From: Entomortierella parvispora E1425
Taxonomy: Eukaryota; Fungi; Mortierellomycota
NCBI GenBank assembly: GCA_020891255.1
Contig: BQFW01000008.1
Span: 1,302,001-1,366,000 of the forward strand
Direction of reading: 5' to 3'
DNA: 64,000 bases
Numbering within the stretch: the first letter of the stretch is position 1; the number at the start of each line of letters is the position of its first letter. The position numbers were made by a program, and so were the translations under genes. The notes beneath the pieces are model-generated. The model did no database searches and had not been told where the DNA came from. It saw only the letters and a program-made list of their open reading frames with translations. Below are positions 1 to 64,000 of this stretch, piece after piece.

Positions 1-894
1 GGCCCGGGGAATGGTAGCGATGGTAGAGTGCTAGGCAAGGAGAGATGATGGTGAGGAGACACGCAACGAGGAGAGGGAGAGCGAAGGAGGATGGAATGAG
101 AGCGCCAGAAAAAAAAAAAAGATGGAATGAGGGAGGAGGTGGGAGGGATGAAGGAGGATGGGGAGGAGAGGAAAGGAGGAGGGGAGGAGAAAGGGAGAGG
201 GAGAGGGAGACGGTGCAAGGAAGGAAGAAAAAGGACCTGAAGGAAGGAAGAAAACAAGAAAAGAGAAGAGAAGAGAAAAGAGGCGAGTGAGGCAAGAAGA
301 GCTTTGCTCGTTCGTCCAACGGGTTTTTTTGGGTCAGTTGTTTTTATTGTTTGTTTGTTCATCTATCTGTCCATTGTTACTGAAGAGCAAGGTCAGGGTG
401 GGCATCTGCACCCTCGTTTCGCTCTATCCCGAGGACAAGCATCTTTGCCATACCCCTTTCCCCAATGATAACAGATAGAGGGACGCGTGCAGTGTCAGGC
501 ACAAGTTTCGCGTCGCGACACTGGACGCCGTTCTGAGGGATGGATCCGGCCCCTTTGTGGCCGGGGGTGGGAAATAGTTCATATAAAGAGAGAGATAGAG
601 GGGAGGGAGCGCTGTTTGTTCCTGGTTCCTGTTTCAAGGCAAAGAGGCAGACAGACCGCTTACAGCTGCAAACAACTCTCCACTCGCCAACGGGGACAAA
701 AGTCAGCGTTGAGAGCATCTTTGTCTGGACCACAACAGAGCATCTGGTGAGCCTGAACACAAATCAACCAGCCATTTCAAACAAAATGTTATTTGTGGAC
801 CCAGCAGCGAGTCTTTACGTTCGGCCATTCGGTTTATCCCTCTTGTCGCGTGCGCCTGGAGGACGCACAGAGAAGTTAACTCTGTCGACCTGTC

Positions 895-954
895 GGTGGT
901 GGTGGTGATGGTGGTGATGGTGGTGGTGGTGGTGGTGGTGGTGGTGGTGGTGGT
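895..954. repeat. (GGT)n microsatellite, 20 units with two GAT variants
   Basis: Read directly. It explains the poly-His and poly-Thr ORFs on the minus strand. It probably lies in the 5' region of a minus-strand gene outside the window. Confidence 0.95.
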
Positions 955-1620
955 CAATGGAGGTGCAAGTGTGGCGGTCGTTGAGGCAGTCGTGTTGAAG
1001 GCAGATCTTGTTCCTGTCTCTAACTCTGTCTTTTGAAGCACCTTTCCCTGCAAGTAGGTCTCCAGCAGCTAATATAGACAGAGCGAGTGGACAGAGAAAG
1101 AAAAAGAAGCAGAAACAGAAACGGAAAACGAAAAAGAAAGAGAAAAAGAAACAGAAAAGGAGAGACGCGTCCCAAAGAGTCCCACGTTTTGGGAACAAAG
1201 TGAGGCCAGTCTGATCCAAGTGCGCCACCAAAATCAAAAAAAAATCCATCACTTATCCCAAAAAGAAATATTCGAATCACTCAGACCCTCCACGTCGATT
1301 CATCCGTCTCCCGCGCTGTCGACACGTTCTTTGCTCCCACACGGCCACCATAAATTTCTGGCGGGTGTCCTCAACTGCAAGTCACTTTCACTTTTCTTAA
1401 AGGTAGTGCATCCATCCAGCCAGCCAGCCCCTTTACTTCACGTCCTTTCTGCATCTCTCTTCATCCTCTACCCCCCCTCTCTCTTTCTCGCTGTCTCTCT
1501 TTCCTCGGAAATATCTCATTCTCTGCTCCATCCTGAGGGAATCTCGCTCATCCACAGTCGTATCACAGAGAGTAGAGACCTGCTTGCACATCTGGGGAAT
1601 ATCTACACATCCCTACTCTG

Positions 1621-4600
1621 ATGACCGAGGGACGCTCATCTTCAACCCTGTCGCCAGACGCGGCTCCATCCACTACTTCCACATCTGTAACTGTGTCGCT
1701 GGCCAACAAACTCACAGCACAACAGCGCACCCACCAATCCAGCCTGGCCACCACTGACGAAACCCCTGGCTACGAATTGCAATGGTCCCATTTGGTCCAT
1801 GCTGAAATCATCTCGGTCACAAGCGCTATGCGCCGTAACTCTCGATGGTCTGGCATGAGTGTCAGTGGACTGAATATGGGCAGTCTGGGCATGAACATGG
1901 GTCTTCGTGGACGTGAGAATCAAAAGGAGGGAACATATCGCAATCAGGTACTCGCATTCGATGCTGGAATCAAATTGTGTTGCCATTTGCGCTGGGAGCT
2001 AACACACCAAAAAAAAAAAAAAAAAAACTATTGCAACATAGGAAAGTCCCCTCATGATCGGTTTTAATGACCTGCGCTCTCGCTTGGCGGCAACATCAAG
2101 TAAACTAGCACTCATTTTCGATTGCGTCCTGTTGAGATTATCCAGGATCATTGCACATCAAGATCAAAATTAACCCTAGTTGCAAATCGATTCAAATCTA
2201 TTAGCGGCCAAGGACATGGACGCCGTGGCATTGTTGGACCCATTTCTGGAAGTTATCCAGTCCGGAGACACGAATGGACCCATTACCGGAACTGCGCTGA
2301 GTTCTGTGGAAAAGTTCCTTCTCTACAAGATTATTAGTAAGTGGACATTTGGTAGACAAATTTCGTGAGTAACTCTGTGCCTCGGTCTAAAGGTGAAATT
2401 ATGCTTTTAGACAAGGACTCGCCCAACGTCGCGCATGCCATGCAACGTCTCGCAGTGGCTGCAACGCATTGCAAGTTTGAAGCAAGCGACTCAGTTTCGG
2501 ACGAAATTGTCCTCCTCAAGATCCTCCAGGTTCTGCGCGTGGCTTTGACGAGCGGACCCGGTTCTTTATTGAGCGATGAATCTGTTTGCTCCATGATCGA
2601 GACAGGACTGAGCATGTGCTGCCAACTTCAACTGAGTGGTGAGTCTTCAATATGTCCTTGCGCTGTGTTTATCAAATTATATACCTGCTTACACTTTCGA
2701 ATCCTTGAATACACTCTTTAGAAATGCTGAGAAAGTCTGCAGAGCACACCATGATTGTTATCACGCAAACAATGTTTGAAAAGTATGTTCAGTCCCTGTC
2801 AACTACAATGCAGTCCTCAGGAGGGATCGTAGGGTGCTCGGTGACTTACTAAATTGCTACCACTCTCCTTAGACTTCGTACAATCCCAGTTCCAGAAGAC
2901 ACAGCGGAAAAGAGTGACCTCGAGACCCAGGATAGCGAGACTATTGTCGTCCAGACAGCCAATATTCAGGAGAGCGGAGAGCAGGTCAATCTCACAATCA
3001 ACCACAACCCTGCAACTGTGGAGACTGAAGCCGAGGCAGTTTTATCTGACAAAGTGAAGGAGGACGCCACTGAAAGCGAGAAAGATGGCGCTACCTTGCA
3101 CGGAGATTCAGGAACCCTGGTGACTTACATGGACGCTGCACGTATGTTTGATATGATCGCGACGAGTTTCCCCAATTGATTGGACTGTCTAAACTGAGGA
3201 GGTTCTTCCATTTTTTTCTATCACTTGCAGCACCCAAATCATATGGATTGCCTTCTATCCGCGAGTTGCTCCGAGTTTTGATTTCATTATTGAATCCTCA
3301 CGACCTGCAGCACAAAGATCGTATGCGAGTGATGTCTCTGAGTATTCTGGATGTTGCCTTCGAGACTGCTGGACGCAGTATCGCCAAGTTCAATTCCCTC
3401 ATGTCCTTGGTGTCGGACGACATGTGCAAATATCTCTTCCAGGTATGCCTTGTCCCTAGTTATAGCAAATTACGGAGACATTGGAGGCATCAGCATCTAA
3501 TAGCCTCGCCACTCTTTTTCTCTATTGCATACATAGTTGGCCCGCAGTGATACGGTTCCAATTTTGACTTTGACGCTTCGCGTGATCTCCACCGTTTTTG
3601 ACACTATGAAGTCGAGCCTAAAGCTGCAACAGGAACTCTTCCTTTCGTTCTTGCTGGAGCGTCTCAGTCCTCCATCTTTTGCTATGAAACCTCTCCCCTT
3701 CAACCCGGATTTTGGAGAGCCTCTCAGACCGACTGTTGCCAGCCCAGAACCTGAGTCCTCGCACGCCACCCGGGCTGGATCACCAAGTCCCTCAATCAAG
3801 AGCGGGAAAGGAGAGAAGATTGACACCACCACAGCCCATGGCGAAGTCCGTGAGCTTCTTCTGGAATGTTTGGGACAGTTCGCTCGTGCCCCCACATTCA
3901 TGGTGGACCTTTGGGTGAACTATGATTGCGGATTAGATTGTGGCGACATGTTCCAGGACATGATCAAATTCTTGACAAGGGTGAGTTCATCATCTCCACA
4001 TTGCCGTAATTCCTTTCTTTCTGCCGTTCCTAACCATTTCCCCCTTTTTTTTTTACTGTAGAACTCGTTCCCGGATTCTACTTCCTACTCTGCTAGCAAC
4101 TCGCATATGCTCTGCATGGACTCTCTGCTCCTCTTCATTAACCATATGGTCGACCGTCTTGCAATCCCTGCTGTACGTGTTTCTCAGATTTTGTGTTGTA
4201 TTCTCTCAAGCACGATGATTTTTCTCTAACCTACGCGTTGACCGTTTAAAATAGGAGGATGCCGAGATTCTCGATAAGGATCTGGAAAGCTATGCAGTCT
4301 TGTTTAAAAGAAGGCAGGAAAAGGAGATTCTGGTCAAGGGAACAGCCAAATTTGACGAGAACCCGAAAGCTGGTTTGCTTTATTTGGAGGAGCACAAAAT
4401 GATTTCGAGCTTGAACGACCCTGTCGCGGTTGCCCAGTTCTTGAAGTCTAGCACACGTCTGAGCAAGAAGCTTCTCGGAGAATACATTGCCAAACCCGCC
4501 AACCTCGAAGTTCTCAAGGCCTTTATTCGACTTTTTGACTTTGAAGGCGTATGTGTTTCTTTACGATGTATGAACATGAGGAGTCGAAGGGCGTCATACT

Positions 4601-7510
4601 AATAGTATCTGTCTTATAGAAACGTCTGGATGAAGCCCTCCGAGAGCTTTTGGAGACATTCCGTTTGCCCGGAGAATCGCAGCAAATTGAACGTGTCATG
4701 GAGCTGTTTGCCGAGATTTATTTTGCCACCAAGCCTCGCTGCATTGCTTCCCAGGATGCTGCCTTCATTCTTGGATATGCCGTCGTCATGCTGAACACTG
4801 ACCAGCACAACAAGGGAGTGAAGGGCCGTATGACTCTTGCTCAGTTTGCAAAAAATCTGAAAGGCGTGAACAAGGGCGAAGATTTTGCTCCTGATTACCT
4901 CGCAGAGATTTACGAGGCGATCCGAAAGCGCGAGATTGTCTTGCCACAGGAGCACGAAGGTCAACTTGGATTTAACTATGCATGGAAGGAACTATTGCGC
5001 AGAGCCGAAACGGCGGGTCCGTTGGTTGTGTCGCATACCGCCATGTACGACAAGGAGCTCTTTGTTTCTTCATGGAAGCCCATCATGTCGGCCATCTCCT
5101 ATGGTAGGCCAACAGCTTTTTACGACCTCTACTCATTTTTTAACAACATCCATGGCCAAGTTTCACTAACTGGAATGTAAAACGACTTATAGCATTCAAC
5201 ATGGCTCAGGATGACGCGACTTTGCAGAAATCTCTTACCGGTTACTATCAATGCGCGATTCTTGCAGCTCATTACCAACTTCCAGATATTTTCGACCGCG
5301 TGACAATGTCGCTTGCCAGGATGACTGGACTGCTGGACACACCCAACAACCCCGCCGACAACCGTGATGTTGTTGTGGATGGTACAACCATCACTGTCAG
5401 TGATCTCGCAGTTCAGTTCGGAAAGAGCTATAAAGGACAGCTGGCAGCAGTTGTGGCCTTTGGCGTTGCAAATGAGCATGGCAACATGATCCGTACAGGA
5501 TGGCGCCCTATTCTGGAGATTATCAAGAATCTCTTTGTCAACTCACTTCTTCCAGGATCCATGTTGGAAGTTGAGGATTTCTTGGCGGGAACCACCATGA
5601 TCTTGCTCAAAGCGCCAGTGGTGCCCGAGGTCAAGGACAAGATTCGACAGGACAGCTCTTTGTTGTCCACTCTTTCTTCCTACCTGCTCTCGTCCTCGTA
5701 CGCTTACGAGACCGCAAGAGAAGAGCCAACGGCCGAGGAGATCGAGTCTACGCGTTGCACTGCTGACTGTGTGGCTGCCTGTCGACTGGAGGAGCTGTTT
5801 AGCGACATTCGTCTTCTCGAGGATTTGCCTCTGAGCCACCTCATGGAAGCGATCAAATTCGTGGCCGATGGAAACTCGGTGACAAAGAGCACAAAGCCTC
5901 CCACCCCATCCAAGTTGTACAACCCTGCCAGCGTTTTCTTCCTGGAGCTGATGATTAGTTTGACCGTCCAGAACCGATACCGCGTCCAAGCTCTGTGGCC
6001 AATTGTCTTTGAGCATCTGAGCGACATTATCCGTGAGGCTGGATCTCAAAGTGTACTTCTCGTCGAGAGAGCCGTGGTGGGTCTTTTGAGACTCTGCATC
6101 CGCCTTGCTCACAAGGACGACATGTCAAAGGAGGTCTTGGATGCATTGGATCTTCTTCTGGGTCTTCCCATCGACGTCGTACCAGAAGTTGCGGAGCAAA
6201 TGATGGCTGGTGTTTTGAACCTGCTCAAGGCAGACTCTTCGTGTGTTCGACCCAACCTTAACTGGGACGTGCTCTTTGCACTTCTTTCATCCACCTCCAA
6301 CCACCCCGAGGCCGCCAAGTACTCTTTCGAAGCGATCAGCATGTTCGTAGCTGAAAACGATGGAGAGAACGTCAGCGTGGAGAACTATGCAGATTGCGTC
6401 GATTTGCTCATCCGTTTCGCCGCAGCAGGCGCGATTGGAGCAGAGGGAGCTCTTAAGCAGGAGAGTGGACAGCGCGGTAACAAGAACCACATGTCCAAGG
6501 CGCAAACCAACGCTGTTGACCGTGCCAAGAAGGCGATCGAGATGCTCTACAAGTTGCATAGCCAGGCCCCACGTTTGATCACACAGTCCAAGATGAACCC
6601 CGAGCTTACCTGGTCCGCCTACTGGTTCCCCATCCTGGTCGGATTGACCCAGCAATGTTCCAACCCTTGCCGCGAGGTCCGCAACCATGCCATGATCTAT
6701 CTCCAGCGCGCTCTTTTGCTTCCAGAGATTGTCACAGATAAGATCACAGAGTGGGTGGTGGTCTTTGACAAGGTCCTGTTCAAGTTGCTGGAAGATCTTT
6801 TGAGACCCGAGGTAGTTCAACAGGACCCTGCAGGATTCGAGGAGACCCGAAGCAAAGCCTGTGCGATTGTTTGCAAGACCTTCTTGCATTACTACTTTCG
6901 ACTTTTGGAATGGGAGGGACTTCAAGCCCTCTGGATGAATGTCTTGGATTATATGGATGCATTTATGCAGACTGCCCAGAGCGACCAATTGGTAAGCGTC
7001 TTGATGTTGTTGTTCTGGTTTTGAGGTCTATTATTTCCAATATTTCTAGTTCTGACCTTTCCGCCATTTTTTTATCCCCCATCCTATCAGTACGAGGCTG
7101 TTCCCGAGTCGCTCAAGAACTGCCTTCTGGTCATGTCGACTTCTGATGCCTTCTCCGAGGTCACTGCCGGCCAGCCAGGCAGTCTCTGGAACGTGACATG
7201 GGCACGCATCAACAAGTTCTTGCCCAATTTGAAGGCAGAGATCTTTCCTTCCCAAAGTGCCAACGAGAGCAGCTCCTCCTATGCAGCATTGATGATGGGC
7301 GTAGGAAAGACATTGTTTTCGACAGAGTTGCCCAGGATGTCGACAGAACCTGTTCCCCCCGCCCCCGCCCCTTCCACTACTCTGCCACAAGAAACGGTTG
7401 AACCTAGCCCGGCAGGACATACCTCGGATGTGATCCAAGGATTGGAGGCAGTCATGGACATGTCCCAGCATCCCACCCATACCACTGAGGCCGAAGACAG
7501 TTTGCTATAA
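1621..7510 (+). CDS. GBF1: Sec7-domain ARF guanine nucleotide exchange factor, GBF1/Gea1-Gea2 family, multi-exon
   Basis: N-terminal DCB/HUS-type segments (HCKFEASDSVSDEIVLLKILQ; LWVNYDC) and the Sec7 catalytic motif FRLPGESQQIER. HDS-type C-terminus (CSNPCREVRNHAM). About 12 GT-AG introns join the ORF-track fragments; the last exon starts at 7091 and the stop is at 7510. Confidence 0.93.
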
Positions 7511-7553
7511 AGATAGTTTGTCACCAAAATATATAAATGAAAGGCAAAAAATA

Positions 7554-8219
7554 GGTGGCGACTTAAGGGTGTACTATGCACGTGCAGGGTCCATGTCTCA
7601 ACGAAGCGAGCGAGGCGCGGAGTTGGAAATTGGTTGGAATCTTGGTGATTCCATGATTCCACTCAGCATTCCATCAACATTCCATCACGATCCTACAGTA
7701 GCCTTCTTGGCTGGTCAGGTGAGTAGACTCTCTTCATGCATTGGCTCGACTGACCAAGTTCCAACACCGCATTTGTCGACGCGACGCATGATGCAATTTA
7801 GAGAGCGTTCAGATCTTCAGAGATGTGTGGCCCTTAACTCGCAGTGCCACCCTGCACACTTTTTGCCCCTCTCGTTCCTTCTTCCCTCTTCTTTCTTTCC
7901 TCCACTCTCTTCAGTCTCGCCTCTCGCCTCTCGCTCTCGGATCCTTTCTCGGCCGTCGCCTCCCTCGACTCAAGTTTAGGTGATTTCTTCATGGCCATTC
8001 AATTAATCAATTTTTCCATTCAATCGGCTTCAAGGTTGACGTCAAGGCCCCGCGCGGAAGCAAGATTCCCAAACCTTGGCTAGTTCATTCTCCTCATGAT
8101 TTACATTTGAAAACCTCGGACCGTCAAGCCAGCAAGTTGTCGACTTCGCTCTTGTCCCACCTTCTCTCCGCTCTCTGTTTGCCATAGAGCCCTGTCGCCA
8201 ACCATACTTTTGGTTTCAC
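7554..8219 (+). repeat. Left inverted-repeat arm, 666 bp
   Basis: Line-by-line comparison with the reverse complement of 9304-9969. Differences occur only at 8130, 8169 and 8173. Confidence 0.97.
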
Positions 8220-8684
8220 CTTCGCCCCTCATACTCATCCGGCCATTCGTCTCCCGTTTGATCGCTTCAACCCCATCGTGAAGACCCTCTGCCCCTTTTC
8301 AAGGTCTCCCGATGCACTCCTGATGCACTCTCACTCTCTACCTCCGCTCCTCTTCTTTCAAGTATCTGTTTCCATTCACCCAGAGTTATGACAATCCCCG
8401 TGGCCCCAAAGGCTAGATCTGGTGGCGTTTTTTAATGGCGGGGGCGGCCCGTGCGCTAAGAAAAACGCCTACCAGGTAATGTGACAACAGTTGGTTCTTG
8501 CATGCATTCCTTTAGGCACACTGCAATCCGCACAGATTGTCGAACGAAGGCGCCACCTGACGAGTGAACCCTCCCTGAAAGCTCGCTGCATTTAAAAGTT
8601 GATCGATTGAATGACCATGGGGAGATTGAGGAGATCACATTAAAGTGGAAAGTAAGAAGAATGGGAGCTAAGGAATGGCTAAGG

Positions 8685-8845
8685 AATGGCTAAGCAAAAC
8701 GCAAAACTGAATGCATCGAAATCTCGCAGCGAGCTTAGCCTCTAAGTAATGGCTAAGCAAAATGCAAAACTGAATGCATCGAAATCTCCCAATCACCTGA
8801 CTGGCTAAGGAATGGCTAAGCAAAATGCAAAACCGAATGCATCGA
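8685..8845 (+). repeat. Three direct repeats AATGGCTAAGCAAAAYGCAAAACYGAATGCATCGA(AATCTC) at exact 63-bp period
   Basis: Copies start at 8685, 8748 and 8811, with 22-bp spacers at 8726-8747 and 8789-8810. GGCTAAGGAAT 11-mer units precede the array and a degenerate partial copy lies at about 8873-8890. Confidence 0.92.
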
Positions 8846-9303
8846 GCTTAAGGTATTGGTCACGGCTACAGTAAACAAAATGCAGAACCGTGTGGTCATA
8901 GGCGAATGAATGACTGAATGGCTTCTGCGCTCAGTGTACAACTGATAGAATACAAAAGCCGCAGCCTCTATGGACCTCGGGCGTCGGTGACGATTCAGGA
9001 GCGGATGTACTGCCGCGTACGGCACCGTTGTTCATATTTGGACCTGAGCTCTCGCGGCCTTGTGTTAGACTCTAGGTCTGTTCTTGATCCACTCGTAAGA
9101 TGTTTTTTTGAATTATAACAGTTGAATTTGCGCTTGGTTCAAACGTCTTGCTGTCTGGACCGATGGTGACGGCATCATCTGTTAGGGTTGCCGACATCGT
9201 CACCATAAGGCATCATCTTATACCAATCACCATGACTTTGTGGGAATTGTCATGGTTTACGTAGCCCGTCCCACACAATGTGTGGATAGAGTGTGGACGG
9301 AGT

Positions 9304-9969
9304 GTGAAACCAAAAGTATGGTTGGCGACAGGGCTCTATGGCAAACAGAAAGCAGAGAGAAGGTGGGACAAGAGCGAAGTCGACAACTTGCTAGCTTGAC
9401 GGTCCGAGGTTTTCAAATGTAAATCATGAGGAGAATGAACTAGCCAAGGTTTGGGAATCTTGCTTCCGCGCGGGGCCTTGACGTCAACCTTGAAGCCGAT
9501 TGAATGGAAAAATTGATTAATTGAATGGCCATGAAGAAATCACCTAAACTTGAGTCGAGGGAGGCGACGGCCGAGAAAGGATCCGAGAGCGAGAGGCGAG
9601 AGGCGAGACTGAAGAGAGTGGAGGAAAGAAAGAAGAGGGAAGAAGGAACGAGAGGGGCAAAAAGTGTGCAGGGTGGCACTGCGAGTTAAGGGCCACACAT
9701 CTCTGAAGATCTGAACGCTCTCTAAATTGCATCATGCGTCGCGTCGACAAATGCGGTGTTGGAACTTGGTCAGTCGAGCCAATGCATGAAGAGAGTCTAC
9801 TCACCTGACCAGCCAAGAAGGCTACTGTAGGATCGTGATGGAATGTTGATGGAATGCTGAGTGGAATCATGGAATCACCAAGATTCCAACCAATTTCCAA
9901 CTCCGCGCCTCGCTCGCTTCGTTGAGACATGGACCCTGCACGTGCATAGTACACCCTTAAGTCGCCACC
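9304..9969 (-). repeat. Right inverted-repeat arm, 666 bp
   Basis: Reverse complement of 7554-8219. The ORF track shows identical peptides on opposite strands (7844..8083+ and 9440..9679-). Confidence 0.97.
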
Positions 9970-10091
9970 ACTTTGTCCACTGGCCCCTTAAGAGATGTAC
10001 GGCAGAAGAACCCGCGACCCTGGGAAACTTCAGCTTTTCACACTTTTCTTGACATCCCCCATTCACCACAAAGAAGAAGAAAAAGTTGAAA

Positions 10092-12011
<1,920 letters not shown>

Positions 12012-12314
12012 ACACACCATTGAATATCAACCGTGAAGTCTCTGTGAAAATTGCAAGTGTTCGCAATAAAAAATACAAAAGGAAATATATCCACTCAAAG
12101 TAATGAACACCCCAACTTCACAATATTTGATATTTCAAGAGGAAGCATGCAATCTCTATTACATATATTTTTTTTCTTTTATTTTGGGTGTTTCGTGATA
12201 ATGTACAAAGGGCGCGATCTGAGGGCTAGGGAGGTATGGGGGAGCCAAAGCAGAACGTCAAAGATGCCTTGATAAAGTAGATGGGATGAGAAAGCTCCTA
12301 GGGTTGGACGAAAC

Positions 12315-14613
12315 CTACTCCATGTCCATGTCCATGTTGTTGGAGGTGCTGCTAGTGCCCGGTCCGGCCATCCTGTAAGTGTAACGGCCCTTGATCGTCG
12401 GTTCTGGCACTGCCTGGACCTCGGATGGATCTCCATTAGCCCCATTCTTTTTCTCGCTGAAATCCCTCATCAACTTGAAGCTCTGCTCAAAAAACTGGTT
12501 GGGATGTTCAATGAGCTCCTGACTGGCGACTTCACTGCCGCCGTTGCTGCTCAGTCCACCTCCCTTCAGTGTCTCGGTTCCGATTCCAAGCATTCTAGCG
12601 CGTGTCACCTCATAGTATCGTGTGCATGCAACCTGGTAGTGACGACCCTTGACCATTCGCATGATATCCTCGGTATCAAACTCATCCACCATATGACTTG
12701 TCAATTGAGCACGCAAATTCGTCTCATTGAAATGGCGGAATGGACAACCGTGATGGTCCTGTGGTCCAGGAGTGTTACCCATAATGATCGACTTGCAACT
12801 GGAAAAAAAAAAAAAAAAAGTAAATGTAAAAAAAGGTTGGAATTGTTAGTTAAATGTCGTAAAGGCCAGACCACCCATACATGACGTTGAGAAGATATCC
12901 AGGTCGAGGTTCCACAATTTGCAATTTACCTGTAAGGAGTGTAATCCGTGCGTTTACCCTCCATACCGTACAAATGACGAACATTGTAGGCGTACTCCTT
13001 GTTGAACTGATCCGGCGTCAACTTCCCAAACGCTGTCTGCCAAAAGATCAAAGCCTGCTCCAAGGAAAGTCCCATACCCTTGAGGAAGAGACCATACTGC
13101 ATACGACCACCATGACGGGTGTGCTTATCCTGTCTCAATTCATTGTGCAGATTCTCCATGCAAAGAGGCATATGGACCTTGAGCTATATGATAGCATTCG
13201 ATTTTGTTTGGAGAGAAAGAAATAACGTGTCAGCCATCGGATACCGCGAGTCAAAGTCAGGCTGGTAAATAGTAACAATAAAAAACATACGCCATCGACA
13301 TCCTGAGCTTGAATTTCTCCAGCAATCGCAGAGCTCGTAAACTCGCGACCCAAATATTGCTTATCCAGGTGGTTCAGAATTGGCATCAAGCGCTTGTCCT
13401 CCTCCATCCTCGGCAAAGCCCGGCCCATTGCCTTATGAATATAAATAAAGAAATAATTTGTTAATACGAGTAGTTTTTTTTTCTTCGTTCCAACCGGTCC
13501 CGTCTTCCTTGTGGGGAAAGGAAAACAAATCAAATTTTACCTCAAGATCGCGAGAAAGACGCTCCTTGAACTCATCCAGAACCAAAGAGACCTGATGCGC
13601 CAGGGGCACATACGCCTTTCCACCCTGGACATAGACCTGACGTCTACCCACCAAAAGGGGGACTTTTTCAAAATCCACCTCAAAGTATGTCTCGTCTTCA
13701 GCATTCCCACTCTTGAAGCTGGACAACGCCGTACTCCTCAGATTTTCCCTGAGAATCCGCTTGTCATCATCGCTGACCTTCTTCCAGCTCAGGTGCTGCG
13801 TCTCCAAAAATTCCAATTGTTCCTTCTGTGACAATCTCTCGAAACGATATCTGTATACATAGGATAGTGAGGTTTAGGAAAAGAGATTGAAAAAAAAAAC
13901 ACGTTTTCCAATACAATGGCTGAGTATGCCATCCACCCGAAGAAGCATCTTACTTGAAGAGAGCACATTCAGCGCGCAGGAACCAGTTGCGAAGCTCCTC
14001 ACTAGTAAGCATCATTGTAGAGAACAAAACGATCGATCGCTGTTAATAAGCTGTTGATAGAACAAAGGCCTCTCTGAGAAAGACCTTCCTGCACCTTTCA
14101 AAAAAAAAAAAAAAATCCAATTAACCACGCTCTGTTTTTACCTCCGGCAATATGCCAGCCGAACAATAAAATGACTGATATAATCCTTTTGTCTCTCCAG
14201 CACCTGCTCGCGTGTGACTCCATGACCACTGCTGCTGTTGCCAGACATGGGCATATGCTTGCTGATCGCCTCATTCATGCTCGCCTCCAACTTTGCCGGG
14301 GGCAGGTTTCTCAGTTGACCGTTCATCAATTTCGTCAGGACTAGGACCACATAAAAAAATAATAAAGCGAGGGACGTTAGAGAGAGAGAAACGAGAGACG
14401 GGACTCGAGATGCAGTAAAAACAAACCAGCGAGAGAGAAACACATACTTTGCATGCGGTCAAGAGCAAACTGCTCGAATTCAACAATGGTAATGTTCAAT
14501 GTAGGGGGGACCTTGTAAAAGTTGAGGGTAGTGGTGTAGGGATTCTTTTCGTCGTATCCGATGTGGCCGGATGCCAGCATCTGACGGGTCTTTCTGTTTT
14601 CCTGCCTGAACAT
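12315..14613 (-). CDS. PRI2: DNA primase large subunit
   Basis: [27 protein letters not shown]...[33 protein letters not shown] (Fe-S domain). ATG at 14613; multi-exon. Confidence 0.93.
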
Positions 14614-14850
14614 GCTGCAGTGGCGCGGATGGGCGGGGAACAAGGAGGGGAGGGGAATGAACAGGCAATGGCGCCGAGAACGAGAAAGTGATGAAAGAGA
14701 TGCGAAAACAGGGACGCGATCAGCAATGTTTTGTTTTCATGCGCCCTCGCGCGCGTCCGAAAAAAGACAAATGAAAAAAGTGACTGGGGAATTTTGTATG
14801 TGTTGAAATTTGTATTTCGTGGATGTCTTCTTGGTCCACTACTACTACTA

Positions 14851-16529
14851 CTATGTGTACTCCCACAACTCACAGTCAACGCAGTCAGGCTCGGGCTTGC
14901 ACGCGGGGACATCCTTGACCTTGATAACACCCTCGATGGTGTCAAACAGTCGGTGCGTGCGAATGTCTACCTTCCAGTTATCTTCCGTAACTGGATCGTA
15001 CACACATGTCCGACCCGTGTGGCATTTGCTGAGATCGAAGAAATTCATAGGCAAAAAATAAGTAAAAGAATCACCAACAACCTTACAGAACGGCAGACTC
15101 TGGCCTATCAATATGTACCTCTCCATGGCAAACCCAGAGTAGTAGCAGGCACTCTTGGGACCGTTGCAAACTCCTTGAAAGATTGGATCGGCTGTATGGC
15201 CTATATGAAACAACGGAAAGTCGTCCCAACTGACTGCAGGCGGCATTGGAAGGTGAAGTCTTTGAGCTGCCAAGCGGTCACCGGGCATCTCGAATGTCAC
15301 AGTCGGCACTCCAAATGTCAAGCCGAGAAGGGAGCTCAGTCCACCACCAAGACTATGACCTGTCAGCCAAACTTTTGCTCCGGGGTACATGTCCTGAACT
15401 GTCCACAGGATGAGCTACATGGTAAATAGTTTCATTCATTATTAACACTTTCTCTTTCCTCTGGAAATAAAAGTTCGGCCAGATTGATAGTTACCATTGC
15501 GTTGTTGTAATAAATATCATCGCTATTCACACTGTCCTCGATACACCTCAAGTCGCATTGGTATCCGCTCGTATTACATTGACACACACCTCTCCAGGTC
15601 CTATCCACCTTTGCGCAGCAACATGAGAACAAGAGGTTGTCCTAGTAACGCAAAAGTTCTCGACATGTTAATAAAATTCTCACTATCAGATCTGTGAAAA
15701 GGCAGCACCGGTAATTTGCTTTACGTTAATCTTGTCACGCGCGGATGTCCCTCCGCCTCCTCCGAGGATGGCTGCATTGGTGCCCTTAATGGCGATGACA
15801 AGGGTCGAGTTGTCTTTGGAGCTGAACACATGGCCTCTGACACCATCTTCTTCCCAGCCAAATGTCGAGTTCTATCATGCAAATGAATCCCCAAATGTCA
15901 ACAGCTAGGCTCACTTTTCACTCTTTTTTCGTCACTGTCAGCTTTTGAGCACGGAGACTTTTGCTTACCACTCCCCAATTGCCCTCCAAGTCGTACCAGC
16001 CTGGACTGGCAACTTCTGTGTAGGAATTGTAGTTCATTTTCGACAGTTGGACAATAGTCTCCTTGTCGGTAACGTCCGGCCCTGGAATATAAGTGCGGGT
16101 CCACGACTCTGGTCCAATAGAGGTGTCTTTGGATCTAAAGCCTTGACTCCGGTAGGTTTGATCACGAGGCAGCAGTGTGCTGACCTCCTTGACCTTGAGA
16201 CGATGAGTCAGGGACTGTCCTGTCAACATTTCCGACAATGCAACATCGAAAGGACTGAGATCCATTCTTCTAAAGAGGCCCGGGTACCGGGCACCCCCGT
16301 GATGGAGCATGTGCCTCAGAGTCAAGGTTTCATAGTCGCCACCAGGCGGACTGTGTTTGGTACCGGTAGATACTTTCCTCGGGCGGTCCAAGACGAACTG
16401 TGAAGGATCTTGTTGTTGGAGTGGATGGGCTTGTGCAAGAAAGGATGGTGCCGTCGGACCAAGGTAAGATAGCACCAGGATCCAGACAGTGAGCAACGGC
16501 AGGTACGCCAAGGAACTTTGCTTGTGCAT
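14851..16529 (-). CDS. ATG15: Atg15-like vacuolar lipase
   Basis: N-terminal hydrophobic anchor, [15 protein letters not shown], lipase motif [18 protein letters not shown] and Cys-rich C-terminus; multi-exon. Confidence 0.9.
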
Positions 16530-16883
16530 CTGAACGGTTGGGGTTTGAAATGGGAGGTAGGAATGCGGAATGAATTGGACGCAAGGGTATATGCAGGGTA
16601 TAAATGTGTCAGAGATAGCACCAAAGGGATTGCGTAGAGACAGCGACTAGTCGCCCAAAAGTAGATTGAAGGAAGCAAAGAGCATGGAGACGCATGCATG
16701 CGCGTCTTTTTGAAGATAGTCGACAGTTTACTTTGTAGAGGTCCAGCCTGGCTGCACGTGATGCTTCCATTTCTTGACCTTTCAAAAGTCAAATGACATT
16801 CTTCACCTCGACATGTTGTTCCCTTTTTTGCTCAACAAGCATGCGCCTCAATCGACTCGCGACTCTCTCATAACTTTGTCTTC

Positions 16884-18783
16884 ATGGAACCGGATCGGCA
16901 TGCTACCTCGCACTCTGAAGCGATGAGCGCGGACCAATTAGCTCAGGCATTACTCATGTCTCTCTCGTCCGACCAATCGTTGTCAATGGAAAGCGGGAAC
17001 AACTCCAGGGTCGCCACGCCAAGTTCAAACACAACCACCTCTAGCATGACCAGCATGTCCATAGCTGTCCCCTTTAGCAGCCACGATTCTAGCCTGGATA
17101 TTCTCCGGGATCACACACAGCCTGCAGGCCATCCCCCACAGACCACGTTTGTCCAGGAAGAAGTACCTGGTTTACCTTCAGCCAAGCCTCTGGCTGTCAA
17201 ACCCGTGTACAGAAAACGACCAATACCCATCCCAGCCAAATCAGACGGCCTCATTCGACGACCAGGAACTGTTGCTGCTATAGAAAAGGACTTTTCAGTC
17301 GGCGGCGCAAGGGTGGCGCGTGCAAAGAAAGGAAAGAACATTTACGACGAATCAGAGATCAATAATACCCAGACCCAGACGCCAGAGCCACCAGTTCAGA
17401 ATGCAGTCATGGCCCCACCACCAACCGTACCCGAAAAACCAAAGAAAACACCTAGACCTAGGTCGAAACGGAAACGTGCACCTGCTCCACCTCTTCCAGA
17501 GCAATATGACGAACCAGATTCAAATCGGAAACGGAAACGAATACGGTACAAGAAGCAAATCGTTTGGAGACCAAAGACGCCATTGACACCAGGAATGATG
17601 AATGAAGGAATCAATCGCCCCAGTGGACTCAAGAGACCGACTAGGAGGGACCACGCCATAGAATTGCTTATTTCAAAACAAGAGCAGAACCGGGAAAAGA
17701 TGATCAGCATGACCCAAAAACCGCTAATATTGCAGGAGCTCCAGGCACTGATGGATGCGCGGGTTGCAGCAGAGGACAAGGCGCTCTTGGAACTCGGCAT
17801 GATGTTACACAAGGAGCTTCTAAAGCTCCAACTTGAGGAAGGCGCTTTACTGCAAATGATGGCAGCCGTTCAGGAAGGTCGACTGGACCCATCGGATTTG
17901 AAGAGAGTTGGGCCAGGCAAGGAGCGTTATGGACTGACAGCCGTGATGAGGAAGCCAAAACGTTTGATCAAATCCGCACTAAATGCGCACGGTGACTCTG
18001 CCGATAGAGGCGCAACGAGCATGGATGTCGACGACGAGTCTACAAGAGCACAGTCCACAGAGCTAGGAATGTCGGATGCAGACGGCGATGAGAACGATAG
18101 GGAGGATAATGAGGACGAAGGAGAAGTAGAAGATGATGAGCAAGAGGAACAGGGGGATGAAGGCGATGACATGGATGAGGACGATGACAGCGACGAGGAT
18201 GACGAAGAAGACGAGGATGATGATGACGACGACATGGATCAAGAGGATACAGATCGAACTGCAAAGATGCTTCGTACTGCGCCTGATACCTTTTATCCAC
18301 GTCTGGGCGAGTCATACGCTTCCAGACCTATCATTTCGGATACCATTGCGAAGGAGACATCAAAGGGTCGACCAGCCAATACGAGCAGCAAAGGTAATGA
18401 ATATATGAAATGGCTTGTGCGATTGTGGTACTTGTTCTGATAATATGACTTTATTGAACAATCAATTGCCTGTCTATATAGATGATATCAAACTTGTTAT
18501 TGATCGTGCAAGGAAACGAATCCAGGTCGAAGACCCGAAGGATTGGGAGAACCAAGATAGTGATAATGAGGACGAGAATGAAGAGGCTGCGGAGGTAGAG
18601 GAAGGAGAAGAGGCTCAGAACGAGAATTTCGACGAGCCTGCTTCAGATGAAGACGAAGAAGATGACTTCAGTGAAGAGGAAGAGGAGGAAGAGGACGACA
18701 ATGATGGCGGGGACTATGACGACGACGACGAGGCTCGCGACGCACTCCAACGCATGCTCAAGGAGTATGGTGCACCGCTGTGA
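16884..18783 (+). CDS. Hypothetical, probably nuclear protein with basic patches, a coiled coil and long acidic tracts
   Basis: A 518-codon ORF joined in frame to the 18415..18783 ORF through a GT-AG intron at 18394-18481. No family recognised. Confidence 0.75.
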
Positions 18784-18816
18784 GGGAACACAAATCGTGA
18801 CTGCTAAACAGCATCC

Positions 18817-18823
18817 TATAAAA
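18817..18823 (+). promoter_or_regulatory. Candidate TATA box of RPL9
   Basis: TATAAAA followed by a pyrimidine-rich stretch and a candidate donor GTAATT at 18869. The matching acceptor is TTTCAG ending at 19299. Confidence 0.4.
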
Positions 18824-19305
18824 ATCGTCTGGATTTGACTTTTGCTCTGTCTCTACATTTTCAAACTTGTAATTGCCGTGCCTTGTTTCTGAGGGATTGA
18901 TGGATTGCTCAATGGATACACGCTGTGGATGGATCGCATCCATCGATCCCATGGACACTCTCTCGCCACCCTGTTCACCAGGATCCAACACCGAGACATG
19001 CATGCCATGACGGTCTCATCAACTGCTCTCGGCTGTCATTCTCATTCTCTTTCAATCTCGACCCATCTCGGATGGATCAGTGCGATCTTGGAATCTTGGA
19101 TCTTGGGATGAAGACCGATCATGGATCCATTACTGTGCTTGAATCAGTTGGGACCAACAAGATGATTTCTTTTTGTTGGATTCATCTCATTCGACTGTTA
19201 TGGATACCAGATCTCGTGAACAGCATGGCGATCCAAATCTATTGTATGAATACTCTGATCCTGACATCCCTGCTCTTTTTTATATTCCTTCTCTTTCAGG
19301 ACACA

Positions 19306-19881
19306 ATGAAGGATATCTACAAGGAAGAGATTCTCGCCATCCCCGAGGGTGTTGAAGTCGAGGTTAAGGCCCGCAACGTCACCATCAAGGGTCCCCGCGG
19401 CACCCTTACCAAGAACTTCCGTCACGTCGAGATGGATATCGTCAAGTTGGATACCGCTCGCCTCCGCCTCGTTGTCTGGCACGGTAAGCGCAAGCACGTT
19501 GCTTGCCTCCGCACCATCCGCTCCTTGATCAACAACATGATCATTGGTGTCACCAAGGGTTACGAGTACAAGATGCGCTTCGTCTATGCCCATTTCCCCA
19601 TCAACGTCATTATTGCCGATGATGAGAAGTCGGTCGAGATCCGCAACTTCTTGGGTGAGAAGCTCGTCCGTCACGTTCCCATGCTGGACGGTGTCACCAT
19701 CTTCCACTCCAAGGACCAGAAGGATGAGATCACCTTGATCGGTAACGATCTCGGAAACGTCTCCCAGTCCGCTGCCAACATCCAGCAGGCTACCACCGTC
19801 AAGAACAAGGATATCCGTAAGTTCTTGGATGGTATCTACGTCTCCCAGAAGGGTCAGCTCAAGGGTGCTGATGACGAGTAA
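19306..19881 (+). CDS. RPL9: 60S ribosomal protein L9 (uL6)
   Basis: MKDIYKEEILAIPEGVEV...GYEYKMRFVYAHFPINV...KNKDIRKFLDGIYVS. Strong codon bias; intronless CDS preceded by a probable 5'UTR intron. Confidence 0.97.
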   Translation: MKDIYKEEILAIPEGVEVEVKARNVTIKGPRGTLTKNFRHVEMDIVKLDTARLRLVVWHGKRKHVACLRTIRSLINNMIIGVTKGYEYKMRFVYAHFPINVIIADDEKSVEIRNFLGEKLVRHVPMLDGVTIFHSKDQKDEITLIGNDLGNVSQSAANIQQATTVKNKDIRKFLDGIYVSQKGQLKGADDE

Positions 19882-21349
19882 ATATACTCTGTCGTCCCTC
19901 GCTTCGAACCGTCAAGAAAATCTTCCCCCAACCCTCTTATTGTCATCAATGGGCCTTTTTAATAAATCGCACAGCCTAGCGGTCTCTTCGCTAGGCAATT
20001 GCGACAATTGAGATGAATTTAAAAAGAAGATCCGTCAACCCAAAAGGGGGATTCCAAATCCTCTTTGCGGTCCTTGACGCGAATCCTTCACCACCCCCTC
20101 CTCCTCCCCATCCCTCCGCAGCTTTCTTCGCACTCTTTTGCGCAATGAAAAGAGAGCGAATGAAGATATCAGGAGGGATCGAGAAAGAGTGAGAGGTGAG
20201 GTGCTGTTGGATGAGCGTTGTGGTCGTAGAGATTTGGAACCTCTTTTTGACGGCGACTTTTTTTCCTTTTGGCATGCTATCATGCAGGAAAGAAAGTCGC
20301 TGTTATGGTCATGTTTGTTCAATTGAAATTGATGTTTGAAAGTATCTGTACATTGATCAAGGTAAACCTATGCTCTATAGAAAACTGAATGAATAAATCA
20401 AAAAAAGTCCATGCGACACTGTAAAATGAAATTCTCGAAACTGAATCTGCAGGAAAGAAGATCGATGAAAGCCGACTGGTTGGATCCTTTTTCTTTTTTT
20501 TTTATCCTTTTCTTTTTTTCTTTTTTTGACGTTTGACGCAGAGTGGACGCGACGCCGATTTACCCATGGCCAAGCGCGAGAGCAACTCTGCTGGATCTGA
20601 GAGCCGGCGAATTTGATCATGTATGTACCTCCTTCCCCTTCACCCCCTGGTCACCGAAGGTTTGAAAGGCACAACATCTGCGGCGTTTCCAGTTAGCAAC
20701 CACAAGAGGAGAGAGAACAGGGAACAAAACAAAGCTCTGCCGGGCAAAAGGCAAAGCTCTCAACTAGTGCCACAACAGAACAGAGTGGTGAAGGGAGAGA
20801 GAAGAGAAGAGAGTCAGAGTGAATGAATGAAGAAAGAAAAAAGGTTGGATGGATTGGGCTGTGCAAGGTCAAAGTGGTCAAACCCTTTGTCGGTGTGTTG
20901 CCTCTCCGTTGGGCGCACGGCGCTTTCTCTTTTTTCGCGCTAGCCTTGTAAACATCAGCTCAGCTCAGCTTCCAACCTCTGGGTATTTACACCATGACCA
21001 TGGCCCTCTTTTCTTTTCTTTCTTCTTCTCTCTGTTCTCCCTCTCCCTCCCCCACCCCGTTTCTCCAAGCCAAGTCGTCAGTCAATGCCAGCATCTGTAT
21101 TTTTATCATCCTTGTTCTAATTCTCGTTCCTGTTCCTGTTCAGGGCCCCTCTGTCTCCTTGGCGCGCTTTTATTTCTTTTTTTATTCCTTCTCATTTTCA
21201 TATCTTTTTTTTTTTTTTTTTTTTTTTTGTTGCATGGTTATGACCACCTTTCTTTCTCTTTCCTCCTTCCCCTTGTCCTTCCTCGTGCCTGTGCCCCCCT
21301 TCTTCGTTTCACTCATTCATCCCTCCCCATCACCCCACTGCAAAAGAGA

Positions 21350-23661
21350 ATGAATCCCGTCGAGGTCGCCCTTGCATCTCAAGACATCCTCCACAACATC
21401 TTCTCGCTCCGCCTGCTCTCCCAGGCGGACTTGCGCACCTGCTGTCTCGTCAACTCGGACTGGGCTGCTGCTGGATTGATCCTCCTCTGGCGCTATCCGC
21501 GTTGCCATACCTTCCTCAGCTTCCGTCTCTTGCTCGACACCCTTCGCCACGAGATCGACTATGACCAACCCATCGCCTCCACGCCCTTCCTCGACCTGGA
21601 CCTGGCAGGCCTCAGGAACAACACCCACCCCAACGCCACTATGAATAACCATGGCTCCAACTCGGGCGAACCCCCCATGTCTGTCGAACTTCGACGGGCT
21701 GTGACCATGCGTGAACGGAACGGCCACCACTCTGCGCCAGAAAAGAAGGAGCGACGGTTCCTGGCTGCCCAACCTTCCCTGTCGTTCCTCCCCATGCCCC
21801 TCCGACCCTCGCGTCAGAGGACCAAGGAGTACGGGATCCCATTCCACTCTGAACGGGTCTATCATCGAGGCAGGTTCATTCGTCAGCTCGACTTTGCGTC
21901 CTTGGGCAGCGCCTTGTCCATGCATCACCTAGAAGTCCTGGCCCGGTCTGCCGAGCTCGGCTTCCGGTCCTTGGACCTCCAGACCGTCCGTCTGCCGTTT
22001 TCGGAACATTTGCTGGCGATCCTTTGCAACTCCAAAGCCCTGAAACAATTATTCCTCGGACACATGTCCATCCCGATCGAGGCCCTCGGGTGTCTGGCCT
22101 CTTGTTTTGCAGGGCTGAGGGAACTGAGATGGATGAACTGTCCAGACTCGATGGGCGACGCGGCTCTGATCCAAGTCTTGAAGAACTGCTCACAATTACG
22201 GATACTGGAGATCCATGGCGAGTCCTTTACAGATCACTCCCTCAGTTGGGTGGCAAAATCATGTCGGGAACTGGAAACTTTGGTGATTGAAGCTCCCAAG
22301 ATGACGGACGTGGTCGTGGAGCAGATCGTGGCAGCGTGCCCCAACCTGGATTCCTGGACCCTGATTGATTGCATGGCCTTGGGCGCTGGAACCATGGAGG
22401 CACTGGAACAAAGGTACTCTCCGGACAAAGCAAGACAACAACACCATCACCACTCACTGGCACCACCCAGGGCTCGATCACATCAGCCCATGGATGGACT
22501 GGGTCAACATGCCAGCACCTCTGCTTCGTCTTCGACCGTGTCTTCACCTTCTACCGCGTCCATTTCTAGTCATTCGGATTCGGAGGGGCTCTTTGGAGGC
22601 AGCAACATGCATGGCACGGCGATTTATGAGACGCAGTTGAAACTGGATCGGTTCACTCTCTATTATCCATCGACCCCACTTTCGTCCGTGGACCTTCGGA
22701 ACTGCACTGGGATCCGTTCCCAACTAATCAATCAGTTTTTAAAGTCCCAAACGCGTCTGGTTCATCTGACACTGGGAGGTATCTCGATCACGGACGAGGC
22801 CTTGGAGAGCCTTTCCGAGATCTCGTTCCCGGAACTCCGGAGTCTGGGCTTGATCGACTGTGGCGAGATCTCGGACGAGACCATGGTGGCTGTGATGTTC
22901 AACTGTGATGAACTCACAAAGCTGACCATCTTTGGAGGGACCAACTTTACACTCAAGACCTTTACCTCGATTTCATTGCATCTGACGCATCTGGAAGAGC
23001 TGCATATGGAGCATGTGCCGCTGATCATGAACGAATCCATCCAGGATATCTTGTTGAAGTGTTTGAACCTCCGGATATTGAGATTGTGGCATTGCCGGAA
23101 CTTGACGCTGGATCTGTTTATGGAAGAACTCACTCCTTGTCAGAGTCTGGAGGTCCTCGAGTTCATGGACAAGTTCCCGAGACCGTTTGTGGAGGATGGC
23201 TGGGACGCTCAGGTCCGCTTCCTGAGAAGTTTGGTCATTCGTTTTGAACATTTGCGGATTCTGAGTTTGGCCAAACTGGCCGATATAGCTGTTGTCCCAG
23301 TGGTAAGTTCAAAGATGCTTTAAAAGGAGGAAGCGAGGAGGATTGCAAAGCTAGGTCTTGTTATTCACATGATATCCTGCATGTTTCTTTTTTTGGCACA
23401 TCCTAGAACTTGGTGTCTTATCTCTGTCAACTGGATCAACTGGAAAAGTTTTCAATCATTCAAAGTCCTGGCATGGATCTCACGGATCTCGATGAACTGA
23501 CGGCACGATTACCGACCTTGACAGATCTATCTCTTGGGGAGTCAGATGTGTTGCTGCCGAGCCAAATTCTCACCTTCAATCAGACCAAATTCCGCCCTTG
23601 TGTCCGACTTTTTACGGGCATGCTAGAGTCCAGTGATGAGCTGAGACTCTTTGTAGGATAA
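21350..23661 (+). CDS. F-box / RNI-like leucine-rich repeat protein
   Basis: F-box-like N-terminus (DILHNIFS...LRTCCLVNSDW) and many LxxLxL..C repeats. One intron at about 23303-23407; stop at 23661. The upstream part of the 20849 ORF is low-complexity UTR. Confidence 0.85.
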
Positions 23662-23851
23662 GACGGCATGGATATTTGAAGATAAATAACAACAATAACA
23701 ACAAAAAACCCACATCCTCACCTTTCTGTTCTTTTTTTATATATACCATTGCAATAAAAACAGCCGGCAGGATATAATATCGATTCAAATCCAAAAAAAA
23801 GTTATCAACAATAGAAACACTCAAGTGTCCACTTTTTCTCTCATTTTTTTA

Positions 23852-26800
23852 CTAGTCTTGCGAGGAATGTCTGTCTTCTGCACTTTGTAAAACATCTATG
23901 ATGCGAAGAAAGCTCTTTCTAGTTTCATCCGCTGAAGAAGATCCAATGTCGTTAAAAGAGATTGCATCTTTTTCAATAGCTGCTACGGGTGCTGTCGACG
24001 TCAAAGTCGATGCACCAGAGAGGATCATTGCAGAGGACGCCAGTGAAGAGGGTGCCCAAGACTTTAGCGACAGAGGAGGTGACGCAGGTGGGGACAACGA
24101 AGACAATGAGGAAAATGTGGACGGCGCACTTGACAATGTTCCAGAGAATAGAGGTGACGCCATTGTCACATCCAGCTCGTTATCGTCAAGTGTGAGGGTC
24201 ATGAATGAATTAGCCCTGGACAGGGAGGATGACGGTGAGAATGACGGAAAGTAAGAGGAACCTTCCTGATATTGAAGTTGTTGCTGCTCCTGAGAGAGCG
24301 TGGGGTGGCTCATGTCTCCCTGGGGCTCCTGCTGTCCCTGGTGCTCCTCCATGATGGATTGATTAAAGTCAATAAACGATTTCAAAAGCTCTAGCATTGG
24401 CACTAATGTCTGTCCCTCGGCGGCCAAGTAGAGACGTCCCTCGCGTTCCTGACTACCATCCACAATGCATCCGAGCAAAAGAGCGAGGTACGCTGCCAGC
24501 ACTTGGTTCTCAGTCTAAAAAGTCAACGATTTATCAAATGTATCAGAACGACCGTCCAGACGATATCGTGTCAGATTACAAAGTATAAAACCCTTACCAG
24601 CTCGCTGATTGTCACTTCAACATTGTAAACCCCTACGAGACGCTCAAGCGCGTCTGTACTCTTCTCGCATCGGCACTGCTCATGGAAGCAATCTCCAAGA
24701 GCCTTGCAATCCAGCGAGATCGCTATAATGAGCCGAATTAGTCTCAATTTCATCCACCATGCAATAATGTCTTCAAACATCGGAACTGGTGCAAGAAAAT
24801 CGACGCTTACCTTGCTCCACCACTTGTTCCCGATGCCGTTGATTCACTTCGAGTATGTTGATCATAAGACCTATTGACAATAACAGAATGTCGTACCATC
24901 CATTGGCGTCATTTTGAATTTCAAGAATCGACGGTGTCTCGTCATCTGACCGGGACTCGATGGGGTCCTCAATAGTATCGCCCGGTGTCAATAGCTGAGA
25001 GATGTGGCCAAGCTCGGACCCTGAAGACTCAGAAGGCTGTGCCGTCCATTGTATCCGCCCGTCTGGCTTGTTGCTGTTGGGATTCTGTTGTGTCATTTCG
25101 TCCTCAGAATCCGGGTTAAAATTTCGGCAGTGTCCATAAAACTGTATGATGTTCTGAACCAAGATCGGCAAGGCTCCACTTTCGGCCAAGCGTTCACAGC
25201 AGGGTTCGGACCCATTCGTCACATTAATGAGTAAACGTAAAGTGTGCAGAATCAGATTTATCGATTCTATCATCCAATCCAAGTATAAGGTCCGTTAGAA
25301 TTGGCCTATTTTCAACAGTGCATCGTAACATCACTTGTGGACATTTACCTTTTCTCTGCGGGTATTGGAAAGCGTGAGCTCGACAAAGAATAATGAGCTG
25401 TGATAGCAGTGTAAAGAGACGCACGCTTCCTGCAAGTGCCCTTGACGGCTTTTTGGAGATGAGCGACAATCGCTCCAGTATCCGCAGACAATTTTCTATC
25501 CGAGCAATGTCCAGCACGTCCGGAAGAGATGCACCCTATCAAAATATAACGCGGACACGGAGGCATCAGTCAATGAGATCCGACATAGTAAACGACTCGG
25601 AACAATTTTTCGATTTGGCCACAATTGTCCTTGACTTACTGGTGAGGAGGATGGCTCTTTGATCCAGGCCAGGTCGTCTATCAGAATTTCAATCACCAAG
25701 TTCAAGAAATCTGGGTCCCGATCGATTGCAGTCATTGTGGTAAAATCTTTTTTGAACACGCACTCGTTAATAATGGCGTTCAGAGACGATAGGATGATGG
25801 ACTTTGTAAGAACCTTTTGGCCTTTTTCTAGAATGCCAGATTGCCGTGCGAGATCCTTGAAATCATTGTACTATTTGGTATATTAGACACGTTTCAACAT
25901 TTAACAATGCCCCCATATCCCTCAGAAATGTCGACTCGTATCAAAGGGTCTTACCATCATGACGTCCTGCTTTCCGCTGGGAAGAATTGCCATTGGGTCC
26001 ATATCTTCGTCTAGACCTTGGCAAAGAAACTCGACTAGTCTCGGGATTGCAATTACACTTTTCAATGATTCCCGCGAATCTTGGATGACAAGTGTAATCA
26101 TGAGCACCAGACATGAAAGCACCACCTAAGATACCACAGCCTCATATGGTTATTAAGAGTCAATGCACACTGCCCATCCGCTGCACTTGATGACTTACAG
26201 GATCCCGATCTTCCCGGATAGCCTCGAATACCTTGGGCATATAGTGATGGGTTCTTATTTGAATGAGAAACTCTTGCTTTAACATTGATTTTGCCAGTTC
26301 CAGGCAACTACAGCACAGCCGGTAACCAAGACAACTCGGTGAGTAAAAAGTCGGACCTTGACAGACATTTGTTGTTCTCCAATAATTGTTGGATAAATGT
26401 GTGTCATATGTACCTGACCCTCCGGATCTTCAGCTTGTCCTTATTCCGAACACCTTCCAGGGTATAGTCCATCTCGTCCCTGAACCGATGACTCTGTCCA
26501 GACTCTCGAAGCTCATGGGAGGCTTTCAAGGCGACCCGTTGCTCCTGTTGCGCCGAGTGGAGTAGGTTGGAAGACAAAACATCAGTTTCATGTTTGCCAC
26601 CAAAAAGCACTGCCCTTTCTGTTTGTTTTCTGCGTTGGACCCTCACATTGTTTTCTCTCTTGGAAAGACTGCTTTGCGAGCTCGTCCTGGAGATGGGATC
26701 GTGGAGTCCGAGCGAGCTCCTGGAGGAGCGGGATCGCTTTAGTCCTCCTACCCCAGGAGAGGTGGGTGAGAGAGTGAAAGCGGGCGAAGGAAGACTCTGG

Positions 26801-26922
26801 GCTGGCTCCGAGTCGGACGAGGTGTCTCCCAGGTCCAGCACATTGCCGTCGTGCTCGGCGAGGCTACGCTGTCGACTGTAGGTGAGTCTGGGACTCTTGG
26901 TGTTGACGCCTCTCCGAGGCAT
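23852..26922 (-). CDS. WAPL: Wings apart-like cohesin release factor (Wapl/Wpl1/Rad61)
   Basis: HELRESGQSHRFRDEMDYTLEG motif, helical-repeat exons (CLRILERLS; LRLLINVTN) and C-terminal LAAYLALLLGC; multi-exon. Confidence 0.85.
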
Positions 26923-27707
26923 GAGCAAAGGAAATGGACAAAGAAGGAGGCCTCGAGAGAAGAGCAGCGAATGGAATGGAAATGCAGACCAGAAAGAAAT
27001 AAAAAAAAAGAAAAAAAAAATGCCGAGAATAAGAACTACAAGGTGGCTTCCTGGCCCTGCATGCGATGCCCTCTCCCACACCTACACAACACACACACAC
27101 ATAGCCTTGCTATCCTTCTCGTTCGAACCGATGAATGCATTGTTTAATGGGAAGAGTCCATGTTGAATAGACCACAGTAATAAATGTACGATCCGCATCT
27201 GTCCCGGCGAGGCCAGTACTTGGGCACCGAGTCATTAAAGATCGCGTCGATCTAGCCCTTGAACAATGCAAAGCAATCCACCGGGAGACCCTTGACACGC
27301 ACGCACACGATCGCAAAAGGGGGCAAACCCACTTTCACCCCCTCCTCCTCCATGTCCCCATGCGATGGCGTGCATCAACGTCCAGCTCCGAGTTCTACGC
27401 TCTCATGGCCTGTGAACGAATCACAGGTCAATCAAACGCAGAAAAATAGGAATTGAGAGAAGACACACCAACAAGGAACAAGTAAGAGAGAGGATCAGGT
27501 GCGGGTAGGTGCCGCCAGTTGGAAAGAGAGGTGGAGAAGGGTCATAGCCGAGGGTTGTTCGCAGTGTTCGCTGACCAGTCCCTCTCATGCTACGGGGCAA
27601 GCAATGGAGGGAAGGAAAGAAAGGAAGGGGGGCGCATTGAAGAGAAAAGAATCTGGCCGCATACCTTTATTTTACTCAAAAGTTTTTATGATTACCCTTG
27701 GGTTCAA

Positions 27708-28625
27708 TCATGGCTCCTTGGTCCGTTCTTTCTGCCTCTCCTTCTCCTTCTCCTTCTCCTTCTGTCTTTCGCGTGCCTCGTCCCGATCGGTCAGTCGCTG
27801 CTCAAAGATCTTTTTGTAGTCCCTGGAGGTCAATGGCCGTGCTGCCATGCTGTCGCCTTCGGTCTTGAACGCCAGGTTGTGTTTGAACCGGATCCGTTCT
27901 TCTTCTTCTTCCTCTGGTTCTTCCTCCTCCAGCTCCATCGAGGCCGTGGCCTTGACAACAGGCTCCAAGATCTCATCCTCGGGTCGTCGATGGCGACTGG
28001 CCCGCTTGTTGGATCGATCAATAATGTCGTATCCGAGCTTGTCCTTGTCTTTGCTTCCAATGCCCTCTGAATCTGACACGGGCCTGGACTTTGACCGACT
28101 GGTTCCCCGCGACTTGCTTCGGTCCGCCTTTTGCTGGTACTTGTTGCCACGACGGCCCTTGACACAGCGCTGACCTCGGTCACACGAACGCTGCACGTCC
28201 TCTTCAGAGTCGGACTCTTCCTCAGAGCCGGACCCGGCCCTGTTGCTGTCTCCGCCTCTGACGGATGCCTGGTTCTCAGGGGTGTCTTCTTCCTCATCCT
28301 GCTCCTCTTTTTCATCTTCGTCCGACCCGCCTTTCTTCCTTCTACGCTGTTCCTCCTTTTGTTTCTGGCGCTCTTCTTGCTCAATCTGCTTCAGCTTCTT
28401 TTGGACATAGCTCTGCGTGGCCTTTTCTCGACTCTTGTTGGCCTTTAGAGCTCGATTCCGCAAGCCTTCCTTAAAGTCGCTTTGGAAGCCAATTTCGCCG
28501 GATTCGCGGCTCTGGTGGGCAAAAGAAGGATCCTGGTCGTGAATGATTGGGTTGAGGTGGTTTATATTCTTGAACTCTTCGGGCAGAGAAGCGTCAGAGT
28601 CGTGGTCGTAGTCTTCAAATGGCAT
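27708..28625 (-). CDS. Hypothetical highly charged (E/K/R/S-rich) protein
   Basis: Single ORF of about 305 codons from MPFEDY. Composition is coding-like; no family recognised. Confidence 0.7.
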   Translation of the reverse strand: MPFEDYDHDSDASLPEEFKNINHLNPIIHDQDPSFAHQSRESGEIGFQSDFKEGLRNRALKANKSREKATQSYVQKKLKQIEQEERQKQKEEQRRRKKGGSDEDEKEEQDEEEDTPENQASVRGGDSNRAGSGSEEESDSEEDVQRSCDRGQRCVKGRRGNKYQQKADRSKSRGTSRSKSRPVSDSEGIGSKDKDKLGYDIIDRSNKRASRHRRPEDEILEPVVKATASMELEEEEPEEEEEERIRFKHNLAFKTEGDSMAARPLTSRDYKKIFEQRLTDRDEARERQKEKEKEKERQKERTKEP

Positions 28626-29062
28626 GTTTGAGAGAAATGATGGGTTTTGCAATTGCGGAACGATCGTCGTACGTTTGTTGGTTGGGAGGTAACAGTGGCG
28701 ATGGGAGGAGTGTGTTCAACTAAAGGAGTTCCTGAAAGCAAAAGATTCAAGAGCTTTTATATCGCACCGATGAACCCCATCCCGCAGTTTGCTGCGGGCC
28801 AAGCAGACAACTTAAGGTATGAACAAGAATTTTCTTGAAAATTACAATCGGGATTAGATGTAAAAAAAAGTTGATAGAGAGAGCTAGCCTCGGGACAATG
28901 TGAAGGAACTCTGGAGGCAGTGTTCGCCCTTCCCGAGTCCATGACTTGTGTCTTGGGAAAGAGAGCCTTGAAAAAAAAAGGTGGGCGTCATTGCAGAAAA
29001 CGCGGCGCGACCTTATTACATTTTTTTTTGAGGCGGGCGGTCGTTTCCAAATATTGCTCGGA

Positions 29063-30880
29063 TCAGAGCATTAAGCACATACATCCCCGGCGCTTCTTCT
29101 GCAAGTCGTCCACCTCTTCCTTCATATGCTGGAGAATTGAGGATTGGATGCGGACCGGAGGCTTGCATTGGGCAATACCAATCCTGTCTTGCCCCTTGTC
29201 AAACACGCAGTAGTTTTGTTTGATGAATACATCTCCGAGGATCCAAATGGGCTAGGTAGATCACAGTAAAAGAAGACAGACAAAGAAAATATCAGTGCCC
29301 AGAGGATACACGACCAGTCTGTCAAATCGTTTGGAAAGAAAGGGTTCTCTTACAATCTGGTCATTGCTCGCAATTCCCGAGTAAACATAGCCACGTTTGT
29401 CCTGGACGGATTCTCGCAAAATGTCCTTCATCACCACGTCAAACTTGACGCCACCCAGCACGAATTGAATTCCACTCAACGCGGCATTGGCGGCCGTATT
29501 AGGAATGATCCACCCGTGTTCGTCATCGTAGAGAGACCCCGGGATCTGGGCATGGATTGCTTGCGCAACTGGAGTGGGAACAATGACTAGGGTAGTCCCT
29601 ATAGTGAGTAGGCCAAAAAACAGGACAGTGGTGAGTCGATAAACGTTATTCATACCCTTTCTCTACGAGTCTTGCCTCACCTGTGTCAATGATTACATCG
29701 CTCTTTTGATTCAGATCCTGGTCACCGAAAAAGAGTCCATCGCATTGCACCTGCCAGTATCTCTTGAGAGTAACAGGGACCCAAGTAAGCTCACCGTCGA
29801 ATCGGTCGGTATCATAACCTCCAAATCGATACTCTGGTTTGGAGACAAAAAAATCCAACAGTGTCAACATTGAGATCCGCGCGAGAATTTTTGACGCAAC
29901 AACCGAGGGAGACAGTAACAAACAAATAGAAGAGAAAAAACGCACCTCCGCCACCGCCCTCAGTGCTTCGACCCAACCAGACGCTGAAGCACGGGGACTG
30001 GATGAGTTTTTGTTGAATCAAGTTGTCCATGGGTGTCAAGGTTCCAGGAACACAGGAAATGGAGTTGTATGCAAGTCCCAAGATGCCGTCGACTACATCG
30101 TTGCTGAAAGAGGTGGATTCTGTATTGGCCAATCCAATAGTCTGGTTCTCAATGGTAAGTCCTGCCAAGTTGACTCGGTCTTGTCCCATGATCCCTTGAA
30201 CATTTGATCCATCGCCGTAGCTAACAAAAAAAAAGTAGGCGTTAGTAAAGCCAGCACTTCAGTTGCGTCTTTCTCTTTGTCGCCCTATTCACACCTGATC
30301 TGGAACTTTCCCTTGACGGACTTGAATGAGGTCGAGGTGGCCCTGTTGAATGTTACGCGTTTGGTTGTGCAAGTCGAGTCTGGTACCCACAAATCACTGC
30401 TGCCTGTGTCAAAATCCAGCCGGAATTTTTGATCATTCGAGCCAATCTCGACTATAGTAACGATGTATATAAAAAAAGTTGTGCACCCACGACCATTAGT
30501 CTTGGCTGCACGAAAGCCAGGGCGCCTTAACAATATATTTCTCAGAAGCTGTACTGCACCCTACCTTCTGCATAGTATTGAATGTCGCGAGCAACGTCCG
30601 TGAGGGTCTCGATATTACGGGGACTAGCCTCTGCTGAGGCTTTATCCAACTTGAATCGGCTAAGAAGCCCTGGTTTCGAGGGCGGTGGGACATGTCTGGC
30701 TGCCGCCACCATGGCCGCCTCGCGTGTTCGAGGCTCATAGTTAGGATTGAAGGTCAATTGCATTCTAATTGGAGGGTTCAAAAAAAACATCTGTTTGAGG
30801 AAAGAGTCTGCCACACAAAAAACAACCACGAATCAAGAAAGGTGATGCTCTTACGAAACGACCTTTGCATCCACAGTCAT
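29063..30880 (-). CDS. Pepsin-like A1 aspartic protease (rhizopuspepsin-like); 3' end uncertain
   Basis: Two catalytic motifs FDTGSSDLW and IDTG|TT (split by an intron). Also YGDGS flap, DGILGL and WILGDVFIK. Propeptide-like LTFNPNYEP near the start. A possible further intron (GTATGT near 29082) could move the stop to about 28884. Confidence 0.9.
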
Positions 30881-31587
30881 CTTGAAGTTCTTTGACGGGT
30901 TTTCTGGATTGAGTGGTGAAAGGGAAGAGATGCAAGCGGGAGAAGAAAATAAGGAAAAAGGAAGGCGGAGAAGGGAAAAGGCGATGGAATGCGAGTGGAA
31001 GATAAAGAGAGTGAGGTGGCGAGGGAACGGGCCGTTTGCACAAAGGTAAAATAAGCATTGTCCCTTTTTTTTTGTTCACATGGACGTTGTGCGCACGAGT
31101 GCCTTTGATCCCCCTGTTTGCTGCTATCCGAGGGACCAGGAGGAGTGGGGAAACCTGTGTCTGGTGAGCTGAAGGATAGGAGTCGATTCGATGAGCTGAT
31201 TTCCAACAAAGGAGCTGACAAACACTCGAGTGGACACCAGGACAGCACAAACACGAGATCAGTTGACTGTCAACGTTCACTCCTATCCAGGGTTTGGCCG
31301 ATTGTCCAAAGGCACGATATCGCGCTTCCGTCAGCTCAAGTTTATTCAACAAACATGTTCGCTGTATGTGCGACGTACATGTACATGTAAGAAACAGGCA
31401 GACCAAATATATTTGGTGGCGTAAAGAGACGCGCCCTGCGCCCCGTAAGCGACCTCGTTTTGCACGGATTTTCTGCGGTGGTCCATTGCGCTGAGATTGA
31501 GGAGAGAACAGCATCCATCCCGTTCCATCCACCAACTGCATTCCCTTGAATCACTCTCCCACAGGAACCGACCTAGCGAAACAAACA

Positions 31588-32681
31588 ATGTCTGACTTCC
31601 AGCGTGGACTGCAGGCCTTTGAGCGACTGATCAAATCCGATGACGGCGTGCGAGCTGGTTCATGTCGCAAATGCGGTGGAGGTAAGGATCAGGAAGGTAG
31701 AAGTGAGTAAACCAGCCAAGGCAACAGGCAGACTGACCGCTCGTCGTGATTCAATCGTTTAGGTGGACACTTGACATTCGAATGCAGGAACCTGATTAAG
31801 CTGGATGACCCTACACCCAAGAAGAAGCCCAGCTCTCGTTTTGGTTTCCTCCAAACACAACTTCCAGCAACTAGCAGCAATGGTAGCAGCCCTGCTGGGT
31901 CTTTGCCAGGCACCCCCAGATCCGCCCCTCCATCAAAGAAGCCCGTTGCAGAACCAAAGCGAGACTCGAAACGCAGGAGAAGTGTTAGCAGCAGCAGCAG
32001 TAGTAGTAGCAGTGGTAGCAGCAGTGGGAGCGACAGTGAATCCGAGTCTGACTCCTCCGGCTACTCGTCAGATGATCGTCGTCACCGAAAGAGAGGATCG
32101 AGCCGCCGCAAACATTCATCCAAGAAGGACAGCCGCGATAGACATTCACGCCGTAGATCGAGATCCAGATCAAGAGACGATCGCGGTAGTCGGAGGAAAA
32201 GCTCTAGAAGGACAAGATCGCATTCTCGGTCCAGATCGCCAGCAAGGTATGTGTGTGGATCAGATAAAGAGCTGTGCAGGATCAGGCCACAACGTTACCC
32301 CGACGCGCCGAGCCAGGCAGACTAAAACTTTTGCTCTCTGACCCATGTTTGGTTATACATAGACGTCGCAGCGAGACAGGTCATAGAAAATCATCTAGGC
32401 GAGATCGATCCCGCTCGCGCTCACCGGTAAAGACGAAAAGAGGTCGTTCGCTCTCTCGATCCAGGTCCCCAGTCGCTACTAAAGCCCGCGTCCGGTCTCC
32501 CTCGCGCTCACCAGCCCCAGCGCCAGTCAGAGGACATGGCTCTCGTTCGCGATCCCCTCCTCGACGCCGTCGATCGCCTTCTCGTTCTCGTTCTCCTTCT
32601 CGCTCACGATCGCCTGCACCTCGCCATCGCCAAAGAGACGACAAGGCCCATCGTTCTCGATCCAGATCCCCCAGATCATAG
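31588..32681 (+). CDS. CCHC zinc-knuckle SR-rich protein (SREK1IP1/CXIP4-like)
   Basis: Spliced RAGSCRKCGG|GHLTFECRNLIKLD followed by Ser- and RS-rich tails; three exons. Confidence 0.85.
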
Positions 32682-33531
32682 TCAAGGGTGGAGGTTTTTA
32701 TTTATTTTGATACAACCCGCAGTCGACTTCATAGACAAGGCCTAGTTGCTTAGGTACACTTGTGGAAATAAAAGACCCGCCGCTTCTCGAGCACGAACAG
32801 GTTTTGCTGCATTATATTGTACCTTTCCCTCCCCCCCAACTCACTGCGCGTTAACCTTCACAATGGGTCTCCGCTCGCCAACCATTGATCGAGGCCTGCG
32901 AACACAGCCGTCAAAGCACCAGACATGATGAACAACCTTGACCAACATTCTTTCTCAGCCAAGAGAAAAAAGAAATCCACTCGAGGCTGGGGGAATTTTT
33001 TCGCATACGCACTTTTTTTACGTTCTCTGAAGGACCAATCCGGATGAGACACCTCGAGCATTTGTCCGGATGCACGTCCTCAAGGGACACATTTTGAATC
33101 TCTCTTGACCTTTATTCTACACCAGTCCTTTTTAGTTTTTTCCCCCTTCCCATGAGCTGGTTTGTCCCCCAACTGCCGACTCTGCTGCCGCGTAACCGTT
33201 GAGAGCAAAAGCAGGGGATAAAAAAAGGTGTCAATCTGTGGCTCAAAGGGAGCAGCAAGGAGCGTTTTTATGATTTGTTTTTATCTTTGAATTTTCCGAC
33301 TGTTTGCCTTTTGCTGCTGTGGCCTTTCATTCCCACAATGCGGGAACGCAAAGGTGAGCAAAGACTCTGCGAAAAGGGCAAAGATGGGCAGAGAGATGAA
33401 AGTAAAAAATAAAATGCAGCCTTCAGAGGAAGGCTCTCTTGATTGGAAAAAGGCGTCGTTCATTTCCCTTTTGTTCGAAACTGGACCTTACCTGGGGTCT
33501 CTTTTTTTCGACTTGCTGCAGCCTGCCTCTT

Positions 33532-33923
33532 TCACTCAAAGCCTGACGGCGAACAGGTGTATGGATCACCCCTCAAAGTGATTTTGTTATTCCTCCAGAG
33601 CTAATCCAAACAATAGGATCCAAACAAAAGAAGAAAGAAGAATGAAAGAGAGAGAACGACAGAGAAGAGAAATGAAAGAAAGAGTGCGCATTGGCCCGCT
33701 CATTCGTTCATTTCTCTATTGTTTACCAGTCGAAACAATAGCCAAGGGCAAAGGGTGGATGTCCTTGATCCGACACCAGATAAAACAGAATGGACTGACG
33801 GACCGACAAAAAAAAAAAAAAAAAAAAAAAAAGCAGAGAGCACCCCTTCTCTCTTCTTTTCCTTTGCAGGCAAAATGGATTTTGGATGTCAGCGCGTCCT
33901 GTGTTTTTACGCCCAAATGCCAT
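33532..33923 (-). CDS. Putative spliced 49-aa microprotein or spliced lncRNA (not in the ORF track)
   Basis: ATG at 33923 and exons 33923-33911, 33794-33727 and 33600-33532 join in frame across GT-AG introns. A further intron (33491-33367) follows the stop. Confidence 0.3.
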
Positions 33924-35236
33924 TTCTGCTGCTGGGAAAGAAAGAGGAGACACGGCCGATTTTTATTCCTTTGAGAAGGCCAAGGAAAGAAGGGTGGAGA
34001 GAGGTATCCAGAAAAAGAAGAAAAGAAAAAAAAAAAAAAAAAAACAGAAATGAGCAGCCAAGCGGGCCGCAGCGTGCAGATGCATCGCATCCCATGCCCT
34101 GCTAGACTCGTTCACTCCAAGGACCGCCACCGTCTGTGCTGAACGAGCGATTGTTTCGTGAAGGGGGGTTTCTGTGGCAGGGATTCAAAACAAACAAAAG
34201 ATTGCTTTGCCCTAAACAGGTGAGGGAGTGGCGACCATGGCAGAAAGTGAAGCGATCACGTCTTTGGGAAGATCCAGCACCAAAGAAGATATGTACCTTT
34301 GAAGAACAGATGATGAGGTAAGAGAAGACAAGAGAAGAAAGGGACCCATCGACCCTTCCCATCCCATCGACCCATCGACCCAACAGGCTGGAACTAGACT
34401 GGACCCAACTGAGCCAAGGAACAATTCTCTTTTCTCTTCTCTCTTCTTCTTCACCCTCACTCTTCTTCACCTTCACTTTCACCCTCCCCTCATCACCCCT
34501 CATCACCCCCTCTTTCTCCTCTCTCCTCTCGTCTCCTTCCATTCGTTACTCCTTCATCCATCTTGACGCCCATCCTCTATCCTCCATCTCCCCATCTCCC
34601 CATCTCCCCATCCCCATCATCTGCATCATCCATCCCTCACGAAGGTACGCGCAGCTTCCCGACCACCTGTCCTCATTCTGGATGAGACACACCCACTCAC
34701 ACTCTTTTCGTCCATGGTGCGATGACCGACAGCGCTTGGATAAAGAAAAAAGAGGACTAATGAAAAAAAAAATGGGGTCTATCTGGGATGCTTCTCCTCG
34801 GCTGCTATCTCCTCGGAAGCACCGTGTGAACTTGCTTCCACTTTCACCGCAGATACAATTCAATGCTATTTACTTTACTGACCCTTGTCAACAAAACAAC
34901 CCGCTAACGCTCCTTTTCCATCTTTTGTCGAATGTCCTTCCCCACTGTTTCTCTCCTCCCTCTGCTCTTTTCGCCATCCTTCTCCCCCTTTTCCCCCTTC
35001 TCCTCCTTCCCGTCATTCTTCCAACAAACAATCAGCGTTTCCCTCCCTTTTTTGTCTTCCCCACCCTTTGCGCCCGTCCTTTGTACTACCATTGCTTCTC
35101 CCACGGCTCAAGGTCTTCCCGATTCGCAGAATTCTGCATTTTAATCGACAATCAGAGCCCTCCTCTTTGTTCAGTTATCCTTCCTGCCGATCTTCCTCCA
35201 GCTACATACCCCATCCTCCATACCACATAGTTCGCG

Positions 35237-37915
35237 ATGCCCGCACCAGCACCAGGACTTCAGTCCATCTCGGACCTGACCACAACCTCGCGCATCACCA
35301 CCGGCGATATCCCTCCTCCCCTCGTCGGCGCGACCATGACCATCGTGGACGACAAGATGTATCTCTTTGGAGGTCGACTCGTCCAGAACAGACAGATGAC
35401 AAACTCTCTTTACATCCTCCATCTTGAAGAGTTCCGATGGGAGAACGTTTCCCACATCGTCAACGTGATGCCGACCACCAACACCGCCATCGGTGACCCC
35501 GGTGCTGAAGACGAGATTGAAATCTCGGCTCCTCCCTCAGAACGCTACTTTCACTCGGCCAACGCTTACAAAAATTCGATTGTTTTCTTTGGCGGAATGG
35601 GCCCAGGCCCGACAACCGAAGACGGACAGTCGCAAGACCTGGTTGTCTTTGATGATATCAAAGTCCTCGATCTTGAACTCCTCCAGTGGCGCAAAGTCCG
35701 TATCCCTACCTCTGAGCACTCTCCCAAGCCCAGATACGCCCACCTGTCGAGCATCTCTGGCAACAAACTGGTGACAATTGGAGGTCAGGACATTGGAAAC
35801 CATTACATCGAATATATCAACGTTCTGGACCTCGACAGTTGGCAGTGGGTCAGCTCCATGCCCTTTGATCGTCATTGTGGATCGTACCGTTCGATTGCTG
35901 TCAGCGGCAGCGGCAAAGGATTGACTATCCCCCAGATTGGAAGCGAGCTCGAACAAAATTCTGGACAGCTCTCACCTACAGGATCTAGTACGGACGGCTT
36001 CCCGACTTCGTACCTCCGCAAGGCCTCCTCCAACACCTCGCTTCACTATACACCATCCCTTCGCAAGAGCGCATCCAACCTTGCCCTGCCCAAGAAAGGT
36101 GGGCCCATGGCTCGTCTCTCCGGTTCGGCCGGCAGCTTTGGCAGCTCTCCTCCAAAGGACCATCGATCATCTATTTACCGACTGTCCCACATTCAAACTA
36201 CGCCAGTTCAGCAAGAAGAGCACCCTATTTATTTGTACTCCAACTTCAATTTCACGGATGTGAAACGTGAGCTGCAGGTCATGAACCCACCTTCATTTCA
36301 AATGCAAGAGCACTCTAAGGACATGTCTGGAAGTCTCTTGCCTCCAGGACTCCGATTCCCGACCGGAGCCGTCGCCGGTCAGCACCTTTTACTCTCGGGT
36401 ACATATCTCACCAGCACACAACAATCCTTCAGCATTTGGTCCTTGAACCTTTCGAGTTTGGTCTGGACCAGGATCGACACTGGCTCGGTCTTCAACTCTG
36501 GATCCTGGAACAGAGGATTGTTGATGGAGAGCGCGAATGCTTTCCTGGTCTTTGGCAACAAGTACAGGAGTCTTGCGGATGATTATAACCAGCGCCAAAC
36601 CAACTTTGAACACGTCTCCATCGTGGATCTGGAGGCCTTTGGAATTTACCAACATCCACCAACCACCATGACCCAGACTGCTCAAGAGCTTGGTCTCGGA
36701 CTGTTGAATGATCCCTCCATGGCCGACTTTGAGATTCTCACAATGGACAACCAGAGAATTCCCGTCAACTCTGCGATTTTGTCCGCCCGTTGGCCCTACT
36801 TTGGGGCCCTACTTCGGGAGCAGGAGGAGCTGGATGCAGCCGCTGGACTCGACAAGTCTCTAGAAGGAGAAGAGACCAATCCCTCCCTGTTTTCAAAGAG
36901 AACTCTTTCTCTCCCAGAACCTTATACCGTTGTGTTGGCATTCTTGCAATACCTTTACACAGATCACTTGGTCACAGCCCAGCAGCATCACGCCCAGGTG
37001 CTTTCTCAGTTGCTCTTGCTCGCCGACATGTATGGACTAGACCGACTCCGAGACTTGGCAACACATGCTCTCCACCAAATGCTCAACATGTCGACAGCCG
37101 CCATGGTGTACGAGACTGCGGCGCTCTCCCAACAAACAGGACTTCAAATCCGATCGCTCAAAGTCATGATCGCGGCCAAAAAGATGTTGCAGCAGCAGCA
37201 ACTGAAGCTGCAACAGCAACAAGCACAGAGTCAAAGCATTTCTGCCGAACATGCATGGCGTTCTCAGGATCATGAGGATTCCAGAGGTGGACCAGCCCCT
37301 TATATGTCTCAACAACAAAACATCTATGGTATCTTTCAACCCTCACCGCCCCCTCCCTTGATGCCTGGGTCGCCTGAATACAATCGCATGTCGATGAGCT
37401 CATCTCAGGGAACAGCTCTCCCTCACCCCATGGTCCGGAATCGCACCTCGCTCATGGGATCTGCACCACCTGCCAACTGGAACATGGAGCCATTAACGCC
37501 CCCACCCGTCTCGCCCCCACCTCCAGCACAAGTGCCAACACCCGCACCCAAGCAATCCTTCTTTTCTTTTCCTGGATCCAAGTCTAAAGCCGCCGCCGCT
37601 GCCGCCGCCGCGGCAGCAGCGTCTTCGGCTGGTAGCATTCGATCCGGCATGACTGGCACTAGCTCAACAACAGATCTCTCGTTCAACAACACAATGACGG
37701 GCAGCAGTACGAAAAAGGGCCTGGCGCCCTCGACGACGGGTCCTCTCCTCTCGGATGCGGCCAGTGTCAGGAGCGGCCAATCCGGCACATCCACCAACTC
37801 GGACGAGATTGAACGCAAAAAGAAGGAGGAGGCCAAGAGACGGGAAGTGATGCAGAGGCTTATGGAGGGCAGCTATGGTTCAGGATCCTTTAGTGGATTC
37901 AGCGTCGGAGTCTAA
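35237..37915 (+). CDS. Kelch-repeat plus BTB/POZ protein, Mds3/Pmd1/Ral2 family
   Basis: Kelch repeats (MYLFGGR, RYFHSA, PRYAHLS) and BTB-like DFEILTMDNQRIPVNSAILSARWPYF...FLQYLYTD. Intronless 892-aa ORF. Confidence 0.9.
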   Translation: MPAPAPGLQSISDLTTTSRITTGDIPPPLVGATMTIVDDKMYLFGGRLVQNRQMTNSLYILHLEEFRWENVSHIVNVMPTTNTAIGDPGAEDEIEISAPPSERYFHSANAYKNSIVFFGGMGPGPTTEDGQSQDLVVFDDIKVLDLELLQWRKVRIPTSEHSPKPRYAHLSSISGNKLVTIGGQDIGNHYIEYINVLDLDSWQWVSSMPFDRHCGSYRSIAVSGSGKGLTIPQIGSELEQNSGQLSPTGSSTDGFPTSYLRKASSNTSLHYTPSLRKSASNLALPKKGGPMARLSGSAGSFGSSPPKDHRSSIYRLSHIQTTPVQQEEHPIYLYSNFNFTDVKRELQVMNPPSFQMQEHSKDMSGSLLPPGLRFPTGAVAGQHLLLSGTYLTSTQQSFSIWSLNLSSLVWTRIDTGSVFNSGSWNRGLLMESANAFLVFGNKYRSLADDYNQRQTNFEHVSIVDLEAFGIYQHPPTTMTQTAQELGLGLLNDPSMADFEILTMDNQRIPVNSAILSARWPYFGALLREQEELDAAAGLDKSLEGEETNPSLFSKRTLSLPEPYTVVLAFLQYLYTDHLVTAQQHHAQVLSQLLLLADMYGLDRLRDLATHALHQMLNMSTAAMVYETAALSQQTGLQIRSLKVMIAAKKMLQQQQLKLQQQQAQSQSISAEHAWRSQDHEDSRGGPAPYMSQQQNIYGIFQPSPPPPLMPGSPEYNRMSMSSSQGTALPHPMVRNRTSLMGSAPPANWNMEPLTPPPVSPPPPAQVPTPAPKQSFFSFPGSKSKAAAAAAAAAAASSAGSIRSGMTGTSSTTDLSFNNTMTGSSTKKGLAPSTTGPLLSDAASVRSGQSGTSTNSDEIERKKKEEAKRREVMQRLMEGSYGSGSFSGFSVGV

Positions 37916-38096
37916 GCGTTCCTGTCGTCTTTTTCCTTCCTTTCGCCCATGGCTCCCTCGCGCTCTGTTCCTCTCCCTTCCTTTTTTTTTTTGATCCTTT
38001 TTTTTATATTTTTATTTTCAAATATTATTATATAATCATCACTTATTCATAAAGAAAAGAAAGACACCTGCACTCCACTCTCTTGCCTTTTGTACT

Positions 38097-38427
38097 TTAT
38101 TCAGATGGTTTTGACAATGGCAGGGTTCCTGTCGAAGAGGTGGACGTGTTTCTCTTATGAGCCGAGACTTTCATGGACCCCTCACCAGCCGTGTTACCTG
38201 TGCTTTGTTTAAGACCGCCGCTACTAGAGCTTAAACCACTCTGCTGTCCAATGCTGGCACTGCTGCCTCTGTTCGCCTGGCGCTGATTGTAGAAACGAGT
38301 GCCCAGAATCAAGTCTGCCATGCCTTCCTCCTAAAAGAGCGATTGAAAAGCAAGACAAAGAGGGTTGGTTTCAAAGAAATAATCTCGGGTATCATTTTCT
38401 TGACAAACTGTAAAATAGCACCCCCAA

Positions 38428-38458
<31 letters not shown>

Positions 38459-41400
38459 CCATACCTGCGCGAAACCAAAACCCAGGATAGGTGTTGGAGG
38501 CTTGGATGAGAGGGGATCACTGACGCCGATATGGGTTCCTGTCGAGTTTATGCGTGGGATGCCAATAGTACACCATTGTGGATCGGGATCGACAAACGTC
38601 GGGGACGCACTCTTGAGGGACTGTGCCCCTTCCTCCTGAAGTCGATGACGCACTTGCTGGAGATGCTGTCTCCGGAGGATCATGGACGGATTTGTAGAGT
38701 CAAGGATATCAGAACCAGCCGCATCGTCGTCCGCAGGGGTATGGAGTCGACGTAAGCCTGGATTGTTGGTAGTTGATCCGGATGAATGGGCTGAAGAGGG
38801 AGAGCCTAAACCTCCTGGACCTTCTCGAGATCGTAGCACGGATGGGTGCCTCCTCAAGGATGGAGAAAGCATAGCGGGGACCGTCTGTTCCCTCATTTCA
38901 GGTGGGTTTGTCACCTCGGGCTCTTCCGAACGATTGGTATCCATAGAAGCTGCGACAACCGATGGAATCACACTCTCCTCTGAGGGATATGCCACGATTG
39001 GACGCGTCTTTGCTGGAGCAGAGGCAGGCATTAGACCCCAAGTCCAATCCAGCCGCAAATGTCGACCCAGAGCACGATAGGTGGATGCATTTCTGGTGTC
39101 CAACGTCTTGCACTTGCCCTCAGAGTCGATTCCAGGATCGAGCCATTCAACATGGACAGAACTAGTCGTAGGTGGGCGGTTGCTTTGTTGCAGCGCTCCG
39201 GACAGCGCGCTAGGTGTTGGGTGCATCTCAGACATACCCTCCACAAGGACGCGATGGTCCATATTCCTCATGTGGCAAATTTCCTGCAAGATGTCCAGAT
39301 CCTTTGGATGATACATCCTCCGAATGTATCGAGCGGTCAGTCTCGGGATGTTACAGCAGACAATAGTCAACACCACGACGGCCCAAAACGTTGCCGTGGC
39401 CATCACATTGATCTGGAATTGATAATTGGGGTTCGCCTGAGATAGAGCCCTTGGGAGCATGGCATATAAGGCCGAATAGACAAAGATCAGGGCCACGGAC
39501 CCCCAGATGAAGAGGACATGGAATCCTGAAAAAGACTGGCTGACCACAGCCGCAAAGATATTTGCCTGAGCAATACTCGACACAGCCATAGCCAGACCCA
39601 TCTCGTACATTTCCTGAATCCGACCCGAGGATTCGACACTGCCGCGTTGATAACTGAAGTACGGGATCACGAAACAGAGGATTGACTGAAAGATGCCTTC
39701 AAGAGAGTATATCAGGAATCGAGCGTTTGTGAACTCTTCCTGCAGTAATCCAACCTTGTAAAGCTCAGGAAAAGTCATCAGAACGCCAGGACCAATATCT
39801 CGATCGAAAATTCCAATGATCAAGGGCGGGAACACCGTGAAGACCACGTTGTAGAGCAGGATGTACGAGTACTCGAATGCAGGCACTGACGAAAATCCGC
39901 AAACAAACTCGTAGCAGAACAGGGCGCCGATACCGATAATGTTTTTGTAGATGAACAGCATCACCATGGACGAGTTTCTGAGATAGGCGTAGTGACCATG
40001 GACGAGCAGCAGCCGAGCTAGGAACCTGAACTGACCGATCGAATAGTCGCTGGCCATGACGGCCTGGAGCCCTTCCTCGCCTGCGACGCCGATCCCGATA
40101 TGAGCTTCTTGAATCATGGAGACATCGTTGGCACCGTCTCCAATCGAGAGCGTCATGACTTTTTTCGAGTCTTTGACCATCTTGACTACCATGGCTTTCT
40201 GGAGAGGAGAAACACGACAGCAGACGACGGCAGAACACTCACAGGCGAGCTCAACCAAAAGTTCTTTACAGGCTGGATCCTCTAAAGCAAACTTGAGTGC
40301 CAGCCCATCAATGACCAGAGCTGTGTTCCGGCTCTGTCGTTGAATCAGTTTTTTTCTTCCACCACCAAAAGTCGCTGTTGTTGCTCTCCTTTTGATGGAC
40401 GATATCGAATCCAGGAACGGTTTTGTGATCGTAGGCGGTTCCCATCGCTCATACATACGCCAAGGCAAATAGTCGCCATAGCTGGATCCTGGGCCGCCAT
40501 GGTTGTGATCCACACTGCTGCCGCCTTGCTCTGTGGTTTCTGATTTTTCTGTCATACTTGGGGTACCTGTACCACGGTCATAATCGGCCGCCTGGGCATC
40601 ATGTAATGTAGCCCTTGTGAGATCCCACATGGGATCCTGAGAAATCTTGAAGGAACTCAAAGCTGTTCGGATCTGTGCCATGACTGGATGTTCATTCTGT
40701 TCGATGACTGGGTGGTTGGCCTTCTCGGCATCACGGTCGCTTGGGCCTCTCTGATGCAGCTGCCGATGACTGCTATGAAGGGGATATTTCTCAGGTTCGT
40801 AGTCTCCCCGGATGAGAACTAGCTCAATGTCTGAGCAAGGGGGGGCTTCTTCAGAATCTGGGTTGGTATCTTCAGACACGAGTGAAGACGAACTGTTCTT
40901 TTGTGCAACCGCACTATCCTGGAGATCCCTGAGCCCATCTCTGCCAATGCTGTCTGTGCGACTCTTTGAGAGAGGGATCTGACCAATGTCCTCTGCATCC
41001 TTCAGACTTCCTTGGGATAAAAGGCCTGTCGAGACACCAATGCTAATCGCAGTCTCCATCTTGTCTCCTGTCAGCATCCACACCTTGATGCCGGCCCGTT
41101 TCAACAACCGAATTGTCTCTGGGACGCCATCCTGGAGTCGATCCTCGATCCCTGTGCCTCCCAAGAGTATCAAATCCCGTTCCATTTCCTCTCCGAGTTC
41201 CTCCAACATTTCTTGACGCGTCGTCGTTTTGAACGATTTACGAAGAGTCCACCCATGATCGGCGGCAACCATACCCTGGTCATCGGGATGGATTTCGATC
41301 TGATCGCTTTGTGAACTCTTGTTGGTAGTGGCCACATTCGTTTCTTCGTCCAGTTCCAGAGTTGAATCACTACTGCCTTCCACAAAGGTTGAAGCAAAAT

Positions 41401-44400
41401 GATATCGATCTGCCCATCTGCTGTACGCTGTCGGATCCAAGAGCTTATAAGCCAGGCAGAGTGTTCGAAGTCCATCCCGCGCAAAGGATTGAAAGTGCGC
41501 TGTAGTATCCTGCACGATCTGATCCTGTCCTCCTGCAAGCCTCTCAAAGATAATATTATCTGCGCCTTTGGTCAGGAGCAGGATCTCTCCTTCTTGGTGC
41601 TCGTCGTGGTCCTCATTGTTGTTATTTTGTGCTCGCGTGGAGCCAGATTCAGGCCACAGTCGCTTGACAATGATACTCATCCGTTTACGAGTGCTGTTGA
41701 ATTCGAGGACGTTCAAGATCTGATACCGTCTGGGCTCTTGTTCGCGTGGATGGGCCATCAAAATGACGTCTACCTCGCGACCCAGAAATGTGTAACCCAA
41801 CCCTTTAGATGCAACGACAAGCGCTAGCTCGTCAGGACTCTGAGCTTGATAGTCTGTGTCAGAGGGAATTCGAATGGTGCCAATAAACTGAGGAGTTTGA
41901 AAGGATCTCTCTTCAGCAGCCGGCGCCTTCTCTGCGACGACAGTGGAGACGAGAACGGTATGACAGATGCTGAGGATGAGGAAAAAATCATCCGTGGCTC
42001 CTTGAAGCGCATCTGGGTCTTGAAGTCCATTGCTACTGCCATCTTCGCCTCCACCACCTGGGCTGTTAAGAGTCGCTGGGGTCAAAGCGAACTGTAATGG
42101 ATTTCCAGCTGATTCTTCCAGTACGGCGGTAGCATTGGAAGAATTCCTGGACCGAGTCTGGCCACCCTGTACGCCCTCGTCGTTTTCTTTCGCCGCCTTC
42201 TCGATGCCGAGTCCAAGTGAGTCGTGTTGCGGCCAATCGACCAGGGTATTAGGACTCGATCTGTGGCGCCGCGATCCGTCCATTCCCGGTGCGCCTATGT
42301 CGGCTGATTCCTGCCCAGTCTCAATGATGTCATCTTCTGTCGATCCCAATATCTCCATGGTGAATGGGTCTTGTTTGTTGTCGAAAGAGGGGTATCCGTG
42401 TTGCGAGGTCGGGTCTTTGCCGAGTAGGCTCTCGTGGATACCGGTTGGATTCTCATGCTGTTGATCAGTTGTGGCGACTGGTGACACCGCCACTGTCGTT
42501 GTTGTCGAGGGAGTAAAGTCAAAGACTTGTCCTTGGATCGAGCACTTTTTGAACTCCATCTGATTGGTCGTGAGGGTCCCTGTTTTGTCTGAAAATATAT
42601 ACTCGATCTGTCCAAGATCGTCTGATAGATTCCAGCTGCGGGGCATGCAAGGTATATCCCGTTTCTCATAGTACAGATCCAGGTCCTGATAGATGAAGTA
42701 CGCCTAGGATCAGCATAAAAAAGATCTCGTTGAGAAAGATGATCGAGGCGCCATTGGCCAAGAGGGTGGTCATACAAAGAAGGGCCCATTACTTGGATCG
42801 TTTTTACACCCTCAACGGTCAAATAAAGAGCCACAGGAACCAGGTTTTGGAAAGTGATGATGCTCATCCTGGAGAAGATAAACGAGAAATGAAAAAAAAA
42901 AGAGTTAATTTCGTCAAATGGGTCAGCAGACGGAAATCAACTGTATTTACATGAATGAGATGAACGATGTAAAAGCTGGATTGCTGTAAGAACTCGAGCT
43001 GTCGGTAGTCGTGAACGGTGCACCGATGGCAAGACTGTGTCTTTCCCATTTTCGACTCATGAGCGCAAAAAAGATACAGATGACTCCCAGTACTATCAGG
43101 TTGATGAAGCTGATCCAAGCCGTTAGTTTGGAAGGGAGGTACAACAAGCGTGATTCTCGAAAGATCTCCTTACATCTGAAAGTTCATTTTTCGCTCCATG
43201 TCGCTGCGCTTGCTCGGCACGCGTCCAGAGTTCATTTGCAACTTTGTATCCGCCCCTGTAAAGATGACTAGGCCAATGACCCACTCTGTATTCCGGAGGA
43301 CACAGCCTCGCAAGAGGAGATGGTTCAAGTCAATCCCCACCCGTCGAGCTCCTGCTCCTGTCTCAGGGTCTGCTGGAAAGACGACGGCTCCATGGTACTT
43401 CAGCAAGTTGTTGTTGGGCCCTTCACTGTCGACCCAGAACTTTATCCGAGTACACTCCTCTGGTGTATAAAGAGGACCCAGGCCTGGGATGCATTGGCGA
43501 ATTTTGAGGTTGGTTTCGCCATCGAGGTTCATGGTCTCTACATAGCAAATCGGCTCTGGTTCAGAACTGGAGAGGATTAGCAGATCTGCAGGAATAAAGT
43601 CGTTTCGTTGCAACAGAATCAGATCGCCCTCCTGCACGTCCTGCCAGAGACGTGGGCGCCAATAGGGAAACGAGAGATCGTTCTCTGGTGGTTCCTCAAC
43701 CAGTTGGTATAGTTCTCCTGTGGCACCTGAGAGTTGAGATCCTTCAGCGTTTGGATCTGCGGGAGAGCGCCGGTAGCTGTAGCCTATGACTTTGGGCGCT
43801 GGCTCTTGTAGCTCAGAGTCTGAACGATCCAATTCATCGTTCGTGTCCTGGAGATCGCTGTCCATATTTCCTGCGCCATTCAAGAATCGTGCCTTGAATC
43901 TTTTAAAGGCCCTTATCAACGTCCCGCTCCTGATGCATCGGAGAAGCGATCGCATGGGTCGTTTCAGAAACCGGCCCATGATCAGGATCCGTTCAGCGAT
44001 CCAGGAGCTTTTACTCTGATGATGACCTCCCCCTGAAAGAGCTCCAGCGGGGGTAGATTCCTGATACAGGTAGCGCGCGTATTTTGACCGGTGTCGACAG
44101 TGATAATGGTGCGCCAACTTCTGTTCCATGGTCCTGTTCTTCCAGTTGTGTAAAGCCAGAGTGGTTCGAGTGTTGACAGTCTCATCGACTTCGTGTCTCT
44201 TCCAGTCTTCAAAACCATCCCTGGCAGCTGTCAAACCGACAATGATCATCAAAGGTAACGCACTGACGGCTGGCTCCATTGACTGGAAAGGTCTAATGCA
44301 TTGCAGGATGACGATCATGAGAAAGAAAAAATTGGCAACTCTTCGGAATTGATGGTACAAGTTCTTGGGGAGGAAGGTCAGGATCGAGTATTGGGTAGTG

Positions 44401-44666
44401 ACGACCTTGTTGCTGGTGATCCGACCGACGTCATCTTGTTGAGGGGATAAGGGTGATGATGCGTGTGTTGAAGGTAGAGTCAAGGGCGGGCGACGTGGAT
44501 CCTGACCTGTTGGAGAGAGAGGGGAGGGTTCTGATAGGGAGGCATGATCAGGATCGAGGTTGACGTGCACCTGCTTTGTTTTGGGAAGAGGAGGCTTATG
44601 CAAGAGTGAAAAGGCAAACAATGACCGGAGAGGATGCAATTTCCTCGAGTGGGATGGAGGGGGCAT
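38097..44666 (-). CDS. P4-type ATPase phospholipid flippase (Dnf/Drs2 class)
   Basis: NKVVTTQYSILTFLPKNL, LDGETNLK, DKTGTLT, TGDKMETA, CCRVSPLQKA, GDGANDVSMIQ and C-terminal GFGFAQ|EEG motif; multi-exon; ATG at 44666. Confidence 0.95.
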
Positions 44667-45409
44667 GTGGGGTGATGGGTATATGAGTATTATAAGTCTT
44701 GGAGTTGATAACTTGGCAGATGCACATCGGCAGTCAAGAGAGCAAAGAGAGAAAAAAGAGAAAAAAGAGAGGGGAGAGAAAAGCAAGAGAAGAGGAAACT
44801 ACGTTGGACCCAATTCCTTGGACAACCAGCGTGCGAGTGAAAGCTGGAACCCATTTAGAGTAGAAGAGTAGATTGCACTTTTCACTGACGATGCAAGTTG
44901 GATCAAGACAAGGGACCAACGGACGATCCCAGGGAGGCGGGTTAGTCTGCAGGCAAGAACCGGGGACCAGGGGACAGCGATGTGATGCTTCCTGTCTTCC
45001 TGTCGGTGCACCGGAATGGTGGCGTTCTGCTTGAGCTAGAGTCGCCCCAGAGACGCGTCCAAGAGCCCGTCACCATGCGGGGCCGTTGGTTGGCTGATCT
45101 GGCGGGGTGTGGCACGAAACCGACGCTCGCACCCTGGTCAGGTGGGTGTCTGGCTGTCAAACGAGCGACAAAAAAAACGAAAAAAAAAAAGAAGAAAAAA
45201 AAAAAAAGACGAGCACAGACAGTGCAGACAGTGCAGACAGCCCAGATGTTCATTCATGGCATGGCCAGCCACCCTGCAGCATGCACTCGTTACACAGATG
45301 AAAGAGAGAGAGAAAAAAAAAAGGCCGCATTGCCTCTGTCCACTTGGGAATCGCAGCGTTCTCTCGTTCGTCCGTTCGTTCGTTCGTTCGTTCCTCTGCC
45401 TGTCTCTAT

Positions 45410-45440
<31 letters not shown>

Positions 45441-45682
45441 CTTTTCTCTCTTTTCTGTCTGTCTGCCCTTTCTTTCTGTTTTCCTCATTCACACCCCCCT
45501 TCGCCTTCCATTCATCCCCCTCCTCAATTCCACCCCATTGCCCATTCCGCCACCTTCTCTTGCCCCATCTCCCACTAACGCGATATAGACAAAAAAAGGG
45601 TCGCACAACATTCAAACTTCAAACCCTCACCAGTTCGCGCCACCGCCTCCTTCCGTCTCTCACTTCGTTGTTGTTGACTCGT

Positions 45683-47487
45683 ATGCCCACATCCACCCCT
45701 TTGGCTGCCGTGCGCATCCTGCGACCCACGCAGAGCCACCGTCGCTTGACCGCTACCGACCGGTCTGGCGGTGAGGTGCCTCTTGACCAAGACCCCACAG
45801 ATCCCATCACGCTCGCCAACGAGTTTGATCGCGCCAATGCCGTGGTTGAGCTTCAGGGCATGCTCCACAAAGGCGGGTTTATCGACGCTGAAGTCGTCCT
45901 CGTGTCTCTGGATACGCTCGTACAGGTGGCGGATGATCTGGAGGAGGAGATGAAGCAAAAGATGGCCCTTGGTCAGGACTTGGTGGTCTTTCAGTTGTGC
46001 GACGGCACAGGTAAATGTGGACCTCATTTGAAAGATAAAAAAAAAAGGATGCAAAAGCAAAACCACGGTTGACCGCAGTATCGCTCATCATCTTACCCCT
46101 ACCCTCCTCGCTCGGCATTGTGGCCCTGGAAATTACTCAATAGAACTGGATGGCTATCCTGGAGTTTCCATGGTCATCGAGTTGGAGAAACGTAAAATCC
46201 CGTTCACTGGATCTGATTCTGGTAAGCTTTTTTTCTCTGCTTGGCAAATCATATGAGCAGAAAGTTGAATAGAGAATAACTGATAAAATGTCTTGTTTTT
46301 GCAATGTCTTATCAAGCATTCTATATCATCTCGAGTTCAAAGCCCATCCTGAAGAAGGAGCTCCAGGCTGCCCACGTTCCCACCTCGTCCTTCAAGGAAT
46401 TTCGAGAGTTGGCCAAGAGAGAGGACCTGGACGACATTATTCAAGAGATTGGCTTTCCCATGATCGTCAAGCCCTCTATTTCCTATGCCTCCATCAACAT
46501 CACAGTGGCGTCCGTTGTCCACGACGCTGAACATTTGCTGGAGCAAGTCAACTTGTCCTTGGCCGCTAGTTTGAAAGGCACCAAGAAAGAAGACAGCGCC
46601 GATGCAATTGCAGACGCTGCAGAGATCTTGAAGCAAAAGCAGCAACACTATCAGGAAACCCAGCCTCAGGATCAGCAACAGGCCATTCTGAAGGCAAAAA
46701 CACTCAAAAAGGACGAAAAGATGGCTCTCGACATCGAAACTCCTACGGTCTTTGTGGAACAGTATCTTGCAGGGCTCGAGTTTACTGCTCTTGTCATTGG
46801 GGACAAGGACTGGGGCATCCGTGTGTACCCAGTGGCTGAAAGAGCCTTTGATCCCAACCTCGGAAAGTTTGAGCGACTGCTCTCGTTCGATCAATATTGG
46901 GATGGCTACGATCTCAATGGAGGTCAGGGCAACGAAGACTTTTGTAGATATCAACTCGCCAACCCAGAGTGGCAGGAGCGTCTCCAGCAAGTCGCCAGGG
47001 ATGCATATTTGGCCCTGGATGGCAACGGATATGGTCGCGGTAAGGACTCTAACATCATGTTGTCATCAACGCAGGATCTTCGTGGACGATACGAAATTTA
47101 TCCTAACAATTTTTTCTCTAGTTGATATCCGCACAATGGAGATGGACAAGTGCGAGCCCGTTGTCCTCGAGGTGAATTGCAACTGCGGTCTGTCGTTCGA
47201 GAAAGGTAGGCATACAATAACTTGCGCTTATGGAATACTCAAGAAAAGACAAACTAAATGAACTTTGCATCCTCATAGATTCATCCTCGTTGGCGAATAT
47301 TCTGCTGCTGACACATGTTGACCCGCCAGCATTCATTCATGAACTGATTGACCACGCTTTGCATCGCAATCGAAGATTGTACGGGACACATCACACACAC
47401 CACCACCAAGCTCACCGGCCGACGACAGTCCTTAGCACCCATGGTCATGGAAACCGCGAACGAGTCGAAGTTCTGGTGCAAAGTTAA
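45683..47487 (+). CDS. ATP-grasp ligase, D-alanine-D-alanine-ligase-like
   Basis: Five exons (45683-46010, 46144-46221, 46317-47039, 47122-47205, 47279-47487) join in frame. Motifs: FQLCDGTELDGYPG...IPFTGS, FPMIVKPS, VFVEQYLAGLEFT, GYGRVDIR, VLEVNCNCG. Confidence 0.88.
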
Positions 47488-47620
47488 CGCGGGTGGGAGC
47501 AAACTCTTGACCCGAGTGATTTACGTCCATTTCAAGGGTCAAGAGAGACTCCACACCTTTTGCTCTAATCCGTAGCAAACCAAAGCAATAAAATAGGTCG
47601 AATGGTCGGCCCGTCTTCAT

Positions 47621-48925
47621 TTATTGTCTCTTTTTCTCAGCGCTAGCTCGGAGCTGAATGACAGGAGCATCGCTTGATTTGAACTGGCCAGACGTTTCTG
47701 TCGATCCGGAAGAAGACAGAGCCTTTGATCCGTCTTCTTGTTGTTTCTGAGTCTGCTCCAACTGTTCCTTGGCTCTTTTCCGGGCCTTGTACATTTGAAT
47801 GCGGACAAACTTTGAGAACCAAAAGGAGTGCATGACGAAAGAGATGGCGTAGATGTAAGCAGCTCCACCGGCTGGACCCACATTGAAGGCCAGCTCATGA
47901 ACGCCTACAAAGTTGAAGAAAATCCGGGCCCCAAAAAAAAAAACTGAAAACCAAAAGTCGCTCTTCAGTTTTGGAAACATGTATCCCCAGCATAGAAACA
48001 CCGTGGAGCCTAAAAAACAGGAGAGAGAGAAAATAGAAAAAATCGTGTTTAGAACAAAGGAGGTTGAGTTTTCGGGTTTACACGGTTATTGTTTGTATTT
48101 TTTTTTTACGCTTGATTTACATTCAGACATCCCGGCGATAACAGCAAAGATGGAGAGCGCTCCCACACGGCACATGGAGAGGGTGATGATCGAGTACATA
48201 GCGTGGTGAATATCGCCTGTCAGGATGCCAACTTGATCTCGGTAGTGAGCGTAAGAGAGGACCTGATCACCCAAAGCATAGCCAATAAAGTACCCACAGA
48301 TCAACGAAGCCGTCATCGAGTCCCTCGGATAGTTTTCAAAAGACACCAGGAGCCGGCCGCCTCCGCCCCAGAAGAAGGGTCGATCTGGCGAGGCGGTCAA
48401 AACTGGCTTTAAAGGCGCAAGCGAAAACAGTGGCTGGGCAATGAACCATCGGAGGACATCGCCCAGCTTGCAGAGGACAAACGTTGCCTGTTGACCATTC
48501 GCTGAGGACCCCAGTTGCATGGCCCATTGATGGAGAGCGGGCATCCAGTGTGAAAAGACAGTAGCGGAAGGAGGAAGGCCGAGCGAGGTCGAGTCCAGTC
48601 CCAAGTAGTCGAAAATCGTACAGCGGAGTTGACCGATTTCCAGTAAAGAGAGAGAGAACATGAAGCAGGCGCAATAAAACGTCGCAACCCATGCCAGCCC
48701 GCGCCGGTTCGTGGTCAAAGAAGGGACAAAGTACCATGTCGGATAGAACAAGACAAACTGCATAATAAAGGCAATGGGAATGGTCTTGAGAAAGACAACA
48801 TTGTACGGGTTCAGCTCAATGCCCAGGAACTTTTCGTACGCTGTGAATGTTGCTCCTTGATTTGAGGCAATGTCGTCCAGCAAGCGGAGGGCCTCTTGTG
48901 CGGACTGAAGAGGGTGGCTATCCAT
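47621..48925 (-). CDS. TLC (TRAM/LAG1/CLN8) domain membrane protein, TMEM56-like
   Basis: Multiple TM segments, HHAMY and (E)LPTVFL-type motifs, FFFGARI and a C-terminal KKxx ER-retrieval signal (KKRQ*); two exons. Confidence 0.8.
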
Positions 48926-49934
48926 GATCAACGGTGGGTGAGAAGGGTGGAGGGGAGAGAAGAAGAAGAAGAAGAAGAAGAAGAAGAAAACAAATCCAAT
49001 TGCGTGCCTCCCGCAGTGAGCTGGAGGTGGACACGGACCACAGCCCCTCCATTGCCCCCTTCTCGTTTAAAGGGGGGCGGCCATTCCCTGACAAAAGGGG
49101 CAGGATGTCATCACAAAACCATTAGCGTGCATCTCGAGTGGATGAGCGATGCACAGAAGATACGGTCCCGATCTAGCGTTGTCCCAACGACGCGTTTGCC
49201 ACGACAAGGTTTAGGATCGGCTTTCATGCACCGTTATTCTGGTTCGGACCACCAAGGCGGGGATGGTGGCACAGGCATGTTGAGAGGATAAACGGTTCTA
49301 GCAGGCAAGAGTTGCGACCCGCTTTTGGACAATGGTCCGATGTGGGGGATCTGGGGAGGGGTGCCAGCCAGAACGGCAGCAAAAGAGTCACCGAAACTCT
49401 TTTGATGCAAGTCAGAGTCCGCAGGGTGGGGGGATCGATGGAAGGGAGAAGGGAGTCAGAGAGGCCAAACGGGAATTGGAGTGGAAGTGCACCCCTTCGG
49501 CTGGACCCAATTCAGTCCCCGCAGCCATCCCCCCGAGCGAGAGCGCAGACAGCAGGGGAGATGAATGGCCAGTTGAGCAGCGAGCCCTGGCGGACTCTAC
49601 TGCACAGCGTAGATCCCCAGAGAAACGTGGGAGATCAAGGAAGGTTTGTTTTTATTTTTTTTTTCAGCCTGTCTGCTTTTTATATATATTTCTGTCCTCC
49701 TCTTCTCTATCCCTTCTTTTCTTTCTCTCAGTACTCTTCTCTCTCTTCTCTCTCTCTTCTCTTTCTCTCCCCTCTCAGCTCTCTTCTGTCTCGCCACTTT
49801 TCATTTCCAAATCTCTCTTCAGCCCTCGAGATCACTCCCTGCTGCCATCTCCTTCCCTCCATTCCTCATTCTCATTACAGGAACTTATATTTGTGTCCAC
49901 AAGCATACCCCCCCTATTCTTAGTACCACAAACA

Positions 49935-52547
49935 ATGGCCTCCCGTGTGCTCGTGCGATCCGTTGGCACTTCTGCCTCGCCGCTTTCCCGCTCTATTTCT
50001 TCCCATTGCTACACCCCATTGAAACCCTTTGTCCCCCACTCTCGTGGACACACCCGCCTTAGTCCCCCTTCCACTCGACCTCCCCCGTCCTCCTTCTCCT
50101 CTTCTGCTTTTGCTCGCTCTTACTCTTCCGCCTCCCCTGCCGCCGTCAAGTCCTCCTCTGTCTGGTCCAAGGTCGCCGTTGGATCTACCATTGCACTTGC
50201 CACCTCGGCCACTCTCCTCTCCCAGTTGGCCAAGGCTCCCCAGATGGAGGCCAACTCTTCCGCACTCTCTCCTTTGACGGGCGGCAATGTCATTCAGGAC
50301 TTGCAGGACGAAAACAACCGCATTGCCGTCGAGAAAAAGTCGACCTTGGAGTTGCTGCGGTCCATTATGGTTTACAAAATGTGCACCTTCAGCCTTTTGG
50401 TCGACCTTGCCCCCCAGCTGATCCATCTGGCTGAATTGGTTCACCTGACCGCACCTGCTTACTGGATTGTCCGCAAGACGTTCTTTGCCCAGTTCTGCGG
50501 GTAAGTTTTGCTTGTTTGTTTTTTTGTGATTATTATTTTTCCTTCCGGGTCAATGGATGTGATGTTGTCGGGTGTGACTAACTTGGGGAGTCCAGAGAGA
50601 CGTTCTTTTTTTGGGTCGAGGGGTGGAATTCCAATTGGAGAAAGTACCTTCCCGGGCAAAGACGAAACGAACGAATTCGTGACAGATCTCTAGAGTTTCT
50701 GCTCCGATGGGGACAAAGGGGACCGGCTGGAACCTGCACCAGTCATGGACCGAGCTGGGTTCAGACTTGGAGTCTTGTTATGGACAAGCGCGCCACATCG
50801 GCCATTTAGGGCCAATGTGGACTTTTGGACCCTAACAAATGTCTTGGTCGGTGGCGGAGTCCGGGCCACGCGCCTCATTGGACGCGAGTCTGGTGCCAGG
50901 GTGGTGGCTGTGCTTCTCTAGTGCCATTTTTTAGTTCAAAGTACCTTTGGGACATTAGGATCGACGACTCATATCTCACTTCTTGACTTTTTTTTTTTTA
51001 TCATATAGTGGCGAAACTGCGGATGATTGCATTGGAACCATGAACCAGCTCAAGAATGCAGGAATTGGCTCCATCTTGGATCTGTCCATTGAGGTCGATC
51101 TGGACGAGTCTGATCTCGACCAGCAGACTCCAGAGGAGATCAGATCCCGCTTCAACAAGAGTGCAGACAACATTGCCCAGCAAATTAGCACATGCATCGA
51201 GACTGCCTCCAACATGTCAAAGTCCTTTGCTGCTATCAAGGTCACCGCTATGGGCTCCCCACTGCTCCTCCAGCAGGTTTCCACCACCTTGACTGCCCTC
51301 GAATCTGGATTCAAGAACATTGATCAGGACCGAGATGGAAAGGTCACCAAGGAAGAGTTCAAGGAGTTGGTCAAGATGTTGCCCAGCCCAGTTGACAACC
51401 AGCAGAGCTTGGATGCCGTCGTTGATCATTTGTTCAAGGAGGCAGACAAGGATCAGGATGGCCGCATTGACTGGGTCGACTTTGCCTGCACTGTCTCGAT
51501 GAACCGTGACGAAACCCGCGCTTTGTTTGCTTCAGACTCTAGCAAGGACGCCCCCATTCCCGGCCTCGAGAGCGCTGATCTTGAGGATTACAAGCGTCTC
51601 TTGACTCGCATGGAGAAGCTCTGCGACCAGGCTGAAAAGACCAACACCCGCCTGATGATTGACGCTGAGCAGTCTTACTTCCAACCCGCGATCGACAGTG
51701 TGGCACTCCACCTCCAGGAGCACTACAACCATACCCCTCATGCTGATGGGCCTTTGATCTACAACACCTACCAGATGTATCTTAAGGATGCTCTGGGTCG
51801 CCTTCAGCAGGATTATACCCGTGCCCAGAGAAATGGATACATCTTGGCTGCCAAGCTGGTCCGTGGTGCCTACATGGTCAGCGAGCGCAAGAGAGCGACC
51901 GAGTTGGGTCTTGAGGACCCCATCTGCGATGGTATCGAGGCCACCCATACCTCCTACAATGCCGGCGTTGACTTTATGTTGGGAGAGATGACTCGCAAGC
52001 AAAAGTTGATTGCTCTTGAGCACAAGCCCGAAGACAGTGCCTCTCTCTCGTTGAAGACCTCTCCTGTTGTTCTTTTTGTTGCTTCCCATAACAAGGACTC
52101 TGTGATGCGCACCTGCGAGCGCATGCAGGATCTTGGATTGTCGCCCCAGTCTGGTCTGGTCATGTTTGGTCAGTTGATGGGCATGTGCGACCAGATCTCC
52201 TACACTCTGGGCCAGCACGGCTATGGTATTTACAAATACGTTCCCTATGGACCTATTCACCATGTTATTCCCTATTTGATTCGGTAAGTCCAGGGTTACC
52301 CATGGAAGACCGTTTCCATTTTGCCGCCTTTTCTTTTCACAGAGATTTTCTAACCAATCGTTTCTTTTTTTTACATTGTTATCTATCTAATAGTCGTGCT
52401 CAAGAGAACGCTTCCGTGTTGGGAGGTGTGACCGTTGAGCGCAACCTGCTCTGGGCCGAGCTCAAGTCTCGCTTCATGGCGCAGAAGGAGCGTGCCCAGA
52501 TCCAGGCCGTCCCCATTGTGCCCGCTGGTCCTGCCACCACCATGTAA
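49935..52547 (+). CDS. PUT1: Mitochondrial proline dehydrogenase with EF-hand insert
   Basis: Arg/Ser-rich transit peptide. Motifs FFAQFCG|GE, AIKVTAMG, RLMIDAEQSYFQ, YNTYQMYLKD, KLVRGAY, ASHN, FGQLMGM and YVPYGP...PYLIR|RAQEN. Confidence 0.95.
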
Positions 52548-52712
52548 GGCGCCAGTGTGTGTGCCCTTTATCCCTTTGCATTTCCGCTGCCTGCATTCCT
52601 ACTCTTCTCTACCTTACCCCTTGTACTATACCATGATTAAATTAAACATAGAATAAAAAATTAGAATTATTATAAATTTAAATTATTTAATCGAGATAGT
52701 TTTATAAAATAT

Positions 52713-52813
52713 GCGATGATGACACCTACTGTCACGCCACCTACAGGCTGCCCTTGCTAAGTGCAACAAGCTGGCAATCACACTATGCCGATTAGCGAGG
52801 TGCGCCTGATCGC
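52713..52813 (+). ncRNA. Candidate box C/D snoRNA-like RNA
   Basis: ATGATGA (52716-52722) ... CTGA (52806-52809) with a GCGA/TCGC terminal complement and internal CACCT/AGGTG pairing. No rRNA guide recognised. Confidence 0.2.
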
Positions 52814-53493
52814 CGTCCATCGCCCCATTCCATTCCACTCCCTCCCTCTCCCTTGACTTGACTTCTTTTTATGTGTGCCTCCATTCGCATCCCTTTGTTG
52901 GCCATCTCTGTCGTCTTCATCACCTTGCCCATTCAAATCAACTGCACTGCTGGCTGCTTCCTTCCCCTCCTGTCACTCCCTCCCTTCTTCTCCCTCCAAC
53001 TATCCTTGCAGCCACAACCCCTTACTGCTGCTCCCTTCACGACTGTTAAGGTATCCCCTCCACCTCCATATCCCCTTCGCCATCGACAATCGCACATTGA
53101 ACTCTGTCTTGTAGCACAGATCATGTCCATGAGCGCAATTAATTATGCATGGTCAACTGTGCTATCCACTTGAGCTGACTGACAAACTCACGCTCCTTGT
53201 CCTATTCTTCTGACCCACACTAGACCCATCCATCTGCTCATCACCTGGCGCCTTTTTCCTTCATCGCCTTCATCTCCTCCATCGACCCGGAAACCCCTGC
53301 TCCAGGTGTCCTTGACTTTGTTCACGTTGTGGGCATTTTTCTTTCTTTTTTTTTTATTATCCCTTGCCACTTTGCCAACTTCTTCTCAGGAACAACATAC
53401 CAGGGAAAGGACTAGAGGATAGTAGACGACATATTGCAGGACAGTGATTGAGGACAGTGCAACCCCACCCAATACACAACATCCAACCGTGTC

Positions 53494-56400
53494 ATGGAGA
53501 GGTCACCTTTGCTCTCACCGCTGCAGACCGCCTCGAGTCAGCTAAAGTCGACCCGCATCCACTCGACCGTCAGCTCACCGGGAGGCGTTCAGCATATCCG
53601 CGGATACTCTCGCTCGCCACCGCCGCCTACCAAGCCGAGGTCGGAAAGCCATGACCGCTCCTTCTCTGATTCCAGGTACGGCGGTACTCTGCAGCACTCT
53701 TGCTAATGCGATAACACTAGCAGGATATTCCATCCAACCAGGGATGATATCGGAACCATGGGTGCTGACTGTCTATCTTTACATGCATGCATTTGCTGTC
53801 GCTTATAGGAAGCGATACGACCGAAGCCGCTCTCCAGAACGAGACGATCGCAATCGGCCACGGGATTTGTAAGCATCAAGATGGTCATCGACGCAATCGT
53901 TACAGCGGATAGTCCCTAATCATCAAGCCTTGGCGTACCCTTTTCTTTTTTTCATTTAGCCCAACTGGAGACAGGAGGAGACCACCAAGGGCTGGCATGG
54001 CCGCTCCCATAGGCAGGAACGGTCCCGCAGGGTCACCACCTTCAGAGATGGGCTTCCAGGAGGTATATTTTTCATTCTTTTTTGTTTCTTCCCTCGTCCT
54101 TTCATGCCTCCTTTTGCTCTCAATGTTTCTCGTCCCTTTTTAATGTCGGCGCCTTTTTTTTGTTTTTTGACCTGGGCGATGCTTTGGGGTGTTTAGCGAG
54201 AGGGAAATTGGTCTGCTATAAACAACTAACATTTGCCTTCCCTTTTCATTTGCAAACAGTCGAGACTAAAATACCGCGACAGGTTTCCTCCACGGGACCC
54301 ACGTTTTAGATCATCAGAGAGTTTGAAAGGGACTCCTGCTATGGGCGACCACGCAGGACCACCCACAGGCCCCTCCAGACATTTTGCCTCCAACTCGGCC
54401 CCCAACACATCAACATTATCACATTCTCGGGAATTCAGTCCTCCCCCTCACTACAAGGGCAACTTCAATGATGGGAACCACAACAATCGATCCATGGAGT
54501 ACTTTCCAACAGGACCGGCCGCAGGCATGGGACCCAGTGTTGGCCTTGGTCTTGGACCTATGCGTTATATGGATCGGGATGACTGGCGAGGCAGGCCAAA
54601 CCAGTTTTCACGGGAATTTGACCGAGAGAGAGACTTTAGGGGTCGAGATATTCGTCAGGACATTCGTGATATGCGGGACCTACGTGCTCCCAGGGATCCT
54701 CGAGAGGCGCGTGATATGCGTGAGCCACCACGAGACCGTGAATGGAGAGACAGAGACATGGCATTCAACAGAGAAGTCGACCCTCGCGACAGAGACCCCA
54801 GGGACCGAGATTTGCGAGAAGTTGGCATCAACACTCGTGACCTTCGAGATCGAGAGCCTAGGGAGCGTGGTGCCTGGGGCGCGGAAGTCAAAGGGCGGGA
54901 CCCTCTGAACAACCGGGATGGACCTGAAATGGACGTTCGTGAGCTTGTTGAACGAGAGCGCGAGCGTGAACGGGAGCGCGATCGTGACAGGGACAGGCAT
55001 CGCGAGCGACCCATTTGGTTGCATGAATCCGAGAAAGAAAGAGAGGGCCCAGGATCGAACAGGATGTCCTTCGACCATGGCGCCCGTGACCGGGATCGAG
55101 ATCGAGCGTCTAATTCTCGTATGACCCTTGCCCAAGAGCTGGATAGGGATCTTTTGGCCTATGCAGCAGACAAGGACAAGCAAACGACTGAAAAGATGGA
55201 CGATACCAGCATACCCGATGGACCAGCAGCTTCCCGAACGAATGATCAACGTCGTTCACTGTCAGTACATAGTCTGAAGGAGAGTCTTCCCAACGGTGAT
55301 ATGGCTTCTGCAGACCACACCCATCAAAGAGAACAGGAGCGGTTCTCTCGTCGAGACAGCGATATTTCAGATTCCGCTGTTAGAGAGCACAGAGATCGCG
55401 ATCGTCATTCGAGTTATAGACCTGAAGGGGCTGGCCTCCGGATGGATTTCGATGGTCGACCAGGACGCAACATTCCTGTCGGAAGGAGGCAGCGCATTCT
55501 TAGTGCACCATCTTCAGCAGAGGGACAAAGATTTTCTGAATCATTTGAGGTGGGCCATCCAACTCATCCAGCCAGAAATAGCTACCCCAACTCGCCTGCT
55601 GTAAAAATTGGACCTCACTCGGAGAAGGCTGAGAAGGAAGAAGACCGTGGCAGGATCATGGAAGGACCAATGAGAGGCGTCCAAGCTGAATCGGACTCTA
55701 CCAAAGCAGTCTCCAGCATTGCCGATTTGGCACTCCCTCGTTCGCCCACAGATGTTGAAATGCAGTCCCCACCAAGCAACGTCAGAGTCAGCACTGAGGA
55801 CACGGACATGAAATCTCCCACGCCATCAGATTCAAAGACTACAACAGCCGCTACAGCAACAATCGCAGCGGAAGTACCCACAGCTAGCCCTGTCAAGGAA
55901 GCAGAGCAAACTGCTGACAACGTGCCACTGGTTGAGAAGACAGCAACTGATGTTTCGGATGCCACTCCTTTGGAGCTGCCAACATCGGAACAGAAGGAGC
56001 CGAGTCTCGCCTCACCAGATTCCGTCACTTCAGTGCTGCAAGATGCCAAAGTAAAGCAGGAGGATGTTGAGCCAAGCGTGGAAAAGAGCGCTGCGCCTTC
56101 GATTCCACCACAGGATATGATGGTGGATCAAGTCATGGAGACGGCGGGCGATAAGGAAGTTGTCGCTGAGGAGATTTCTCAGAGCGCCGCACCCCTGACA
56201 TCACAACCGTCGCCAAGATCTTCTCCCGTCACAGAACCATTGGATACCCAACCACCTGCTGAAGTCGTCGAATTTGCGAATCACGCCGATATCTTGGTTG
56301 AGATTGACAAGATTGATGGCACTATTCAACAATACGAGGATATCTTGGCATCTCACCGTGTCAAGAAGGAGCAGGATCTGCTTGCACTGAACCAAACTTT

Positions 56401-59400
56401 ACTCTCCCAGGCTGATGACGAGGTACCCAATGTTGTCGATCAATCCGAGCTGGAATCAGTCGTGGAAGATTCAGCCATGGAGCTCGAAGTTGGAACTGAG
56501 GCCAAGGACTCCGAGCTTTCAACCTCTGCCGTAGAGCCCGCCAGTCCTGTGGACCTTGTTCCTGACAGGGATACGGAAGATCATGGCTTGGATATTGTTG
56601 GCAGCGAAGACATTGACATGGGCGTTGGTGAGCCCGATGTTGGGGTGGAAAGACATCGACAGATTGTTCAGTCATTTTCCAGACAGGATTTAATGGCGCC
56701 GATCGATGAGAATGATCCGTTCCTCAAGCGAAAAGTGGCCCAGACCCGTCGACCCCAGCTCTTTGATCAAATTTATGCTGAAAACAACACAAAGGCAAAG
56801 AAGTATGGTCGCGTCCACACTGCTATCCGTGATAGCTCACCCCACCGTCGCCTGCAACAACCAGCCCTTCAGGTTTTCGAATCCATCGAGGACTATCCTT
56901 GCTACCAGGAAAACATTGACAGTCATAGGCGATTCCGAGATGTTATGCTTCGAAACATGGCAGTGAAGGCCACGGCGCTGGATGAGAAAGAACTGGCGCT
57001 GAAGCGAGAGTACAAGCAGCACTGGGAGATTTGGACCAAAAAAGTGGAAAAGTTGGACAAGTTGAAGGAGAAGATGGCGACCGTTCCTGTCCCGGCCAAC
57101 GCTCGTGAGGAAGATCAGGTAGTAGGCGAGAGCGTCTTGTTCACCTCCACCCGGAATCGAAGAGGCGCGTACAACAGTGATGCTGTCCGAAGTGAAGCCG
57201 AGTTGCTAGAGATTATTCAGAGTCTGGAGAACGCCGACATGCGAAACCCAGATCTTCGAGCATCACGCACAGCTGCCACGGTCCCACCCATGATTTTGGA
57301 TCCCAACATCCGCGAAAAGGTGCATTACTATGACATGAACCATCTCGTCACAGACCCTGCCAAGTACTACCGCCTGGGAGCCGTGACCGATGTTTGGTCC
57401 GAGCAAGAGCGCGAGATTTTTATTAAGCGCTACATGAACTACCCAAAGCAGTTTGGAAAGATTGCGGCAGGATTGGAGGACAAGACGGCTTCTCAGTGTG
57501 TTTTGTTCTATTATCGCGAAAAGAAAAAGATTGGTTTCAAGGAAATGCTTTCGAACCGTGGCCGGAAACGCAAACCTGCTGGAAAGCGCAAGGAAAAGCC
57601 CGCCCAGACTGCTTCGCCCTCTGGACAACCAGGAAAGAAGCACAAGGGCAGTGCTTTGATCGAGGATATCGGCCAAGCCAACAGGACAAAGATGGCAAAG
57701 TCAAAGGAGCTCCGAGAGTTGCAGGAAATGAGCTCGTCCTGGAACGATGTTGAAGGCGAGCCAGGTCCCCGACGTCGTGTTAGGAGTGGAGCAGCCAATC
57801 AGGCGTCTGGCACTCCTGTTCCGGATGAAGCCGCAAGCAACGGTGCCAGTCCAGCACCTTCCTCAGCCCTTTCTACTCCTGTGCTATCCGCTGCTGAGCG
57901 ACGGAAGCAACGAACAAGAGCCACCAACAGCAGATCTACCGCAGCCAAGGCTGAAAAAGCAGCAGAAGAAGTGGCCGAGGAAAAGAAGCCCAAGGCAGAA
58001 AGGGGCACGTCTACAACAAATAATTCCAATAACCGCAAAGTAGTCGAGGAAGAGCCGTTGATTAGTGTGGACTCTCCAGGGTCTTCAACTAATGGAACAG
58101 TCAGCAAGGCTACAACCTTGGATCCTATTTTAACTGGCGCTCAGGAACTGGCTACAGGATCTGTGGCGTTCACGGTTCCTGGAAACCCTGCTGCTTCTGC
58201 TCGATGGACAACGGCCGAACATGCAAAGGCGATCGAGGCCCTCAAGAAGTTTGGTCGTGATTTTGAGGCAGTGGCGGCCGCTGTTGGCACAAAGACAGTG
58301 GACCAATGCCGTAACTTTTGCTTCAACTACAAACGAAAGTTTGGTGTGAGTGCTTTGGATGATGCCAATAGCCAGAGCCCGGCTGTCACCGTGGACGAAA
58401 CCGATGAAAAGGAGATGAATGCGCCGGTCGAGAAAACAAGAGGCAAGAAGGGTAGGGCCGCCAATGCAAGCTCTGTGCCTGGAACACCCACGACCCCCAC
58501 CAGCGCAAAGGACTCTACAGCGTCCGGTCGCCGTCGTGGAGCAAAGGCGGTTGCGACAGCAGCTGCTCCTGAGGCTATTAAGGATGAAGCTGTCGTGTCG
58601 CCGGGCTTGGAAACTACAGCTGTGCCGGTGACTGAAGAGGTCGAGACAACATCGGACAAACGCCGGAGAAAGAGAACTTCTTCCAAGGTTGAAACAGGAG
58701 CAGCCCAAGCGGAGGGCACAACTCCTGCGACGGCTACGTCTTTCCGTGCTCTTTACTCTCGTGATCCACCTTCTGCCTCAGCCTCCCCCAGCGCTCAAGG
58801 AGCATCGCCCGATACTGGAGCAGCCCAGCAGACCAATGCGGACGGTACCACGCGGCGACCCAACTCTTCTTCATACTGGTCTCGACAGGAGAAGATCGAC
58901 TTTGCGCGACTTTTGAGCATTCACGGCAAAGACTGGGACAAGATTTCAAAGGCAATGAAGACCAAGACATTGATCCAGGTTCGAAACCACTTTAGCAATC
59001 ATGCCGAAAAGCTATCTGTAGACAGCTTTGCTGGAAGCGAGCCCTCAGGATCGCCTCTGCCGACACTGAAGGAAGAGCCTGTTGGAGGAATGGTTGACAG
59101 TGAGGGTGGTTCCGGATACAGCTCCAACTACACACCATTGTCGGAAGCAGGACCAAAGACCGGCTACTTTGCTACACCAGTGGACGGACACGTGGAGTCG
59201 AACAAGAGAGAGGGTGTTCGATCCATGTCCCCTCCCAGACGTATAACCAACATTGGAAACTTGTTGAACAACGACGACGAGGAGATCCATGTTGCGGCCG
59301 AAGATTGGTTTGGTAACAATGAGGAAAGTGGACCACAGGATGCATCATTTGAAGAAAGAGAGCAGCGGGATCGCCACTATGACCATCACCACAGCCAGCA

Positions 59401-60721
59401 TCATCAACAGCACCAGCCACCCCCTCGCAGTGGACCACCAATGCATGAGGAACAACGTCGACTTACAGAGGATGAGGATGTTGAGACCGAGGATGAGCTC
59501 GACAGATCTCGTCTCGCTCATGGATCATATGACACTGGCTATTCTGGCCTGGCGGCTCCCGCTGGAGTACAGAGGAGGGCATCCGAGACCAATATTGGCA
59601 TGGGCGGCCATGGCTACCCCGTGGGTTCAGTTCACGATCGAGGATACTACGGTCAATCAGCCCATGGACAACATCCTCCACAGCATCCTCAACATCACGC
59701 GAGCCATGCCCCCAATGGTTCTGGTGTCCTAGGATCGCCTTATGGAGGTCAGCATTATTACGACTCACACCCGAGCGGCAACGGCGGTAACAGCGGCTAT
59801 CGATCCCCTCCCCCTTCGGGTGGGGCTCATGGTCTCCATCCCGTGGCATCACCGACGCACAGTCTTCCACCTGGACCAACATCCGTTGTCGGTCAGCCTC
59901 CTCACTATCAGCAGCCGTACTCGCACCAACAGCATCAGCGGTCCAGCAGCATTGGTCACTCGGAGATGATTGTGCCTCGTTCTCATCCCTCTCCCCAGAT
60001 CGGGATGCGTGCTCGCTCACCACTGTCGAATCAGGGTCCTTACTATGGCGGGCAGCAACAGGGTCATTCGCACCATGGATATCCATCGTCGGGGCCTTCG
60101 TATGGGTACCCACCACAGCATCTTCCTCACCCTCCTCGTCCCATGAGTGAGCAGCCCTCGATGGTTATGCAGCATGGTCATGGTCACTCTCACTCTCACT
60201 CTGGATCTGTCTCACGCTACAGTAGTCCCCCGGGCGTTGGAGGCCCCAGGAACGGACCAGGATCGCCTGTTCATTTGGAGCACAGTGGCAGCAGTGGACA
60301 TATTTCACACAGATATTCCCCTGTGCCGACGGCAGTGTCGGTGACTTCTCCCCGGATGTCGGATGCGTCCATGCATCACCATTCACATCACCTCCAGCAA
60401 CAGCCTCAGGTGCAACAGCAGCATCCACACGCTCAGCACCATAGGAGATCGTCCAGTCCGTACCAGCACCATATCCCGGGACAGATTACGTCTCCATCCT
60501 ATTTGCCAGGACCTCCCAAGCAGCACTCACCCTCACCTCGGTTTGCTTACAGCTCTGCTTCCTCTCCTGCGTCGCTGCTGCCCCCACCGCTCCCACCATC
60601 GGCCTCGTCATCCTCGGCCCCTGGTCCGGGTTATCATCCTGGACAGCACATTCAACAGCACCCTTCAGGATATGGCCCTTCGTCCTACGGACAATCGTCT
60701 CAATCACAGCATCCACGATAG
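53494..60721 (+). CDS. SNT1: SANT-domain corepressor, Snt1/NCoR-like (Set3 HDAC complex)
   Basis: Three SANT/Myb repeats (WSEQEREIF...YPKQFGKIA; WTTAEHAKAIEALKKFGRDF; WSRQEKIDF) and AVRSEAELLEII. Small 5' exons start at ATG 53494. Confidence 0.85.
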
Positions 60722-61006
60722 TGACATTTTAGTTTTTTTTTTTGGTCCCTTCCCTTCCTTTCTCCATTAGTTTTTGTATTGTAGAACTGCTCTGTAATTT
60801 AATATTATTACTTTTTTTTTTCTTTCTTCCTCTGATGACCAAATACAAAAATGACACAAAAAAATTGAACATGCACACTGTATGTACCTTGTAGCGACGT
60901 TTAGGAAAGAATCGAATGTATTTTTGTGTTGTTGTGTCGGATTGAAAAAGGGGGGGGGGGGGGGAGGATTGAAAAAAAAATGAAATGGGGAGGGAAAAGC
61001 TCATAC

Positions 61007-62473
61007 CTAATAACGACGATCACCACGCCTCGAATCCCGATCACGGTCATAGTCTCGTCGTCCACCGCGATCACGGCTCCTATCCCGGCCGCCTCGACCG
61101 CCATCGCGGTCTCGGTCGCGGCGATCGTCGCGTCTGTAGGGTTGATCGCGGTAGGTCCTTGAATCTCTGTATCCACCACGGTCGCGGTCGCCTCTGCTAT
61201 CATAGTAGTGATCTCTTTGAGGACCGGGCCCGCCATGGTCATCTCTATAGCGTCCCGAGGAGGAGGAAGAAGATCGATTGCCTCGATCGCCACGCTGTTT
61301 CTTCATCTCTTCAAAGGTTTCATGAATCTTTTGGTAACCGGTATGTTGCTTGCCTTGCAAATGAGCATCCAGACGGTTCGAGGTATCGTTCATGACCAAG
61401 AAGGCGCCGCAGACATGACAGACTTCCATCTTGTTCTCTTGACGAAAGATGGGGTTCACGTCATCGTTCTTCTTGAGGTGGTCCAAGTCGGCCTGCATCT
61501 TTTCGACCTGTTCTGTCAACGTCTGGGCCTCTTCCACACGGCCTTCCTCTCCTGCCTCTTCCACCTTGGCCAATGTGTCCTTGATCTTTTGTTCCAGCAT
61601 GACCATCTTTTCCTCTTTTTCATCCTTGCGAGGGTTCAAAAGCTAGTGAGGCGGGTTGTTTTAAAAATAAGAAAAAGGTTATTCTCGAGATCCCTTTTTG
61701 TACTCTTGGAGCGACGTTGGCTGAAACCCCTGCTTATCTTCCTTTTTTTAGCGTTCTTTTTTTCATTCGCAGTAGTCATTTCTTCGAGAAAAACGGGGGG
61801 GGGGGGATTGCCGGGGACAACAAGTAGTTTTTTTTTTTTTGATTGTTCTGACAACTTACCGTTTCATCGACCTCCTTATCCTTGCGTTCTTTTCCGCGAC
61901 GAATTTTTCGCTGAAGATCGTTGGTCAGATAAGTCAAATAATCGAAAAACTCGTCCTCATACCGGTAAGAGTCCTTGTCGGGTGCCTTTTGGTATCTAGG
62001 AAGGATCAAAAAATAATAATTCATAAAAAGAAAACAAAGAAAAAGGTGGTGGTGAACGTCAGAAACATATCGAGGAAAAGCACAGATTTTTTGCAATGGT
62101 GGCCTTTCAGGTTGGTGGCGCAGGTCAAATATTTTTACAGAATGATTTTCTTTTTTTCTTACTCTTCGCGCAATTTCTCGTCATGGACGAGATCACAGTT
62201 GCCCAGGTCCGACTTTGTGTTGGTGAACAGGCTGTTGGGACAAAACTTGACAAGGAAGTGCTTGCAGACCTGGGTGGTGACAAAAAAAAATAATGGAGGG
62301 AGAGAAATGTTAGAGAAAAGCGCCCTCAGGATTGCAACACCGACCATTACTGGGAGCGGACGCATGGGAGAGTCATGGAACGACTGCGGTACCTCCTTGT
62401 CCCAAAACTTGTGCTTGCTTGGCTCAAAGGCGGCAAAGAGCTCACTGACAGCGGATCGTGCGTAGTTAGACAT
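61007..62473 (-). CDS. LUC7L3: LUC7-family U1 snRNP-associated splicing factor, LUC7L3/CROP-like
   Basis: ZnF1 VCKHFLVKFCPNSLFTNTKSDLGNCDLVHD, ZnF2 MEVCHVCGAFL...HLQGKQHTGY and RD/RS-rich tail; multi-exon. Confidence 0.85.
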
Positions 62474-62623
62474 GGTCGAAATCCGGTTCCTGTTTGTGTT
62501 TCCAGTGCAGAGTGATGAAATGCAGCAAGGCGGCAGATGCAAAAAATACCCCTTCAAAAAACCCGCACAAGACACGTCACGACCCTTAATTGATTTTTAT
62601 TGGGGACATTTTTATCCTAAAAT

Positions 62624-64000
62624 TCATCGCCTCACGTACAGCTGCTCAAACTCGGCATCCAAGGTGTTGTCTCCCTGCAACTGATAGCCGGTGCCGCCAA
62701 TGGCCGCTCCACATTCTGGGCAGGTCGAGGCTTGGTTGGCGAGGCCACAGTTGGCAATCACGTACTAATGGGCAACAACGACGTTAGAAGATATGAAAAA
62801 TGTTTAGTAGGGTTGTTTTCTTGGCCTGTACTCGTATGCCCTCCCTTTTTTTTTCTCTCTCTTTGTAAGTAAAAGGACCTACCGTGTGCCCATTGGGGCA
62901 TTGATACCAGTGGCCGGCGCCTTGCATCGTCGCTGACATGGCCATATAAATGCTCAACTTTTCTTCTGGCGACAGTGGCGCAATTATTCCCCTGGCTGCC
63001 TTCAACGCTCGCTCCATCCTCTGTTGGTAACCCTTGGCTCTTTCCAGACTCTCTTTCATGATCCCCTGGACTTGTGGTAGGTGCTCCTTTTCGAGCTCCT
63101 CATAAAGATCCAAGAATCGATATTCCAGCTCTGCGACTGTACTCTGGCGTTTGTCTCTGGCTGCTTTGGCCTTTTCTGGGTCCAGATCCAAAACAACACT
63201 TCGTTGACCGATCAACACCACGGATTCGACACAGAGGCTCATCTGGTTCAGATGGCCGTAGACAACCTTGCGCCAGTATTTGCCTCGAATAGCAGCCTCC
63301 TTGTGCTTCCCTGCGATGGCATTCGCACACCGGATCACGTCCTCCAAGAACCAATACCAACCAGAGTCAGCCCCAACTCTCTCCATAGCTTTGTCCGCTT
63401 GGTTCATGACCACAAAGAGAGCGTTCGTCATAGACTCCAACGAATCCACCAAAGTGGGACCTGGATGACCATCTGCGGGTAATCCACACTCGCGAATACA
63501 CTCTTCAATGACTTCCTCCATCAACTCCTCGTTCTCTACCTCGAGTCCTTCATGGGCGCCATCTTGTTCCATTGGATCCAGGGTCAGAGTTGTCCTCGAG
63601 CGATAGAGATGAGAGACAGCACTTTCGAAAAGAACTCTTGTCGGAGCTGCAAAAGCCGCGCGATGGATCCTCAGGGTCTTGGCGAAGGGTTCCCAGATGA
63701 ACTTGCAAAGACTCTGCCATGCAGCTTGATGTTCCTTTGGAATCCCATAGCCCCTGTGGATTAAGCAAAAGCTGACGTTCGGCGTCGGCTCTGCTTCTGA
63801 AGTGAATCGACCGAGTCTCCTGTTGGCCGGCGCAGGTGCTTTCAGGACTGGAGTGGGTACGACTTTGCTCAAGGCAGTAAGGAAAGTGGCAGATTGACTC
63901 TCAACCGCTGCACGAGCCACGTCCATTTCTGTTTGAGCTTCAGTCATGGCATTTTGCTGCAGAGCCAGGTATTTTTTGATGCGATCTGACAGGTGTGCGT
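62624..64000 (-). CDS. 3' end of a ZNFX1-like (NFX1-type zinc finger helicase) gene with a C-terminal RZ-type zinc finger; truncated by the window edge
   Basis: The frame is open to the window end. Spliced C-terminus HWYQCPNGHT|YVIANCGLANQASTCPECGAAIGGTGYQL; stop at 62624. Confidence 0.8.

Follow-up and report, generated by a model that had tools for sequence, protein, structure and literature searches.

A candidate foldback-type repeat with long, near-identical arms between two housekeeping genes of Entomortierella parvispora

Introduction

How did a 2.4-kb segment bounded by 666-bp, near-perfect inverted arms come to lie between two housekeeping genes of the soil fungus Entomortierella parvispora, and are its arms the native ends of a transposon? 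The segment is found in a 64,000-nucleotide stretch of contig BQFW01000008.1 (strain E1425), which we analyzed as a whole and call the window; positions given below without a contig name are window positions. A preliminary description made from the bare sequence had seen either a young, non-autonomous member of a DNA-transposon family or an invertible segment whose core could flip by recombination between the arms. We compared the arms with each other, with the rest of the genome and with the corresponding locus in relatives, and followed the gene that a sister copy carries.

Results

Structure of the inverted repeat

A repeat search returned an inverted pair at 7549-8219 / 9304-9974, 99% complementary and separated by 1084 nt. 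When checked base by base, 7554-8219 matched the reverse complement of 9304-9969 at 663 of 666 positions, exactly as first described, and this pair is the sole inverted repeat of at least 60 nt in the 64-kb window. We refer to 7554-8219 (plus strand, 666 bp) as the left arm, to 9304-9969 (minus strand, 666 bp) as the right arm and to the 1084 bp between them (8220-9303) as the core, or middle domain. The arms account for 1332 of the 2416 bp of the segment (55%, the proportion reported earlier). The three arm mismatches (8130/9393, 8169/9354 and 8173/9350) are each C versus T, and all are confined to the inner 90 bp.

The locus in relatives and the element junctions

The upstream gene encodes a GBF1/Gea-type Sec7 exchange factor (Pfam PF23325, GBF1-like TPR). 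The stop codon of its last exon is at 7508-7510 on the plus strand, and the element starts 43 bp past it. Downstream lies the gene for a class III alcohol dehydrogenase (S-(hydroxymethyl)glutathione dehydrogenase), with its closest named matches in Mortierella hygrophila and Entomortierella lignicola. The inferred start codon of the dehydrogenase (10092-10094, plus strand) belongs to a 5-codon first exon followed by a GT intron and is conserved in a relative; the element ends 122 bp upstream of it. The gene apparently opens with a five-codon micro-exon (MTAGK) and an intron, seen at window 10092-10290 and also at L067:754-775.

Relatives were found by scanning JGI metagenome contigs with the Sec7 exon. 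One contig (L067, 1197 bp, ~80% DNA identity) aligned over its positions 1-576 with window 6929-7498 and over 641-1166 with window 9976-10501 and was thus alignable to within a few bases of both element ends. Its stop-to-ATG spacer measures 168 bp, compared with 165 bp for the window once 7554-9969 is taken out. Because the relative aligns up to both ends across so short a spacer, the whole repeat-bounded unit is lineage-specific extra DNA. The presence/absence polymorphism is that of an empty site in one relative at ~80% identity, and the alignment shows the segment to be, to all appearances, an insertion between two housekeeping genes, with a deletion in the lineage of this single relative as the alternative. 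In a second, more distant contig (L065), the same locus has a 745-bp spacer that shows no similarity to the element. The L065 spacer (L065:1352-2100) may contain another small gene on the opposite strand.

We found no target-site duplication: the window junctions have no direct repeat of 2-10 bp (flanks ...AAAAAATA, element, ACTTTGTCC...), and a duplication was likewise absent at the ends of the C3 copy described below. The last 7 nt of the right arm, CGCCACC (9963-9969, plus strand), do occur in L067, exactly at the predicted empty-site junction. This match could be junction microhomology, an excision footprint or chance, for which a rough estimate is ~1e-3.

A TTAA lies 9 nt inside each element end, followed by GGG at one end and preceded by CCC at the other. 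We considered a piggyBac- or Kolobok-like insertion into the TTAA of a 22-bp palindrome and rejected it, since the L067 junction contains neither a TTAA nor the 22-bp palindrome, and since sister copies also have the 9 nt that lie outside the TTAA, which therefore belong to the repeat.

The element occupies almost the whole of a spacer that measures 168 bp in the relative. Judged from an ancestral Sec7-dehydrogenase spacer of only ~165 bp, the dehydrogenase promoter must be very compact or overlap the 3′ end of the upstream gene. With the spacer nearly filled and the element ending 122 bp before a conserved start codon, the insertion may have rewired this promoter, and as a side effect the element could contribute promoter sequence or push it aside.

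A low-copy, modular repeat family

The preliminary description had proposed searching the genome with an arm, and this search did find diverged copies, at five other loci and with 70-87% identity: C3 971 kb, C3 896 kb, C7 2.69 Mb, C10 436 kb and C10 1.03 Mb. Together with the window, the repeat family is low-copy and modular, comprising six loci and eight conserved ends; beyond these six loci we found no DNA similarity to any other repeat of the genome. The window copy differs by 13-30% from every other copy, and the genome contains no close donor for it.

The best conserved part of the arm is its first ~120 bp, a terminal domain present at all eight ends. Within it, a 21-nt motif (7613-7633, plus strand; mirror copy 9890-9910, minus strand) is identical in 8/8 family ends. 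It has eight matches in the genome and none other at up to 2 mismatches, whereas a reversed control had 0, and an invariant run of 21 columns was attained in 227 of 100,000 column shuffles. In the JGI metagenomes the 21-mer had 0 matches.

Each arm also contains a degenerate hairpin module of ~300 bp (7554-7860; mirror copy 9663-9969), in which 7558-7569 pairs with 7831-7842, 7617-7634 with 7753-7770 and 7712-7723 with 7745-7756. The module occurs alone at C3:895,8xx, the C3 896 kb locus. An outer inverted pair, present in the C3 and C7 copies, lengthens it to a hairpin of ~620 nt, and the DNA fold z-score is -1.8 for the window module versus -7.6 for the 626-nt version in L034 (the C3 copy). 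A further arm segment, X (7864-8012, plus strand; mirror copy 9511-9659), has an inverted copy outside the hairpin module in the C3 and C7 copies.

Three loci out of the six are foldbacks with near-perfect arms, and no two of them share a register. The window arms span arm positions 1-666 (666 nt, 99.5%). Those of the C3 971 kb copy combine arm positions 1-127 with 372 bp lying outside position 1 (499 nt, 99.6%), and those of the C7 copy comprise the terminal domain and 63-bp repeats, with one block of 256 nt (100%) and another of 136 nt (98%). The outer ends of the window element are not a common family terminus, as homology runs outward past them in the C3, C7 and C10b copies.

Two other readings of the arms were examined. 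A candidate first exon running from an ATG to GTGAGT (7594-7719) would make the arms coding, and we rejected it on finding ACG or AAG in place of the ATG in four copies and a 17-nt deletion in the C3 copy. As for structured RNA, the element matched no Rfam family (E up to 1) and contains no tRNA.

The core holds a minisatellite and a pseudogene

The order of parts in the window is that of the C3 copy: arm, 94-bp block, 63-bp minisatellite, minus-strand gene and inverted end. The C3 copy is colinear over 7555-8037 and then over 8466-8559, the latter being a conserved spacer block of 94 bp on the plus strand that is 91% identical between the two. The minisatellite (8667-8867, plus strand) comprises 2.7-3 units of 63 bp and is preceded by 11-bp sub-repeats.

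The preliminary description saw no recognizable protein in the core. This has to be revised: we found the remnant of a cargo gene at 8921-9263 on the minus strand, corresponding to residues 44-179 of an intact 257-aa ORF in the C3 copy (L034:7602-8375:-). The fragment has 57-69% identity to the C3 ORF and contains four stops (2 TGA, 2 TAA), and an ORF at 8816-9025 (minus strand) has short peptide motifs in common with the same protein.

The 63-bp unit also forms free-standing arrays of 0.2-0.6 kb at at least 18 other loci (C12:676549-677089, C13:320312-320622, C11:1309658-1309915, C6:159841-160148 and ~14 more), which have no flanks in common with the foldback family. The element may have seeded this dispersed minisatellite, or the reverse. 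We considered the minisatellite as a lead to an autonomous partner and dropped it, the eight other arrays examined being isolated and without common ends; at the one array locus checked for transposase-like ORFs there were none. Two of the minisatellite loci, C11:1.309 Mb (L050:4281-6465) and C15:1.863 Mb (L053:4435-6057), have ~1.5 kb of flanking DNA that is 70-80% similar and may be another repeat or a duplicated intergenic region. The C3 copy further contains a 55-bp unit repeated 19 times in tandem, every repeat including a short, perfect palindrome (L034:5909-6970, that is, C3:971908-972969), and one degenerate 55-bp unit is present in the window at 9263-9303, adjoining the inner edge of the right arm.

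The cargo gene belongs to a zinc-finger family

The C3 copy is the sole gene-bearing copy, and its 257-aa ORF is a truncated member of a C2H2 family. Full-length paralogs of 513 aa on C9 (L041:718-2259) and 236 aa on C5 (L043:1438-2148) carry three extra N-terminal C2H2 fingers. A protein from a sister locus is 100% identical to EMPS_06937 of E. parvispora. A word search gave only three relatives, and an exhaustive profile search gave 134 clusters (E up to 1e-10), part of which match through the zinc fingers alone, and brought in no further domain. Named members of the family come from Mortierella, Podila, Entomortierella, Rhizomucor and Umbelopsis, a Mucoromycota-wide distribution.

Family members have three C2H2 fingers and a C-terminal domain of ~300 aa with a conserved RHLRSKFH motif and no Pfam model. 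Many of them lie on very short contigs, a hint of repeat association, and a 71-bp tandem array (3.8 units, L041:1-354) lies ~360 bp upstream of the C9 zinc-finger gene; tandem arrays seem to move along with the genes of the family.

Pfam found no domain in the 257-aa ORF and none besides C2H2 fingers in ten long family members. An alignment of five sequences had no invariant acidic residues and no acidic triad. A PDB sequence search gave matches limited to zinc fingers, a protein atlas yielded weak leads only, and the AlphaFold model is poor (pLDDT 50.7). With C2H2 fingers as the only domain and no invariant acidic residues, the cargo family gives no sign of a transposase, and by Pfam and this alignment none was seen in any of the six loci. 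The preliminary description had advised looking for longer copies that carry a transposase; the one copy with a gene holds the truncated C2H2-family gene instead.

One arm is ancestral and most of the other appears secondary

The C7 copy aligns straight over the boundary between left arm and core (8219/8220), and the C10a and C3 copies are also colinear there. As sister copies thus cross this boundary and continue unbroken into the core, the left arm is the ancestral one. In the C3 copy, no more than 133 bp of arm are present at the right end before the ATG of the gene (L034 8392-8508 matches window 9836-9968), and it is only this outer ~133 bp of the right arm that has a counterpart there. 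Cargo codons 1-43 are missing from the window, where arm positions 134-666 are found instead. Comparison with C3 thus points to one interpretation: over its inner ~530 bp, the right arm consists of left-arm sequence that was copied secondarily, in inverted orientation.

The two arms differ by 0.45%, compared with 13-30% between copies, which is about the difference of flanking non-coding DNA from that of the relative. The copy must therefore be old and its arms either young or homogenized. Of the three arm mismatches, C7 has the right-arm base at one and the left-arm base at two, which suggests that each arm has changed after the two had become identical.

We propose that the element would have arrived with short inverted ends of roughly 130 bp. 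During the repair of a later break within it, one short end would have invaded the other and DNA synthesis would have proceeded toward the interior, adding ~530 bp to the copy of the left arm and overwriting the first 43 codons of the cargo gene. Gene conversion from arm to arm would subsequently have held the arms at 99.5% identity while the copy drifted by 13-30%.

Discussion

With moderate confidence, we assign the segment to a modular, foldback-type repeat family of low copy number and regard it as a decayed, non-autonomous member whose arms were elongated secondarily. It is probably without function today, and a hairpin transcript or a fragile palindrome could be among its side effects. 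The earlier assignment to a DNA-transposon-like family as a non-autonomous member agrees with the absence of the segment from the relative's spacer and with the copies at five loci, but it finds no backing in a transposase or a target-site duplication. Likewise, "young" fits the arms only, which are 0.45% apart, and not the copy as a whole. Among the features of a Class II TIR transposon, terminal inverted repeats and an empty site were therefore seen, and a target-site duplication and a transposase partner were not.

The alternative that fares best, although we consider it doubtful, is that the segment was never a transposon but a captured fragment: a piece of a family copy, with its break at the hairpin-module base, that snapped back, was replicated as far as its template reached and was end-joined into a chromosomal break. 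Several of our observations would follow from it. The junctions have no target-site duplication, no transposase was found, and the 7-nt match between the right end and the empty site is as expected of microhomology-mediated joining. Moreover, both arms end at the same base while three sister copies run outward, and that base is also the base of the hairpin module. However, an origin in one step predicts a donor as close as the arms are to each other, and the nearest copy is only 79-87% identical, which makes the arms much more recent than the copy itself. There is also no microhomology at the inner junction (8219/9304), and the 7-mer could equally be an excision footprint or, at the rough estimate given above, chance.

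A functional inverted-repeat locus is improbable. The segment could be invertible, with a flipping core, or a transcribed hairpin-RNA gene with a 666-bp stem that silences the repeat family. Either process would be well served by near-perfect arms of 666 bp around a 1.1-kb loop, and, with the left arm beginning 43 bp past a stop codon, read-through from the upstream gene is conceivable. On the other hand, the core consists of a minisatellite and a pseudogene and holds nothing orientation-dependent, the ORFs between the two housekeeping genes include no recombinase, there is no Rfam match, and the locus is absent from the relative. The core contents and the missing recombinase also speak against the invertible segment of the preliminary description.

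Equally speculative is a mobile element that has hairpin ends and needs no transposase, moving through a snapped-back or single-stranded DNA intermediate, rebuilding its arms by hairpin-primed run-off synthesis and entering at breaks through microhomology. If true, it would account for the absent target-site duplication, the 7-nt junction match and the nested palindromes, as well as for near-perfect arms in different registers at three of the six loci.

Least of all do we believe in an artefact of assembly or polishing: Nanopore 1D data can include palindromic chimeric reads, short-read polishing can homogenize repeats, and the structure is known from one assembly alone, but the order of parts is colinear with an independent sister copy and the same sort of structure recurs at two further loci of the family. 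An artefact is unlikely because the assembly combines 409x Nanopore reads with Illumina polishing (PMC8759367), and the 2.4-kb segment is much shorter than the reads, has an asymmetric core and differs between its arms at three sites.

How does the foldback-type repeat that we favor compare with known elements? It resembles the TTAA-targeting piggyBac and Kolobok transposons in the TTAA 9 nt inside each end. For an element of that type, a duplicated TTAA and a single TTAA at the empty site are expected, whereas L067 has CGCCACC and no TTAA at the junction.

Long-TIR elements, such as Mutator-like elements and Galileo of the P superfamily, are closer in that they have TIRs of hundreds of base pairs, non-autonomous derivatives and a conserved terminal block that is a putative binding site. 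The window element differs from them in having no transposase partner and no duplication of the length seen in Mutator (9 bp), P (7-8 bp) or hAT (8 bp) elements.

For the growth of the arms, the closest parallels are host structures. Plastid inverted-repeat expansion, sex-chromosome palindromes and yeast palindromes primed by short inverted repeats are cases in which inverted repeats grow or are homogenized by recombinational repair. There, as here, a short repeat grows by copying its flank, the arms are far more alike than their age predicts, and the register varies among loci; the window element differs in being part of a dispersed repeat. A recombinational-repair mechanism is what we infer for the window arms, reasoning from the arrangement of the sister copies. 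Long perfect inverted repeats in the E. parvispora genome can accordingly be secondary overgrowths rather than native transposon ends. The current understanding of transposons is unchanged by this, and the element itself is a fairly ordinary genomic relic.

The foldback elements, FB of Drosophila and Tetris of D. virilis, have 8-10 bp target-site duplications (PMC4079207), which the window family does not. The window arms are also unique sequence with a nested hairpin instead of tandem sub-repeats; in the family, such sub-repeats are seen as 63-bp units in both C7 arms, and in the window that array is present once, in the core. The family further differs in being limited to six loci and in having one copy with a truncated host-type zinc-finger gene. 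FB-like elements are modular, with rearranged copies and with internal repeats that seed free arrays (PMC4079207). The likeness to them lies in arms that vary in length and make-up between copies and are near-identical within a copy, and in the plan of a terminal domain, tandem repeats and a variable middle, which is clearest in the C7 copy. It extends to the few complete and many rearranged copies, the lack of a transposase and the internal unit found in free arrays. In this company, the E. parvispora family would be an example from an early-diverging fungus of how a foldback originates, with its cargo gene lost, its end repeats lengthened and the intermediates visible in sister copies.
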